Below, in pieces: positions 1 through 45,935 of a stretch of 45,935 nucleotides of DNA. The notes under the pieces are model-generated. The model had not been told where the DNA came from. It worked only from the letters and a program-made list of their open reading frames with translations, and did not search any database. The position numbers and the translations under genes are program-made. Positions within the stretch are counted from its first letter, which is position 1; the number at the start of each line of letters is the position of its first letter. The stretch is from Bacteroidota bacterium (GTDB lineage: Bacteria > Bacteroidota > Bacteroidia > Chitinophagales > Saprospiraceae). The DNA lies in assembly GCA_038746215.1 (NCBI GenBank), contig JBCDKV010000001.1, positions 1 to 45,935 of the forward strand, in the 5' to 3' direction.

Positions 1-125
1 AGCAAGGCATTTCCACTTGGCAGTTCGCCTGATGCCAAGACCAACTGCCCCTTGACGGTGAAGGAAGATTGCGCCACTGAAGCGTATACAAAAAGAATGA
101 ATATTAGACTGATGAACCACTTCAT
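1..125 (-). CDS. N-terminal fragment (partial, runs off window) of a secreted/outer-membrane protein, possibly a CarboxypepD_reg/TonB-receptor-type N-terminus
   Basis: Reverse-strand ATG at 125-123 gives MKWFISLIFILFVYASVAQSSFTVKGQLVLASGELPSGNAL, open to the window edge. This is a classic signal peptide followed by a beta-sandwich-like start. It is absent from the ORF track because no stop lies in the window. Confidence 0.45.
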   Translation of the reverse strand, partial: MKWFISLIFILFVYASVAQSSFTVKGQLVLASGELPSGNAL

Positions 126-310
126 TTTCCATTGATATTTACCGCCAATTTAAATGGCAATAGAATGCGCTCAATAGAAAGTCGCTCAACAGCAAATCAA
201 GGTCGCTAGAAAGGTTGAATAGGCTTCATCGACCTAAAAAGTTTATCTGTCGCTGCTCGGCTCGTTTTGGTAGCTTATTGGCTTGTTTTGAGGGAAAGAA
301 GCTGTACTTT

Positions 311-473
311 GGTAAGAGCATGTTTGGAGCACTATTTTCCTATAAACCAACATTTTATGAACCTGACTGCATGAAAAATAAACGCCGTATCCAGATATGC
401 AGTTAATTTTTCACCTTGTCAGAACCACAAACTGCTGATTTCTAGTTCAATCCTGCTCCAAACAAGCTCTAAG
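311..473 (+). repeat. Palindromic MITE-like element, family B, copy 1
   Basis: About 160 bp, alignable by eye along its length to the reverse complement of 42793-42953. Imperfect terminal inverted repeats TAAGAGCATGTTTGGAG / CTCCAAACAAGCTCTAA. It explains the spurious ORF 215..406. Confidence 0.7.
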
Positions 474-520
474 TCATTAATAAAGGAAAACGATCTTTCA
501 AGATTCCTATCTTGGAAGTG

Positions 521-822
521 CTATCTCACTCGTTTCCTAACGAGTTGACTTAAAAAGCTCGTTAGGAAACGAGTGGATAGACGTATTAAGTTAGGAAACT
601 TAATATACTGCAAACGGGGTGAAAAAGTACTTTCATTTTCGAAAAAAGATAGGTTTTGTTCACATCATTTACCGCTAAATTTAGGAGTAAGTTTTCGCTG
701 AGGAGGAGGTCGACACCTCCTCAGCGAATCAAGGTTTTTAAGGACAAAGAAGCGAGAATCGCTTCTTTGTCCTTAAAAAACCTTGATCAAATTTGGCAGG
801 CTCGATGCCGCCAAATTTGAAA
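521..822. repeat. Cluster of five unrelated stem-loops in one intergenic region
   Basis: Inverted repeats read directly. They are 527-544/558-575 (18 bp), 584-592/597-605 (9 bp), 695-706/716-727 (about 12 bp around a GTCGAC centre), 728-755/759-786 (about 25-28 bp) and 789-800/811-822 (about 10 bp). Confidence 0.8.
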
Positions 823-960
823 GTACACGTAATAGTTTGTGCTTAAAAATGTCAACAGCGTAAAATGCACTTTTTTATCCAGAACGGAGTATACATCGTT
901 TCTATGAATGGAGTACTTACATGCTCATAAACTCCCTTTGTCATTAAACTTGTATCTAAT

Positions 961-2025
961 ATGGAAGAATGGACGCTAGGAAAAAAGTATCCGCTTCATC
1001 AGCATATTTTGTTTTGGCTAGCGGTGTACGCTTGCTATTGCATTGCCAATATAGAAGATCACCTGTCGTCGTCGGAACTTGTTGTCACCTATGCTTTTAA
1101 GGTGAGCGTACAAGCAGCTATAGCGTATTATTTATTGCTCTTGGTACTACCTACTTACTTTGCACACCGTCGCACGTTTCGTTTGGTTTCGTCCATATTG
1201 TTATTGCTAATTGTGCTACAAGTCATCGCAGAAAGTTGGCAGTATTTTTATTTAGAGCAGGCTTATCCTTTCACCTACTCTAATTGTATGAATCGTTACA
1301 GCAACACTGCTTATTCGGAAAGACTTTTCAATGGCATCACGATTTTTTTTAGAAATCCTGCTATTTATCTGCCGCCTGCGGTTGGACTTATGGCACTACA
1401 ATATGTGCAGAAGCAGCGTAGTTTGGCGGAGTTTAAAGAGCAAAAGAAAACCAATGAACTCAAGGCACTCAAAAATCAGATGAATCCCCATTTTTTATTC
1501 AATACGCTCAATAATTTATACACTTTAGCCCTCAAAAAGTCAGACAAAACGCCCGAAGTAATCGCTAGGCTTTCAGAGATTTTAGATTATATGTTGTATC
1601 GCTGCAACGACGAACTTGTGCCTATTCAAAGAGAAATAGAACTGCTAGAAAACTATTTGGAGCTAGAAAAAATTCGATATGGGGAGCGCGTACAAATTCA
1701 ATTTGATCGGCAAGTGCAGCACGCTATTCAAATTGCGCCTTTGATGCTGCTCCATTTCGTAGAAAATGCCTTCAAACACGGCGTTCGTCAGGAATTGTCG
1801 CAAGCCTCTATTCACATTCAACTGCATACCAACGCAAATACCATTGATTTTTGTATCGAAAACAGCATTGCCAATAACACAGCAAACACCTCAATAGCAA
1901 CAGAAGGCATTGGGCTGCAAAACATTCGACGGCAACTGCTGCTTTTGTATCCACAACGACATCAAATCGACTTTCAACGTACGACTAGCCATTTTCGGGT
2001 TCAATTAAAAATCCATACTGTATGA
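961..2025 (+). CDS. LytS/YehU-family sensor histidine kinase (membrane N-domain + His_kinase/HATPase)
   Basis: Multi-TM N-terminus, then the NPHFLFNTLN motif diagnostic of LytS-type His_kinase domains, and a C-terminal ATPase region (ENAFKHG ... GIGLQNIRRQL). Its stop overlaps the next gene's start (2022-2025). Confidence 0.85.
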   Translation: MEEWTLGKKYPLHQHILFWLAVYACYCIANIEDHLSSSELVVTYAFKVSVQAAIAYYLLLLVLPTYFAHRRTFRLVSSILLLLIVLQVIAESWQYFYLEQAYPFTYSNCMNRYSNTAYSERLFNGITIFFRNPAIYLPPAVGLMALQYVQKQRSLAEFKEQKKTNELKALKNQMNPHFLFNTLNNLYTLALKKSDKTPEVIARLSEILDYMLYRCNDELVPIQREIELLENYLELEKIRYGERVQIQFDRQVQHAIQIAPLMLLHFVENAFKHGVRQELSQASIHIQLHTNANTIDFCIENSIANNTANTSIATEGIGLQNIRRQLLLLYPQRHQIDFQRTTSHFRVQLKIHTV

Positions 2026-2726
2026 AATACCGATGTGTCATTATCGACGATGAAGCATTAGCAAGAGAACTAGTAGCGACCCACTTATCGCATTTTGAAG
2101 AATTAGAATTGGTGGCAACCTGCAGCACTGCCATAGAAGCACGTCGGCTTGACTTTTCTACGATTGATTTGCTCTTTCTAGATATCGAAATGCCCGTCTT
2201 AAAAGGCACAGATTTTCTTGCGCACCTCACACCAAAACCTGCTGTCATTTTCACCACTGCCTACCGAGATTATGCTGTAGAAGGCTTTAATTTAGATGCC
2301 GTAGATTATCTGTTGAAGCCCATTACTTTTCATCGGTTTTTCAAAGCCGTTGAAAAATTTTTAAAACTCCAAACCGCTCCCAATAAGCGTAAGGAAAACC
2401 AACAACCGCTCCTAAAAGACTTTATTTTTATTCGTAAAGATCGGAAGCAGGTGAAGCTTTTTCTATCCAATATCCTATACATTGAAAGCTTAAAAGACTA
2501 CATCCAAATTCATCAAATCGACCAAAAGCATACAATCAAACACAGCCTGACGCAGTTCGCACAATTGCTAGACGAGCGTTTTTTGAGAATACACCGCTCT
2601 TTCATCGTCAATACGAACCAAGTCACTGCCTACACCAAAAGAGATGTCGAAATTGGCAGTCTAGAGTTACCGATTGGATTGAATTATCGAGCGGTGGTGG
2701 AGGAATTTTTTGAGCGTGTTTTTTAA
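2022..2726 (+). CDS. LytR/AlgR-family response regulator (REC + LytTR DNA-binding domain)
   Basis: Receiver motifs (VIIDDE, LLFLDIEMP, DYLLKP) plus a LytTR C-domain (IESLKDYIQIH ... FLRIHRSFIVN). A 4-nt overlap with the upstream kinase gene implies an operon. Confidence 0.9.
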   Translation: MKYRCVIIDDEALARELVATHLSHFEELELVATCSTAIEARRLDFSTIDLLFLDIEMPVLKGTDFLAHLTPKPAVIFTTAYRDYAVEGFNLDAVDYLLKPITFHRFFKAVEKFLKLQTAPNKRKENQQPLLKDFIFIRKDRKQVKLFLSNILYIESLKDYIQIHQIDQKHTIKHSLTQFAQLLDERFLRIHRSFIVNTNQVTAYTKRDVEIGSLELPIGLNYRAVVEEFFERVF

Positions 2727-2739
2727 GTATTTCTCTATC

Positions 2740-2806
2740 TCACCGTCCAAAAAGTATCCCGCCCACCAACCGATCCCCTCACTAAAAGTACATATCTCAG
2801 GCGTAA
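2740..2806 (-). repeat. Orphan copy of an AraC-gene 3' end (partner of 3137-3203)
   Basis: A 20-nt identical core TCACCGTCCAAAAAGTATCC lies at 2740-2759 and 3137-3156. The reverse-strand reading ..LTPEICTFSEGIGWWAGYFLDGE parallels the AraC tail ..LTPKKLFYQRREIGGPGYFLDGE. Confidence 0.7.
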
Positions 2807-2860
2807 GTACAGTTTGCATTCTATTCACGAATAAGCTATTTTTGCAGAAAAATCATAGAT

Positions 2861-3094
2861 ATGGACGACTACATGAACTACATTGAGATTAATCCAAAAG
2901 TGATGTTTGGTAAGCCTGTAATCAAAGGTACGAGGATTACCGTAGAGCAAATCTTGATTGACATGGCAGCACAAAAAACACCTGATGATTTGATCGAATC
3001 TTATCCAAGATTGACAAAGGAAGGGATTTGGGCTGCGCTTCACTTCGTCGCTCACGCTATCAAAGGAGAACGAATTTATCCAATTGCAGCATGA
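2861..3094 (+). CDS. DUF433 domain protein (antitoxin-like partner of DUF5615/PIN-like toxins)
   Basis: The 77-aa product contains MFGKPVIKGTRITVEQIL, the hallmark DUF433 core. Its stop overlaps the ATG of a DUF5615-like stub by 4 nt. Confidence 0.8.
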   Translation: MDDYMNYIEINPKVMFGKPVIKGTRITVEQILIDMAAQKTPDDLIESYPRLTKEGIWAALHFVAHAIKGERIYPIAA

Positions 3095-3126
3095 AATTTT
3101 TAGCAGATGAAGGCGTAGAAAAGCAA
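3091..3126 (+). pseudogene. Truncated DUF5615 (Mut7-C/PIN-like toxin) gene, only about 11 codons retained
   Basis: ATG at 3091 overlaps the DUF433 stop and reads MKFLADEGVEK, a typical DUF5615 N-terminus. After that the frame is simply antisense to the AraC 3' end. Confidence 0.55.
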
Positions 3127-3714
3127 CCTTCTCACTTCACCGTCCAAAAAGTATCCTGGCCCACCAATCTCCCGCCGCTGATAAAACAGCTTTTTAGGCG
3201 TCAGACCTGTGTAAGCACGAATATGTCTTATAAAATTGGCTTGATCGTAATAGGCATTGTCATGCGCCAACTGCGTGAGCGAAATGCTGCCTTGCTGTGC
3301 TTTGTAATGCTGCAAAGTATTGCGGAAGCGCACCAAATTAGAGAATCCACGGATATGGTGAGCGAGTTGTGACTGAAATTGGCGGAGCAGCGTTCTGCGA
3401 TTCATGCCGTAGGACTTTGCTAATGCCTGAACACTGCATTGTCCATTACTTTGCATGATTTCTTCTACGATTAGGCGCAGTTCTGCCATAGGAAAAGGAC
3501 GATAATGTCGCAAAAAGAAGGCATCCAATAAGTCGCGTTTTTCGGTAGTGGAAGTCGCTTCAAATACCGCTGCCGTCGTTTCAAAAAAACTAGTACTGTA
3601 AAAATCAAACGGATTGATGGTCTCTGAAATGAGACGTTGGGCAGGAACGTCGATGAAATGATTGAAACCCAAAGGCTCGAAGATGATACCGATTTTTTGA
3701 ATACAGCCATTCAT
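3100..3714 (-). CDS. AraC-family transcriptional regulator (HTH_18 C-domain). The frame is open upstream to 3930 without a canonical start.
   Basis: The C-terminal part contains an AraC-type HTH (RRTLLRQFQ ... DQANFIRHIRAYTGLTPKK). The same frame stays open for 72 more codons (LIFYKFPHYFHNTFDPYFQCTFTYY...) up to a TAG at 3933-3931, with no ATG/GTG/TTG among them. Confidence 0.75.
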   Translation of the reverse strand: MNGCIQKIGIIFEPLGFNHFIDVPAQRLISETINPFDFYSTSFFETTAAVFEATSTTEKRDLLDAFFLRHYRPFPMAELRLIVEEIMQSNGQCSVQALAKSYGMNRRTLLRQFQSQLAHHIRGFSNLVRFRNTLQHYKAQQGSISLTQLAHDNAYYDQANFIRHIRAYTGLTPKKLFYQRREIGGPGYFLDGEVRRLLFYAFIC

Positions 3715-4146
3715 ACGAACTACGCGACTATTTTGGGTCGAAAAAGTGAGGATAGCAGTCTGTTCTTTGGTGCGATCGGGTAGGGTAGTGCGTTGGTTGC
3801 CTTTCCATTGAATGTTGGAATGCCGAAAGACATTGAGGGCGACTCGGTAGTTGGGATAGTAAGTAAAAGTGCATTGAAAATAGGGATCGAACGTATTGTG
3901 AAAGTAGTGAGGGAATTTGTAGAAAATAAGCTACCCAAATTTTGCGAAGCTATTTTTTCTTTAGTCAAGGCGAAAAACGCAGGCATAGCAGGGCTACGGC
4001 GAGGCTTTTCAACGTAGAATAAAGGAAAAAGAGCGAGAAAAATGGGTAGGTTATATTTTACAAGTTCCCTAACAGGCGATATGTGGTCGCAAAAGTGGGT
4101 GAGCCGATTGGATGCTCGTGAATTGTTCTTGCTTGCTGTTCATCAT

Positions 4147-6021
4147 TCAAAACAAAATCATATAATCTCGCACCGACTGATCTGCTGCTAAATCAATTTT
4201 CTTCGACAGACGATGCTGCGCCTTGCGTACGCTATCGGGACTAATACCCAAAAGTTGAGCGATTTCTTTATTTTGGATATTGAGTTTGAGGAGTGCCGAA
4301 AGGTTGAGTTCGTTGGAGGTAATGGTCGGATATTGTACTTTGAGTTGCTTAAAAAAGTCGGGATGAATGTGTTGGAAATAAGTGGTAAAAGACGCCCAAT
4401 CTTTTTCTTGTTCGATGGTTTCGAGTAGGAAAGTGGACATGTTTTTGATATTGGAGCCTGGAGGATTGGTGTTTGAAGTAGTTGCTGCCACCTCAGTTAC
4501 AGTCGCTGATTCACCGACTTGCTGTCCGCTGTTTTTTTGATACCAAATAACTCCAAATAGTATCAAAGCAAGCACGATTAAAAGTGCAATCCACCAAGCA
4601 GACGATAATTGAACTTTCGTTGAAGTCATGTTGGTCGATTGTTCTTTTTGACTGATTTCTATAGCAGCAATACTGCGCATTTCATCCAAATCAACCAAAT
4701 CCTTTTCGATTTGTAAATATGCAGCTTCATAGGCATTTGCCTTTTGAGGTTCTCCTTTCGCGATATATATTTTTGCCAATAATTCATTCATGTACAAGGA
4801 TACATATTGATCGTTTTCTGTCGCTGCGATTTCCAAACACTTTTCTGCAACAATTCTTGCCTCCTCCAATTGATCGAGCTCAAACAATACCAAAGCTTTC
4901 AAGCACCTCACTTTATTGGCATCTCGGCTGTGCGTATTCTCGGCAGTTGTGTTATTCTCAAAGTCTTCAATGGCGCGATCAAAGTAAGTGATGGCTTGCT
5001 CGAAATTACTCGTCGCACTTGCCGTCTGTCCTTGCTTTTTATGAATTTCGCCTATATTTTTTAACAGATCGCCGAGTATCATGTATTGCGTATCGGTGGT
5101 TTGGGCAATTGCTAGCGAGCGATAAAAATACTGCAACGCCTCTGCCGTCTTTTCTTGACTCAAATGTATATGTCCCAACTCTTTGAGGTGCAGCGCAACA
5201 CCAATCGGCTGATTCAATTTTTTACTCACCGCCAAGCCTTCCAATTCATACTGCAATGCCCGATCCCAATCCTCCAAAATCTGATAGATGCCCGAAACGT
5301 GGATCAATGCCGTATTTTGATGATAGTCTTCTAGCCCCAATTCCATCGCCTCGAAAAAATGGCGAAGCGACGCATCATAGTTACCCATTTGTTTTTCAAA
5401 AAAGCCAAAAGACCGCAGCACAATGGCTTTGGAAGCGACATGATTCGGCATCTCACAAATGCGAAGGACTTCCTCGTAGCGTTCTCGTGCGAGATCGTAT
5501 TCGTTCTGATAAAAAAGATTGGTGGCTTCGATCAAATAGCTGCGGACAAAAGCATTGGAAGCCGCATTTTCGATCAGCAGTGGTTTGGATAATCGAAGCA
5601 AACTATCGGAAGTAGAAAAATTGCCCATCGCAGCGTGAAGCGCACTCAATTCAAATTGGGTTAGTGCAATTTCCAATTCATTCTTTTGCTGTGTGAAATA
5701 GATTAAGCTTGCCTCGAAGGTATCTAATGCCGCAAAAAAATCACCTTTATATCGAAGAATACTTGCCAACTGACGGGTGAGTTGATGATACTGCAAAGAA
5801 TCGGTCGTCAAATCCCTCGCCGCTTCCGTATAAGTCGCGGCGGTACGGCTATTTTGCTTACGATTGTCCCACGCCCACGTCTGCATCAAATCTATACTAT
5901 CCGAATGATTGGCATGTAGTAATTGTGCCTCCAATATCGTAGTGTCGCCATCTTGTGCAGACAGCAAAGCGTGGCAAGCGAGTAAGAAAAAAGTACCGTA
6001 AAGTCTAATGATTCTATTCAC
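4147..6021 (-). CDS. Membrane-anchored TPR-repeat regulator with C-terminal LuxR/GerE-type HTH
   Basis: Signal peptide, about 450 aa of TPR-like repeats, one TM helix (AWWIALLIVLALILFGVIWY), then the HTH LSALLKLNIQNKEIAQLLGISPDSVRKAQHRLSKKI. Confidence 0.8.
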   Translation of the reverse strand: MNRIIRLYGTFFLLACHALLSAQDGDTTILEAQLLHANHSDSIDLMQTWAWDNRKQNSRTAATYTEAARDLTTDSLQYHQLTRQLASILRYKGDFFAALDTFEASLIYFTQQKNELEIALTQFELSALHAAMGNFSTSDSLLRLSKPLLIENAASNAFVRSYLIEATNLFYQNEYDLARERYEEVLRICEMPNHVASKAIVLRSFGFFEKQMGNYDASLRHFFEAMELGLEDYHQNTALIHVSGIYQILEDWDRALQYELEGLAVSKKLNQPIGVALHLKELGHIHLSQEKTAEALQYFYRSLAIAQTTDTQYMILGDLLKNIGEIHKKQGQTASATSNFEQAITYFDRAIEDFENNTTAENTHSRDANKVRCLKALVLFELDQLEEARIVAEKCLEIAATENDQYVSLYMNELLAKIYIAKGEPQKANAYEAAYLQIEKDLVDLDEMRSIAAIEISQKEQSTNMTSTKVQLSSAWWIALLIVLALILFGVIWYQKNSGQQVGESATVTEVAATTSNTNPPGSNIKNMSTFLLETIEQEKDWASFTTYFQHIHPDFFKQLKVQYPTITSNELNLSALLKLNIQNKEIAQLLGISPDSVRKAQHRLSKKIDLAADQSVRDYMILF

Positions 6022-6340
6022 GTATAGTTTTATTTTAACGAGCGCAAGTTGCGACTACGAATGCGCTACGACAACCTTCAGTAGCAGACAATCGTGTAAA
6101 ATAAGCGATTGTCCGTTCATTGTCTTGTTTTCAAGCACCTATGTCCATTTGATCGGACGGTATTGGAATCATCTCTTTTTATTGTTTTTTGTTGAAATGG
6201 AGGTTATGAACAGGATAAGAGCGATTTGCCCGAACTCGAAAGCGCAAATCGGAAAACTTGGATCGGTAAGCCCTAAGGATTGCCGAGCTGACTATCTAGC
6301 TAACTCAGTGAAAAGTCGAAAACACATCAGTTCTTGATGT

Positions 6341-6619
6341 GAATAACGGGTAAAATACTCCATTTTGTGGCAGTAACAGCTTTACTAAACTTTTGAAACT
6401 TAGTAGAGCGTTCGAGATCGCGCAACAAGTATGCCCAAAGGTTTTTTATGGACGGAAACACAAATTTCAACTTATTTTTTGGAGAAAAATAAGTTGAAAT
6501 TTGTGTTTCCGTCCGAAGAGAATTACTGAGCATACTTGTTGCTCAATTTACGGATTTTGATCTGAACTATATCTGAGTTAAATGTCAAGAAAAATGATAC
6601 CTGTACAGTCGTTATTCGC
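6341..6619 (+). repeat. Palindromic MITE-like element, family A, copy 1
   Basis: Terminal inverted GAATAACG / CGTTATTC and internal inverted GCAACAAGTATGC / GCATACTTGTTGC. There is a perfect 30-bp central hairpin 6450-6479 / 6485-6514. It ends 28 nt before the ABC ATPase start. Confidence 0.85.
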
Positions 6620-6646
6620 ATTCTTGCTACTAAAATACAAACAAAA

Positions 6647-7525
6647 ATGACACTCCGCATTCAAAATTTAACAAAGATATATCCCAATGGCGTAAAAGCC
6701 TTAGATCACCTCGATTTAGAGATCGAGAAGGGTATGTTTGGCTTGCTTGGTCCGAATGGTGCGGGCAAATCGAGCTTGATGCGTACCATCGCCACCTTGC
6801 AACGACCCGACCAAGGCAGCATTGTTTTTGAAGGTATTGAGGTACTAAAAGACGCGATGAGTTTACGAAAAGTTTTGGGCTATCTGCCTCAAGCATTTGG
6901 TGTCTATCCCAAAGTATCTGCGCTGCGTTTGCTCGACTATTTTGCCACTTTGAAAGGTATTGCTTCCAAAAAAGAACGAACGATCATCATCCAAAAAGTA
7001 TTGGAATTGACCAATCTTTACGATGTCCGAAAGAAAAGTGTCAGCAGCTATTCGGGCGGTATGAAGCAGCGTTTTGGAATCGCGCAATTACTCCTCAACA
7101 ATCCTCGCCTCATCATCGTCGATGAACCCACTTCAGGACTCGATCCCGCCGAACGCAACCGCTTTTTGAATGTGCTGCGCGCCGTCGGAGCGGAGAACAC
7201 GGTCATTTTTTCGACCCACATTGTAGAAGACGTGAAAGAGCTTTGTACCGATATGGCGATCATGAACAAAGGACGTATTCTGCGACACATTCCTCCAAAG
7301 GCTGCCACCGCCAAACTAGCAGGTAAGGTGTGGAAAAAGCAAATTGATACTGCTACTTTGGAGGTTTACGAAGCTCAGATGACTGTCCTTTCTTCCCATT
7401 TCGCACCAGATAATTCCAAAGTCATTCGAGTCTTTGCGGAGACTCAACCCGATGCTAGTTTTGAGAGGGCGACCCCTAATTTAGAGGATGTTTATTTTTT
7501 GGCACTTGGTATTAATAACACATAA
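6647..7525 (+). CDS. ABC transporter ATP-binding protein (ABC-2/CcmA-like)
   Basis: Walker A GPNGAGKSS, signature YSGGMKQR, Walker B LIIVDEPTSGLD, H-loop STHIVED. Confidence 0.95.
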   Translation: MTLRIQNLTKIYPNGVKALDHLDLEIEKGMFGLLGPNGAGKSSLMRTIATLQRPDQGSIVFEGIEVLKDAMSLRKVLGYLPQAFGVYPKVSALRLLDYFATLKGIASKKERTIIIQKVLELTNLYDVRKKSVSSYSGGMKQRFGIAQLLLNNPRLIIVDEPTSGLDPAERNRFLNVLRAVGAENTVIFSTHIVEDVKELCTDMAIMNKGRILRHIPPKAATAKLAGKVWKKQIDTATLEVYEAQMTVLSSHFAPDNSKVIRVFAETQPDASFERATPNLEDVYFLALGINNT

Positions 7526-7540
7526 GTATTGTTAAATAAA

Positions 7541-7890
7541 ACACATAGTCTTATAGCGGCGAAGCTGCAACACGTACTTTTTTTGAAACATATAGAAACA
7601 TAGAAACATAGAACACATAGAGTAGCGTTTTTTTGCAAAAAAACTATGTGTTTCTACTGTGGCTATGTGTTTTATAATCAATTATTTACGTGCTGCTTGT
7701 TCCAAAAGTCTTGTTTTTTGCGCAAACTTTTACAAGTATGTACTACATAGTAACACATAGAAGGCTCAGCTTACTAGTGACTATTTAAACAACATATAAT
7801 AATCTGGAAATGAGGTACATAGGTACACTAGGGGCACATAGTTTTCTCGTAGAAAAAATACTTTGCTATGTGTCTCTATGTGACTGTGTG
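7541..7890. repeat. Arrays of the heptamer (A/C)ACATAG and its complement CTATGTG arranged convergently around T7-GC-A7 palindromes
   Basis: Forward copies lie at about 7542, 7589-7620 (four tandem), 7744, 7754, 7815-7841 (three). Reverse copies lie at 7644, 7664, 7866, 7876, 7884. The palindrome TTTTTTTGCAAAAAAA is at 7628-7643. Confidence 0.8.
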
Positions 7891-7974
7891 TTTCCATAAA
7901 ATGTGTTCTATTTTGCAGCTTGCTGCTGTAAGTGCCTATGCGTTAAACAACACCTGTTTTCTAACATCAAAGCA

Positions 7975-10900
7975 ATGTTCATAAAAATATACCTGTACGA
8001 ACTAAATTATTGGCTTAAACGACCTGCGCTTTACCTCTACGCCTTTGCCTTCTTTTTCATTGCCTTACTGACTTTCGCAGGTTCGGCAGGTTTTTTCGAT
8101 CCGTCCCCTTCCAATCCACCGCCGAGTGAGTTCCTCAATGCCCCTTTTCAAATCAATTTCAGCCTCCAATTTTTCAATAAATTCTTTCTGTTTTTGCTAC
8201 CTGCCATCATAGGCGTGAGCGTACACCGAGATTTCAAAAGCAAGGTGTTTTCTATCTTGTACAGCTTTCCGATTCAAAAGCGAGACTACTTACTCGGCAA
8301 ATTTTTGAGTGCGTTTACGCTCGTTATTGCGATTACGCTTTTGGTCGGATTAGCACTTTTCATCGGAGAGCATTTACCCAATTTACACGCCCATAAAATA
8401 GGTGATTTTCGCTTTGCAGGCTATGCCCAAGCTTTCTTGGTTTATGTCCTACCCAATATGTTCGTGTATGGTATCGGTGTGTTTGCAGTCGTACTTTTAT
8501 TTAGAAATATCTATGCGGGCTTTGTAAGCGTTTTGCTGCTCTTTTTTCTGCAAATCATCACCGAAAATGCCTTTGCCAATCAGCCTTTACTCGTTGGTCT
8601 GCTTGATCCGTTTGCTCAAAACGCGGTAGCTTATGCGACTCAATTTTGGACATTAGAAGAAAAAAATGCGCAACTGATTCCCGTTTTGGGTGTGGTCTTG
8701 TACAATCGCTTGTTGTGGCTAGGATTGGCGATAATATTGGGCGGGCTGACCTATCGAAAGTTTGAACTGCATCAACATGCAATCACTACTTTTCAGATCA
8801 ATCGCAAAAGCAAAAAAGAAACAACAGCAGCCAATGCAACGCCAACAAACACCGAACTCACGAGCCTCCAACAAGACTTTTCTTTCCTCCAACAACTCAA
8901 AAACACTTGGCGACTTTCCAATTTTCATTTCTACGCTATCGTAAGAAATTGGATGTTTGGGGTGATTGTTTTGCTTGGATTGCTAGCCGTTATTTTTGCA
9001 CTAGCACGTGTCACCAATACAGGCGAAATGGTGCTACTACCTTTGACACGCATCATGCTCGCCATTCCTGCTTTTTTCTTTAGCACCATCATCATTTTGC
9101 TGACCTTCGTCTATTCGGGTATGTTGGTACACAAAGACCGCAACAGCGAAATGAACCAATTAGTAGATACTTGCCCGACGCCAAATTGGACGATTTTTTC
9201 TGCTCACCTTTTGGCGATCATCAAGATGCAAATCGTCCTATTACTCGTCATGTTGCTAGCGGGCATTGCGCTACAAATTTATAATGGCTATTATCACTTT
9301 GAACTTGGATTGTATTTGTTTCATTTGTTCGTTCTGACCTTTTTGGGGCTACTCATTTGGGCATTTGCTGCCTTCTTTGTGCATCATTTGTTGCCCAATC
9401 CTTATTTAGGTATTTTCCTCCTGATTTTGGCTTGGTTGGGCAGTACTGCCTTGCCCGAAATTGGGATTGAGACCAAGCTATTGGCGTTCAATGCTACCGA
9501 AGTCTTGCAGTATTCCGATTTGGATGGATATGGCAATCTACTCAAAGGTTTTTTCCTCGTCAAAAGCTATTGGTTGGTCTTTGGATTGATCTTACTTTTG
9601 GTGACTTATTTGCTGTACAAAAGAGGGCAACTATTCTCTTTCAAAGAACGCCTTTTCATAGCAAAAACGCGATTGCAAAGACCCGTACAAGCTACGTTTG
9701 CTACAATATTCCTTGCCTTTTTAACACTTGGATTTTTCATTGCCAAAGAAGAAGCGCAACTTCCCAATACGAAAGTAGAAAATGCTTATTTCCAACAATT
9801 TGAAGCAGATTTTGAGACTTTCGATGGGATTGTACAACCTAAGATCACGGACATTCAACTCGAAGTCAACCTTTTTCCTGCATCCAATCGCTTCGATGCT
9901 AAAGGCACTTACACGCTCGTCAATAAATCAAAGAAAGCTATTGATACGCTTCTACTAAAAACGGGATTTGACGAAACAACCACTTTTGAATTTGACCGAA
10001 ACCATCAGCGCATTGCCGAAGATGAATACGTCCATTTCTACGTGCTAAAATTGGCAGAACCACTGCAACCCAACGACAGCCTACGCTTTCAATTTTTGAT
10101 GCAAAGCGAGGAAAACAACCTCTTTCAGCGCAATTCGGACATCCTCAACAATGGAACGTTCCTGCGCTATGACGTCTTTCCTAGATTTGGCTATTTCTTA
10201 GCTGCTGATGATACGCATCCCGAAGACAGCTTAGTGGCTCGCTACAACGTTCAAAGTGAAGCTGCTCATCTAGTGAATTTTGAAACGACGATTAGCACTT
10301 CTGCCGATCAAATTGCCATTGCGCCAGGCTATTTGCAACAAGAATGGTTAGAGGACAATCGACGCTATTTTGAATATCGAACCGATCAACCCATCAAGTT
10401 TCTGTTTTGCTTGCTTTCGGGTGAATATACTGTTCAAAAAGAGACTTGGAAAGGCACTAATTTAGCCGTCTATTATCATCCCAATCATCAGCAAAATTTA
10501 GCCAATATGATCGCGGGCTTGAAAGCAGCAATCGACTACAACAGCCAATATTTCAGCGATTTTCAGCACCGAGAGGCACGCATTATTGAGTTTGCGCAAA
10601 GCGAAGGCACGCTCGCCACTACCATGGCAAATCTCATCCCCATGTCCGAAATTCGATTCATCGCCAACACCAATGTCAACAGCGGAAAAATCGACCTTGC
10701 GTTCTATGTCACCGCCCACGAATTGACGCATCAATGGTGGGGCAATCAAGTCTTACCGGCTCGTGCTGCGGGTGCGAGTATGCTCACCGAAAGCATTACC
10801 GAGTACATTACGCTACAAATTTACAAGCAAACCTACGGAGCAGAAAAGGCTTTGCAGTTCCTTAAAAATCAGCGATTTAGGTATTTGAGAGGGAGAAACA

Positions 10901-11475
10901 GAACGGCTCAAGCGGAAGTCCCACTATTTTTAGTCAAAACACCTCAGCAATACATCTCCTACGGAAAAGGCGCGATGGCATTCAACAGTTTAAGCCAATA
11001 TTGGAGTGAAGCCAAACTCAATAAAACGCTACAAGATTTTCTAAACGATTACCAATTTAAAGCTGCGCCTTATCCTACTTCCATCGACCTACTCAATCAC
11101 CTAAAAGCAGCAGTTCCCGATTCTTTGCAGTACTTAATTACCGACTATTTCGAGCAGATCACCTTCTACGATAATCGCATCGAAACTGCCGAAGTCGAAG
11201 CACTTCCCAATGGAACGTATGCGCTCACAATCGACCTTTCCATCCGCAAATATCGGCAAGACGATGCCGCCATCGATCTCGCCCTCAATGATTACATCGA
11301 AATCGGTATCTATGATGAAAAAGAAGCCTTACTTGAATTGAAAAGAGCAAAAGTAGCGCAAGCAGCTCACCAAATCACTTTACTACTTGATGCGCAACCA
11401 AGTCACCTTGTGCTTGACCCGAATTATTTGTTGATAGATAAGGAGGTGGAGGATAATGTTTTTGGGTTGGAGTGA
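7975..11475 (+). CDS. Fusion protein: ABC-2-type multi-TM permease domain + M1-family (aminopeptidase N-like) zinc metallopeptidase domain
   Basis: The N-terminal ~600 aa hold many hydrophobic helices. The C-terminal part has the gluzincin motif HELTHQWWGN plus a downstream E (LTESITEY). I prefer the start MFIKIYLYELNYWLKRP at 7975 over the track start 7903, which lies in the repeat region. Confidence 0.85.
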   Translation: MFIKIYLYELNYWLKRPALYLYAFAFFFIALLTFAGSAGFFDPSPSNPPPSEFLNAPFQINFSLQFFNKFFLFLLPAIIGVSVHRDFKSKVFSILYSFPIQKRDYLLGKFLSAFTLVIAITLLVGLALFIGEHLPNLHAHKIGDFRFAGYAQAFLVYVLPNMFVYGIGVFAVVLLFRNIYAGFVSVLLLFFLQIITENAFANQPLLVGLLDPFAQNAVAYATQFWTLEEKNAQLIPVLGVVLYNRLLWLGLAIILGGLTYRKFELHQHAITTFQINRKSKKETTAANATPTNTELTSLQQDFSFLQQLKNTWRLSNFHFYAIVRNWMFGVIVLLGLLAVIFALARVTNTGEMVLLPLTRIMLAIPAFFFSTIIILLTFVYSGMLVHKDRNSEMNQLVDTCPTPNWTIFSAHLLAIIKMQIVLLLVMLLAGIALQIYNGYYHFELGLYLFHLFVLTFLGLLIWAFAAFFVHHLLPNPYLGIFLLILAWLGSTALPEIGIETKLLAFNATEVLQYSDLDGYGNLLKGFFLVKSYWLVFGLILLLVTYLLYKRGQLFSFKERLFIAKTRLQRPVQATFATIFLAFLTLGFFIAKEEAQLPNTKVENAYFQQFEADFETFDGIVQPKITDIQLEVNLFPASNRFDAKGTYTLVNKSKKAIDTLLLKTGFDETTTFEFDRNHQRIAEDEYVHFYVLKLAEPLQPNDSLRFQFLMQSEENNLFQRNSDILNNGTFLRYDVFPRFGYFLAADDTHPEDSLVARYNVQSEAAHLVNFETTISTSADQIAIAPGYLQQEWLEDNRRYFEYRTDQPIKFLFCLLSGEYTVQKETWKGTNLAVYYHPNHQQNLANMIAGLKAAIDYNSQYFSDFQHREARIIEFAQSEGTLATTMANLIPMSEIRFIANTNVNSGKIDLAFYVTAHELTHQWWGNQVLPARAAGASMLTESITEYITLQIYKQTYGAEKALQFLKNQRFRYLRGRNRTAQAEVPLFLVKTPQQYISYGKGAMAFNSLSQYWSEAKLNKTLQDFLNDYQFKAAPYPTSIDLLNHLKAAVPDSLQYLITDYFEQITFYDNRIETAEVEALPNGTYALTIDLSIRKYRQDDAAIDLALNDYIEIGIYDEKEALLELKRAKVAQAAHQITLLLDAQPSHLVLDPNYLLIDKEVEDNVFGLE

Positions 11476-11588
11476 GCTGAGATAAACTTCGGAAGTAGCG
11501 TTTTAGAAACTAAATGCAATTGTGTTGCATTTATTACAATTATTTTTACTTTTGCAACAATATTGCATTTGTAACGATAAAAATTTAT

Positions 11589-12647
11589 ATGACGGTATTC
11601 GGAAAAATGCTGCTCTTTATTGCTTGCAACGTGGCTGCTTTTACAACCTATGGGCAAAGTGCTTTCGAGTTTGAAGGAAAAAAGGTGGAGTCCGGTACTA
11701 AAGCCCATTTTAGCGTTCCGATCTCAGATGGTGAACAAGAGACGATCATTCCCATTACTGTATTTCATGGGAAAGCAGATGGCCCAGTACTCGGCATCAC
11801 GGCTGGCGTTCATGGCTATGAATATGCGCCTATACTAGCAGGGCAGCAACTTATTGAGCGAATTGATCCTGCTAGCCTGAAAGGAACGATCATTTTGGTA
11901 CAAATTGCTAATGTACCTAGCTTCTTAGGCAGGAGCCCCTATACCAACCCTAAAGATGGTAAAAACCTAAATCGCATCTTTCCCGGCGATCCAGAAGGGA
12001 CAGCGACCGAGCGCATCGCCGATTTCATCAGTAAATCAGTCATCGGGCGAAGCGACTATTTTGTGGACATTCATAGTGGTGATGCACCCGAAGATTTAAT
12101 GGCGTACGCTGCTTATTACCAAAACGATGATTTTCCAACTATTTCTGAAAAGGGACGTGCCATGGCAGCCCACATGGGTTTCGATCATGTGATCGTCTTC
12201 AGAACGACGGGCAAAGACTACTTGAAAGCAGAAAATCCTAGTCTGTATTGTTCCGCCGAGGCTTTCAAGCGAGGCATCCCCGCCGTTGATGTAGAATGTG
12301 GTAGATTGGGAATGATTGAAGCTGAATTTGTAGACAAAATCGTGCTAGGCGTCGAAAGCCTGCTGGGGCATCTTGCCTTTACCGATCAGCCGCCAATTAG
12401 TATCAACCAGATCGCTTACATCGACGACCGAAATACTCAAAGTAGTCCACACACTGGATTTTTCTATCCCAATAAAGCTAGCGGTGACTATGTGATGCAA
12501 GGCATGAAGATCGGACACATCACCGATTTTTTTGGTCAACCACTGCAAACCGTCTACGCAGAAATTAGTGGTATCATTTTGTACATGCTCGGAACACCCC
12601 CTGTAAATAAAGGAGAAACGATTGTTAATATTGGGAAAGTGAAGTAG
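11589..12647 (+). CDS. Succinylglutamate desuccinylase/aspartoacylase-family (M14-like) zinc hydrolase, secreted
   Basis: Signal peptide MTVFGKMLLFIACNVAAFTTYGQ, then GVHGYEYAP, NLNRIFPG and DIHSGD motifs typical of the AstE/AspA family. The internal ATG was chosen over the track start 11514. Confidence 0.75.
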   Translation: MTVFGKMLLFIACNVAAFTTYGQSAFEFEGKKVESGTKAHFSVPISDGEQETIIPITVFHGKADGPVLGITAGVHGYEYAPILAGQQLIERIDPASLKGTIILVQIANVPSFLGRSPYTNPKDGKNLNRIFPGDPEGTATERIADFISKSVIGRSDYFVDIHSGDAPEDLMAYAAYYQNDDFPTISEKGRAMAAHMGFDHVIVFRTTGKDYLKAENPSLYCSAEAFKRGIPAVDVECGRLGMIEAEFVDKIVLGVESLLGHLAFTDQPPISINQIAYIDDRNTQSSPHTGFFYPNKASGDYVMQGMKIGHITDFFGQPLQTVYAEISGIILYMLGTPPVNKGETIVNIGKVK

Positions 12648-13017
12648 TGCTTAGTAGTCTTTCAAGCTAATCCTGTCGGATAATTCGGTGATTTTTGAAT
12701 TTCTGCTGTGTTAAAAAGCCTCATCGTAGCTATGGCTATGCTCACGTTTTTTGCCTTGCTTAAATCCAGAACTCCCTCAAATTACACTCGACATCATTAA
12801 CTTGAAAAACTACTTAGCTCTAAAGTACAATTGTCAAGTGCAAGAGCTTTATTTTTCTGCAAATAGCACAACGTCACACATGGTTTTTTTTGCAAAAAAA
12901 GACTGTTTCAAATGCCTGTGTATTTCCAAAAAAAATCACGCTTTGTCTCCTAAGGGCTTGCGTAAAATCTTACGCTTTAATAAATATACACACAACAACT
13001 TCTAGATTTAATTTAAC

Positions 13018-15510
13018 ATGATGAAACAAATTCTACTGATATTTTTCTTCCTTATTGGCGTGCTTGCAACCACTTTTGCGCAAGTCAACATCGAAGGAAG
13101 TATTACAGACGAAGACGATAATCCTGTGATCGCGGCAGTAGTGCGCTTGGAAGGTTCGGGGGTAGAGAAGACCACTATTACCGATACGGATGGTCAATTC
13201 AAATTTATGAATCTGACGGGTAAATACGACCGAATGATTATCAGCTCATTGGGATACCAAACGTATGAGCAAGCATTTGATATGTCGCAAGCTGGAAGTC
13301 CGATCAATATTACGCTGACAGCGGACGAAATCTTGTTGCAATCCGTCGAGGTAGTCGGTCGAGCGCGAACAGACTACAATAGTGAATATTCGTTCTCTGC
13401 GACCAAAGTGGCGATTTTGAATAAGGAACTACCACAAGCGATTTCGACGGTCACTAAAGAACTGATCAACGACCGACAAGCTTTTCAATTGGCGGATGCG
13501 GTCAAAACGGTCAGCAATGTTGCGGTGACGGGATTGTACAATCATTACAATATTCGTGGTATTACACAAGCGGATGACGGACAAGTCATCAATGGTATGC
13601 GTACCCGTCAATATTATTTTCTTCAGCCCATTACCTCACATTTAGAACGGGTAGAAGTCATAAAAGGACCTTCTTCGGTCACTTTCTCCAGTGCCGACCC
13701 AGGCGGAACAGTGAACATGGTGACTAAGAAACCGCTAAGTGAGAAGCGTAGCGAAATATCTGCTTCGACAGGTAGCTTTGGTACGTTGAGAACGACCGCT
13801 GATTTCACGGGACCTTTGAATCAGTCCAAAACCTTATTGTATCGTCTGAATGCGGCTTATCAAGATGCCAATTCATTCAGAGATGTCGTTAACAATAACG
13901 CGATTCTATTTTCCCCATCTTTGAGCTATGTGCCGAATAATACGACCTCACTGAATGTAGAAATGATTTACAGTGATGCGGAGGGTAATTTAGATCGAGG
14001 GCAGCCTATTTTTGGTGCAATCAATGGAGAATTTGACATCAATAGTACGCCTATTACGAGGAATGTGGGCGCATCAAACGATCACTACAAGACTCAGGAA
14101 CTGATGTTCATGGCGAGCTTTAACAAGCAATTTGCAGAAAACTTTGGTTTCAATGCGCAATACATGAAGCAAACTTGGGACGAAGATTTGGCAGAACATA
14201 GAGTGGATGGAACAGCAGTAGATATTGAAGGAAAGGTGATTCCTACTTTGGCAAGGTTAAGATACGACCAAAGACAACAATTTTGGGAAACCGATAATTT
14301 GAGTGCCTTTCTCAACTACGATATCAAAGCAGGTAGCATTACGAATAAAATATTGGTGGGCTACGATGCTACCCGTTGGGAACGAAAGATTGGTGCTGGA
14401 TTTCTTCGCGCTAGAAGATATTTAACCACTAGCGGCGGACAGTCTAATTTTAATCCAGACAATGCCGATAATTTTCAACAAATGGTCGTAGATGGTGTAA
14501 CGATGCCTGTACCAGCCGTTCCCCACTTTAATCTAGAGAATCCTTTTAATGGCGCTAGAAACACCAATGCCTACAATTTGGCTGAATTGTCAATTCCTGG
14601 AAATTTAACTTCCTCCGATGGTATCTATCTTCAAAATCAATTCAAGATTGGCAAGCTATCCGCATTGGTCAATCTGAGATATGAATGGTTCAATGACATT
14701 TTTGATTATGAAGGAAATGAGCAAGAATTTAAGACCAGTGCCTTTGTCCCTAGAGTGGGCTTGACGTATGAAGTGACCAAAGATATTAGTGCGTATGCGA
14801 CCTATTTGGAAGGTTTCCAACCGCATACCAACACCGTATCCTTGTCTCCCACCGCAGAAGGCTTCTTTTGGTCAGCATCGCCCGCACGATTTGATCCTTT
14901 GGAGAGTAGTTTGAAAGAAATTGGTGCTAAAGGAGAATTTTTGAATGGTAGAATCTTTGCCAATTTTGCTGTATTCGACATCATTCAGAAAAATATTTTG
15001 CTAGGGGATACTTACGATCTAGAAACCCTGACCACCAGAGGAGAGCAAAGAAGTATAGGGTTCGAGACAGATATTTCTGGCTATATAAGCCCCAATTTTC
15101 AGTTGGTAGCATCTTATGGCTTTAATAATGCTGAAATTGTGGAAGATGCCATAGAAGAGTTTATCGGAGAACGTATTGGAGGGTCTCCACAGCACAATGC
15201 CAATATTTGGGCGCGCTATGATTTCACGGATAAAATCTTGAAAGGTATCGGTATTGGTTTTGGTGCTCAATATGTAAGTGAAAGATTTACTTGGTACAAT
15301 CCTACTTACGATACTGATAGAGTATTATTGCCAGAATATACCGTCTTGGATGCCGCACTCTATTACCGACCCAATAATACAGGTATCCAAATCATACTCA
15401 AAGTCAATAACTTATTGGATGAAACTTACTGGTTGGGTGGTCTTAACCCTTCCAGATTGGGTCCAGGTGCACCGAGAAATTTATTGTTGACGGTTAGTTA
15501 TAGGTTCTAG
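13018..15510 (+). CDS. TonB-dependent (siderophore-type) outer-membrane receptor with CarboxypepD_reg N-domain
   Basis: Signal peptide, CarboxypepD_reg-like segment (GSITDEDDNPVIAAVVRLEGS), plug (VEVIKGPSSVTFSSADPGGTVNMVTKKP), long beta-barrel and a terminal aromatic (..TVSYRF). Confidence 0.9.
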   Translation: MMKQILLIFFFLIGVLATTFAQVNIEGSITDEDDNPVIAAVVRLEGSGVEKTTITDTDGQFKFMNLTGKYDRMIISSLGYQTYEQAFDMSQAGSPINITLTADEILLQSVEVVGRARTDYNSEYSFSATKVAILNKELPQAISTVTKELINDRQAFQLADAVKTVSNVAVTGLYNHYNIRGITQADDGQVINGMRTRQYYFLQPITSHLERVEVIKGPSSVTFSSADPGGTVNMVTKKPLSEKRSEISASTGSFGTLRTTADFTGPLNQSKTLLYRLNAAYQDANSFRDVVNNNAILFSPSLSYVPNNTTSLNVEMIYSDAEGNLDRGQPIFGAINGEFDINSTPITRNVGASNDHYKTQELMFMASFNKQFAENFGFNAQYMKQTWDEDLAEHRVDGTAVDIEGKVIPTLARLRYDQRQQFWETDNLSAFLNYDIKAGSITNKILVGYDATRWERKIGAGFLRARRYLTTSGGQSNFNPDNADNFQQMVVDGVTMPVPAVPHFNLENPFNGARNTNAYNLAELSIPGNLTSSDGIYLQNQFKIGKLSALVNLRYEWFNDIFDYEGNEQEFKTSAFVPRVGLTYEVTKDISAYATYLEGFQPHTNTVSLSPTAEGFFWSASPARFDPLESSLKEIGAKGEFLNGRIFANFAVFDIIQKNILLGDTYDLETLTTRGEQRSIGFETDISGYISPNFQLVASYGFNNAEIVEDAIEEFIGERIGGSPQHNANIWARYDFTDKILKGIGIGFGAQYVSERFTWYNPTYDTDRVLLPEYTVLDAALYYRPNNTGIQIILKVNNLLDETYWLGGLNPSRLGPGAPRNLLLTVSYRF

Positions 15511-15586
15511 GAAGCAAATAAGTTTAGAACGCTTTACTGACTAGAAGCAATTTGAAGAATAGATTTAGATACAGTGAATAATGGTT

Positions 15587-15625
15587 CAGCAGGTACTTGT
15601 AGTGCCTGCTGCTTTTGTATGTTTT
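15587..15625 (+). terminator. Rho-independent terminator candidate after the TonB receptor gene
   Basis: Stem CAGCAGGTAC (15587-15596) / GTGCCTGCTG (15602-15611), 9 of 10 bp paired, followed by CTTTTGTATGTTTTT. Confidence 0.6.
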
Positions 15626-15818
15626 TAAATTGGTATCTTATTTTCCCGTTTGGGACTACATAAAAATTACATTACTTACATTATTCAGTTTTTTAAAAAT
15701 TAAAATAGGAATAAATTTATTTGTTTCAGACTATGGAGGTTCGGCGTAAAAGCTACTCAAATTAACTCAGAAAAAACAAATTCTTTCAAAAGCATAGTAA
15801 TAAGACGTATATTTTCAA

Positions 15819-15826
15819 TATTTTTG
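15819..15826 (+). promoter_or_regulatory. Possible Bacteroidota -7 promoter element (TAnnTTTG) for the methyltransferase operon
   Basis: TATTTTTG lies 22 nt upstream of ATG 15848. This is a motif match only. Confidence 0.25.
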
Positions 15827-15847
15827 TGGTTAAACATTTTTGTTTAT

Positions 15848-16918
15848 ATGACAGAAAAAAGAGAATATTCAGTAAAAGTCATTGACTTGTTTTGTGGTAT
15901 TGGCGGACTGACACATGGTCTCCATAAAGAGGGTCTTAATGTCGTAGCTGGCTATGATATAGATGACTTATGCGAATATCCTTATGAAGCGAATAATGAA
16001 GCTAAGTTCTTTGCTAAGGATGTGGTAGAAATAAAAGGAGAAGAATTAAATGAACAATTTAGTGATTGTGACATAAAAGTACTCGTCGGATGCGCACCTT
16101 GTCAACCGTTTTCGACTTACTCTTTTAAATCCAAGGATAAGGCTAAATGGCGATTATTATATGAATATGGAAGGCTAATAGAAGAGACTCAGCCTGATAT
16201 TATCTCAATGGAAAATGTACCTCGTTTAGCAAAATTCACAAAAGAACCTGTTTTCCGAGATTTTTTAGATTTACTCAAAAAAAATGGCTACGAAAAACCA
16301 TTTTTTCGAATTGTCAATTGTGCTAATTATGGTGTTCCACAGAATCGTAAAAGACTTGTCCTTTTGGCATCTAAAAAAGGTGATATTACTTTAATCGACC
16401 CTACACATGAAGATGGTAATTACGAAACGGTGAAGAATGCTATTGGTAAACTTGAACCGTTGGAAAGTGGGGAAGAATCACAAAAAGATGTTTTGCATAA
16501 GGCAAGTCGGCTATCTGAACTCAATCTAAAGAGAATCAAACAATCAAAGCCTGGAGGTACTTGGAAAGATTGGGATGAAGAATTACGTTTGAAATGTCAC
16601 AAGAAAGCATCAGGTAATACTTACGTAAGTGTTTATGGACGCATGAGTTGGGATAAGCCCTCTCCAACAATTACTACACATTGTACAGGTATAGGTAATG
16701 GAAGATTTGGTCATCCTGAACAAGACAGAGCTATAACCCTTAGAGAAGCAGCCATTCTTCAGTCTTTTCCTAATAAATATAAGTTTGTTCCAAAAGGAGA
16801 AAGCTTTAATAAAAGGAGAATGTCCATTCACATAGGTAATTCTGTGCCTCCAAGATTGGGGCAAGCAATAGGAAGTAGTATAAAAAAGCACATTGAAGAA
16901 TATTACCCGAATTTTTAA
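15848..16918 (+). CDS. DNA (cytosine-5)-methyltransferase
   Basis: Canonical m5C motifs occur in order: I DLFCGIGG, IV GCAPCQPFS, VI SMENVPRL, VIII QNRKRLVLL, IX TLREAAILQSFP, X GNSVPP. The start MTEKREYSVKVIDLF was chosen over the track start 15824. Confidence 0.93.
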   Translation: MTEKREYSVKVIDLFCGIGGLTHGLHKEGLNVVAGYDIDDLCEYPYEANNEAKFFAKDVVEIKGEELNEQFSDCDIKVLVGCAPCQPFSTYSFKSKDKAKWRLLYEYGRLIEETQPDIISMENVPRLAKFTKEPVFRDFLDLLKKNGYEKPFFRIVNCANYGVPQNRKRLVLLASKKGDITLIDPTHEDGNYETVKNAIGKLEPLESGEESQKDVLHKASRLSELNLKRIKQSKPGGTWKDWDEELRLKCHKKASGNTYVSVYGRMSWDKPSPTITTHCTGIGNGRFGHPEQDRAITLREAAILQSFPNKYKFVPKGESFNKRRMSIHIGNSVPPRLGQAIGSSIKKHIEEYYPNF

Positions 16919-16921
16919 ACT

Positions 16922-17956
16922 ATGCCTACACAACAAGAAATACAAATAGCGGAAGCACAAATAGTTGAAGAAAAAGAGACTATCAGTTATGATACTAGAG
17001 AATACCCAGTTGAGGTAATAGTTGATAAATTCAATAATGATGAATTCACAATTCCCAAGTATCAACGTGAATTTGTTTGGCGAGAAGATAAACAATCCAA
17101 GTTTATAGAATCTATATTTTTAGATTTACCTGTTCCATTTTTATTTTTTGCTGATGAACCAGAAACAGGTAAACTAGAGATTGTTGATGGTTCTCAAAGA
17201 GTAAGAACTTTAGTTGAATTTCTAGGCGATCGACTCATTCTAAAGAATCTTGAAAGGCTAGATAAATCAAATGGATTAAAGTTTTCTGACTTTCCACTAC
17301 CTCGTCAAAGAAGATTTAAGAGAAAAACAATCCGTTCTATAGAATTAACAGAGAATGCCTCCATACAGGTTAAAAATGACTTATTTGGCAGGATAAATAC
17401 TGCTCCCTATGATTTAACTCCAATGGAAATCAGGAAGGGATTATTTGAAGGAGAATTTTATGATTTTATCAAAAATTGCTCTGAGGAAGAATTGTTCAAA
17501 GAACTTTGTCCTATAAGTGAGAAAAGAGAAAAAAGAGAAGAACGCCCTGAAATGGTCTTACGCTTTTTTGCTTACTCTGATAAGTATCAGTCTTTTGTAC
17601 ACAGAGTAGATGGGTTTATGGATAAATATATGGAAGACAAACATAAGGATGGATTTGATAGAGCAATTATGCAAGAAGAGTTTATGAGAATGTTGCGATT
17701 TGTAGAGCAACATTTTCCTAATGGGTTTAAAAAAGCTGCTACTCATAAATCGACTCCTAGAGTTCGCTTTGAGGCTATTTCGGTTGGAGTCAACTTGGCT
17801 CTACGCGAAAATGATGAATTGAATCCACCAAACATTCGAAATTGGCTCGAATCTGATGAGTTTAAGGAATTGATTACTTCTGATGGAGCTAATAGTAAAG
17901 CAAAGGTGATTGGAAGAATAGAATATGTAAGAGATAAACTCCTAGGAAATGATTGA
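16922..17956 (+). CDS. DUF262 (ParB/Srx-like NTPase domain of the GmrSD/SspE/BrxU class) protein lacking a DUF1524 nuclease domain
   Basis: N-terminal IPKYQREFVW and IVDGSQR(VRTL) match the DUF262 (I/L)PxFQRxxVW and DGQQR signatures. The product is 344 aa with no HNH/His-Me-like C-domain visible. It starts 3 nt after the methyltransferase stop. Confidence 0.8.
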   Translation: MPTQQEIQIAEAQIVEEKETISYDTREYPVEVIVDKFNNDEFTIPKYQREFVWREDKQSKFIESIFLDLPVPFLFFADEPETGKLEIVDGSQRVRTLVEFLGDRLILKNLERLDKSNGLKFSDFPLPRQRRFKRKTIRSIELTENASIQVKNDLFGRINTAPYDLTPMEIRKGLFEGEFYDFIKNCSEEELFKELCPISEKREKREERPEMVLRFFAYSDKYQSFVHRVDGFMDKYMEDKHKDGFDRAIMQEEFMRMLRFVEQHFPNGFKKAATHKSTPRVRFEAISVGVNLALRENDELNPPNIRNWLESDEFKELITSDGANSKAKVIGRIEYVRDKLLGND

Positions 17957-18644
17957 TGTAAAAAGAGACTTTGAAGAACGCGTAGAAGAGATAGAACTGT
18001 ATTTTGAGTTTATTGAAAATTTAGTTGAGAAAGATGCTAAACTGATATACCCTGATAAATCTGAAAAAGAGTTTGACGATGACTTGGTTAAAATATTCAA
18101 GGCCAATTCATTTCTTTTGCTATATAACCTATGCGAGTCTTGTATTCCTAATGCAGTTGAGGCAATTTATCTTAAAGTAAATACCGATGGAGTAAACTTT
18201 GATAAATTGCGCAGTGAATTTAAGATAGAAATTATAAAATTCTTAAAGTCAGCTAATAGTGCCAAGCCTAAAGATTTTGTTGGGAGGATAAACAATATAG
18301 CACAAGGAATAATCCTTGAGTGTTTTAAAAAGGAAAAATTATTCCCAGGAAATATTGATGCAGATAAGATAAGCGAATTAGCAAGGAAATATGGATTTTC
18401 TTCTTCTTGCACATTTGTTATTAATAGTGATGGAAGCCGCTCCAATATAAAACGGTCGAATCTTCGTACTGTTAGGAGAAAAAGAAACGAATTAGCGCAT
18501 GGAACTTACTCATTCAAGGAATGTGGAAAAGATTATACCATCCCCGATTTAATTGAGATTAAAAATCATGTTGTAGAGTATTTGCGCCAAATATTGAACA
18601 ATATAGAACAATACATCATCAACCAAGAGTACTTAGTTTCATAA
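17949..18644 (+). CDS. HEPN-domain protein (resembles the MAE_28990/MAE_18760-type HEPN nucleases that accompany DUF262 genes)
   Basis: All-helical 231-aa protein with an Rx4H motif in RRKRNELAHG (R-N-E-L-A-H, polar residue after R) near the C-terminal third. Its ATG overlaps the DUF262 stop by 8 nt (ATGATTGA). Confidence 0.65.
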   Translation: MIDVKRDFEERVEEIELYFEFIENLVEKDAKLIYPDKSEKEFDDDLVKIFKANSFLLLYNLCESCIPNAVEAIYLKVNTDGVNFDKLRSEFKIEIIKFLKSANSAKPKDFVGRINNIAQGIILECFKKEKLFPGNIDADKISELARKYGFSSSCTFVINSDGSRSNIKRSNLRTVRRKRNELAHGTYSFKECGKDYTIPDLIEIKNHVVEYLRQILNNIEQYIINQEYLVS

Positions 18645-18752
18645 TAAAAATAGTCATAATATTTTTCTTGTTAATTGATTTTCTCTTGCAACCATAGAGC
18701 GAGGCTAGAACAGAAAAACTATCACTGCTAAGCAAAAAACAGCAACTAAAAT

Positions 18753-19040
18753 ATGAACTCGTCCAACATACTTAATCTATCCAAGCTGCCTACAAATGTC
18801 AGGCAACAACTAATAGATTATTACCAATATTTAGTAGAAAAATATACTATTGCTGAACAAGCACAAAACCAAGATACGACCTTTTTGCAGCAATTTGTAA
18901 AACCTATGCGTAAGCACACTGATATTAATGCTCTAGTCAAAGAGCAAAACTACTCGGGAGTAGATAAAGCCAAAGTTCAAAATATTGTAAAGGCCATAAA
19001 CATTCCACAAAGTACGGACGAACTACTAATGATGCTATGA
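18753..19040 (+). CDS. Putative antitoxin with DUF2281-like N-terminus
   Basis: KLPTNVRQQLIDYYQYLVEKY resembles the DUF2281 'LPxxxQxxvxDFxxFL' helix. Its stop overlaps the PIN gene start by 4 nt. Confidence 0.5.
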   Translation: MNSSNILNLSKLPTNVRQQLIDYYQYLVEKYTIAEQAQNQDTTFLQQFVKPMRKHTDINALVKEQNYSGVDKAKVQNIVKAINIPQSTDELLMML

Positions 19041-19480
19041 GATACCTTTTAGATATAGATATTCTATTGCTGTACTTGCGGGAAGACTCAACAGCTAAAG
19101 AGATCGAAGATCAATACCACATCTTAGAAAAAGAACATCTTGCTTTGATTTTGATAGTAAGCAAAGGTGAATTAAAAGCTTTGGCATTAAAAAATAAGTG
19201 GGGAAATCGTCGTATTGCTAAATTGGAAGAGTTTCTAAATCAATTTTTTATCATTGATATTAATGCCGAAGATATTATTGATCGATATGCCGAAATTGAT
19301 GCTTACAGTCAAGGTAAGTTAGATCGTTTGGCAAGTAATTTCACGGCAAGAAATATGGGTAAAAATGATATGTGGATTGCTGCAACAGCTTCTATAACAG
19401 AAGCTTCGTTGATTACAACAGATAAAGATTTCCACCATCTTCACAAAACCTTCATTGACTTAATCTATGTGAAGCGATAG
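19037..19480 (+). CDS. vapC: PIN-domain ribonuclease toxin (VapC-like)
   Basis: Acidic PIN residues sit in the expected positions: LLDIDIL near the N-terminus, NDMWIAATA, and LITTDKDF near the C-terminus. It is translationally coupled to the upstream small ORF. Confidence 0.75.
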   Translation: MRYLLDIDILLLYLREDSTAKEIEDQYHILEKEHLALILIVSKGELKALALKNKWGNRRIAKLEEFLNQFFIIDINAEDIIDRYAEIDAYSQGKLDRLASNFTARNMGKNDMWIAATASITEASLITTDKDFHHLHKTFIDLIYVKR

Positions 19481-19502
19481 CTTGACACAGCATATATCAC
19501 CT

Positions 19503-20951
19503 ATGAGACGCTCAATTCTACAACTACTCTCCAAACATACCTTCCAAAACCTTCTTAAAAGCAATAGCACCAAATGGCTCATCGGACTATTCAATGTCCT
19601 GCTACTCTTTGCCTTGCTAGCTGCCTATTCGAGTAGCTTAGAACAGGCGCATACCCTCGACCACTACAGCCAGGAGGTGCGAGAACGCTGGGAAAGTAAT
19701 CCTGATAAGCATCCGCATCGCATGGCGCACTATGGCTACGTGGCGTTTCGGCAAAAATATCCGTTGAGCTTCTTTGATTATGGGATGGATAGTTATTTGG
19801 GCAATGCCGTTTTCTTAGAAGCACATCGCCAGAATACCATCAACTTTTCGGAAGCCAGTCTTTCCAGTAGTCTATTGCGCTTCGGGGAAATTTCTGCTGC
19901 CTTGATTTTACAGTTGCTCGTACCCTTGCTGTTGTTTTTCTGGGGATTTTCACTGATCGCAAAAGAACGAGAACAGGGAACGCTACAGCTATTATTAGCG
20001 CAAGGAACGAGTTGGTCGGAGTTGATTATTGGTAAGACTTTGGGCTTATTCTACCTATCACTGATGCTTTTGCTGCCCAGTGTGGTAGTGGCTTTGGGCT
20101 TGCTCTTTTTCCATCCTTTATTCACGGAAACGCCCGATGTGGTGTTGAGTTTTGGGACGCTTGCGATGGGCTATCTGATCTATTTATTCATCATGTCTTT
20201 ATTGGCGGTTTGGATTTCTGCTACTTGCCAAACTTCTAAAACGGCTTTGATTCAATTGATTGGTTGTTGGCTATTTTTTACTTTGATGTTGCCTAAATTG
20301 GCGCAGGTGACGGGACAAGTTTTCTATCCTTCACCTTCCAAAATTGAGTTTGACACCGCCGTGGAAGAGGAACTCATCGAACAAGGTGATAGCCACGATC
20401 CAAACGATCCACATTTCAAGGGACTGAAAGATTCGCTACTTGCGGTTTATCAGGTCAGTTCCACCGATGAATTGCCGTTCAATTTTAGTGGTTACGTCAT
20501 GCGAGAAGGCGAACGGATGAGTACCGAAACGTTCCGTCGTCATCAGCTTCAATTGATGGAACGCTACCAGCAGCAACAAAATTTAATCCGTTGGACGGCT
20601 TTGATTAATCCTTACATCGCCATCAAAAATTTATCTATGGCAATGTCGGGGACGGACTTCCTTGCCTATCGAAATTTCCAAGATCAGACGGAGGCATACC
20701 GCTACGATTTGGCGCAAACCATGAATGAATTGCAGATCAAATACGTCAGCAATAACACCAGTAGTTCGGCGGATAAAAAATCGAGAATTAGCCAGCAACA
20801 TTGGAAGGATTTTCCAGATTTCCAATACCAATTTCTATCTTTCAAAAGCATCTTTCAGCACGAAATCCTATCGCTATTTTCTTTGCTGCTTTGGCTGGCT
20901 GGACTACTTTGCTTAGCTAATTTTTCTACCCAAAACTTAAAAGCCTTTTAA
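19503..20951 (+). CDS. DUF3526-family ABC-2-like membrane permease
   Basis: Multi-TM protein with the KEREQGTLQLLLAQG motif typical of ABC-2/DUF3526 permeases. The ATG at 19503 (MRRSILQLL) is preferred to the TTG at 19482. It is followed 1 nt later by a paralogue. Confidence 0.7.
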   Translation: MRRSILQLLSKHTFQNLLKSNSTKWLIGLFNVLLLFALLAAYSSSLEQAHTLDHYSQEVRERWESNPDKHPHRMAHYGYVAFRQKYPLSFFDYGMDSYLGNAVFLEAHRQNTINFSEASLSSSLLRFGEISAALILQLLVPLLLFFWGFSLIAKEREQGTLQLLLAQGTSWSELIIGKTLGLFYLSLMLLLPSVVVALGLLFFHPLFTETPDVVLSFGTLAMGYLIYLFIMSLLAVWISATCQTSKTALIQLIGCWLFFTLMLPKLAQVTGQVFYPSPSKIEFDTAVEEELIEQGDSHDPNDPHFKGLKDSLLAVYQVSSTDELPFNFSGYVMREGERMSTETFRRHQLQLMERYQQQQNLIRWTALINPYIAIKNLSMAMSGTDFLAYRNFQDQTEAYRYDLAQTMNELQIKYVSNNTSSSADKKSRISQQHWKDFPDFQYQFLSFKSIFQHEILSLFSLLLWLAGLLCLANFSTQNLKAF

Positions 20952-20952
20952 C

Positions 20953-22302
20953 ATGACGCAATTATTAATCACCAATTTTCTGCGCTCCAAAGGCTTGATG
21001 ATTGGTCTTTTGCTGATTTTTCTTACTGGTTTAGTGAGCTTACACATTGGCAAAGTTTTCCTAGCCCAACAAGCGGATATTGCTGTCAAAACAGCGCATT
21101 ATCAAACAGAACACCATCGCCAACACCTGACCTACGAACACGGAGAAATGGGCTTACTGCTCTACTACATCCGATTTGGCTTAGCGAATGAAATACCCAA
21201 CATTGCGGGACTTTCCATTGGGCATCGAGATATTCATCCCAACGTCCAACTGGTCAATATTCGGAATCTGGAAGAGCAGAAACACGCTACGGAACTCAGG
21301 AATCCGCTCTATCAATTGTTGGGCAATTTGGATTTTAGTTTTGTATTGATCTACCTTTTTCCACTCATCATTATTGCCTTTTGCTTCAATCTACTATCAG
21401 AAGAAAAAGAAGGCGGTACGTGGACATTAGTGCTCAGCCAAGCCCCTCAGCCACTGACCATTATCAGTACCAAATTATGGATTCGCCTAGCTAGCATCTT
21501 AGCCGTTCTATTCAGCTTGCTAGCCATTGGAAAGGTGTATCTCGCGATTCCACTTGATACCGCTTTCTTTGCTTTCACCTTGGTCGCTGTGCTATATGTC
21601 TTATTTTGGTTTGCACTAGCTTGGTTTGTGGTGAGTTTACAAAAATCATCCAGTCAAAATGCGCTCTCCCTACTCTTAGCTTGGGTATTGTTGACCATCA
21701 TTCTGCCCGCCTCCATCAATGCTTTAGTTATCAATCTGTATCCTGTTCCCGAAGCGTATAGCACCGTCATAGAAAGCAGAGACGGCTACCACAACAAATG
21801 GGATTTACCCAAAGCACCGACCATTCAAAAATTCAAGGAACACTATCTACAATTTGCACAATATGAACATCCGGCAGGGCAAAGTTTCGGTTGGTTTTGG
21901 TACTACGCCATGCAGCAAATGGGAGACGACGAAGCGGCAGCATCCAACAAAGCGATGAAAGAAAAACTGCAAAAAAGAGATCAAATCAGCCGGACTATTG
22001 CCTATTTTTTCCCCAGTCTGCACACCCAATTTTCTCTCAATGCGCTGAGCCAATCTGATATGCGCAACTACCTACATTTTATAGAGCAATTGGAAGCCTT
22101 CCACGAAGACAAACGCTTATATTTTTATCCTAAAATTTTTGAAGAAACGCCCATCGAGGAGGAGAATTGGGCGCAATTTACTTTAGAGTATGCCGAGAGG
22201 GATCGGAAGGTGGAATGGTTCAAGCAGCTTCTGCCCTTGGGTTTGGTGAGTTTGTTGTTGGTGTTTTTGGCGCGGGGGAGATGGTCGACGATGAGAATGT
22301 AG
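20953..22302 (+). CDS. DUF3526-family ABC-2-like membrane permease (second paralogue)
   Basis: MTQLLITNFLRSKGLMIGLLLIFLTGLVSLHIGK, GLLLYYIRFGLANEIPNIAGLSIGHRD and SEEKEGGTWTLVLSQ match my recollection of DUF3526 proteins. Confidence 0.75.
   Translation: MTQLLITNFLRSKGLMIGLLLIFLTGLVSLHIGKVFLAQQADIAVKTAHYQTEHHRQHLTYEHGEMGLLLYYIRFGLANEIPNIAGLSIGHRDIHPNVQLVNIRNLEEQKHATELRNPLYQLLGNLDFSFVLIYLFPLIIIAFCFNLLSEEKEGGTWTLVLSQAPQPLTIISTKLWIRLASILAVLFSLLAIGKVYLAIPLDTAFFAFTLVAVLYVLFWFALAWFVVSLQKSSSQNALSLLLAWVLLTIILPASINALVINLYPVPEAYSTVIESRDGYHNKWDLPKAPTIQKFKEHYLQFAQYEHPAGQSFGWFWYYAMQQMGDDEAAASNKAMKEKLQKRDQISRTIAYFFPSLHTQFSLNALSQSDMRNYLHFIEQLEAFHEDKRLYFYPKIFEETPIEEENWAQFTLEYAERDRKVEWFKQLLPLGLVSLLLVFLARGRWSTMRM
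22202..22284 (+). repeat. Direct repeat, left copy (functional 3' end of the DUF3526 gene)
   Basis: Aligns with 26059-26140 with about 6 substitutions and one 1-nt indel (ATCGGAAGGTGGA.TGGTTCAA.CAGCTT.TGCCCTTGGGTT...GGCGCGGGGGAGATGG). Confidence 0.85.
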
Positions 22303-22333
22303 TAAGTATTTGATTTACCAGCTTTCTCCAAAT

Positions 22334-23395
22334 TTACCTACTTAATTCATAGACTTTGTACCAATAGAAAAAAGCTTCTGGATTTGATTTTTTGAGTTTG
22401 TTCAGGCGAGTGTAGAAGGGTTGTTCAATTATCCAATCTTTTATTCGCATGGGATTATCATACCTTCCAAAAGTTACTTTTCCTTGTTCGATCAATTTAG
22501 ATAGATAAGCTGCTTTAGCGGCATCAGCAATGGCTCGTTCAATATGATAGCTTTCTGAAAAAATGAAGGCTTTAACTTGAGAAATACCTTGTTGTAAGGC
22601 TTGAAAATTCGCAGTTCCTTCTTTTCCACGAGTTGAAATAGTCAGCGCAGTTTGGAATATGTCATCTAGGACAAATTTGTAATCTTGTTCTATTGCTCTG
22701 TAATGTAACTCTGTTTCAGTAAATTTTTTGAAAGTAGTTGTTGTGATCTCTAAATTGGTAATTTGATCGAAGATTGTACCAATATCAAACAGTTGTTTGA
22801 TGATTTCCATTGCACTACTTTGCCCCCTTTTCAGATAAGGAATGCCTGTTGTTTCAGGAGCAAATGCAGTGAGTTTATCTCCCAGTATATCTTCAAAGGA
22901 AGGTACAAGAACAGCTAATGTACGCCCTTCCTGCAATACAAAATTTGAGTCAATAGCAATTGATTTAAGCTGTTGATATTGTACTTTCTCAAATAAGATG
23001 TCCAATAAAATATTATCTTCTGATCTACCACTGTGATAAGTAGGAGCGTAGTAAAATTTGTAGTGTGCTTTTTCTAGTTTTGATTTTACCTTTCGTTCAT
23101 GTAGTTCTACTCTCGTGAATCCTTTTGAGGTAGCTAATGCTTCTAATTTAGGAGCTAATTGGACGTTTAAAGTCTGGATAATAATATCAACATCAATGGA
23201 TAGCCTTTTGGTAGAATCAAACATTAGCATCAAAGAAGTACCCCCTTTAAAAACAAAGTCTATGTTCATTTCCACTAAACCTTCTAGCAATAGTAACGCC
23301 CTGATTACTTTCTCTACCAGCGCAGGATCAGCTTTTTTATTTTTTGCAGCAATCGTCCTAATCCAAGCTGCCTTTAAAGACTTTTCACTTATCAT
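22334..23395 (-). CDS. abiEii: Nucleotidyltransferase AbiEii/AbiGii-family toxin (DUF1814)
   Basis: N-terminal FVFKGGTSLMLMF...RLSIDVDII matches the AbiEii FKGGTAL / S.DIDL nucleotidyltransferase core. It lies directly downstream of an AbiEi-like gene. Confidence 0.8.
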   Translation of the reverse strand: MISEKSLKAAWIRTIAAKNKKADPALVEKVIRALLLLEGLVEMNIDFVFKGGTSLMLMFDSTKRLSIDVDIIIQTLNVQLAPKLEALATSKGFTRVELHERKVKSKLEKAHYKFYYAPTYHSGRSEDNILLDILFEKVQYQQLKSIAIDSNFVLQEGRTLAVLVPSFEDILGDKLTAFAPETTGIPYLKRGQSSAMEIIKQLFDIGTIFDQITNLEITTTTFKKFTETELHYRAIEQDYKFVLDDIFQTALTISTRGKEGTANFQALQQGISQVKAFIFSESYHIERAIADAAKAAYLSKLIEQGKVTFGRYDNPMRIKDWIIEQPFYTRLNKLKKSNPEAFFYWYKVYELSR

Positions 23396-23413
23396 TATGG
23401 CATTTTTTTGAAT

Positions 23414-24124
23414 TTAGTGCCGATTTATAGCACTAAGTATTTCCTGAATTTTAGCTTTTTTCTTGCGCCTAGAAGCGTATCGAAATAGAGTACTCCGATT
23501 GACGGTGTACTTTTCAAGTGCTCGTTGAAAAATATTGATTAATTCGTAGCCCTGATAGAAATAAAATAAAGCTTTGTAAGAAACTAGGTCAACCAGTAGT
23601 TTTTCTATGCTAGTGCTAGGCAAATCTTTGATAAGTTGTGTAGGAGCTTCTGACACCAAATTTTGGATAATAATAGGGTTCGCTATGTCCAGAAGATAAT
23701 TTTCTACTGCATCTTTGGTGGGTTTTAGGTAAACATGCTTATGATTTGCTTTGAGATGTTGAAATACTGCCTCTAAACTATCTCTATCGGTCTCCACAAT
23801 AATAAAATGATTCTGAGCTTGATGAATGGATAGTTCTTGAATAATATTGGAGTTCCAGATACAGTAGTCAAGAAATGGAAAACCTTGCTTTAATTCTTTA
23901 CTGATCTTTAACTCTTTCCTTTTCGGCAGTGGTTTAAATGTTTTTGGAGCGCCCACTATGAACCTCCCTCTCCCGATTCTACTAATTTTTCCTGATTGCA
24001 CAAGTTGGTATATTCTCCAATTGACAGTACTCTTGGAAATCTCTTTTTCTTTTTCAGCATAGAAGTTGTAGATTTCTTTATTGGTAAAGAAATTGTGATC
24101 TTTAAAACGATGAGCTATGCTCAC
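23414..24124 (-). CDS. abiEi: AbiEi-like antitoxin/transcriptional regulator (winged HTH, DUF6577-like)
   Basis: The N-terminal wHTH STVNWRIYQLVQSGKISRIGRGRFIVG is typical of AbiEi-family antitoxins. It lies 18 nt upstream of AbiEii on the same strand. Confidence 0.7.
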   Translation of the reverse strand: MSIAHRFKDHNFFTNKEIYNFYAEKEKEISKSTVNWRIYQLVQSGKISRIGRGRFIVGAPKTFKPLPKRKELKISKELKQGFPFLDYCIWNSNIIQELSIHQAQNHFIIVETDRDSLEAVFQHLKANHKHVYLKPTKDAVENYLLDIANPIIIQNLVSEAPTQLIKDLPSTSIEKLLVDLVSYKALFYFYQGYELINIFQRALEKYTVNRSTLFRYASRRKKKAKIQEILSAINRH

Positions 24125-24490
24125 TATTTGTAGTTTATTTCCGATATGAGGATTGTTTTATTGAAAATCAAATTTATGGCAATAAAACAGATTAATTGCC
24201 GAAATGTTGAGGCGTGTATATCTTGTAAATTATTTTAAAAGATTAAGCGATTTGGTAAGTTGCTTATTCCAAATAATTATGAAAGTTGTGAGTTTTTAGG
24301 ACTTCACAGGTGAGAAAAATAGTCCATGCTCGCATACTACCCCACAATAAAACGAAACGTTAACTGCAACATTTTTTATTGTATGTTCATCAAAGTGAAA
24401 GGATGCCTGTCCGCCTTTTATACTAGGAGCGGCATACTTTGTGCGCGAACAGGAGTGGATGGTCGTTGGTGTAATGAAGTCATAGCTTGA

Positions 24491-25135
24491 TTATTTACCA
24501 ATCAAGGTGAATTCAGATAATTTCAGCTCAAAATCTGGCAGAACATCTTCTCCTGAAAGTATTCCATCAAAATTCTTAATGACATCTACACTTTCATCTT
24601 CGCGATAGATGTAGGCTCTTTCTTTATAGGGATCAATCAACCAAGCCAAACGGACGCCATTGGTGATCCATTTATTTTGCATTTTCTTTTTTAGTTTTTT
24701 GAGTGAATCTGAAGCGGAGCGCAATTCCACCACAAAATCTGGAACAGCAGGCAAAAACCTTTTTTCGATGTCCTCTGGTGTTAAATTAGATAATCTTTCT
24801 GCACTGATCCAAGAAGCATCTGGACTTCTTGTAGAACCATCGGGCAGATCATACCCTATTTGAGAACTCCCCACTTGTCCTTGTCCATAGGCTTCACACC
24901 AATTTCCTACTCTACGAATAAGCAAACCTTCTCTAAAACCACTTCCACCAAATACTGGAGACATAATTGTTATTTTTCCTTTTTCATCGCGTTCCATCAG
25001 CAATTCTGGGTAAGTACCACAAAGGCTGATAAAAGCTGCTTTATCCAAACCTTTTACCACTAAGGTTCCACCCAATTGCTCAATTAATTGAATCATACCA
25101 ATATCTTGAACACCTTTCTCTAATACTGCTGTCAT
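24491..25135 (-). CDS. Uma2-family (DUF820, PD-(D/E)xK-like) endonuclease
   Basis: Contains ...SPDASWI... and PDFVVELRSASD, the conserved Uma2 D...(D/E)xK-like block. Confidence 0.75.
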   Translation of the reverse strand: MTAVLEKGVQDIGMIQLIEQLGGTLVVKGLDKAAFISLCGTYPELLMERDEKGKITIMSPVFGGSGFREGLLIRRVGNWCEAYGQGQVGSSQIGYDLPDGSTRSPDASWISAERLSNLTPEDIEKRFLPAVPDFVVELRSASDSLKKLKKKMQNKWITNGVRLAWLIDPYKERAYIYREDESVDVIKNFDGILSGEDVLPDFELKLSEFTLIGK

Positions 25136-25404
25136 TAGATTTGAATTTCAATTGCCAAAAAATATTGCACTTTCAAAAGTAGACGATTCGTTTTTAAAAA
25201 GCAAGTTTGATTTATTAGGAATTTGGCTTGTGGAAGTCTACTAAAATATAGAGAAGATCATCTGATCGCCCACTATATCAAAATAAATCCATAATACTCG
25301 CGACAAAATACGCAGACAAAGGCATCAGACTCCAGTCCGAAACAGCTTGTTGACAAGGAAACAACATGCAATGCTAAGAAGGAATTGCTCCAATTCCAAA
25401 ACCC

Positions 25405-25941
25405 TTACCCAAAAACCAGCACCTCTTTCACTTTCTCCCCTTCTTGAATCTTTTGCTCCAAATCAGTTCTGATAGCATGCTCTAACTCTCGGGCGTGTAA
25501 TTTCCACCAAAAATGAGCAGGTATTTCACCATTACTGTGTTTTTCTAAACGATACATCAGTGCGGTATTTGGATTCTCTTTTCCATTCGCGATACGGCTT
25601 AAAGTGGTAGGATGTATGCCGATATTATCCGCAAAGTCTTTGTTATTTTTCTTAGAAAGGCGAATATAGTTTTTCAATTGACTCGAAAAGCTAAATGGTG
25701 CTTCAAAGCCTTTTCTTTTGAAATAGTCTTGCAACCGAAGCTTGAATTTCATCAAATTTCCAAATAATATTTCAGCTTCGCTCATGTTTTTGAGTCGTTC
25801 CAACCTTATTTTTCTGAACGCTTCGTCCACGGTCTTCTGCTCTTCAGGCGTCAATGTCTCATTGAAAACAAAGCTTTCTACAATTTCCTCGTCGGTATAT
25901 TTTTTATTCAGTTCTTGATAGATTCGATCACTCTTCTTCAT
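25405..25941 (-). CDS. XRE-family HTH protein (antitoxin-like)
   Basis: HTH DFADNIGIHPTTLSRIANGKENP in the C-terminal half. Its start overlaps the end of an upstream truncated ORF by 14 nt. Confidence 0.7.
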   Translation of the reverse strand: MKKSDRIYQELNKKYTDEEIVESFVFNETLTPEEQKTVDEAFRKIRLERLKNMSEAEILFGNLMKFKLRLQDYFKRKGFEAPFSFSSQLKNYIRLSKKNNKDFADNIGIHPTTLSRIANGKENPNTALMYRLEKHSNGEIPAHFWWKLHARELEHAIRTDLEQKIQEGEKVKEVLVFG

Positions 25942-26057
25942 CTGTTAAGTATTTATCAATCAAAGCCTTAGAAGACGCTTGCTCTACGGCTAGCAATCTT
26001 CCATATTGACGAAATCCATAGTTATCTGATCGAAGTTGCAAACTTCGATCATCGGAA
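25928..26057 (-). pseudogene. 3' stub of a small gene (possible toxin partner of the XRE protein), truncated at the islet junction
   Basis: The open frame ..SDDRSLQLRSDNYGFRQYGRLLAVEQASSKALIDKYLTDEEE has no start codon inside the islet. The rest of track ORF 25928..26143 is antisense to the duplicated DUF3526 3' end. Confidence 0.35.
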
Positions 26058-26058
26058 A

Positions 26059-26140
26059 ATCGGAAGGTGGAGTGGTTCAAACAGCTTTTGCCCTTGGGTT
26101 TCGTGAGTTTATTGTTGATGTTTTGGCGCGGGGGAGATGG
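26059..26140 (+). repeat. Direct repeat, right copy (decayed, frame-shifted DUF3526 3' end)
   Basis: See 22202-22284. This copy has no upstream DUF3526 coding sequence and carries a 1-nt deletion relative to the functional copy. Confidence 0.85.
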
Positions 26141-26210
26141 CAACTCTCGATTTAGTAGTAGTAGCAGAACAAAACCTACTCGGTCAAAATGAGAAACTTA
26201 TTTTTTTCCG

Positions 26211-26432
26211 TTACTTATGAGCTACAGGATTGAAAGCGAATAAATGTTTAAAATAAGAAAGTAAACTAATGACCTGCGATTTCTGCACGGAAGGAAAGTG
26301 TTCCAAAAATTCTTCGATACTATCACCTGCTTTCAAATAGTCAATTAAGTTTTTGACAGGTACTCTAGTTTCTGCAAACACTGGTGTTCCACTTTGAACA
26401 CTTGGAGAAATAGTAATAATGTTTGCGAGCAT
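26211..26432 (-). CDS. DUF433 domain protein (orphan, no DUF5615 partner)
   Basis: The 73-aa product has SGTPVFAETRVPVKNLIDYL, the DUF433 core. No ORF follows it on the same strand. Confidence 0.75.
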   Translation of the reverse strand: MLANIITISPSVQSGTPVFAETRVPVKNLIDYLKAGDSIEEFLEHFPSVQKSQVISLLSYFKHLFAFNPVAHK

Positions 26433-26645
26433 AATTAGCTTAGGTTTGAATTTGAATAAGTGAAAATTAATTTGGAAAAAAGTAATTGCATTACAATTTT
26501 AAGAGCAACAAATTTAGTGGAGTTTTAGTTGCTTTTTGGTAGCCATTTACCTGCTCACTTTGGCTTTGCTGCTCTAACATTCTTTGCAAAAGTCTCATTC
26601 CCTTTCTTAGAAACTTTATTTCCCTGACTAGGATATTGTTGATAA

Positions 26646-26927
26646 TGCGAATAACGGGTAAAATACTCCATTTTGTGGCAGTGATAGTTTTACTAAACTT
26701 TTAAGACTTAGTAAAGCGTTTGAGATCGCGCAACAAGTATGCCCAAAGGTTTTTTATGGACGGAAACACAAATTTTAACTTATTTTTCAGAGAAAAATAA
26801 GTTAAAATTTGTGTTTCCGTCCGAAGAGAATTATGGAGCATACTTGTTGCTCAATTTGCGGATATTGACCTGAACCATATCTGAGTCAAATGTCAAGAAA
26901 AATAAGATATATATAGCCGTTATTCAC
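26646..26927 (+). repeat. Palindromic MITE-like element, family A, copy 2
   Basis: Collinear with 6341-6619. The perfect central hairpin is 26758-26787 / 26793-26822. Confidence 0.85.
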
Positions 26928-26973
26928 ATTAATAACGGGCAACTTTAAGATTACCCGTCATTTTACACAATCA

Positions 26974-27004
26974 GATGACAGGCAACTTAGAGCTGCCTGT
27001 CATC
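26974..27004 (-). terminator. Hairpin downstream of the giant T9SS gene (terminator candidate)
   Basis: GATGACAGGCA (26974-26984) / TGCCTGTCATC (26994-27004), an 11-bp perfect stem about 55 nt past the stop at 27058. There is no strong U-tract. Confidence 0.35.
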
Positions 27005-27057
27005 ATATCCCCAATTGAGTACTTACAACAAACTGGTGCAAACTGCTCGCTTCCACA

Positions 27058-30000
27058 CTATTCCGCCACAATCAGTTGCTTCGTAAGTACGCTATGTGCG
27101 GTCTTCAAAACCACCATATAAAATCCATCGGGATAAGCACTAGTTGCCAGTGGATACGTATGTACACCTGCGTCCAAAGTCGTTTCTGGCAGGAATTGCG
27201 CTACCAATACACCTGCGCTGTTGTAGATAGCAATACTCGTTTCGCTTGCTTCGGGTAGTGCAAACTGAATCGTGGTATGCTGCTTCGCTGGATTAGGCTG
27301 AATGCTCATCTCCATAGCTTCGGAACTTTCGACTACACTTTGCACCGTCTGGCTTAGGTTGATCGTCCTTTGACTTGGCGCGCAATCACTCGGTGGATTG
27401 ACGGTAACTTCGTAGCTACAAGCAGGATTTTGGGTATCCACGATGGTGAAACTAGTCGTATCTCTACGTTGCACAAAAGTGATGGCTTCGTAGTATGAAT
27501 AGCCGCCAGAAGTCAAGTCGCCATCCACATAGAAGGTAGAATTACCATTGGTCGCGGCTACGTGAATCGTGAAATTGTAAGTGCCTTCGTTGCAAGGATG
27601 AACAACAACATCGACGTCTAATATTTCACAAGCCTCGCAAAGATCGCCTACGCCATTTTCGTTCACATCTCTAGGCGTAACAGCAGCACCTTCTACCCAA
27701 TTGGAAGTAGCCTCATTTTGGGCGACATTTCTAAGCGTAGCAGTATAGCTATTGCCTGACTTATCGAATACATTAGGACGCAAAGCTGTATTGTCTTGAC
27801 TAGGTAGCCCTTCATTGAAGTCGTAGTAAATCGCCAAGTCGGCTTCGTTGCCATTGAGTTCTTTTGCCATATTGGCTTGTATTTGATCGGCTGTTCTAGC
27901 TGACGTCCAAATACGCACCTCATCAATTGTACCATTGTAAGTACCCGAACTAGCATTGCCACTGCCTGGCTTCCCGATATTGAGTGGATGGTTGCTGGCT
28001 GTCATCGCGCTCGTTAAGGACGCAGCTTGGTCTAATACGCCGTTCAAATACAGTTTCAAACTTTGATTGGGCAGATCGTAAACTACTGCTACGTGATACC
28101 AAGTATCGGTGGATAAAGTAGTCGTACCAGCAACTGAGGTATTCGTACTAATGAAGCGCAGCTTGTTTCGATGTGTATCAAAAGTGAAACCTAGAGCAGT
28201 CCCTGCTGCGCCTTTGTCCAGTATGCGCTCGTCGCCTAGTTCTTTCTTATTGATCCAAGCTTCTAAGGTGAATGTCTCACCAAAGATCGCATCCAGTCGG
28301 TCACTATCTACGAGACTGATGTAGTCATCCGTTCCGTCCAAATTCATAGCGGGATTAATAGCATCTTCGCAGCTATCGCAACCATCTGGAATGCCGTCCG
28401 CATCGCTATCTATCGTATCGTCAAAACCTGCACAAATATCTCGATAATCTGGTACGCCGTCCATATCGGCATCTGGTTCGCAGACCTCACCCACGCGGTT
28501 GTTGTTGACATCCAAATGATTGACGGGCGCACCATTTGTCCAGTTGGAAATCGCACCCGTTCGCGCCATACCGATTACTGTACCGTCGTGACCATTCAGG
28601 CTCTTATCTTGCACGATACTCAGCCCTGTATTGTCGTCATCGGGTGTTCCTTCGTTGAAATTGTAGTAAACCAATAGCCCTTCTTCATCGCCCACGAGTT
28701 CTTTGGATAGATACGTACCAATTTCCGACTGCGTTCTCGCTCTGTTCCAAATGCGTACTTCGTCCATTTTGCCTCGGAAGCCTGAGCCGTACACTTGTCC
28801 GATGTAGAAATCGCTAGCGGAAAAGTCAAAATCTGCGACTCTTTCCTCAATTTTCACCCCATTGATGTACAAAGTCATATTTTCACCATCGGAGGCTATG
28901 GCAATATGATACCATCTGTTCGGTTCTAGTCGTGGTCGGAATTGCTGTCCTGACCAGACACCTAATTGCGTGCCACCATCGGAGTTAATCAGCCAGTGGT
29001 GCGACTTCACAGCAGCACTTCCCAACAGTAAAGGCCAAGATCGGGAAGACGGAATGCCATCTAAATAGATCCATGCTTCTACGGTATGCGGCGCATTGCC
29101 ACGCTCCAACCCGCTTATATTGGTCGTAGAGACTCGATCATTGCCGCCTGCAAAGTACATGCCTGGGTTTGGATCATTGACACAAAAATCGCAAGCATCT
29201 GGAATGCCATCTCGATCAACATCTACGCTATCGTCAAAACCGGGACATTTATCCAATGGATTAGGGACACCATCTCCATCGAAATCCAAAGAAGCCAAGT
29301 CACCACCGACGAAGAAGTCCCAAACAACATCTTCTGCCATTGCATTACCATACAAATCAGTGACGCCGCTCAAAAGAACTTCAAATTTTTCTGCATCGTA
29401 TTCCTCCGTCGTGATGGGTAAATTAGGCGTGATGAAAAGTTCGTTGTCCGCACAACTCAATTGCGCATTGATGATCTCATTGGTGAAGACCCGTCTAAGT
29501 TGCACATTGGCGGCGGATAAATTGCTACAGCCCAAATCCTCTGTAAATTTGACGCTAATTTCATCTCCGATCACGTAGTTGTCATCATCTGGTTCGGGCG
29601 TTCCCAAGACCATCGGCGCGCTTCTGTCTACCAATCCACTGATTCTATTAGAGTAGGAAATATTGAGCCCACAAATTACTTTTATGCGTATGTCGTATCG
29701 ACCATCTGGCACATTGATGATATCCCAAGAAACCTCCGTACCAAATTCGGAATCGTTCAATTCGCTACTTTCCAAGACCACACCCGGTTTCCAATCCGAA
29801 ATCCCTCTTGGTGTGTATTCGATTTCTATACGATCTAAATTATTGACATCGTAGCCATCCAATCGTAGCTCCAATTCGTTATCGTTGGCTTGTGAAAGTA
29901 TGAAGCCATCAATCGGCTCTACTATATTGATCTCGCTACAAGGACTTTGGAAAAAAGCAGAGAGCGCGACGGTAGCTATGATTTCTTCATCGGCATCATT

Positions 30001-33000
30001 GCAACCTGAATACAGCTCAAACGCCAAACCTTCGTAGCTATAAATAGGAGAATTGATCCCTCTAGTGACCGTGACCGTAACGGGTAATTCTCCTGCTGCA
30101 CCTATATCATCCAAAGGAAGCGGTGTTGTGTAAGGACTTCCACCAACCGTTATGGCAGCACCGCCAATATTGGTCGCTTGTATAAAGCGTAGGAAGTAAG
30201 TTCTGTCCTCATCTGTCTCACTGATATTACCCGCAAAAAGGGTGAATACTGCCGTGCCATCCGCTGCGACACCCGCTTGTATGGGATTTTCTGCTCGAAG
30301 TTGAACGGCTTCGCGTGCATTGGTTTCTGGCTCGTAAGGACAACTACTTGCGCCACCTAGCGTCACAAACACGGGCGTTTTATAAACTGGATCGCTTCTC
30401 ACTTCCACCGTAAATTCATCCAATGGATCATCGTCGGCAAGTCGATAACCTGTAGTCAGGCTATTGATTTCCGTTTCAGTAGTAGAATTGCCCGATTCCA
30501 TTTTGAAGTTGGTAATCAGACCGCCATTGATACCAGAACCACCTATTTCAAAACCCATTTCGCTGGCAATTTCCTCATTGATTTCCATACCAAATTCTAT
30601 GGTAGAAATATCTGTCGTTGTGCTGGTCGTTGTTTTTTCTTTGGGTGAATTGCCTCCAAATTGCACCACTTCTACGAACTCGGCGGCTGCTTTCAACTCA
30701 TCGTTGCGCTGTAGCATTTGTTCCCAAACTAGTATTTGGTTGTCGTAATCGGCTTGCTCTGCTGCTGTTGTATTGGGATGATCGCGCAAATCTTGTAGCT
30801 CAGGAATGACGGACGCTTTGATGTGATTTTCTGTGAAGATAAATTCTGACTCCAAGCCTTCATTGGCAATGACAAGATTTTTATCCATTAATACTTGACA
30901 AGTATTTTCGTCAAAAATAACTTCGTCCGAAATCGCATAAGCAAAAGCCAATGCCGCCCCAACAAAGACATCTCCTTCCGAACCTTGGATTACGTCGCTA
31001 TCAGTGGTTTCAAATCGCGTGGTATTGGAAACGGAGAGAATCGTTTCCGTCGAGTTGGCGTTAGTTGAGTTCACTTCATAAGAACCGCCTACATCACCCC
31101 AGAAAGCAGTCTCTGTTTCTAGCCCCAAAATAGAGACGCCAAATTTCAAACCGATCCGTACATTACCCCAAGTATTAGAAGATTCGCTATCCGAGACGTA
31201 GAAGCGAGTCGCGGTTTCGGTGGTGGTGTTTTCTTCTAAATAACTGTAACTAGCATCACCAGGAGGGTCTCTAAGAATGAAAAGCGGCAATTGAGGCGAC
31301 TGAGTAGAGAAATTTTGTGCTCTGGGTCTTCCGCCAGTCACCAATACACTCGGATTGTAAGTCTCCGAAGGACGCTCGAAAGTGTCAATCGCACTAATCG
31401 TCAGGTTCTTTAAATGTGGTGATACGATGTTTGGATTACCCGCTTTTAAGTTATACTCAAACGAGCCTCCTTTAAATTCAAAAGTAATCGGCTCATCCCC
31501 CATGTCTCCGATTTGGTCATTGATACTGATCGTACCCGTATCGACAGGACAAGTTGTTCCTTCCTCAAATACTTGAATCAAGAGTGGCGTCACTTCTGAC
31601 TGTGCCAATACTGGATATTCGTAAGTACAAGGTGGTTCGGGTAAGCCTTCCACTACGATAACGGGTTCAGCCTGATAGTAAAAGTCTTCGTTTTGCGAAG
31701 CACTGGACAAATCGACTGCTCGCCCGTTGGTATCGTAAAAACTTTCAATCTCTAATTCTTTGCTCGCATATGCACTGATGGGGTTCAAATCCGTCACTTT
31801 CACATTGTAGACTTTGGACGGAATACCTGTAATTTGGAAAAATCCAGCGCCGTCCGTTGTACCAGTAATGGTGAAGCAGTTGTCTACATCGGTCAGGGTG
31901 ACGGTGGCTGTGCCCATGAATTGCTGACAACCTTCGGCTGTACCTGCGCCTGCTAAGATTTTTCCTTGCAAAGAGAACTGCGTGATGTCCTTGAAATTGA
32001 CATTACTTCTGTTGTCGTCAATGAAAAAAGTTGCGTTGGCAGGAGCGAAAATATGTCCAGTCAGTTGTGGTCGGATGGTGTAAGTGCCTTGATTTTCGAT
32101 GGTCAAGGTGTAATCTCCATTTTCATCCGTATAGCCGTCATTGGGATTGATGACCACGCCGTTGAATAATAAGTCCACTTTTATGTCTGCGATATTACAA
32201 GAAGTGCTGCCAAAGTCTTGACTAACATTTCCAGTGAGTGTAAATACGGTGATGTCAGTGAAATTGGCAGATTTTGGACTGCTGGAATTGACCGTTATAT
32301 TTCTATTTGCAGGATCAAATTCGTGATTGGCTCTGCTTGGTGTTACCCTGAAGTTGGCAGAACTACCACCATAGTACAATCCTGAAATGGTATATTCGCC
32401 ATTTCCATCTGTGATGGCGGTTCCACTTCCATTTGCATTTGTTCCACCTGAGACATTGGTAGTTCTGTTGACGTTTACTCTTACGCCACTCACACCTGTT
32501 CCGAGACTGCTCGTGACGCGACCTGTAATGACCCCATCGGCAGGAACGACATTGATTTGTGTGTAGGCAGTAGAACGTCGAACTGGGTTGTTGGTGTTGT
32601 CGCAAGTACTCAAGACTGTTCTTCTGTAGCGAGTAGATTTGGAAAGTGTAGGGACATTATAAGATTGACTTATGCTGCTAGTGTTCGTTACCGCAGACCA
32701 ATTTGTCCAAGAAATACCTCCATCAGTGGATTCCTGCTTCTCCCAGTACACCGCTTTTATAGCTGGACTAGCAGAAGCGTTTGTGCGACTAGAAAAACTA
32801 CCTGGATCTGTACCGCCAGGAATAGTAGTGCTGCCTGAAAAAGAGATGCTACCCACGTTAGCAGATGCACTGGCTGGTCTGATGGTAATAACATCAGTAC
32901 CTCTTGTATAACCATATTGATCCTTGGTTTCTCTATAGTAGTATAGACGATCACTGCCCATATTTTCTGGCGGATCGTATTCTGCACCTATTGCACCACT

Positions 33001-34107
33001 GATGACGGCATAAGTTGAACCATTCCATTTTCTCCACTGATAACTTACTGCTCCACAGGAAACTGTTCCCGCAGCAGTAGAAGTAATCTTGGGAATATTC
33101 GTGCCTCTACAAACTGCACCTGGTCCACGTATGCTACCTTCGCTCGTAATAGCAGTAGCATTTACACCATATATCCGCAATCTAAAGTTACCCGTTTTGT
33201 TGCTATTTCCGCCCACCAGCACTTTGTACGTGCCTGCGCACAGAAAACGAGTCAAGGTAGATTTTGTACCTGAACCTGAATTATTATCAGAGGCTATGAT
33301 TCGATCAGCATTGCTGAATAAATAGACCTTAGTATCAAAATCAGTAGCAGAATGATCGGTACTAATGGTCACATTCATAGGGGAATTGATGGTAAAGGAA
33401 TAGACCACATCGGCAGCAGCATTGTCATAGAGGTTTCGAGCGTAACCACAATTGCTGTTAGAACCACTGGGCGCTGATTTATTGGAATTGTAGTGGTACT
33501 TATTTTGACCATTTGCTATAGTTCCAAAGGTAAGCGGTCTATTGAAAGCGTCACCGTTAGAATAACGGTAGACGGCTGCGAATTGATAGGCATATCTGTT
33601 GTCATTATCTCTAGTGCTATACCCCCAATCATTTCGATTTCCAATTGATCCTATTGTTCTTTCGCCAGCATAGCAGTGTGCATTGTTATCTTCATTGAAG
33701 ACATCTTGGTCATAAAAACAATCATTTGCCCCGTCATTTTCGTGTCCTTTGACGTGAAAGTAGAACTTGTCCGTAACAGGTTTATTTGCACCCTCGAACA
33801 TCTCTTCCTCTGGATAAAGCCATGTATTGTATTCTTTAGTTTCCGTATAACAAAATTCGTAATTTCCACTTCCCCATTGAGATTCGTTACAATCCACAGG
33901 GTAGGAACTCGTCGTTCTCCATTTCCATCGCCAAGCAGATTCTTCTGCATCCCCATCATTATTAACATTCCATTTTAAAGCTCGCAGCTTTACGTAGTAA
34001 TTGATGAGGTTGTCATTTGTGACATCCGATTGGTCTTGTGCGCTCAGCACACCAATTGAACAAAGCCATGCCAAAAGCATGAACAGGATCATTTTTTTCA
34101 TTTCCAT
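27058..34107 (-). CDS. Giant (2349 aa) T9SS-secreted adhesin-like protein with Ig/CarboxypepD_reg-like repeats, two [TSP3-type Ca-binding repeat + LamG] modules and a Por C-terminal sorting domain
   Basis: Signal peptide MEMKKMILFMLLAWLCSIGVLSAQ. DxDxDGxxDxxD runs (DFDGDGVPNPLD..DVDRDGIPDACD and DADMDGVPDYRD..DSDADGIPDGCD). LamG signatures (MDEVRIWNRARTQSEI and IDEVRIWTSARTADQI). C-terminal IQPNPAKQHTTIQFALPE...IAIYNSAGVLV is a T9SS CTD pattern. Confidence 0.9.
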   Translation of the reverse strand: MEMKKMILFMLLAWLCSIGVLSAQDQSDVTNDNLINYYVKLRALKWNVNNDGDAEESAWRWKWRTTSSYPVDCNESQWGSGNYEFCYTETKEYNTWLYPEEEMFEGANKPVTDKFYFHVKGHENDGANDCFYDQDVFNEDNNAHCYAGERTIGSIGNRNDWGYSTRDNDNRYAYQFAAVYRYSNGDAFNRPLTFGTIANGQNKYHYNSNKSAPSGSNSNCGYARNLYDNAAADVVYSFTINSPMNVTISTDHSATDFDTKVYLFSNADRIIASDNNSGSGTKSTLTRFLCAGTYKVLVGGNSNKTGNFRLRIYGVNATAITSEGSIRGPGAVCRGTNIPKITSTAAGTVSCGAVSYQWRKWNGSTYAVISGAIGAEYDPPENMGSDRLYYYRETKDQYGYTRGTDVITIRPASASANVGSISFSGSTTIPGGTDPGSFSSRTNASASPAIKAVYWEKQESTDGGISWTNWSAVTNTSSISQSYNVPTLSKSTRYRRTVLSTCDNTNNPVRRSTAYTQINVVPADGVITGRVTSSLGTGVSGVRVNVNRTTNVSGGTNANGSGTAITDGNGEYTISGLYYGGSSANFRVTPSRANHEFDPANRNITVNSSSPKSANFTDITVFTLTGNVSQDFGSTSCNIADIKVDLLFNGVVINPNDGYTDENGDYTLTIENQGTYTIRPQLTGHIFAPANATFFIDDNRSNVNFKDITQFSLQGKILAGAGTAEGCQQFMGTATVTLTDVDNCFTITGTTDGAGFFQITGIPSKVYNVKVTDLNPISAYASKELEIESFYDTNGRAVDLSSASQNEDFYYQAEPVIVVEGLPEPPCTYEYPVLAQSEVTPLLIQVFEEGTTCPVDTGTISINDQIGDMGDEPITFEFKGGSFEYNLKAGNPNIVSPHLKNLTISAIDTFERPSETYNPSVLVTGGRPRAQNFSTQSPQLPLFILRDPPGDASYSYLEENTTTETATRFYVSDSESSNTWGNVRIGLKFGVSILGLETETAFWGDVGGSYEVNSTNANSTETILSVSNTTRFETTDSDVIQGSEGDVFVGAALAFAYAISDEVIFDENTCQVLMDKNLVIANEGLESEFIFTENHIKASVIPELQDLRDHPNTTAAEQADYDNQILVWEQMLQRNDELKAAAEFVEVVQFGGNSPKEKTTTSTTTDISTIEFGMEINEEIASEMGFEIGGSGINGGLITNFKMESGNSTTETEINSLTTGYRLADDDPLDEFTVEVRSDPVYKTPVFVTLGGASSCPYEPETNAREAVQLRAENPIQAGVAADGTAVFTLFAGNISETDEDRTYFLRFIQATNIGGAAITVGGSPYTTPLPLDDIGAAGELPVTVTVTRGINSPIYSYEGLAFELYSGCNDADEEIIATVALSAFFQSPCSEINIVEPIDGFILSQANDNELELRLDGYDVNNLDRIEIEYTPRGISDWKPGVVLESSELNDSEFGTEVSWDIINVPDGRYDIRIKVICGLNISYSNRISGLVDRSAPMVLGTPEPDDDNYVIGDEISVKFTEDLGCSNLSAANVQLRRVFTNEIINAQLSCADNELFITPNLPITTEEYDAEKFEVLLSGVTDLYGNAMAEDVVWDFFVGGDLASLDFDGDGVPNPLDKCPGFDDSVDVDRDGIPDACDFCVNDPNPGMYFAGGNDRVSTTNISGLERGNAPHTVEAWIYLDGIPSSRSWPLLLGSAAVKSHHWLINSDGGTQLGVWSGQQFRPRLEPNRWYHIAIASDGENMTLYINGVKIEERVADFDFSASDFYIGQVYGSGFRGKMDEVRIWNRARTQSEIGTYLSKELVGDEEGLLVYYNFNEGTPDDDNTGLSIVQDKSLNGHDGTVIGMARTGAISNWTNGAPVNHLDVNNNRVGEVCEPDADMDGVPDYRDICAGFDDTIDSDADGIPDGCDSCEDAINPAMNLDGTDDYISLVDSDRLDAIFGETFTLEAWINKKELGDERILDKGAAGTALGFTFDTHRNKLRFISTNTSVAGTTTLSTDTWYHVAVVYDLPNQSLKLYLNGVLDQAASLTSAMTASNHPLNIGKPGSGNASSGTYNGTIDEVRIWTSARTADQIQANMAKELNGNEADLAIYYDFNEGLPSQDNTALRPNVFDKSGNSYTATLRNVAQNEATSNWVEGAAVTPRDVNENGVGDLCEACEILDVDVVVHPCNEGTYNFTIHVAATNGNSTFYVDGDLTSGGYSYYEAITFVQRRDTTSFTIVDTQNPACSYEVTVNPPSDCAPSQRTINLSQTVQSVVESSEAMEMSIQPNPAKQHTTIQFALPEASETSIAIYNSAGVLVAQFLPETTLDAGVHTYPLATSAYPDGFYMVVLKTAHSVLTKQLIVAE

Positions 34108-34133
34108 TTAGTGTTTTAAGTTGAGTGTGATTG

Positions 34134-34165
34134 GTGGATATTGGCTGTTACAGTTCAATATCCAC
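34134..34165 (-). other. Intercistronic hairpin between the FG-GAP gene and the giant gene
   Basis: GTGGATATTG (34134-34143) / CAATATCCAC (34156-34165), a 10-bp perfect stem 27 nt upstream of the giant gene's ATG. Confidence 0.4.
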
Positions 34166-34222
34166 CCATAAAATTTGATTTTTCTTTATAGTTTACGAGT
34201 CTGACTTCTTAAATCTGATTAC

Positions 34223-36166
34223 TCAGTATTTTAAAATTTTTTCAAACTGCACGACACCTCGATACGCTATAGCTAAGTATAGCATACCCTTGGGTGCATT
34301 TGCCAGTGAAATCGGCTGTGTGCCAGTGGTTTGGTGTATCAGTTTTCCGAGGGCATCATAGATGCGGATAGATAGCTCGTGTTCCAGTACTTCGGTTTGG
34401 GGTCGAAGGTATAGCCAGTCTTTTGCTGGATTCGGACTGATGCGGTAATCGAAGGTCGATTGAGCTGTGGTAGTGTGCGTAAGGGTGTTGTAAATACATC
34501 CACTATTGATGGTCGCAAGCGGGTCGTAATTGTCTGCCGTTTGATCCATACAAGCCGTTCGATCATACGTCCCTGTGCCTTCCTTGATTTTGATGTTGGC
34601 ATTGATCGGAGGAGCGAGGATGCGCTCTTGGATGCCATTTTGCCAATGCAGTACGATGGAATCAATGCGTTCGCTTTTTCCCAACCCAAAGTGAACCTGC
34701 TGATCGTCGAAAGCGGCGTGATTGCCCGCAGAAAAGTGGTACTGTAGATAAGTCTCGCCGCCGTGGTGTAGGAATACTTTTGTACCAAAACCATCGCGAT
34801 TGTTGCTCACGCCTTCTAGGTCGATGAAAAGATAGTTATTGCCATCGTTTTGCTGATTTTCGAGTATTCGGTAAAAGTGATAAGCACTATCGTAGTGGCT
34901 TCGCGGTACTTTGTTGGCAATGACTAAATCCAAGTCGCCGTCACGATCTAAATCGCCTTTTACGGCTCCTCTATTGAGTTCTGCAAAGTCAAGCTGGTAT
35001 TGTTTGGAAGCTTTTCGAAATTGTCCCGCTACATTTTCAAAGAAAGCCGTGGAGTCTTGCTGCGTAACTCGATAGCGTTCGGTGATGTTGATAAAACCAT
35101 TAGATACCAACAAATCTAAGTCTGTGTCATTGTCTACATCAAAGAACAGCGGTGTCCAACTGACCGTATTATGAAAGCTATCGGTCAAGGTGTTGTCCAA
35201 GTTGAATGCGGTAGCTCGGTCTTGGTAGTAGCCGCCTTCGTTGACTAATAATTTATTGCTTCCGATGTCCGTAATGTATAAATCTAAATCCAGATCTTGG
35301 TCGAAATCAGCTATGTCAATGCCCATACCAAACATCCGAATATCCAGTCCAAAAACATTGGCTGCTTCTTCAAAAACGTCGGCTTCGGAATCGTATACAT
35401 GAAGCTGATGCGGCAAGACATCTTCCCCAAAATCGTTGATACTGTACAGCCCGAATCCACCATCTGCCGTTGGGATTTGAACGCCTACAAACGAACAGCC
35501 CAAGTCTTCTTGTTCGTACTGCGCCGTCACTTTCTCAAACTGAAAACCGCCTAGATTTCGATACAATTCATTCTTATAACAAAGGTGTGGAAAGCGTTTG
35601 ATGACGCTTCCATCCGCTAGGGTATCCCTTACGATATTGGGTTTTTCGATGTAGTTGGAAAGGTATACATCCAGTAAGCCATCGGAGTCGTAATCAATAA
35701 AGCTCACGCCCATGATAGAGCGTTCTTGCGGCAATAAACCAAAATCGGTGAGCAGGCTGAAAGTGCCATCGCATTTATTGTGCAGTAGCATTGGGCTACT
35801 AAATTTAGCGGCACTGCACAGCAAAATTTCATCGCAGCCATCGTTGTTGAGGTCTGCTACTGCCGCCACTGATACGTCCATGGTATGAAATGGAAGGAGG
35901 TGACTGACGTCTTCAAACGCCCAATTTCCATTGTTTTGGAGCAAGCGGTCGGGATGGATGCCACCAGGCATATAAATATCTAACCAACCGTCTTGATTGT
36001 AGTCGATGAGGCTCACGCCGCCTCCAAATTCGGAGGCACTCCAGTAGCTATGTTGGAGGTCGATATTTGCTCGCGCTGTGAATTGCGCAGGTAACCAATA
36101 GGCGTGTAAGAGTATTGTTATCTGCATCAGCAAATAAGCATACCAAGGGATATAGTGTGTTTTCAT
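34223..36166 (-). CDS. FG-GAP/VCBS-repeat (CRTAC1/ASPIC-UnbV-like) protein with T9SS C-terminal sorting domain
   Basis: Repeated D.D.DG.(L/I)D(L/I/V) FG-GAP/VCBS motifs (DYNQDGWLDIY, DLNNDGCDEIL, DYDSDGLLDVY, DFDQDLDLDLY, DVDNDTDLDLL, DLDRDGDLDLV) and an UnbV-like HFGLG segment. C-terminal ISPNPAKDWLYL...IRIYDALGKLI. The start could instead be 36205. Confidence 0.85.
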   Translation of the reverse strand: MKTHYIPWYAYLLMQITILLHAYWLPAQFTARANIDLQHSYWSASEFGGGVSLIDYNQDGWLDIYMPGGIHPDRLLQNNGNWAFEDVSHLLPFHTMDVSVAAVADLNNDGCDEILLCSAAKFSSPMLLHNKCDGTFSLLTDFGLLPQERSIMGVSFIDYDSDGLLDVYLSNYIEKPNIVRDTLADGSVIKRFPHLCYKNELYRNLGGFQFEKVTAQYEQEDLGCSFVGVQIPTADGGFGLYSINDFGEDVLPHQLHVYDSEADVFEEAANVFGLDIRMFGMGIDIADFDQDLDLDLYITDIGSNKLLVNEGGYYQDRATAFNLDNTLTDSFHNTVSWTPLFFDVDNDTDLDLLVSNGFINITERYRVTQQDSTAFFENVAGQFRKASKQYQLDFAELNRGAVKGDLDRDGDLDLVIANKVPRSHYDSAYHFYRILENQQNDGNNYLFIDLEGVSNNRDGFGTKVFLHHGGETYLQYHFSAGNHAAFDDQQVHFGLGKSERIDSIVLHWQNGIQERILAPPINANIKIKEGTGTYDRTACMDQTADNYDPLATINSGCIYNTLTHTTTAQSTFDYRISPNPAKDWLYLRPQTEVLEHELSIRIYDALGKLIHQTTGTQPISLANAPKGMLYLAIAYRGVVQFEKILKY

Positions 36167-36268
36167 TTGGTTGTCTTTTGTGTGAAGCGATAAATAGGGT
36201 TTCACACACTTGCATTTACAAATTTAATCATATGTTTCGATCAAGCATTACCATTTTTGCGCATTCTG

Positions 36269-36649
36269 TTACCATTTTTGCGCATGGTAGTTGGAGGGCG
36301 TACATCCAAAGTGCTGTTTAAAGCCTCTGCAAAAGTGTGCGGAATTGGCATAACCAATTCGATAAGCAATCTCTTCCACCGAATACTTGTTGGTCTGTAA
36401 CAATCGCACAGCATAATTCATGCGCAGCGTACGGATGAGTTTACCCGCCGAGACTTTGGCTAGCTTATCCAATTTTCGATTGAGTTGAGAAACACTCAGG
36501 TGGACTTTTCGGGCTAAAAATGCTACACTCAATTGCTCGTTTTCTAAGTTTTGCTGCACAATTTCATAGATGCAACGCAAGAAAGGATCGTAATGGGACA
36601 AAGACAGGCTAGCCTGAAGATCAGTAGTGACATAGGTGTGTGTGTTCAT
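36269..36649 (-). CDS. Stand-alone AraC-type HTH protein (126 aa, no sensor domain)
   Basis: VAFLARKVHLSVSQLNRKL ... EIAYRIGYANSAHFCRGFKQHFGCTPS is a complete AraC HTH_18 unit. Confidence 0.8.
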   Translation of the reverse strand: MNTHTYVTTDLQASLSLSHYDPFLRCIYEIVQQNLENEQLSVAFLARKVHLSVSQLNRKLDKLAKVSAGKLIRTLRMNYAVRLLQTNKYSVEEIAYRIGYANSAHFCRGFKQHFGCTPSNYHAQKW

Positions 36650-36953
36650 TTTAGGTTTTATTTTCCGTGTGTAAATTGCAATGTCTTTAACCTTGATTCG
36701 ATTTTCCTCGTCTAAGCAGGTAAAATATTCGACTAATCCAAATCATTAAGAATCAATGCAAATATGGGGTAGAATAATACGAAAAGAGTAGCACAAATCT
36801 TACAAATGTTAGCACATTTATGACTTAGGGCGGTAATATCCCAAATTTTAGGGATGGATTTTTAAAAGGCCTTTGGACAACAAGATGAAAAATGAAATTT
36901 TTTATCTTGTTGTCCAGGAAGAATGTCAAGTGAGCAAATAAACTTGTCACAAT

Positions 36954-37235
36954 GCGAATAACGACTGTACAAATATCATTTTGCTTGACATTTGACTCAG
37001 ATATAGTTCAGGTCAATATCCGCAAATTGAGCAACAAGTATGCTTACTAATTCTCTTCGGACGGAAACACAAATTTAAACTTATTTTTTTGGAGAAAAAT
37101 AAGTTTAAATTTGTGTTTCCGTCCATAAAAAACCTTTTGGCATACTTGTTGCGCGATCTCAAATACTTTACTAAGTTTCAAAATTTTAGTAGAGCTACTA
37201 CTACCACAAAATGGAGTATTTTACCCGTTATTCGC
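36954..37235 (-). repeat. Palindromic MITE-like element, family A, copy 3 (inverted orientation)
   Basis: Reverse-oriented relative to copies 1 and 2. The perfect central hairpin is 37059-37088 / 37095-37124. It ends 20 nt from the XisI gene stop. Confidence 0.85.
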
Positions 37236-37254
37236 ATTATTATTAGATTTTTTG

Positions 37255-37920
37255 CTAGACTGCTATTTGTACTTGATCTGATTCGTAAGGCATTTCCCAA
37301 GCAAAAATAAGGTCTGCTTTTGCTACACCTGCCTCTAGCAGCACGGCTTCTAAAGGGTAGTCTGTGTTATTTTTGTGTATCCAAATCTGATGATCTCTTA
37401 TTTCTAGTCGAAGTAGTAAATCATAGACATAGCGATTGTCGTGCCAACCCGAAGAAAACAAAGTATAATTTTGCTCTTCATCGTCTGTAATGACTTGTTT
37501 TTTGAGTGCAGGAGCATTAATAGACTTAGAACCTGCCATTCTATTCATCAGATTTTCAACTGCTTTTCGATAGTTTTTTTCTTTGACTTCATTTTTTGAA
37601 GTATTAGTTACTGCTACTTGTACCCAAGCCATATGCAAATCATCTGATGCTACACCTGCTTTCAGTAGTTGATCTTCCAGTGGATAGTCTGTATTATTTT
37701 CGAGTATTCGAACGTCCCCATCATTAGTCAATTCGATATGAAACAATAGATCGTGTATGTAATGTTCTTTGTGCCAACCAGCATTGAAGAGTAAAAAATT
37801 GTGCTTTGATTTGTCGACTTGTAGATATTTGCGTAAGCTTGGCTGATTGATCGTTTTAGAAGATGCAGGACGTGCTACTACCTCAGTAATAATTACTTTA
37901 TATTGATCTACTTTTTCCAT
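37255..37920 (-). CDS. xisI: Tandem double XisI-domain protein
   Basis: Two ~110-aa halves each carry the XisI pattern (..FNAGWHKEHYIHDLLFHIELTNDGDVRILENNTDYPLEDQLLKAGVASDDLHMAW and ..FSSGWHDNRYVYDLLLRLEIRDHQIWIHKNNTDYPLEAVLLEAGVAKADLIFAW). Confidence 0.75.
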   Translation of the reverse strand: MEKVDQYKVIITEVVARPASSKTINQPSLRKYLQVDKSKHNFLLFNAGWHKEHYIHDLLFHIELTNDGDVRILENNTDYPLEDQLLKAGVASDDLHMAWVQVAVTNTSKNEVKEKNYRKAVENLMNRMAGSKSINAPALKKQVITDDEEQNYTLFSSGWHDNRYVYDLLLRLEIRDHQIWIHKNNTDYPLEAVLLEAGVAKADLIFAWEMPYESDQVQIAV

Positions 37921-38134
37921 CCTACTATTTCTTTTTGCTTTATATTAACGATAATTAACTTGACTTGGTGCTTCTCTAAACAACGTATTAAAAAAGGAAT
38001 TTCTTTGAGTCGTTCATATTTTTTTTCGGCAATATTCGATAAGGTTAAAAAGACCCTTTGGACAGAAATGATGTTACTTTTGATGAAATAAAAATTAGCA
38101 ATTTGAGAACTAAAGTGTTAGCTATTCTTGCGAT

Positions 38135-38222
38135 TCAGATAAACATGTCAAAAAATAAATGAACACTTATATTTCCATCCATTAAAAAACTTTGGACATG
38201 CTTGTTGACCGATCTAAAAGGC
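38135..38222 (-). repeat. Degenerate half-copy of family A element
   Basis: TTTCCATCCATTAAAAAACTTTGGACATGCTTGTTGACCGATCT parallels TTTCCGTCCATAAAAAACCTTTTGGCATACTTGTTGCGCGATCT of copy 3. Confidence 0.55.
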
Positions 38223-38312
38223 TTGATCAGGAGCTATATCAAGCACTGCTAATCAAAATTTTCCTTACTTTTGAAGCCAGCCTATTAAGAATAGATAGCA
38301 AAAACACAACAC

Positions 38313-38900
38313 ATGTCAAAAATTGCAGGTGTCGACTATGGTTCAAAACTCGCGGGGACGAGTGTGATCTCTTATTTGCAAGGAGAAGAAGTTTGCTTTT
38401 TACAAAGTGCTAAAAAGCAAGATGCTGATGCTTTCCTACTGAATAATATTCGAGTCTTAGGTTTGGATACCATATTTTTGGATGCACCGCTTTCCCTGCC
38501 CGGCGTCTACAGAAATATTGATCCCTACAATGACTTTTTTTACCGGGCTGTAGATCGTTTACTACAAGCCATGTCGCCTATGTTTTTGGGTGGACTGACT
38601 GCACGTGCTATGCGACTGAAACAGCAGTTGGGAGCACAAGAAGTCACGGTCATAGAAACTTATCCTGCTTATTTAGCACGACGCTTTAAGCTCGCTGATT
38701 TCCGCTATAAAAAGCAGCTCGTTCACCTGCCCGCTTGCAGTGAATATCTCATCGAGCAATTGGCACTTCCCTATCGCATCGCGACGATCAACAATTGGCA
38801 TCAAATGGATGCGCTGCTGGCTTTTTACAGTGCTTGGCGATACAGCAAGCAAACACATGAATCTTTTGGTGATGCGGAAGAAGGGCAGGTGATGGTGTAG
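38313..38900 (+). CDS. DUF429-like predicted RNase H-fold nuclease
   Basis: AGVDYGSKLAGTS at the N-terminus, LDAPLSLPG, ETYPA and HQMDALLA follow the DUF429 pattern (GIDg..., iDaPigLp, hPe, D..DAl.A). Confidence 0.5.
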   Translation: MSKIAGVDYGSKLAGTSVISYLQGEEVCFLQSAKKQDADAFLLNNIRVLGLDTIFLDAPLSLPGVYRNIDPYNDFFYRAVDRLLQAMSPMFLGGLTARAMRLKQQLGAQEVTVIETYPAYLARRFKLADFRYKKQLVHLPACSEYLIEQLALPYRIATINNWHQMDALLAFYSAWRYSKQTHESFGDAEEGQVMV

Positions 38901-38910
38901 TGGTAGGTTC

Positions 38911-38943
38911 AATAAAATGCTGGTTATGAGGCAGGAAAATCCC
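38911..38943 (-). repeat. Fragment of family B element
   Basis: AATAAAATGCTGGTTATGAGGCAGGAAAATCCC parallels CGTAAAATGTTGGTTATCAGGCAGGAAAAATCC at 42907-42939. Confidence 0.5.
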
Positions 38944-39183
38944 AGCAGGTTTTCAAGTTAGATTACTGGATATCAGGGTGAAACAAACCACTAAGGCTCA
39001 TAGCTTTAAAGTTCAAGCGCAAGTGTCAAGTACAAGTTCAAATGCATGCGACCTGCAAAATCCATTCTATCTTGTTGAATACGTGTCCCAGAAACGAGAC
39101 TGAAATGCTTGTAGGGTCGGTACACTTTGTACCTGCACCTCAAAAATATCCAGTAGTGTACGCTGAAGTAGATATCAGAAATT

Positions 39184-39480
39184 CGCGCAACAAGTATACT
39201 CAGTAAGTCTATTCGGACAGAAATGAAAATTAGGCGTGTACGAAGTTTTTAGCAATGCTCAAAATAAGCCTTGATCAATCCCTTGAGATCGCGCAACAAG
39301 TATGCCTAAAGGTTTTTTATGGACGGAAGCACAAAATTTCACTATATTTTCTCTAAAAAATAGTGAAATTTTGTGCTTCCGTCCGAAGAGATTTACCAAG
39401 CATACTTGTTGCGCGATTTTCTAGTATTGACTCAGGCTCTTTTTGAGTAAAATGTTAAGCAAAATAGGACTTCGTACACC
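39184..39480 (+). repeat. Family A element, copy 4 (divergent variant with different outer arms and an extra half-core)
   Basis: The core GATCGCGCAACAAGTATGCC..GGACGGAAGCACAAAATTTCACTAT / ATAGTGAAATTTTGTGCTTCCGTCC..GCATACTTGTTGCGCGAT is conserved in architecture. The outer inverted repeat is GTGTACGAAGT (39236-39246) / ACTTCGTACAC (39469-39479). Confidence 0.75.
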
Positions 39481-39609
39481 CTTAAATAAAAATTAGCAAT
39501 TTGGGACTAAAGTGTCGACTACTTTTTATTCCAAAGCAATCATATCTATTTCAACAAATTTGCTGATGCACTTGATGTCATCCTCCAATTCAAACAACAT
39601 CTATATCAT

Positions 39610-40323
39610 ATGAAAATTTATCTTACGCTTCTGCTCTTGCTGGTTGGTTCTACTGCTCTTCCTGCGCAGACATTTAGTGCAGCACAGCTGTTGGAAAAAA
39701 GCATTGAGTATCACGATCCTGAACAAAAATGGTTGACTTGGCAAGCAGCGTTTACGCTAGAGTTAGAAATGCCGACGCGACCCAATCGACGTTCTCACCT
39801 CCAAATCGACAATAAAAATGGTAACTTTAAACTAATCGTAGAACGCGATAGTCACCAAATCAAACGCAGCGTCAAACAAGGACAATGCCTAAACCTGCTG
39901 GACAATAAAATACCCAAAGACACTGCGCTGGTCAAAAAATACCAACTGAATTGTGAGCGGACGTATATGTACCGAGACTACTACGCTTACTTGTACGGAT
40001 TGCCTATGAAACTAAAAGACCAAGGAACGATTTTGCACGAAACAGCAGCAGAAGTAAGCTTCAAGGGCAACACCTATTGGAAAATAAAAGTAACTTACGA
40101 AGCAGCGGTGGGCGATGATATTTGGTATTTCTACCTAGACAAAGACAACTATGCCTTGAAAGCTTATCAATTTTACCACGACGAATCAAAAAACGACGGA
40201 GAGTACATTTTACTAGCAAGCGAACAAATGATAGATGGCATCAAAGTACCCAAGGATCGAACGTGGTACTATAACGCAGATGATAAGTTGCTCGGAACGG
40301 ATTTTTTGGTAGAGCAGCAATGA
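39610..40323 (+). CDS. Secreted protein of unknown function (possibly DUF6503/LolA-like)
   Basis: Signal peptide MKIYLTLLLLLVGSTALPAQ. The beginning AAQLLEKSIEYHDPEQKW resembles DUF6503 proteins. No catalytic motif was recognised. Confidence 0.4.
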   Translation: MKIYLTLLLLLVGSTALPAQTFSAAQLLEKSIEYHDPEQKWLTWQAAFTLELEMPTRPNRRSHLQIDNKNGNFKLIVERDSHQIKRSVKQGQCLNLLDNKIPKDTALVKKYQLNCERTYMYRDYYAYLYGLPMKLKDQGTILHETAAEVSFKGNTYWKIKVTYEAAVGDDIWYFYLDKDNYALKAYQFYHDESKNDGEYILLASEQMIDGIKVPKDRTWYYNADDKLLGTDFLVEQQ

Positions 40324-40395
40324 CAAGAAAACCTTAACTGCTTAAGCATAATCTTTATCTGTTGATAATATGAATGAACGATTGTACAAAGCTCT

Positions 40396-40613
40396 GAGCA
40401 ATACTTGTTGCGCGATTTTTTTGCATTGACTCAGGCTGTTTTCAAAAGATAGTGTCAAGCAAGCGAATAAACTTGTCAAAATAATTAAGCATTTGTGTTT
40501 CCGTCCATAAAAATCTTGGGCATACTTGTTAGGCAGTCTCAGGCACTCTACTGAATTTCAAAATTTCAGCGAAGCTTTGCTACATAGAATGGCGCATTTT
40601 AACCCTTATTCGT
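40396..40613 (-). repeat. Family A element, copy 5 (partial, lacks one arm of the central hairpin)
   Basis: GAGCAATACTTGTTGCGCGAT...ATTTGTGTTTCCGTCCATAAAAATCTTGGGCATACTTGTT...CCCTTATTCG is collinear with copy 3 but has an internal deletion. Confidence 0.65.
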
Positions 40614-40713
40614 GTTGGTAACAATTTAGCAATTATTCAATTTGACAATTCGACAGATCAATTGTCACTCAGAATCTTCATTTGATGTCCTCTTTCTGAC
40701 CATAACACAAACT

Positions 40714-42141
40714 ATGAACTACTTAAAAATTTACGGTCTGATATTAGCCTTGATGAACAGCTACGCTATTTCTGCGCAAGGACTCCTGATCGACGATGCT
40801 CGCTACAACCAACTAAAAGTACAGTCGCAATACAACGACGGTAGCAAATCCGAATTTAAGGCGCTAGACGGGGTACGCAAGCACAGTTTAAAAGCCTATT
40901 GTCCAGCGGTACAAGATCAGGGCGAACTAGCCAGTTGTGTGGGTTGGTCGGTGGGCTACGCTGCCTTATCTATCCAGTACGCTATCCATAACGATTGGCG
41001 TGGACAAACCGATTTAATTACGAACCATGCCTTTTCTGCGCATTATATTTTCAATCAAATTAAGACGGGCGATTGCCATAGCGGAGCATACATGGATGCG
41101 GCACTGATGCTACTACAATGCCAAGGTAACTTAACTTCCAAGGAGTTCGATACCAATACAGCAGATTGCAACAGATTACCGACCCTAACGGAAACGCAGC
41201 GGGCAGTACCGAATGCTATTGTCGATTTCATGGCATTGTTCAGGGAAGAGGCGAGCGACGCGACCAAAATCAATAAGGTGAAATTGAGTTTGTTGGCAAA
41301 TAAGGCCGTCATTTTTGGGTGGCTAGCACCACCTTCTTTTTGGTCGGACAGCATGAAAGGAAGCGATACTTGGCAACCAGAATTAGGAGAACAAGACACG
41401 CTAGGACATGCGATGACGGTAATTGGTTTCGATGATGCAAAAGGCGCATTTGAGGTGATGAATAGTTGGGGAACAGACTGGGGAAATGAGGGCTACGTGT
41501 GGATTGGATACGAAGACTTTGCGGCGCGTTGTAAGTATGCTTTTCAGATGGGAATAGATGAAAATAAAAAGCGAGCAAAAATTTACACGGCTAAATTTAA
41601 TTTACGACGTTTCGTTGATCTCACTGCTACGGGCGAACCGATCTTTGAAGCAGTAAATTTGAAGTGGAACAAAAAAGCAAAACACTATCGCATCAATCGT
41701 AGAGCCGCTAGTATTGAGCGTGGACAAGTCTTTCAATTGTTGGTTTCGCAAGTGAACAAAGGGGCTTATCTCTATGCTTTTGGAATAGAATCTGACCACG
41801 AAATCAAAGCCTATTTTCCATTGGGCAATGAAAGCGCAAAGATCACCGTACCAGAAATAGAACTATTCATGCCCAGCCCCAATTCGGGTTTACAATTTAA
41901 TAAAAGTGGCACAGAGTATATCGTATTGCTACTCACTTCCAAACCAATTACGGACTACGACGCTCGCCTACAAGGTCTACAAGCATCCAATGCGCTTCCA
42001 CTAAATCGTATTTACGAAGTATTTGGAAAGGAGGTCATACCTTTTTCGGATATTCACTATTTGAATCGCTCCATGCAAGTCGAAAATGAATTGACCGGTG
42101 GTTATATTATTCCACTTGTTTTAGCCCTCGAAGTAGAATGA
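40714..42141 (+). CDS. Papain-like C1-family cysteine peptidase with C-terminal DUF4384-like domain
   Basis: Catalytic blocks QGELASCVGWS (Cys), LGHAMTVIGFDD (His) and NSWGTDWGNEGYVWI (Asn/Trp). Signal peptide MNYLKIYGLILALMNSYAISAQ from ATG 40714. The track start 40642 is less plausible. Confidence 0.8.
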   Translation: MNYLKIYGLILALMNSYAISAQGLLIDDARYNQLKVQSQYNDGSKSEFKALDGVRKHSLKAYCPAVQDQGELASCVGWSVGYAALSIQYAIHNDWRGQTDLITNHAFSAHYIFNQIKTGDCHSGAYMDAALMLLQCQGNLTSKEFDTNTADCNRLPTLTETQRAVPNAIVDFMALFREEASDATKINKVKLSLLANKAVIFGWLAPPSFWSDSMKGSDTWQPELGEQDTLGHAMTVIGFDDAKGAFEVMNSWGTDWGNEGYVWIGYEDFAARCKYAFQMGIDENKKRAKIYTAKFNLRRFVDLTATGEPIFEAVNLKWNKKAKHYRINRRAASIERGQVFQLLVSQVNKGAYLYAFGIESDHEIKAYFPLGNESAKITVPEIELFMPSPNSGLQFNKSGTEYIVLLLTSKPITDYDARLQGLQASNALPLNRIYEVFGKEVIPFSDIHYLNRSMQVENELTGGYIIPLVLALEVE

Positions 42142-42416
42142 AATGGGATTTGATGCACCATTTATTTCACATTAATTTTTCCCTAACAAAGCACCTCTTA
42201 TTTTTAGCAGCATTTTCAATCATATTTTGATAGTTTTTTTGTGGTTATATTTACCTGTTAAAACATTGATAATAAGTGATTTGAAATATTTATTTTATGA
42301 TTATTTTTGTGGTAATTTTCAAGCCTTGTCCTTGGCAGAAATGAGCTATTTATTTCATATTTGTAGCGTCAAATGAAAATATAAGTAACAGTCGAAAAAT
42401 ACGAAACCTGAAAGTT

Positions 42417-42758
42417 ATGTCGAGTGAAAAAAAATGGCTAAGACGCTTGCACAACATCCTTAAAAATCACTTAGCTGATGTAGGATTTGATAACCAACAA
42501 TTGGCGAGAGAATTTGAATTGAGTGAAAGACATTTGTCCAGAAAAGTAAAGCAACTTACTGGCTTGTCTCCCCAAAAATACTTGAGACAATATCGCCTAA
42601 ATTCAGCTTTGGACTATCTAAGAAATGGAACGTACACGAGCGTCAAAGAAACATCCTTAGCCATTGGTTATGTCAATACCAGCTACTTTATCAAACAGTT
42701 TGAAAAAGAATTTGGACAAAAACCTCTAAATGTGCTGAAAGAATTTGGATGGAGGTGA
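42417..42758 (+). CDS. Stand-alone AraC-type HTH protein (113 aa)
   Basis: QQLAREFELSERHLSRKVKQLTGLSPQKYL ... LAIGYVNTSYFIKQFEKEFGQKP is an AraC HTH_18 unit only. Confidence 0.8.
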   Translation: MSSEKKWLRRLHNILKNHLADVGFDNQQLAREFELSERHLSRKVKQLTGLSPQKYLRQYRLNSALDYLRNGTYTSVKETSLAIGYVNTSYFIKQFEKEFGQKPLNVLKEFGWR

Positions 42759-42792
42759 GCAGGATTAGGACAATTGATTAATCTTGCGTCTA

Positions 42793-42953
42793 TTAAGAGC
42801 TTGTTTGGAATTTTTACAAACTGATAATCAGTAGTTTGCGATTCTGGCAAGTTGAAAAATTAGTTGCATATCTGGATACGGAACTCTTTTTTCACGCAGT
42901 CAAGTTCGTAAAATGTTGGTTATCAGGCAGGAAAAATCCAAATAAGCTCTTAA
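42793..42953 (-). repeat. Palindromic MITE-like element, family B, copy 2 (inverted relative to copy 1)
   Basis: The reverse complement aligns with 311-473. Termini TTAAGAGCTTGTTTGGA / TCCAAATAAGCTCTTAA. Confidence 0.75.
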
Positions 42954-43040
42954 CCTTTAGTCCATAATATCTACCCTGAGTACTACTTACTTGCTCGAAG
43001 ATCATAAGCTAAGTAGTAAGTACTCAATACGTCTAACTTT

Positions 43041-43177
43041 TTGTCAGAATCAGGATTCACAGGATGAGCGGATTCACGGGATTTCCCCAAACAAGACGCA
43101 TAGTATCTCATTTGGAAGGCTACGTGCTTAGTAATCCTGGAAATCAATAAATTCTGAAAATCCTGATTTCTGACAGA
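43041..43177. repeat. Small palindromic element, family C (single copy in window)
   Basis: Terminal inverted repeat TGTCAGAATCAGGATT (43042-43057) / AATCCTGATTTCTGACA (about 43159-43175). Internal direct repeat GGATTCACAGGAT..GGATTCACGGGAT. Confidence 0.55.
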
Positions 43178-43390
43178 TTTTTTACTTATATTAATTGATG
43201 TTATATTGCTGAAATTCAGCTATTTATGATGTAGTCTATCACCAAGTACTAAAGCTAAACTACTAATCCAAACAGTATTTGCTAACAAATAGGTAAAAGT
43301 ATTACAGGAAAAGAAAACAGAGAATTGTCAAGGAGATGGTCGTAAGCAAACCGTATAGCTACTCAGCCAAATCAACGGAAACTACTACAC

Positions 43391-45214
43391 ATGAGACACT
43401 ACTTGATCAATACTGTAATATACAGTTGCTTAACACTTATGTCATTACCTTTGGTAGCGACCGCACAACAACCGCCTGACGAAGCACATCTAACGGAAGC
43501 TTTCGAGCAGGGAATGGAGTTGCTGAGGGCGTTCAGAAATGACGAAGCCAATGTTATTTTTAGTAATATTTTAGATGAATTGAGTGAATCCAAGGCACTA
43601 CAAACGCCTTTTGCACTCAAGGTTCGACTTCGACAAGCAGAAGTACTCGAAAAAGACCATCAGGACGAATTAGCTATTGAGCGATTGTTGGAAGTCATAG
43701 AAAAGGGTCGTTTGATAGCAGCTTGGGAAACTTTAACACACGCTTACCTTTCTTTAGCCAGATTACACGAGAAATTGGAACGGGACGAAGCCTGTCTGCG
43801 CTACCTTCGTTTAGCTCAGTCTATCGTCGACACACACCAATTGGAACAAGTCTATCCCCGTCTGTGTATTCGTTTGGCTTCTTACCACCGCATTTTCCAT
43901 TCCATGGATTCTGCTGCTTACTACACCAGCGAAGTACTTAGAACTGCTGCTGCTTTGGGGCAGTATGAACACGAAGCCACTGGGCATATGCTGATGGGTT
44001 TGATGCACAGAAAAACAGATTTCAAAAAAGCCACCGAGCATTTCACAAAAGCCTATACCTTCTGGAGAAAAGTCGGGGATTACAGTGGTGCTGAATTTAT
44101 GATGTCCAACTTAGCCAAATTGCATCTAGCCAATGACTACCCATCCTTAGCGATGAATTATGTGGATTCGGCATTGGTGCTGACCAAACTTGCCTACAGC
44201 GCAGGTATGGACGAGCCGCATCGTCTTTATCGAAACGACAAAATGCGTTCGGATGCTTTTGCTGCCCTTGGACAAGCAGATTCTGCTTTGTTTTACGCCA
44301 ACAGAAGTTATGCCGCTGAATTAAACGATCTCAAAGCAAGCAATTACGAGCGAATTGTAGCGGTGGAAGAACATTATTTGGATGAGCAGAAAGAGCAAAA
44401 AATCGAAGAGCAAGCTAGATTAATTGAAAGCGAGCAAAATAGGAAGAATCGGCTGCTAGCCTTAGTAATTATTACAATCATTTTCACTACAGTGCTGTGC
44501 TACTACTACCTAAGGCTCAGAAAAGTCAACCAACTTAATCAACAGCAAGCCCTAGCCATCAATAAGGTAAATCAAGAGCTTTCCATTTCGCTCAAACATC
44601 AAATGGATTTGCAAGGCGAAGTGCATCATCGCGTCAAAAATAATCTCCAAACGATTATCAGTTTGCTGGAATTGCAAAGCGAGGATATTGAAGATGAGAA
44701 AGCACTGAAAAGTTTGGAAGCTATGTCGAATCGTATCTACAGCATAGCCGCCATTCACGAAATGCTCCACCAAAAAGAAGGGACTAGACTCGTCAATTTA
44801 CTGGACTATACCCAAAGCCTATGTCAACACTTTAGCAATCTTGCTGTCCGACAAAACCAACCCGCTTTTCAGATTGATATCGACAATCGTTACTTCAACT
44901 TAGAGACTTTGATGCCCATCGGTGTTATACTCAACGAACTTTTGACCAATAGTTTGAAGTACGCGAATCATTTGGGAAAGCAACTCCAAATTGATATTAG
45001 TCTGCAAAAGCAAGCAGATGGTTATCAATTCACTTACAGGGACAACGGGCCAGGATTTCCGCAAGGACAACTAGAAGAAAGAGAAGGTGGGCTGGGTACT
45101 TATCTGCTGAAAAGTATGAGCCGCCAATTGAACGGACAACTCATCAGCAAAAACGACGGCGGTGCGGTTTACGAAATCTTCTTTAAAGAAAAAAACGCTG
45201 CCGTTTTGGCTTAG
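43391..45214 (+). CDS. TPR-sensor histidine kinase (HisKA_2/HWE-like + HATPase_c)
   Basis: Signal peptide, TPR-like region, one TM helix (LLALVIITIIFTTVLCYYYL), H-box EVHHRVKNNLQTIISLL (HisKA_2 type), ATPase motifs ELLTNSLKYA and DNGPGFP..GLGTYLL. Confidence 0.85.
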   Translation: MRHYLINTVIYSCLTLMSLPLVATAQQPPDEAHLTEAFEQGMELLRAFRNDEANVIFSNILDELSESKALQTPFALKVRLRQAEVLEKDHQDELAIERLLEVIEKGRLIAAWETLTHAYLSLARLHEKLERDEACLRYLRLAQSIVDTHQLEQVYPRLCIRLASYHRIFHSMDSAAYYTSEVLRTAAALGQYEHEATGHMLMGLMHRKTDFKKATEHFTKAYTFWRKVGDYSGAEFMMSNLAKLHLANDYPSLAMNYVDSALVLTKLAYSAGMDEPHRLYRNDKMRSDAFAALGQADSALFYANRSYAAELNDLKASNYERIVAVEEHYLDEQKEQKIEEQARLIESEQNRKNRLLALVIITIIFTTVLCYYYLRLRKVNQLNQQQALAINKVNQELSISLKHQMDLQGEVHHRVKNNLQTIISLLELQSEDIEDEKALKSLEAMSNRIYSIAAIHEMLHQKEGTRLVNLLDYTQSLCQHFSNLAVRQNQPAFQIDIDNRYFNLETLMPIGVILNELLTNSLKYANHLGKQLQIDISLQKQADGYQFTYRDNGPGFPQGQLEEREGGLGTYLLKSMSRQLNGQLISKNDGGAVYEIFFKEKNAAVLA

Positions 45215-45281
45215 TCCACTGTCAATGATCACCCAAATTACTAAAACAACACACATTTTTAGACAACACAAGGGAAACACT

Positions 45282-45935
45282 ATGAATCATTATCGCACAC
45301 TAATCGTCGAAGACGAAATCATTATCGCAGACACCATCAAACGCTATTTACAAAAACAAGGACACGAAGTCGTAGGAACGGCTATTTCGTACGAAGAAGC
45401 CACTGAATTGTACCAAAAAGAAAAACCTGATATTGCGCTTTTAGACATACGACTGAGCGGCTCGAAAACGGGTATAGATGTCGCGAATTTCATCCAAGAG
45501 CAGCAGCATACTTCTCCCTTCATCTTCCTTTCCTCACAATTGGATAGTCGCAGCATTGATGATGCCAAAAGAACATTGCCGTCGGGCTATCTGACCAAGC
45601 CTATCCAGAAAACGAGCCTCTACACGACAATGGAAATGGCGATGTACGCCTATGAAGTCAAAAAGCGAAAAGCTACTACCGTCAAATTCAATGACGGTGC
45701 AAGTTGTCATCACGTTGCTATGAATGACATCCTCTATTTAGAAGTGGATCACGTATACGTCAATATTGTATTGCGGAACAATAAAACAATTCTACAACGG
45801 GCTTCTATGAAAGAGATCCTGAGCCAGTTACCTGCCAATAAATTCATCCAAACGCATCGAACCTATGCCGTCAACCTCACACAAGTCACTAATTGGAACA
45901 ACAACGAAGTTTATGTCCAAGATCAGCGCATTCCG
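45282..45935 (+). CDS. LytTR-family response regulator (3' end runs off window)
   Basis: ATG 45282 gives MNHYRTLIVEDEIIIADTIKRYL...PDIALLDIRL...GYLTKP (REC), then LYLEVDHVYVNI...FIQTHRTYAVNL (LytTR). It is open to the window end, so it is absent from the ORF track. Confidence 0.85.
   Translation, partial: MNHYRTLIVEDEIIIADTIKRYLQKQGHEVVGTAISYEEATELYQKEKPDIALLDIRLSGSKTGIDVANFIQEQQHTSPFIFLSSQLDSRSIDDAKRTLPSGYLTKPIQKTSLYTTMEMAMYAYEVKKRKATTVKFNDGASCHHVAMNDILYLEVDHVYVNIVLRNNKTILQRASMKEILSQLPANKFIQTHRTYAVNLTQVTNWNNNEVYVQDQRIP

Follow-up and report, generated by a model that had tools for sequence, protein, structure and literature searches.

A candidate MITE family of uncultured Bacteroidota with a long perfect central palindrome, probably maintained by copying between its arms

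Introduction

Correia elements (CREE, in Neisseria), ERIC/IRU and RUP are bacterial MITEs with long internal palindromes. The element described here resembles them in being small (~260–290 bp), non-coding, intergenic and multicopy, with terminal inverted repeats and target-site duplications. Like them, it is an imperfect palindrome overall and would form a long hairpin if transcribed. It differs from them in several respects. We found no similar sequence in Rfam or in collections of plasmids and phages, and its centre is more conserved than its termini. Two subfamilies with unrelated termini are built around one core. Finally, its central stem is a perfect palindrome of 30 bp whose loop is found in both orientations.

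Long palindromes can evolve in ways that imitate selection on a structure. Template switching has been described together with multibase compensatory changes and loop inversions (PMC8794818), and the reference list of PMC5941160 cites Lovett 2017, van Noort 2003 and Ripley 1982 for the mechanism. Here, we describe the copies of the element in a stretch of Bacteroidota DNA and in related genomes, and compare the changes in their stems with those in the surrounding sequence. Copying from one arm to the other (template switching or quasipalindrome correction) is better supported than selection alone and most likely keeps the arms matched.

Results

Architecture of the element

The window, i.e. 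the whole stretch of 45,935 nucleotides that we analysed, carries four full and four partial copies of the element in its 46 kb. The full copies are all intergenic, and the ORFs found in the elements are short (up to 73 aa) and read across the repeat. We call the full copies w1 to w4; labels beginning with L refer to loci outside the window. The features are as follows.

6337..6621, plus strand: w1, full element of subfamily A1, 285 bp, bounded by ATGTGAATAACG and CGTTATTCGCAT; TCTTG may be a 5-bp target duplication
6422..6434, plus strand: w1 outer inverted repeat, left arm GCAACAAGTATGC
6435..6449, plus strand: w1 spacer 1, CCAAAGGTTTTTTAT, conserved and without complementarity to spacer 2
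6450..6514, no strand assigned: w1 central hairpin, stem GGACGGAAACACAAATTTCAACTTATTTTT, loop TGGAG, then the exact reverse complement of the stem; 30/30 pairs
6515..6529, plus strand: w1 spacer 2, GAAGAGAATTACTGA
6530..6542, plus strand: w1 outer inverted repeat, right arm GCATACTTGTTGC
26645..26929, plus strand: w2, full element of subfamily A1, with outer inverted repeats at 26730-26742 and 26838-26850
26758-26822: w2 hairpin, w1-type stem in which the variable position is T:A; 30 pairs and a closing C:G; loop CAGAG
36952..37237, minus strand: w3, full element of subfamily A1 in reverse orientation; its loop is CTCCAA in the w1 orientation, inverted relative to w1
37059-37124: w3 hairpin, w1-type stem with A:T at the variable position; 30/30 pairs
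38149..38260, minus strand: degenerate half copy with one hairpin arm, spacer 1, outer inverted repeat and A2-type wing, upstream of the ORF at 38313
39167..39229, minus strand: degenerate truncated copy with outer inverted repeat, a spacer of the spacer-2 type and GGACAGAAA, ending at the start of w4
39230..39485, plus strand: w4, 256-bp element of subfamily A2; terminal inverted repeats TTAGGCGTGTACGAAGT and TTAAGGGTGTACGAAGT
39223-39229 and 39486-39492: 7-bp duplication flanking w4, ATGAAAA and ATAAAAA
39321-39384: w4 hairpin, stem GGACGGAAGCACAAAATTTCACTATATTTT; 29/30 pairs, with a single A.A mismatch four pairs from the loop; loop CTCT
40399..40442, plus strand: A2 right-wing fragment, outer inverted repeat and wing, 90% identical to 39402-39443
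40478..40613, minus strand: A1-type half copy that retains a single hairpin arm (apex outward), spacer 1, outer inverted repeat and wing as well as terminus ACGAATAAGGG; a deletion with its endpoint at the hairpin apex has removed the other half

The whole element measures 256–285 bp and is non-coding. It falls into two subfamilies, A1 and A2, which have different termini and share the core. This core of ~125 bp consists of an outer inverted repeat of 13–19 bp, a 15-nt spacer on each side, a 30-bp stem and a loop of 4–6 nt. The outer repeat (GCAACAAGTATGC / GCATACTTGTTGC) reaches 18–19 bp in some copies. The spacers (CCAAAGGTTTTTTAT and GAAGAGAATTACTGA) are each conserved, yet they are not complementary to one another. 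Hence, the element has an orientation. Wings of 60–85 bp lie outside the core and differ by ~30–46% between A1 and A2, a measure that includes the edge of the core. In the core itself, spacer 1 and the stem base differ at one position each between the subfamilies, and spacer 2 at three to four.

A preliminary description of this DNA had reported four hairpins, three of them perfect palindromes in which one position reads C, T or A and is mirrored by G, A or T. All four were found where it had placed them, with the sequences it gave, and the stems of the first three copies are indeed perfect over 30–31 bp. It had also reported a different stem in the fourth copy with one mismatch near the loop, which is the A.A mismatch listed above. 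The distal stem of w4 is unlike that of the other three copies, and stem position 9 carries a mirrored A-to-G change. Variation is thus unevenly placed: the basal 15 bp of the stem (GGACGGAAACACAAA) are nearly invariant between copies and the distal 15 bp are variable. When folded as single-stranded DNA, the 133-nt cores reach −43.9 to −52.5 kcal/mol, whereas shuffled sequences reach about −11 (z = −12 to −15) and 0/200 shuffles fold equally well.

Transposon hallmarks

Elements of subfamily A1 end in ATG[C/T]GAATAACG, inverted at the two ends. Those of A2 have TTAGGCGTGTACGAAGT at both ends, giving terminal inverted repeats of 17 bp with 1–4 mismatches. The termini that had first been proposed (GAATAACG) are therefore real for copies 1–3, and copy 4 represents the second subfamily with its other termini. 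Four of the eight A2 elements with both ends are flanked by 7-bp duplications (7/7, 7/7, 6/7 and 6/7), and a fifth reaches 6/7 once one boundary is shifted by one base. In a control that paired mismatched left and right flanks, the mean was 2.9/7 and 1/56 pairings reached at least 6/7. The picture is less clear in the A1 elements, which gave 5/5 (TCTTG), 4/5 and no target duplication.

We found no transposase, integrase or Y1 enzyme among the scanned ORFs of the window, which bears out the earlier remark that the window lacks a candidate transposase. Neither did we find a Y1_Tnp/RAYT gene in the window or in the ~70 kb that flank other copies. A DDE_Tnp_1 gene at L091 belongs to an IS inserted in one hairpin arm, and the end of this IS is unrelated to the termini of the element. 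The terminal inverted repeats together with a duplication of fixed length (7 bp) indicate DDE-type transposition, rather than IS200/IS605 or RAYT. From their sequence features, we conclude that the elements form a MITE family not described before, with the hairpin at their centre: the size, the non-coding content and the terminal repeats are those of a MITE, and so is the target duplication in A2. Such an element would be inserted, by cut-and-paste or copy-and-paste, by a transposase encoded elsewhere, a step for which the ends of the copies provide part of the evidence. Insertion would leave the terminal inverted repeats and, in A2, the 7-bp target duplications.

Occurrence in other genomes

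Specific patterns searched against a genome collection retrieved the element in three ‘Bacteroidota bacterium’ MAGs among the matches listed; with a 15-nt pattern, the matches listed were almost solely due to chance. A 68-aa ORF that runs across the element was also used in a protein search. It returned three hypothetical proteins in related MAGs, two of which led to new copies at contig ends, and it provided the fourth MAG with the element. Related copies frequently lie at the ends of MAG contigs. There was no match to the element in the JGI metagenome collection (two patterns) or in the viral contig collection, nor by blastn among plasmid and phage records. A Logan contig from SRR22824304 is identical to the window over 955 bp and breaks at the repeats; the DUF6503 protein of the window was found solely on this contig. 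As far as the data go, the family is restricted to a small clade of uncultured Bacteroidota. Our sample amounts to ~15 hairpins from the window and related MAGs, i.e. 4–5 genomes, mostly short-read MAGs in which repeats are hard to assemble.

The gene content of the window is itself typical of Bacteroidota, with T9SS sorting domains, TonB-dependent receptors, XisI and Uma2.

Covariation in the stem

We computed covariation on nine distinct hairpins, with 500 shuffles. In this set 98.8% of the cells are paired, 8/29 stem positions have changed on both sides (16 cells), two cells are G.U wobbles and three are unpaired. None of the 500 shuffles reached any of the covariation measures, and when partners were slid by 1–3 columns only 33–56% of the cells remained paired. 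The double changes include U:A to A:U, C:G to G:C, C:G to A:U and A:U to C:G, and are mostly transversions. Several haplotypes appear to differ by mirrored one-base shifts.

These statistics extend to the collected copies what the preliminary description had read from four of them, namely covariation between the arms. Its two grounds for doubt find little support in this sample. Many unpaired substitutions in the stem did not appear, the three cells mentioned above being all there are in nine distinct hairpins. The copies are not recent duplicates devoid of a broader pattern either: the 15 hairpins represent seven stem haplotypes, all palindromic, in elements whose wings are 8–50% apart.

Loop orientation, substitution rates and exchange between copies

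We oriented all copies by their asymmetric spacers before comparing the loops. The loop is TGGAG in w1 and CTCCA or CTCCAA in w3, L088, L090 and L093. Likewise, it is CAGAG or TAGAG in w2, L003b and L094, as opposed to CTCTA in L003a and CTCT in w4. The copies w4 and L092b share the same unusual stem and have the loops CTCT and AGAG, respectively. Both loop orientations thus occur on several stem backgrounds, and the contrast is present within the window between w1 and w3. A loop cannot be inverted by selection on structure. Template switching across a hairpin produces such inversions (PMC8794818), and the loops favour arm copying over selection alone.

The wings provide a rate against which the stem can be compared. 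Copy-specific substitutions amount to 3.1% of the wings in A1 and 9.3% in A2. From these rates one predicts 7.6 unpaired stem positions in A1 and 22.4 in A2, for four hairpins per group, and we saw 2 and 2 (Poisson P ~0.02 and 5e-8, respectively). Each single-arm mismatch is confined to one copy. Copy-specific changes arise after insertion, so transposition of only perfect ‘master’ copies does not explain the deficit; unpaired changes must be corrected or purged where the copies sit. The distal stem changes readily, for it differs by 21–43% between A2 copies, at least as much as their wings. Compensatory evolution that passes through deleterious intermediates should lag behind neutral change, and the pace of the distal stem therefore favours a process at the DNA level.

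Some stems and wings appear to have different histories. The stem haplotype H1 is identical in w1, an A1 element, and in L088 and L093, which are A2 elements with wings 27–46% apart from it. In w2 and L003a the right wings are identical (0 differences in 101 nt), and the left wing, the stem and the loop orientation differ. This mosaic suggests an exchange between copies centred on the core. The inversion of the loop could also come from gene conversion between copies that are aligned antiparallel through their palindromic arms.

Instability of the palindrome

Several derivatives have lost the hairpin by deletions that stop at its apex or base or at the outer repeat (L093 1272-1420, L092 828-974, L019 2836-3117 and window 40478-40613). 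The deletion at L093 lies between two TGC triplets, and at L019 the stem has collapsed. Two derivatives that lack the hairpin keep perfect 7-bp target duplications. Symmetric central excisions have been reported for REPINs (PMC3337134). At 726-790 the window contains an unrelated palindromic repeat, whose homologue at L088 lacks exactly the central 38 bp.

At L095 the palindrome is perfect over ~200 bp, with spacer 2 and the right wing on both sides, and stops exactly where the contig does. Because it may have arisen by fold-back during assembly, we left it out as evidence.

Discussion

The patterns across copies point to a MITE whose stem is probably kept perfect mainly by the copying of one arm onto the other at the DNA level. 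Under this reading, a change in one arm would either disappear or be transferred to the other arm when the template switches within the molecule, during replication or break repair, and the same events would occasionally invert the loop. Ectopic gene conversion between copies aligned through their palindromic arms may contribute. Copies with a broken palindrome would be lost by deletions that end at the hairpin. The distal 15 bp could vary freely provided that each change is mirrored, while the stem base (GGACGGAAACACAAA), the spacers and the outer repeat would be under sequence-specific constraint or homogenized between copies. Together, these three conserved parts are plausibly the binding site of a dimeric protein. 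The marks of template switching (multi-base changes mirrored between the arms, inverted loops and too few one-arm changes) are all present as patterns across the copies.

The preliminary description had offered two alternatives, selection on a hairpin or the copying of one arm from the other. The latter gained from the loop inversions, the dearth of wobble intermediates and the deficit of unpaired positions; the former is only partly tenable. Selection may nevertheless contribute to the maintenance of the hairpin. The core has a sharp boundary and is conserved across subfamilies, which fits a functional module and would make selection at least a co-cause, and the invariant stem base and spacers imply some sequence-specific constraint to which selection possibly contributes. 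Moreover, selection for pairing at each locus would equally deplete unpaired changes.

Taken further, this argument becomes classical compensatory evolution, in which the hairpin acts as an RNA (a small RNA, or an RNase III/stability element) or as a single-stranded DNA structure and unpaired variants are purged. We regard this as unlikely, even though the covariation is strong and conservation of the stem base, the spacers and the outer repeat far exceeds that of the wings. If G.U pairs are allowed, the spacers of the w1 strand could pair at 9–12 of 15 positions, compared with 6–8 on the other strand, which would yield a near-continuous RNA helix of ~60 bp. This hints weakly at a transcribed strand and is not backed by covariation, and the asymmetry of the spacers counts as a single inherited observation. 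What speaks against purging is that loops occur in both orientations, which structural selection could not bring about, that the double changes are mainly transversions or shift-like with almost no G.U intermediates, and that the distal stem of A2 has diverged to an extent unexpected if the intermediates were deleterious. The earlier idea of a structured sRNA finds no match to a bacterial Rfam family: there were no Rfam matches at the gathering score, and searches by E-value gave generic eukaryotic miRNA-precursor models, on both strands and far below the threshold. A terminator, which had also been proposed, is excluded, since the bases that follow the stem, GAAGAGAA and ATAAAAAACC on the two strands, form no T-run. 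The T-run precedes the stem, and the terminator scan was empty at all copies.

The remaining explanations involve an enzyme, the act of transposition or no process at all. It is improbable that a structure-specific enzyme (HUH/Y1-like, or another protein that binds hairpins or cruciforms) acts at the conserved core or that the element copies itself through a fold-back hairpin. If true, each round would regenerate a perfect palindrome and randomize the orientation of the loop, and the family would be REPIN-like or ‘rolling-hairpin’ mobile DNA of Bacteroidota set inside ordinary MITE termini. The specific version in which a HUH/Y1 enzyme (RAYT or of the IS200/IS605 type) recognizes the hairpin and moves the element as single-stranded DNA is very unlikely in our view. 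It could draw on the conserved inverted units around a variable spacer that still forms a hairpin and on symmetric central excisions (PMC3337134), as well as on the stem end CCGTCC, which holds the CGTC tag of one REP superfamily (PMC3733652). However, the REPs with this tag have stems of 8–9 bp (PMC3733652) and not 30 bp, and the conserved units GGACGGAAACACAAA and GCAACAAGTATGC are not short palindromes. Terminal inverted repeats and 7-bp duplications are absent from IS200/IS605 and REPINs and present here; they also disfavour the Y1/RAYT-type transposase suggested at the outset, for which neither the window nor the flanks of other copies provided a gene. Rebuilding of the palindrome at each transposition through a fold-back or hairpin DNA intermediate, with random loop orientation, is highly improbable. 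Such rebuilding would account for perfect stems and for the two loop orientations, which occur at roughly 1:2, and the perfect palindrome at L095 could be taken as its product. Yet it does not predict a deficit of unpaired positions relative to changes in the wings that follow insertion. The spacers are asymmetric in all copies but L095, whose palindrome stops exactly at the contig end like a de Bruijn fold-back artefact, and copies without a core retain perfect target duplications. Least credible of all is that there is nothing to explain beyond recent duplicates of palindromic variants, chance or assembly artefacts. The sample is small, most of the additional copies come from MAGs, and H1 recurs in w1, L088, L090, L093 and L095 (and in L091 with one mismatch, and in L003a and L094 with one or two). 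But the seven palindromic haplotypes sit in elements with widely different wings, the statistics on covariation, folding and unpaired positions all argue against it, and both the C/T/A variants and the contrast between TGGAG and CTCCAA are present inside the window.

Two other identities were considered and rejected. If the variable distal stem were one half of a guide/target pair, it should match its own flanks, which it does no better than the flanks of other copies; an 11-mer match at L002 lies within the noise of this comparison. The copy at L002 follows immediately after cas1 and cas6b, and GGACGGAAAC resembles the 3′ end of some Cas6-type repeats. There is, however, no array or direct repeat at this locus and the neighbours of the other copies are unrelated, so we treat the proximity as a coincidence.

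Arm-to-arm copying as the main cause of the perfect stems would have consequences beyond this family. Compensatory changes are usually read as proof of structural selection, and the family would be a clean natural counter-example, one that speaks for a mutational origin of the mirrored changes. R-scape and similar covariation tests can give misleading results for repetitive and palindromic sequences. With perhaps hundreds of long perfect palindromes in each genome, the family could be used to read out template switching and the processing of palindromes in an uncultured lineage of Bacteroidota. For annotation, the copies define a new MITE family, which breaks MAG assemblies in its clade.

Among the systems to which the element can be compared, the integron attC site has a suggestively similar layout: an imperfect palindrome of ~125 bp with an unpaired middle, conserved inner boxes and a variable terminal stem that is always paired. 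The outer boxes GCGCAAC ... GTTGCGC match RYYYAAC/GTTRRRY at 6/7 positions per side (the right side of A1 reads GTTGCTC), and several copies lie between single small ORFs at 36.9–40.6 kb. In contrast to attC, the inner stem is without extrahelical bases, and the internal loop is of 15x15 nt instead of a short unpaired spacer. We rejected this identity, as the copies occur on both strands up to 20 kb apart, have their own termini and duplications, and are accompanied by no integrase or tyrosine recombinase in the window. REPINs and their RAYT differ from the present family in that its stem is perfect over 30 bp, its units are without a short palindrome tagged by GTAG, and the sequence at hand contains no RAYT gene.

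The closest parallel in process is quasipalindrome correction (the Ripley model; Lovett; PMC8794818, PMC5453318). In that process, a single event copies one arm and so produces instant compensatory changes, extended pairing and loop inversion, as in the hairpins described here. It has usually been seen in reporter genes, in the histories of rRNA and miRNA, or at single loci. We infer that the long perfect palindrome at the centre of this element displays the same known process unusually clearly, here in a whole dispersed family with unusually long perfect arms.

Copies of the hairpin element

The two spacers that flank the central stem of copy w1 (6337-6621), at 6435-6449 and 6515-6529, are non-complementary. 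In RNA read from the w1 strand they could pair with the help of G.U at 9-12 of 15 positions, counting the same positions in other copies. In RNA from the opposite strand, the two spacers, in w1 and in the other copies, would not pair (6-8 of 15 positions).

Three copies are carried by related Bacteroidota MAGs. In L002 (4737-6692), a copy of subfamily A2, which shares its core with A1 and differs in its termini, has its insertion point 6 bp past the stop codon of cas1. This cas operon also includes Cas6b, and no CRISPR array was seen in the next 1.3 kb. In L091 (147-1582), the hairpin breaks off in its right arm, between GTGTTTC and AATACTG, and a DDE_Tnp_1 transposase gene comes next; this palindrome appears to be the insertion site of an unrelated IS. 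The copy in L095 (5963-6207) forms a perfect palindrome, about 200 bp long, that ends exactly where the contig ends; both of its sides contain spacer 2, the right wing and the outer repeat. It may reflect either real arm-to-arm copying that extends beyond the stem or a fold-back artefact of assembly.

Other repeats in the window

Further repeats include:

Window 500-830 and L088 2350-2640: second repeat family, four consecutive hairpins.
Window 315-477 and 42791-42921, and L002 7251-7521: third dispersed repeat.

In the second family, one hairpin, at about 729-785 of the window, is perfectly paired along a stem of some 27 bp (TCAAGGTTTTTAAGGACAAAGAAGCGA, then gaa, then the reverse complement). 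In the L088 homologue precisely the central 38 bp are missing and a short 8-bp hairpin is left, a difference due either to a symmetric central deletion or to an extension of the palindrome. The two window copies of the third repeat are mutually inverted (83% complementary). L002 7251-7413 is 96% identical to window 315-477 and 80% identical to 42791-42921. L002 7412-7521 matches window 43022-43131 at 94% identity. MAG P01_H01_bin.12 shares this repeat.

A 46-nt stretch occurs at 36908-36953 and 40437-40482 (76% identity between sites) and contains a small hairpin (TGTCAAGT ... ACTTGTCA). One site sits immediately beyond the left end of w3 (36952-37237, minus strand), and the other adjoins the half copy, an A1-type remnant (40478-40613, minus strand), at its truncated hairpin arm. 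The pattern points to an ancient segmental duplication or to a sequence context favoured for insertion. A 66-nt direct repeat (22202-22267 and 26059-26124; 91% identity, 3.9 kb apart) has one copy at the 3' terminus of a gene for an ABC-2 permease and one that is intergenic.

A low-GC gene cluster

One gene cluster was noted:

Window 15824-25135: C5 DNA methylase, GmrSD_N, HEPN (MAE_28990 type), PIN, AbiEii nucleotidyltransferase, DUF6577 and Uma2 endonuclease.

GC content falls to 35-37% in this region, and the cluster looks like a defence island.

Follow-up and report, generated by a model that had tools for sequence, protein, structure and literature searches.

Gene Organization of the Locus

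The three genes of interest, g1, g2 and g3, are located within the window, which is the whole stretch of 45,935 nucleotides analyzed here. They are given below together with the two features that precede them.

15587..15611, + strand: terminator-like hairpin, an 11-bp stem and then a T-run (consensus scan, pattern match only)
15612..15847, + strand: AT-rich intergenic region upstream of g1, presumed promoter region
15848..16918, + strand: g1, predicted C5-cytosine DNA methyltransferase of 356 aa (PF00145, 3.6e-64, full length)
16922..17956, + strand: g2, DUF262 protein (ParB/Srx-fold) with a helical C-terminal domain, NsnA 'ParBDB' type (PF03235, PADLOC NsnA)
17949..18644, + strand: g3, MAE_28990-family HEPN protein of 231 aa (PF18737, PF18735, RNELAH motif)

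According to the ORF list of the window, the three genes are co-directional on the + strand. The start codon of g1 is ATG 15848, and the open frame itself begins upstream at TTG 15824. A base-by-base reading of the junctions finds the stop codon TAA of g1 at 16916-16918, a gap of 3 nt (act) and the ATG of g2 at 16922. The g3 gene begins with ATG 17949 and overlaps the TGA of g2 at 17954-17956, the 8-nt overlap being ATGATTGA. Presumably, g3 is translationally coupled to g2 through this overlap.

The predicted terminator-like hairpin would close the upstream TonB-dependent receptor gene and form the 5' boundary of the transcription unit of the module. In the intergenic region upstream of g1, a box resembling the Bacteroidota -7 element (TAnnTTTG) occurs at 15819-15826, and positions 15800-15833 make up one arm of a 34-nt imperfect direct repeat, D1. 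The GC content dips to 0.32-0.36 across 15-19 kb of the window. A promoter scan gave fewer sigma-70-like matches than were found in shuffled sequences, which is uninformative, since the host belongs to the Bacteroidota. VapB/VapC-like genes follow g3, and AbiE is also found near the trio.

The Three Encoded Proteins

The g1 protein also matches the profiles TIGR00675 (6.4e-44) and PADLOC MTase_II (2.1e-95). The catalytic motifs I (FCGIGG), IV (PCQ, with the cysteine), VI (ENV), VIII (QNRKR), IX and X (GNSVP) were located in its sequence. As read from these motifs, g1 is predicted to be an intact, sequence-specific C5-cytosine methyltransferase. Its relatives in the PDB are DNMT1, M.HaeIII and M.HhaI, which are too distant to infer the methylated motif, and a named methyltransferase of stated specificity was absent among 8000 homologues of g1. 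In other genomes, orthologues of 52-85% identity are linked to DUF262-HEPN genes. The stretch between motifs VIII and IX, compared in 39 methyltransferases, is conserved like the core, with 76-90% identity over residues 261-300. Such conservation of the target-recognition region implies one fixed methylation motif across the methyltransferases of the module.

Among the palindromes of the window, GGCC is strongly depleted (observed/expected 0.11) and likewise CCGG (0.17). This depletion was rejected as a trace of the g1 motif because many of the other trio hosts lack it and a non-trio host shows it; palindrome depletion is inconsistent among the trio-host genomes.

The g2 protein matches PF03235 (GmrSD_N, 2.5e-26), covering residues 34-175 only. 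The motifs YQREFVW, DGSQR (residues 89-93) and FGRIN are present, and motifs I-III are conserved. In Pfam, there is no match to DUF1524/HNH and none of any sort past residue 175. The PADLOC NsnA profile matches residues 17-338 (1e-58, profile positions 40-377 of 385), and the PD-T4-2_A profile matches residues 43-335 (2.8e-38, profile positions 53-356 of 363). The AlphaFold (AF2) model has a pLDDT of 80. Its Foldseek matches are BrxU (best, 5e-4), ParB-CTP, KorB and sulfiredoxin (Srx), and no nuclease fold is found among them. The g2 protein is presumed to be a DNA sensor and NTP switch.

The g3 protein matches the HEPN_MAE_28990 profile PF18737 (1.3e-29, 104.4 bits vs. a cutoff of 26.8, profile positions 6-211 of 211) and, as the second Pfam match, PF18735 (9.4e-8). 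Its Rx4-6H motif is R179-N-E-L-A-H184, whose R179, N180 and H184 do not vary among 20 divergent homologues or between the locus classes. The relatives include the MAE_28990 founders of Microcystis aeruginosa, and the PGAP name for the homologues is 'MAE_28990/MAE_18760 family HEPN-like nuclease'. The AF2 model (pLDDT 87.7) is all-helical. A Foldseek comparison of this model with the PDB gave generic helical bundles only, with a best E of 0.04 and no significant match, and the sequence search of the PDB gave nothing relevant. The structural comparison thus did not confirm the HEPN fold, and the assignment is based on the Pfam match together with the motif. PADLOC PD-T4-2_B matches weakly (E = 0.015), over residues 169-223 only, which contain the catalytic helix. 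From its sequence, g3 is presumed to be an RNase effector. In NCBIfam, no models match g2 or g3.

A preliminary description of the locus had reported three co-directional genes with a 3-nt gap and an 8-nt overlap, canonical C5-methyltransferase motifs in g1, a DUF262 protein without DUF1524/HNH in g2 and a helical HEPN protein with RNELAH in g3. The first three points are confirmed by the base-by-base reading and the matches above, and the fourth is borne out by the PF18737 profile, the invariant motif and the all-helical model. The families named there were recovered by profile search (PF00145, PF03235 and PF18737 for g1, g2 and g3, respectively). The evidence also supports its placing of a separately encoded HEPN protein in the effector position, beside a DUF262 protein without DUF1524. 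Its statement that no REase fold is evident nearby holds for the trio and less so for the neighborhood. A Uma2 gene (PF05685, putative REase-fold) is located at 24491-25135 on the - strand, ~6 kb downstream and outside the conserved module.

Comparison with Known Systems

The gene combination found here is already known. The association of MAE_28990-family HEPN proteins with ParB and a DNA methylase was described by Anantharaman et al. 2013 (PMC3710099, Table 1), and that description is purely comparative-genomic. The window shares with this operon the HEPN family, the adjacent ParB-superfamily DUF262 gene and the DNA methylase; nothing structural differs. The Microcystis founding locus contains orthologues of all three window genes with 42-53% identity. 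In the Microcystis MAE_28990 locus, the methyltransferase is convergent and downstream, while in the window it is upstream, co-directional and 3 nt from g2.

Two systems of Vassallo et al. 2022 were compared with the window through PADLOC profiles. PD-T4-2 from E. coli ECOR65 is a two-gene system of DUF262 and HEPN proteins, validated against T4, including in the native strain. Cloned as ~1.8 kb, it needs no methylase to protect E. coli K-12. As in the window, a DUF262 protein without DUF1524 is followed by a small HEPN protein, and the PD-T4-2_A profile matches nearly the whole of g2. The HEPN proteins of both carry a PF18735-type annotation, with PD-T4-2_B matching g3 only weakly, as given above. 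However, PD-T4-2 is methylase-free, whereas the window pair sits in an operon with an m5C methyltransferase, and PD-T4-2B is smaller (168 profile positions vs. the 231 residues of g3). The second system, PD-lambda-5, is a prophage-borne combination of ParB/HEPN and methyltransferase with validated broad anti-phage activity. It has a ParB-superfamily domain, a HEPN-like region and a DNA methyltransferase in common with the window trio. However, a single protein of PD-lambda-5 combines ParBc with the weak HEPN region, while g2 and g3 are separate genes, and PD-lambda-5B is a D12-class (MethyltransfD12) N6-adenine enzyme, while g1 is a C5-cytosine enzyme. The PD-lambda-5 models of PADLOC are absent from the matches of g2 and g3 at E <= 0.1. 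PD-lambda-5 is an analogue of the window trio, not a homologous family.

In Menshen NsnABC (Millman 2022; Li et al. 2025), NsnA consists of ParB-DUF262 and ParBDB, NsnB is an ATPase and NsnC is an inPIN-nuclease. The g2 protein is NsnA-like over its full length, but it is followed by a HEPN gene and accompanied by a methylase. Membership in Menshen, which the strong NsnA match suggested, was rejected, since NsnB and NsnC are absent from the window matches.

In GmrSD, BrxU and SspE, DUF262 is the NTPase/sensor and the cleavage is performed by the DUF1524 His-Me nuclease. The g2 protein has the QRxxxW, DGxQR and FxxxN motifs of these proteins, and BrxU is its top structural match. However, it has no DUF1524 His-Me nuclease, and the presumed effector, a HEPN protein, is encoded separately. 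Like g2, SspE is paired with a module for self-modification, the mark being phosphorothioate for SspE and m5C for the window partner. The preliminary description had ascribed to the trio a logic opposite to that of GmrSD; this is overstated, since SspABCD-SspE already couples a DUF262 protein to self-modification. Compared with a classical type II R-M system, the window has a predicted m5C methyltransferase with all motifs but no adjacent known REase fold (g2 being ParB/Srx and g3 HEPN).

These comparisons do not support the earlier label of an 'uncharacterised' system. The association was published in 2013, phage protection by the two-gene core was demonstrated in 2022, PD-T4-2 and PD-lambda-5 are validated, and PGAP already names all three genes. 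The window trio is a further member. Our literature searches found no study of how PD-T4-2, PD-lambda-5 or an m5C-DUF262-HEPN system works.

The authors of PD-lambda-5 read it as a 'compacted prophage RM+Abi', and Anantharaman et al. 2013 gave a similar reading of the gene association. Applied to the window, the DUF262 protein would be a DNA endonuclease paired with the m5C methylase, and the HEPN protein would be a PrrC-like second line, restrained by the R-M proteins and freed once a phage neutralizes them. HEPN domains are indeed fused or paired with restriction subunits, never with methylases. The REBASE-derived PADLOC Type II REase model PDLC03418 matches the N-terminal domain of g2 (8.4e-10), DUF262 proteins being already among such models. 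We consider this two-pronged arrangement unlikely, however. DUF262 is the NTPase/sensor in every characterized case (GmrSD, BrxU, SspE), where the cutting is by the DUF1524 domain that g2 lacks, and the g2 model has no nuclease fold. PD-T4-2 and the methyltransferase-less clade described below would, moreover, be unguarded endonucleases.

Conservation and Distribution of the Module

Among 80 related loci from species-representative genomes, DUF262 is located directly upstream of HEPN in all 80, and 39 of these have an adjacent, full-length methyltransferase orthologous to g1 with 52-69% identity. The trio recurs across five phyla, and it is carried by a phage-plasmid, by Moraxella phages and by E. 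coli P2-like prophages. The order methyltransferase, DUF262, HEPN, with 4-nt overlaps, is found in Capnocytophaga, Sphingobacterium, Runella, Sulfurovum, Saprospiraceae, Acidobacteria and Parabeggiatoa. The order with a convergent methyltransferase is found in Microcystis and other cyanobacteria, the P. protegens Tn7 cargo, a Klebsiella phage-plasmid, Moraxella phage Mcat32 and the E. coli P2-like prophages. The trio is not a chance juxtaposition, because the arrangement recurs in many unrelated genomes. Retention of the adjacent methyltransferase despite the changed gene order is a pattern typical of R-M partners. The earlier view of the three genes as a linked defense unit is supported by this linkage across phyla; the trio is syntenic in other genomes, and pairs with and without an adjacent methyltransferase both exist.

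In sequenced E. coli strains, the P2-like prophage trio is 43-57% identical to the window trio, protein by protein. Its copies have the P2 portal gene on one side and the replication-endonuclease gene on the other, an interval that is the published P2 defense hotspot. In the P. protegens locus, Vsr adjoins the methyltransferase, which fits an active m5C writer. The window trio is almost certainly a defense module, and it belongs to a type that is widespread and moves horizontally.

In trio loci, dN/dS is 0.12 for g1, 0.10 for g2 and 0.125 for g3, which corresponds to strong purifying selection; dS is near saturation, and contrasts in dN/dS are therefore rough. For the methyltransferase-less pairs, the value is ~0.2, a constraint relaxed about twofold. 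A monophyletic sister clade of cyanobacterial loci has full-length DUF262-HEPN pairs with intact motifs and no adjacent methyltransferase, and IncF plasmids likewise carry the pair alone. The methyltransferase-less loci were considered as dead relics, which was rejected in view of this dN/dS and the intact motifs. The methylase is therefore not strictly required in cis.

The existence of selectively constrained pairs of this kind might mean that an autonomous PD-T4-2-like pair and a mechanistically unrelated orphan m5C methylase are carried together as two independent systems. The methylase might shield the mobile element from the restriction enzymes of recipients or be an addiction or epigenetic gene. 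PD-T4-2 does work alone, and the g1 orthogroup also occurs with other partners (HATPase_c_3 and Vsr) without DUF262-HEPN. However, one methyltransferase orthogroup stays adjacent to the pair across five phyla and two gene orders, and the methyltransferase/DUF262 4-nt overlaps are of the translational-coupling type. The constraint is also equal on all three genes in trio loci and relaxed in the pairs. Among loci with a classifiable DUF262 ORF, a truncated DUF262 was found in 19/38 methyltransferase-less loci vs. 2-3/38 full-methyltransferase loci, counts which are not phylogenetically independent. Independent co-travelling is, in our estimation, distinctly improbable.

Proposed Mechanism

The proposal presented here starts from what is directly observed: gene structure, domain identities, motifs, linkage, mobility, location in a defense hotspot and purifying selection. 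In the proposed mechanism, the m5C methyltransferase would mark the host chromosome at a fixed sequence. The DUF262 protein, a ParB/sulfiredoxin-fold NTPase with a helical, DNA-binding ParBDB-type domain, would be the DNA sensor and nucleotide-driven switch. The MAE_28990 HEPN protein would be the effector and most probably acts as an RNase that needs no metal; once activated, it would halt translation and abort the infection. The DUF262-HEPN pair may thus form a PD-T4-2-type sensor-effector core, able to work alone and coupled to a methylase in the lineage of the window. The m5C mark would signal self to the sensor, while unmarked incoming DNA would license the HEPN nuclease. The outcome would be an R-M-like system in which the 'restriction' arm is an RNase instead of a DNA endonuclease.

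The conserved linkage, the single specificity, the dN/dS values, the defense hotspot, the VapBC and AbiE genes near the window trio and the precedents of PD-T4-2, PD-lambda-5, GmrSD and SspE argue for this explanation, which as a whole we regard as somewhat probable. What is inferred is that the trio acts against phage in the host of the window, that its target is RNA, that switching depends on NTP and, most of all, in which direction methylation gates the sensor. In its strict form, in which an unmethylated fixed motif leads to NTP hydrolysis and turns the HEPN RNase on, the trio would be a true DNA-methylation-gated RNase, and this we hold only tentatively. The preliminary description took the methyltransferase to imply self-marking. 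Marking as an obligatory step is weakened by the constrained methyltransferase-less clade and by PD-T4-2 in K-12. Together with the IncF pairs, these indicate that the sensor is not universally dependent on methylation to avoid self-toxicity.

The DUF262 NTPase is a modification sensor in GmrSD and SspE. BrxU, to which the g2 model is structurally closest, cleaves m5C-modified DNA in vitro. A DUF262 reader could therefore prefer modified over unmodified DNA, which counts against gating by a self mark. By a logic similar to that of Ssp, the DUF262 protein would bind the m5C sites of the host itself and license or position the complex, so that modification is a positive signal required for defense. 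SspE both requires and senses phosphorothioate as its self mark, and BrxU acts on m5C DNA. However, PD-T4-2 and the methyltransferase-less clade need no such mark, and this possibility appears very remote.

If the methylase does gate a HEPN RNase via a ParB-fold NTPase, the trio would represent a distinct class of R-M system, in which self and non-self are written on DNA and enforced on RNA. Such an RNase would be a natural intermediate between R-M systems, Abi systems and type IV enzymes, and the sister clades, having lost the methylase repeatedly, would illustrate how an R-M-type system gives way to a modification-independent sensor like PD-T4-2. The recurrence of DUF262 sensors beside modification modules (Ssp, BREX and the window trio) would also be explained. 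The trios of E. coli P2-like prophages and the natural methylase-less relatives make the question of gating directly testable. The window itself can be annotated as carrying a known, mobile defense module in a Bacteroidota segment that also carries VapBC and AbiE.

Organization of the operon

The three genes of the trio are encoded on the forward strand and are preceded by a terminator-like hairpin:

15587-15611: terminator-like hairpin (pattern match), closing the upstream TonB-receptor gene
15848-16918, + strand: g1, C5-cytosine DNA methyltransferase (MTase); ATG start, frame open from TTG 15824
16922-17956, + strand: g2, DUF262 protein; ATG at 16922
17949-18644, + strand: g3, HEPN protein

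When read base by base, the stop codon TAA of g1 (16916-16918) is followed by a 3-nt gap, act, and then by the ATG of g2 at 16922, while g2 and g3 share an 8-nt overlap (ATGATTGA, 17949-17956). About 240 nt of AT-rich DNA lie 5' of g1. The G+C content is 0.32-0.36 over 15-19 kb compared with about 0.42 in the flanks, a pattern as would be expected of acquired DNA. An imperfect (71%) direct repeat of 34 nt at 15800-15833 and 18641-18674, with a spacing of 2841 nt, brackets the trio almost exactly. It could be an insertion relic or a chance match in AT-rich DNA.

The three proteins

Profile searches identify g1 as a full-length C5-cytosine methyltransferase (PF00145, 3.6e-64; TIGR00675, 6.4e-44; PADLOC MTase_II, 2.1e-95) with the complete set of motifs I, IV (PCQ), VI, VIII, IX and X. 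The match of g2 to PF03235 (GmrSD_N/DUF262) is confined to residues 34-175 and contains motifs I (YQREFVW), II (DGSQR) and III (FGRIN), while its whole length is matched by PADLOC NsnA (1e-58) and PD-T4-2_A (2.8e-38). The AlphaFold model of g2 (21 sequences, pLDDT 80) has as nearest folds BrxU, CTP-bound ParB, KorB and sulfiredoxin. From this likeness g2 is predicted to combine an NTPase of the ParB/Srx fold with a C-terminal helical domain of the type named ParBDB by Li et al. (2025).

The g3 protein matches PF18737, HEPN_MAE_28990 (1.3e-29; 104 bits against a cutoff of 26.8), and PF18735 (9.4e-8). In its RNELAH motif the residues R179, N180 and H184 are invariant among 20 aligned homologues, the most distant of which has 31% identity. 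The predicted model is all-helical and confident (pLDDT 87.7). No significant structural neighbour of this model was found in the PDB, and the HEPN assignment therefore rests on profile and motif. The preliminary description had proposed three co-directional genes with a 3-nt gap and an 8-nt overlap, encoding an MTase with all canonical motifs, a protein with DUF262 signatures lacking a DUF1524/HNH domain, and a helical protein with the R-N-E-L-A-H motif. The ORF list and junction reading, together with the profiles, motifs and models, agree with it on each of these points.

HEPN proteins are RNases. The DUF262 domains of GmrSD, BrxU and SspE are NTPases and modification sensors, so that by family analogy g2 would be the NTPase and sensor of the trio and g3 its RNase. 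BrxU cleaves m5C DNA in vitro. In a rival reading the ParB-like protein would itself be the DNase, and HEPN a reserve layer of Abi type. This arrangement is unlikely; neither DUF1524 nor any other nuclease fold was found in g2 by profile searches and structure comparison of its model.

Conservation and relation to known systems

In the neighbourhoods of g3 homologues, the order MTase, DUF262, HEPN was also found in a Saprospiraceae MAG and in Bacteroidota-like metagenome contigs. In Microcystis, which holds the founders of the MAE_28990 family, DUF262 and HEPN genes are accompanied by a convergent MTase. In P. protegens a Tn7 element carries the genes as cargo, and HEPN is separated from the MTase by a HATPase_c_3 gene and Vsr. 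There are more than 120 relatives of g2 at 57-68% identity. The same operon with 4-nt overlaps occurs in all four of their neighbourhoods that were examined, which differ from one another in genomic context (Capnocytophaga stomatis, a mobilisable element of Sphingobacterium and two metagenome contigs). The g1 orthologues of Sulfurovum and Runella lie within the same trio; a third is partnered with HATPase_c_3 and Vsr and not with DUF262-HEPN.

A scan of species-representative genomes gave 356 with a relative. Among the best 80 loci of these, DUF262 is directly 5' of HEPN in every one (80/80), and an MTase orthologous to g1 (52-69% identity, full length) adjoins the pair in 39. Mobile carriers of the full trio include P2-like coliphages, Moraxella phage Mcat32 and a linear phage-plasmid of Klebsiella. 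In 7 of 5,426 complete E. coli genomes it is located between the genes for the P2 portal and the replication endonuclease, a site known as a P2 defence hotspot (Vassallo et al.; Rousset et al.). The trio is thus a conserved, mobile unit, present in Bacteroidota, Cyanobacteriota, Acidobacteriota, Pseudomonadota and Campylobacterota (n=5 phyla).

It is important to compare this unit with described systems. The association of MAE_28990-type HEPN with ParB and a DNA methylase was described computationally by Anantharaman et al. (2013, PMC3710099), who proposed R-M-linked HEPN RNases as PrrC-like second-line suicide effectors. Two relatives were validated experimentally by Vassallo et al. (2022). 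PD-T4-2, annotated as 'DUF262, HEPN', consists of two genes (1.5 kb) without a methylase and stops T4 in K-12 and in the native strain. PD-lambda-5 is annotated as 'ParB/HEPN, methyltransferase', was interpreted by its authors as 'RM+Abi', and differs from the trio in having a fusion protein and a D12-class adenine methylase. PGAP names for all three gene products already exist in E. coli and Klebsiella. The trio had been called uncharacterised, which does not stand: since the kind was described computationally in 2013 and experiments of 2022 validated both its core and its closest analogue, the window adds a further member to it. A literature search found no mechanistic study of PD-T4-2, PD-lambda-5 or the m5C trio.

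In Peduovirus P24B2 (NC_049387.1, 29078-30125; locus L099) a frameshift divides the g1-like MTase into two annotated parts, a 'DNA methyltransferase' of 234 aa and an ORF of 37 aa. The prophage region of E. coli 181.1 (L103), 100% identical to the P24B2 region, is annotated with an intact 348-aa MTase; the trio of this strain spans 503417-506317 of NZ_CP059907.1 (WP_021560113.1, WP_227170932.1 and WP_001533788.1). The one-base difference in length suggests that the phage record contains a mutation or a sequencing error.

Specificity of the methyltransferase

The target-recognition domain of m5C enzymes is located between motifs VIII and IX. In 39 enzymes the conservation of this segment equals or exceeds that of the catalytic core, with 76-90% identity reached at residues 261-300, an indication that the family shares one fixed methylation motif. 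No named relative from which the motif of g1 could be inferred was found among the MTase homologues.

Palindrome counts show GGCC (8 observed, 75 expected, O/E 0.11) and CCGG (10 observed, 59 expected, O/E 0.17) to be extremely depleted across the whole window, and several palindromic 6-mers such as AGCGCT and GGTACC are absent. This suggests strong HaeIII- or HpaII-type restriction pressure on the host, past or present. The depletion is not consistently common to other trio hosts; it therefore cannot be assigned to g1 and was dropped as a pointer to its motif.

The MTase of an Acidobacteria MAG (L013, 4819-5907) is only 46% identical to g1, compared with 52-69% elsewhere, while its DUF262 and HEPN partners are typical; a methylase replacement is possible. 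Members of the g1 orthogroup (63% identical) also occur without DUF262-HEPN, beside Vsr and a HATPase_c_3 protein of about 650 aa, a paraMORC-like GHKL ATPase. In the P. protegens Tn7 cargo both partner sets flank one MTase. It appears that different 'reader' modules are served by one methylase family (L098, 5001-8492; L009, 6875-10249).

Selection and pairs without the methylase

In a neighbour-joining tree the DUF262 proteins form three groups. The window clusters with loci having an upstream co-directional MTase. The MTase is convergent in a large clade of cyanobacteria and absent from beside the pair in a sister cyanobacterial clade, where the pair is flanked by housekeeping genes. This last clade retains motifs I-III as well as the HEPN motif. 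With dS near saturation, the dN/dS values are rough: pairwise medians at trio loci are 0.10 (DUF262), 0.125 (HEPN) and 0.12 (MTase), whereas the MTase-less clade, at about 0.21-0.23, is constrained yet roughly twofold relaxed. On IncF plasmids of E. coli and Salmonella the pair also occurs alone. Judged from these loci, the methylase is not universally required in cis.

Among classifiable DUF262 ORFs, truncation was found at 19 of 38 MTase-less loci against 2-3 of 38 full-MTase loci, events that are not independent. The DUF262 of many Microcoleus species consists of a uniform N-terminal stub of 177 aa, without the ParBDB domain and with no methylase nearby, while the adjacent HEPN is intact and keeps its catalytic motif (around locus positions 6340-7690 of L037, L045, L050, L053, L056, L060, L062, L063, L065, L077 and L080). 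Their dN/dS values, rough since dS is near saturation, are 0.34 for the stub and 0.20 for HEPN. The stub and HEPN may form a maintained minimal variant rather than a product of simple decay. Within the MTase-bearing clade the MTase was lost at L034, where a fragment is left, and at L088; at both loci residues of the DUF262 motifs that are otherwise conserved have been substituted (YQRH/QMIW and DGAQR).

Such loci raise the question of whether pair and methylase are independent and merely co-travelling. This is improbable, somewhat more so than a DNase role for the ParB-like protein. The strongest counterpoint is the persistent adjacency of one MTase orthogroup to the pair in five phyla and in both gene orders, together with translational coupling and a constraint that is equal for the three genes.

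Proposed mechanism

The best-supported reading, to which we give somewhat better than even chances, is a PD-T4-2-type sensor-effector core that became coupled to a self-marking methylase. The core would consist of a DUF262 NTPase with a ParBDB DNA-binding domain and a HEPN RNase. Host DNA would be labelled by m5C at a fixed motif, and unmarked DNA would license the HEPN nuclease via an NTP-driven switch. We infer this direction of gating, and an abortive outcome. That the trio is specifically a DNA-methylation-gated RNase is possible, short of probable.

SspE is tied to a self-modification module, and growth arrest occurs without that module. An Ssp-like positive licensing of the trio by self m5C is nevertheless very improbable. 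What speaks most strongly against plain R-M logic is that an MTase-less clade is viable, taken together with PD-T4-2. The earlier interpretation is supported in part: a linked MTase-DUF262-HEPN module, almost certainly one of defence, is borne out; its novelty is not, and the case for obligatory self-marking by the methylase is weakened.

Other genes in the window

6647-7525 and 7903-11475, + strand: ABC ATPase, then a 1190-aa protein with an ABC-2-type membrane domain and a C-terminal M1 peptidase domain
18753-19480, + strand: VapB-like antitoxin (95 aa; NF050009 1.4e-4, DUF2281 weak) overlapping a PIN/VapC toxin (147 aa; PF01850 1.6e-7)
22334-24124, - strand: AbiEii nucleotidyltransferase toxin (PADLOC AbiEii 2.7e-130) and DUF6577 protein (PF20217 1.8e-67)
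24491-25135, - strand: Uma2-family protein, putative restriction-endonuclease fold (PF05685 1e-27)
37255-37920, - strand: 220-aa protein with two XisI domains (PF08869, two stretches, 9.8e-38)

The VapB/VapC-like genes directly 3' of the trio look like a type II toxin-antitoxin pair. The DUF6577 gene is directly upstream of AbiEii on the same strand, and its product is presumably the AbiEi-like partner. Trio, VapBC and AbiE form a small defence cluster, broken by an ABC-2/DUF3526 permease pair. The preliminary description saw no restriction-endonuclease fold nearby. Uma2, about 6 kb from the trio, is the only gene with such a putative fold, and it is not conserved beside the trio elsewhere. 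The 1190-aa protein downstream of the ABC ATPase is an unusual fusion of transporter and peptidase. XisI is chiefly known from heterocyst excision elements of cyanobacteria, and the XisI protein is therefore odd in a Bacteroidota-like contig.
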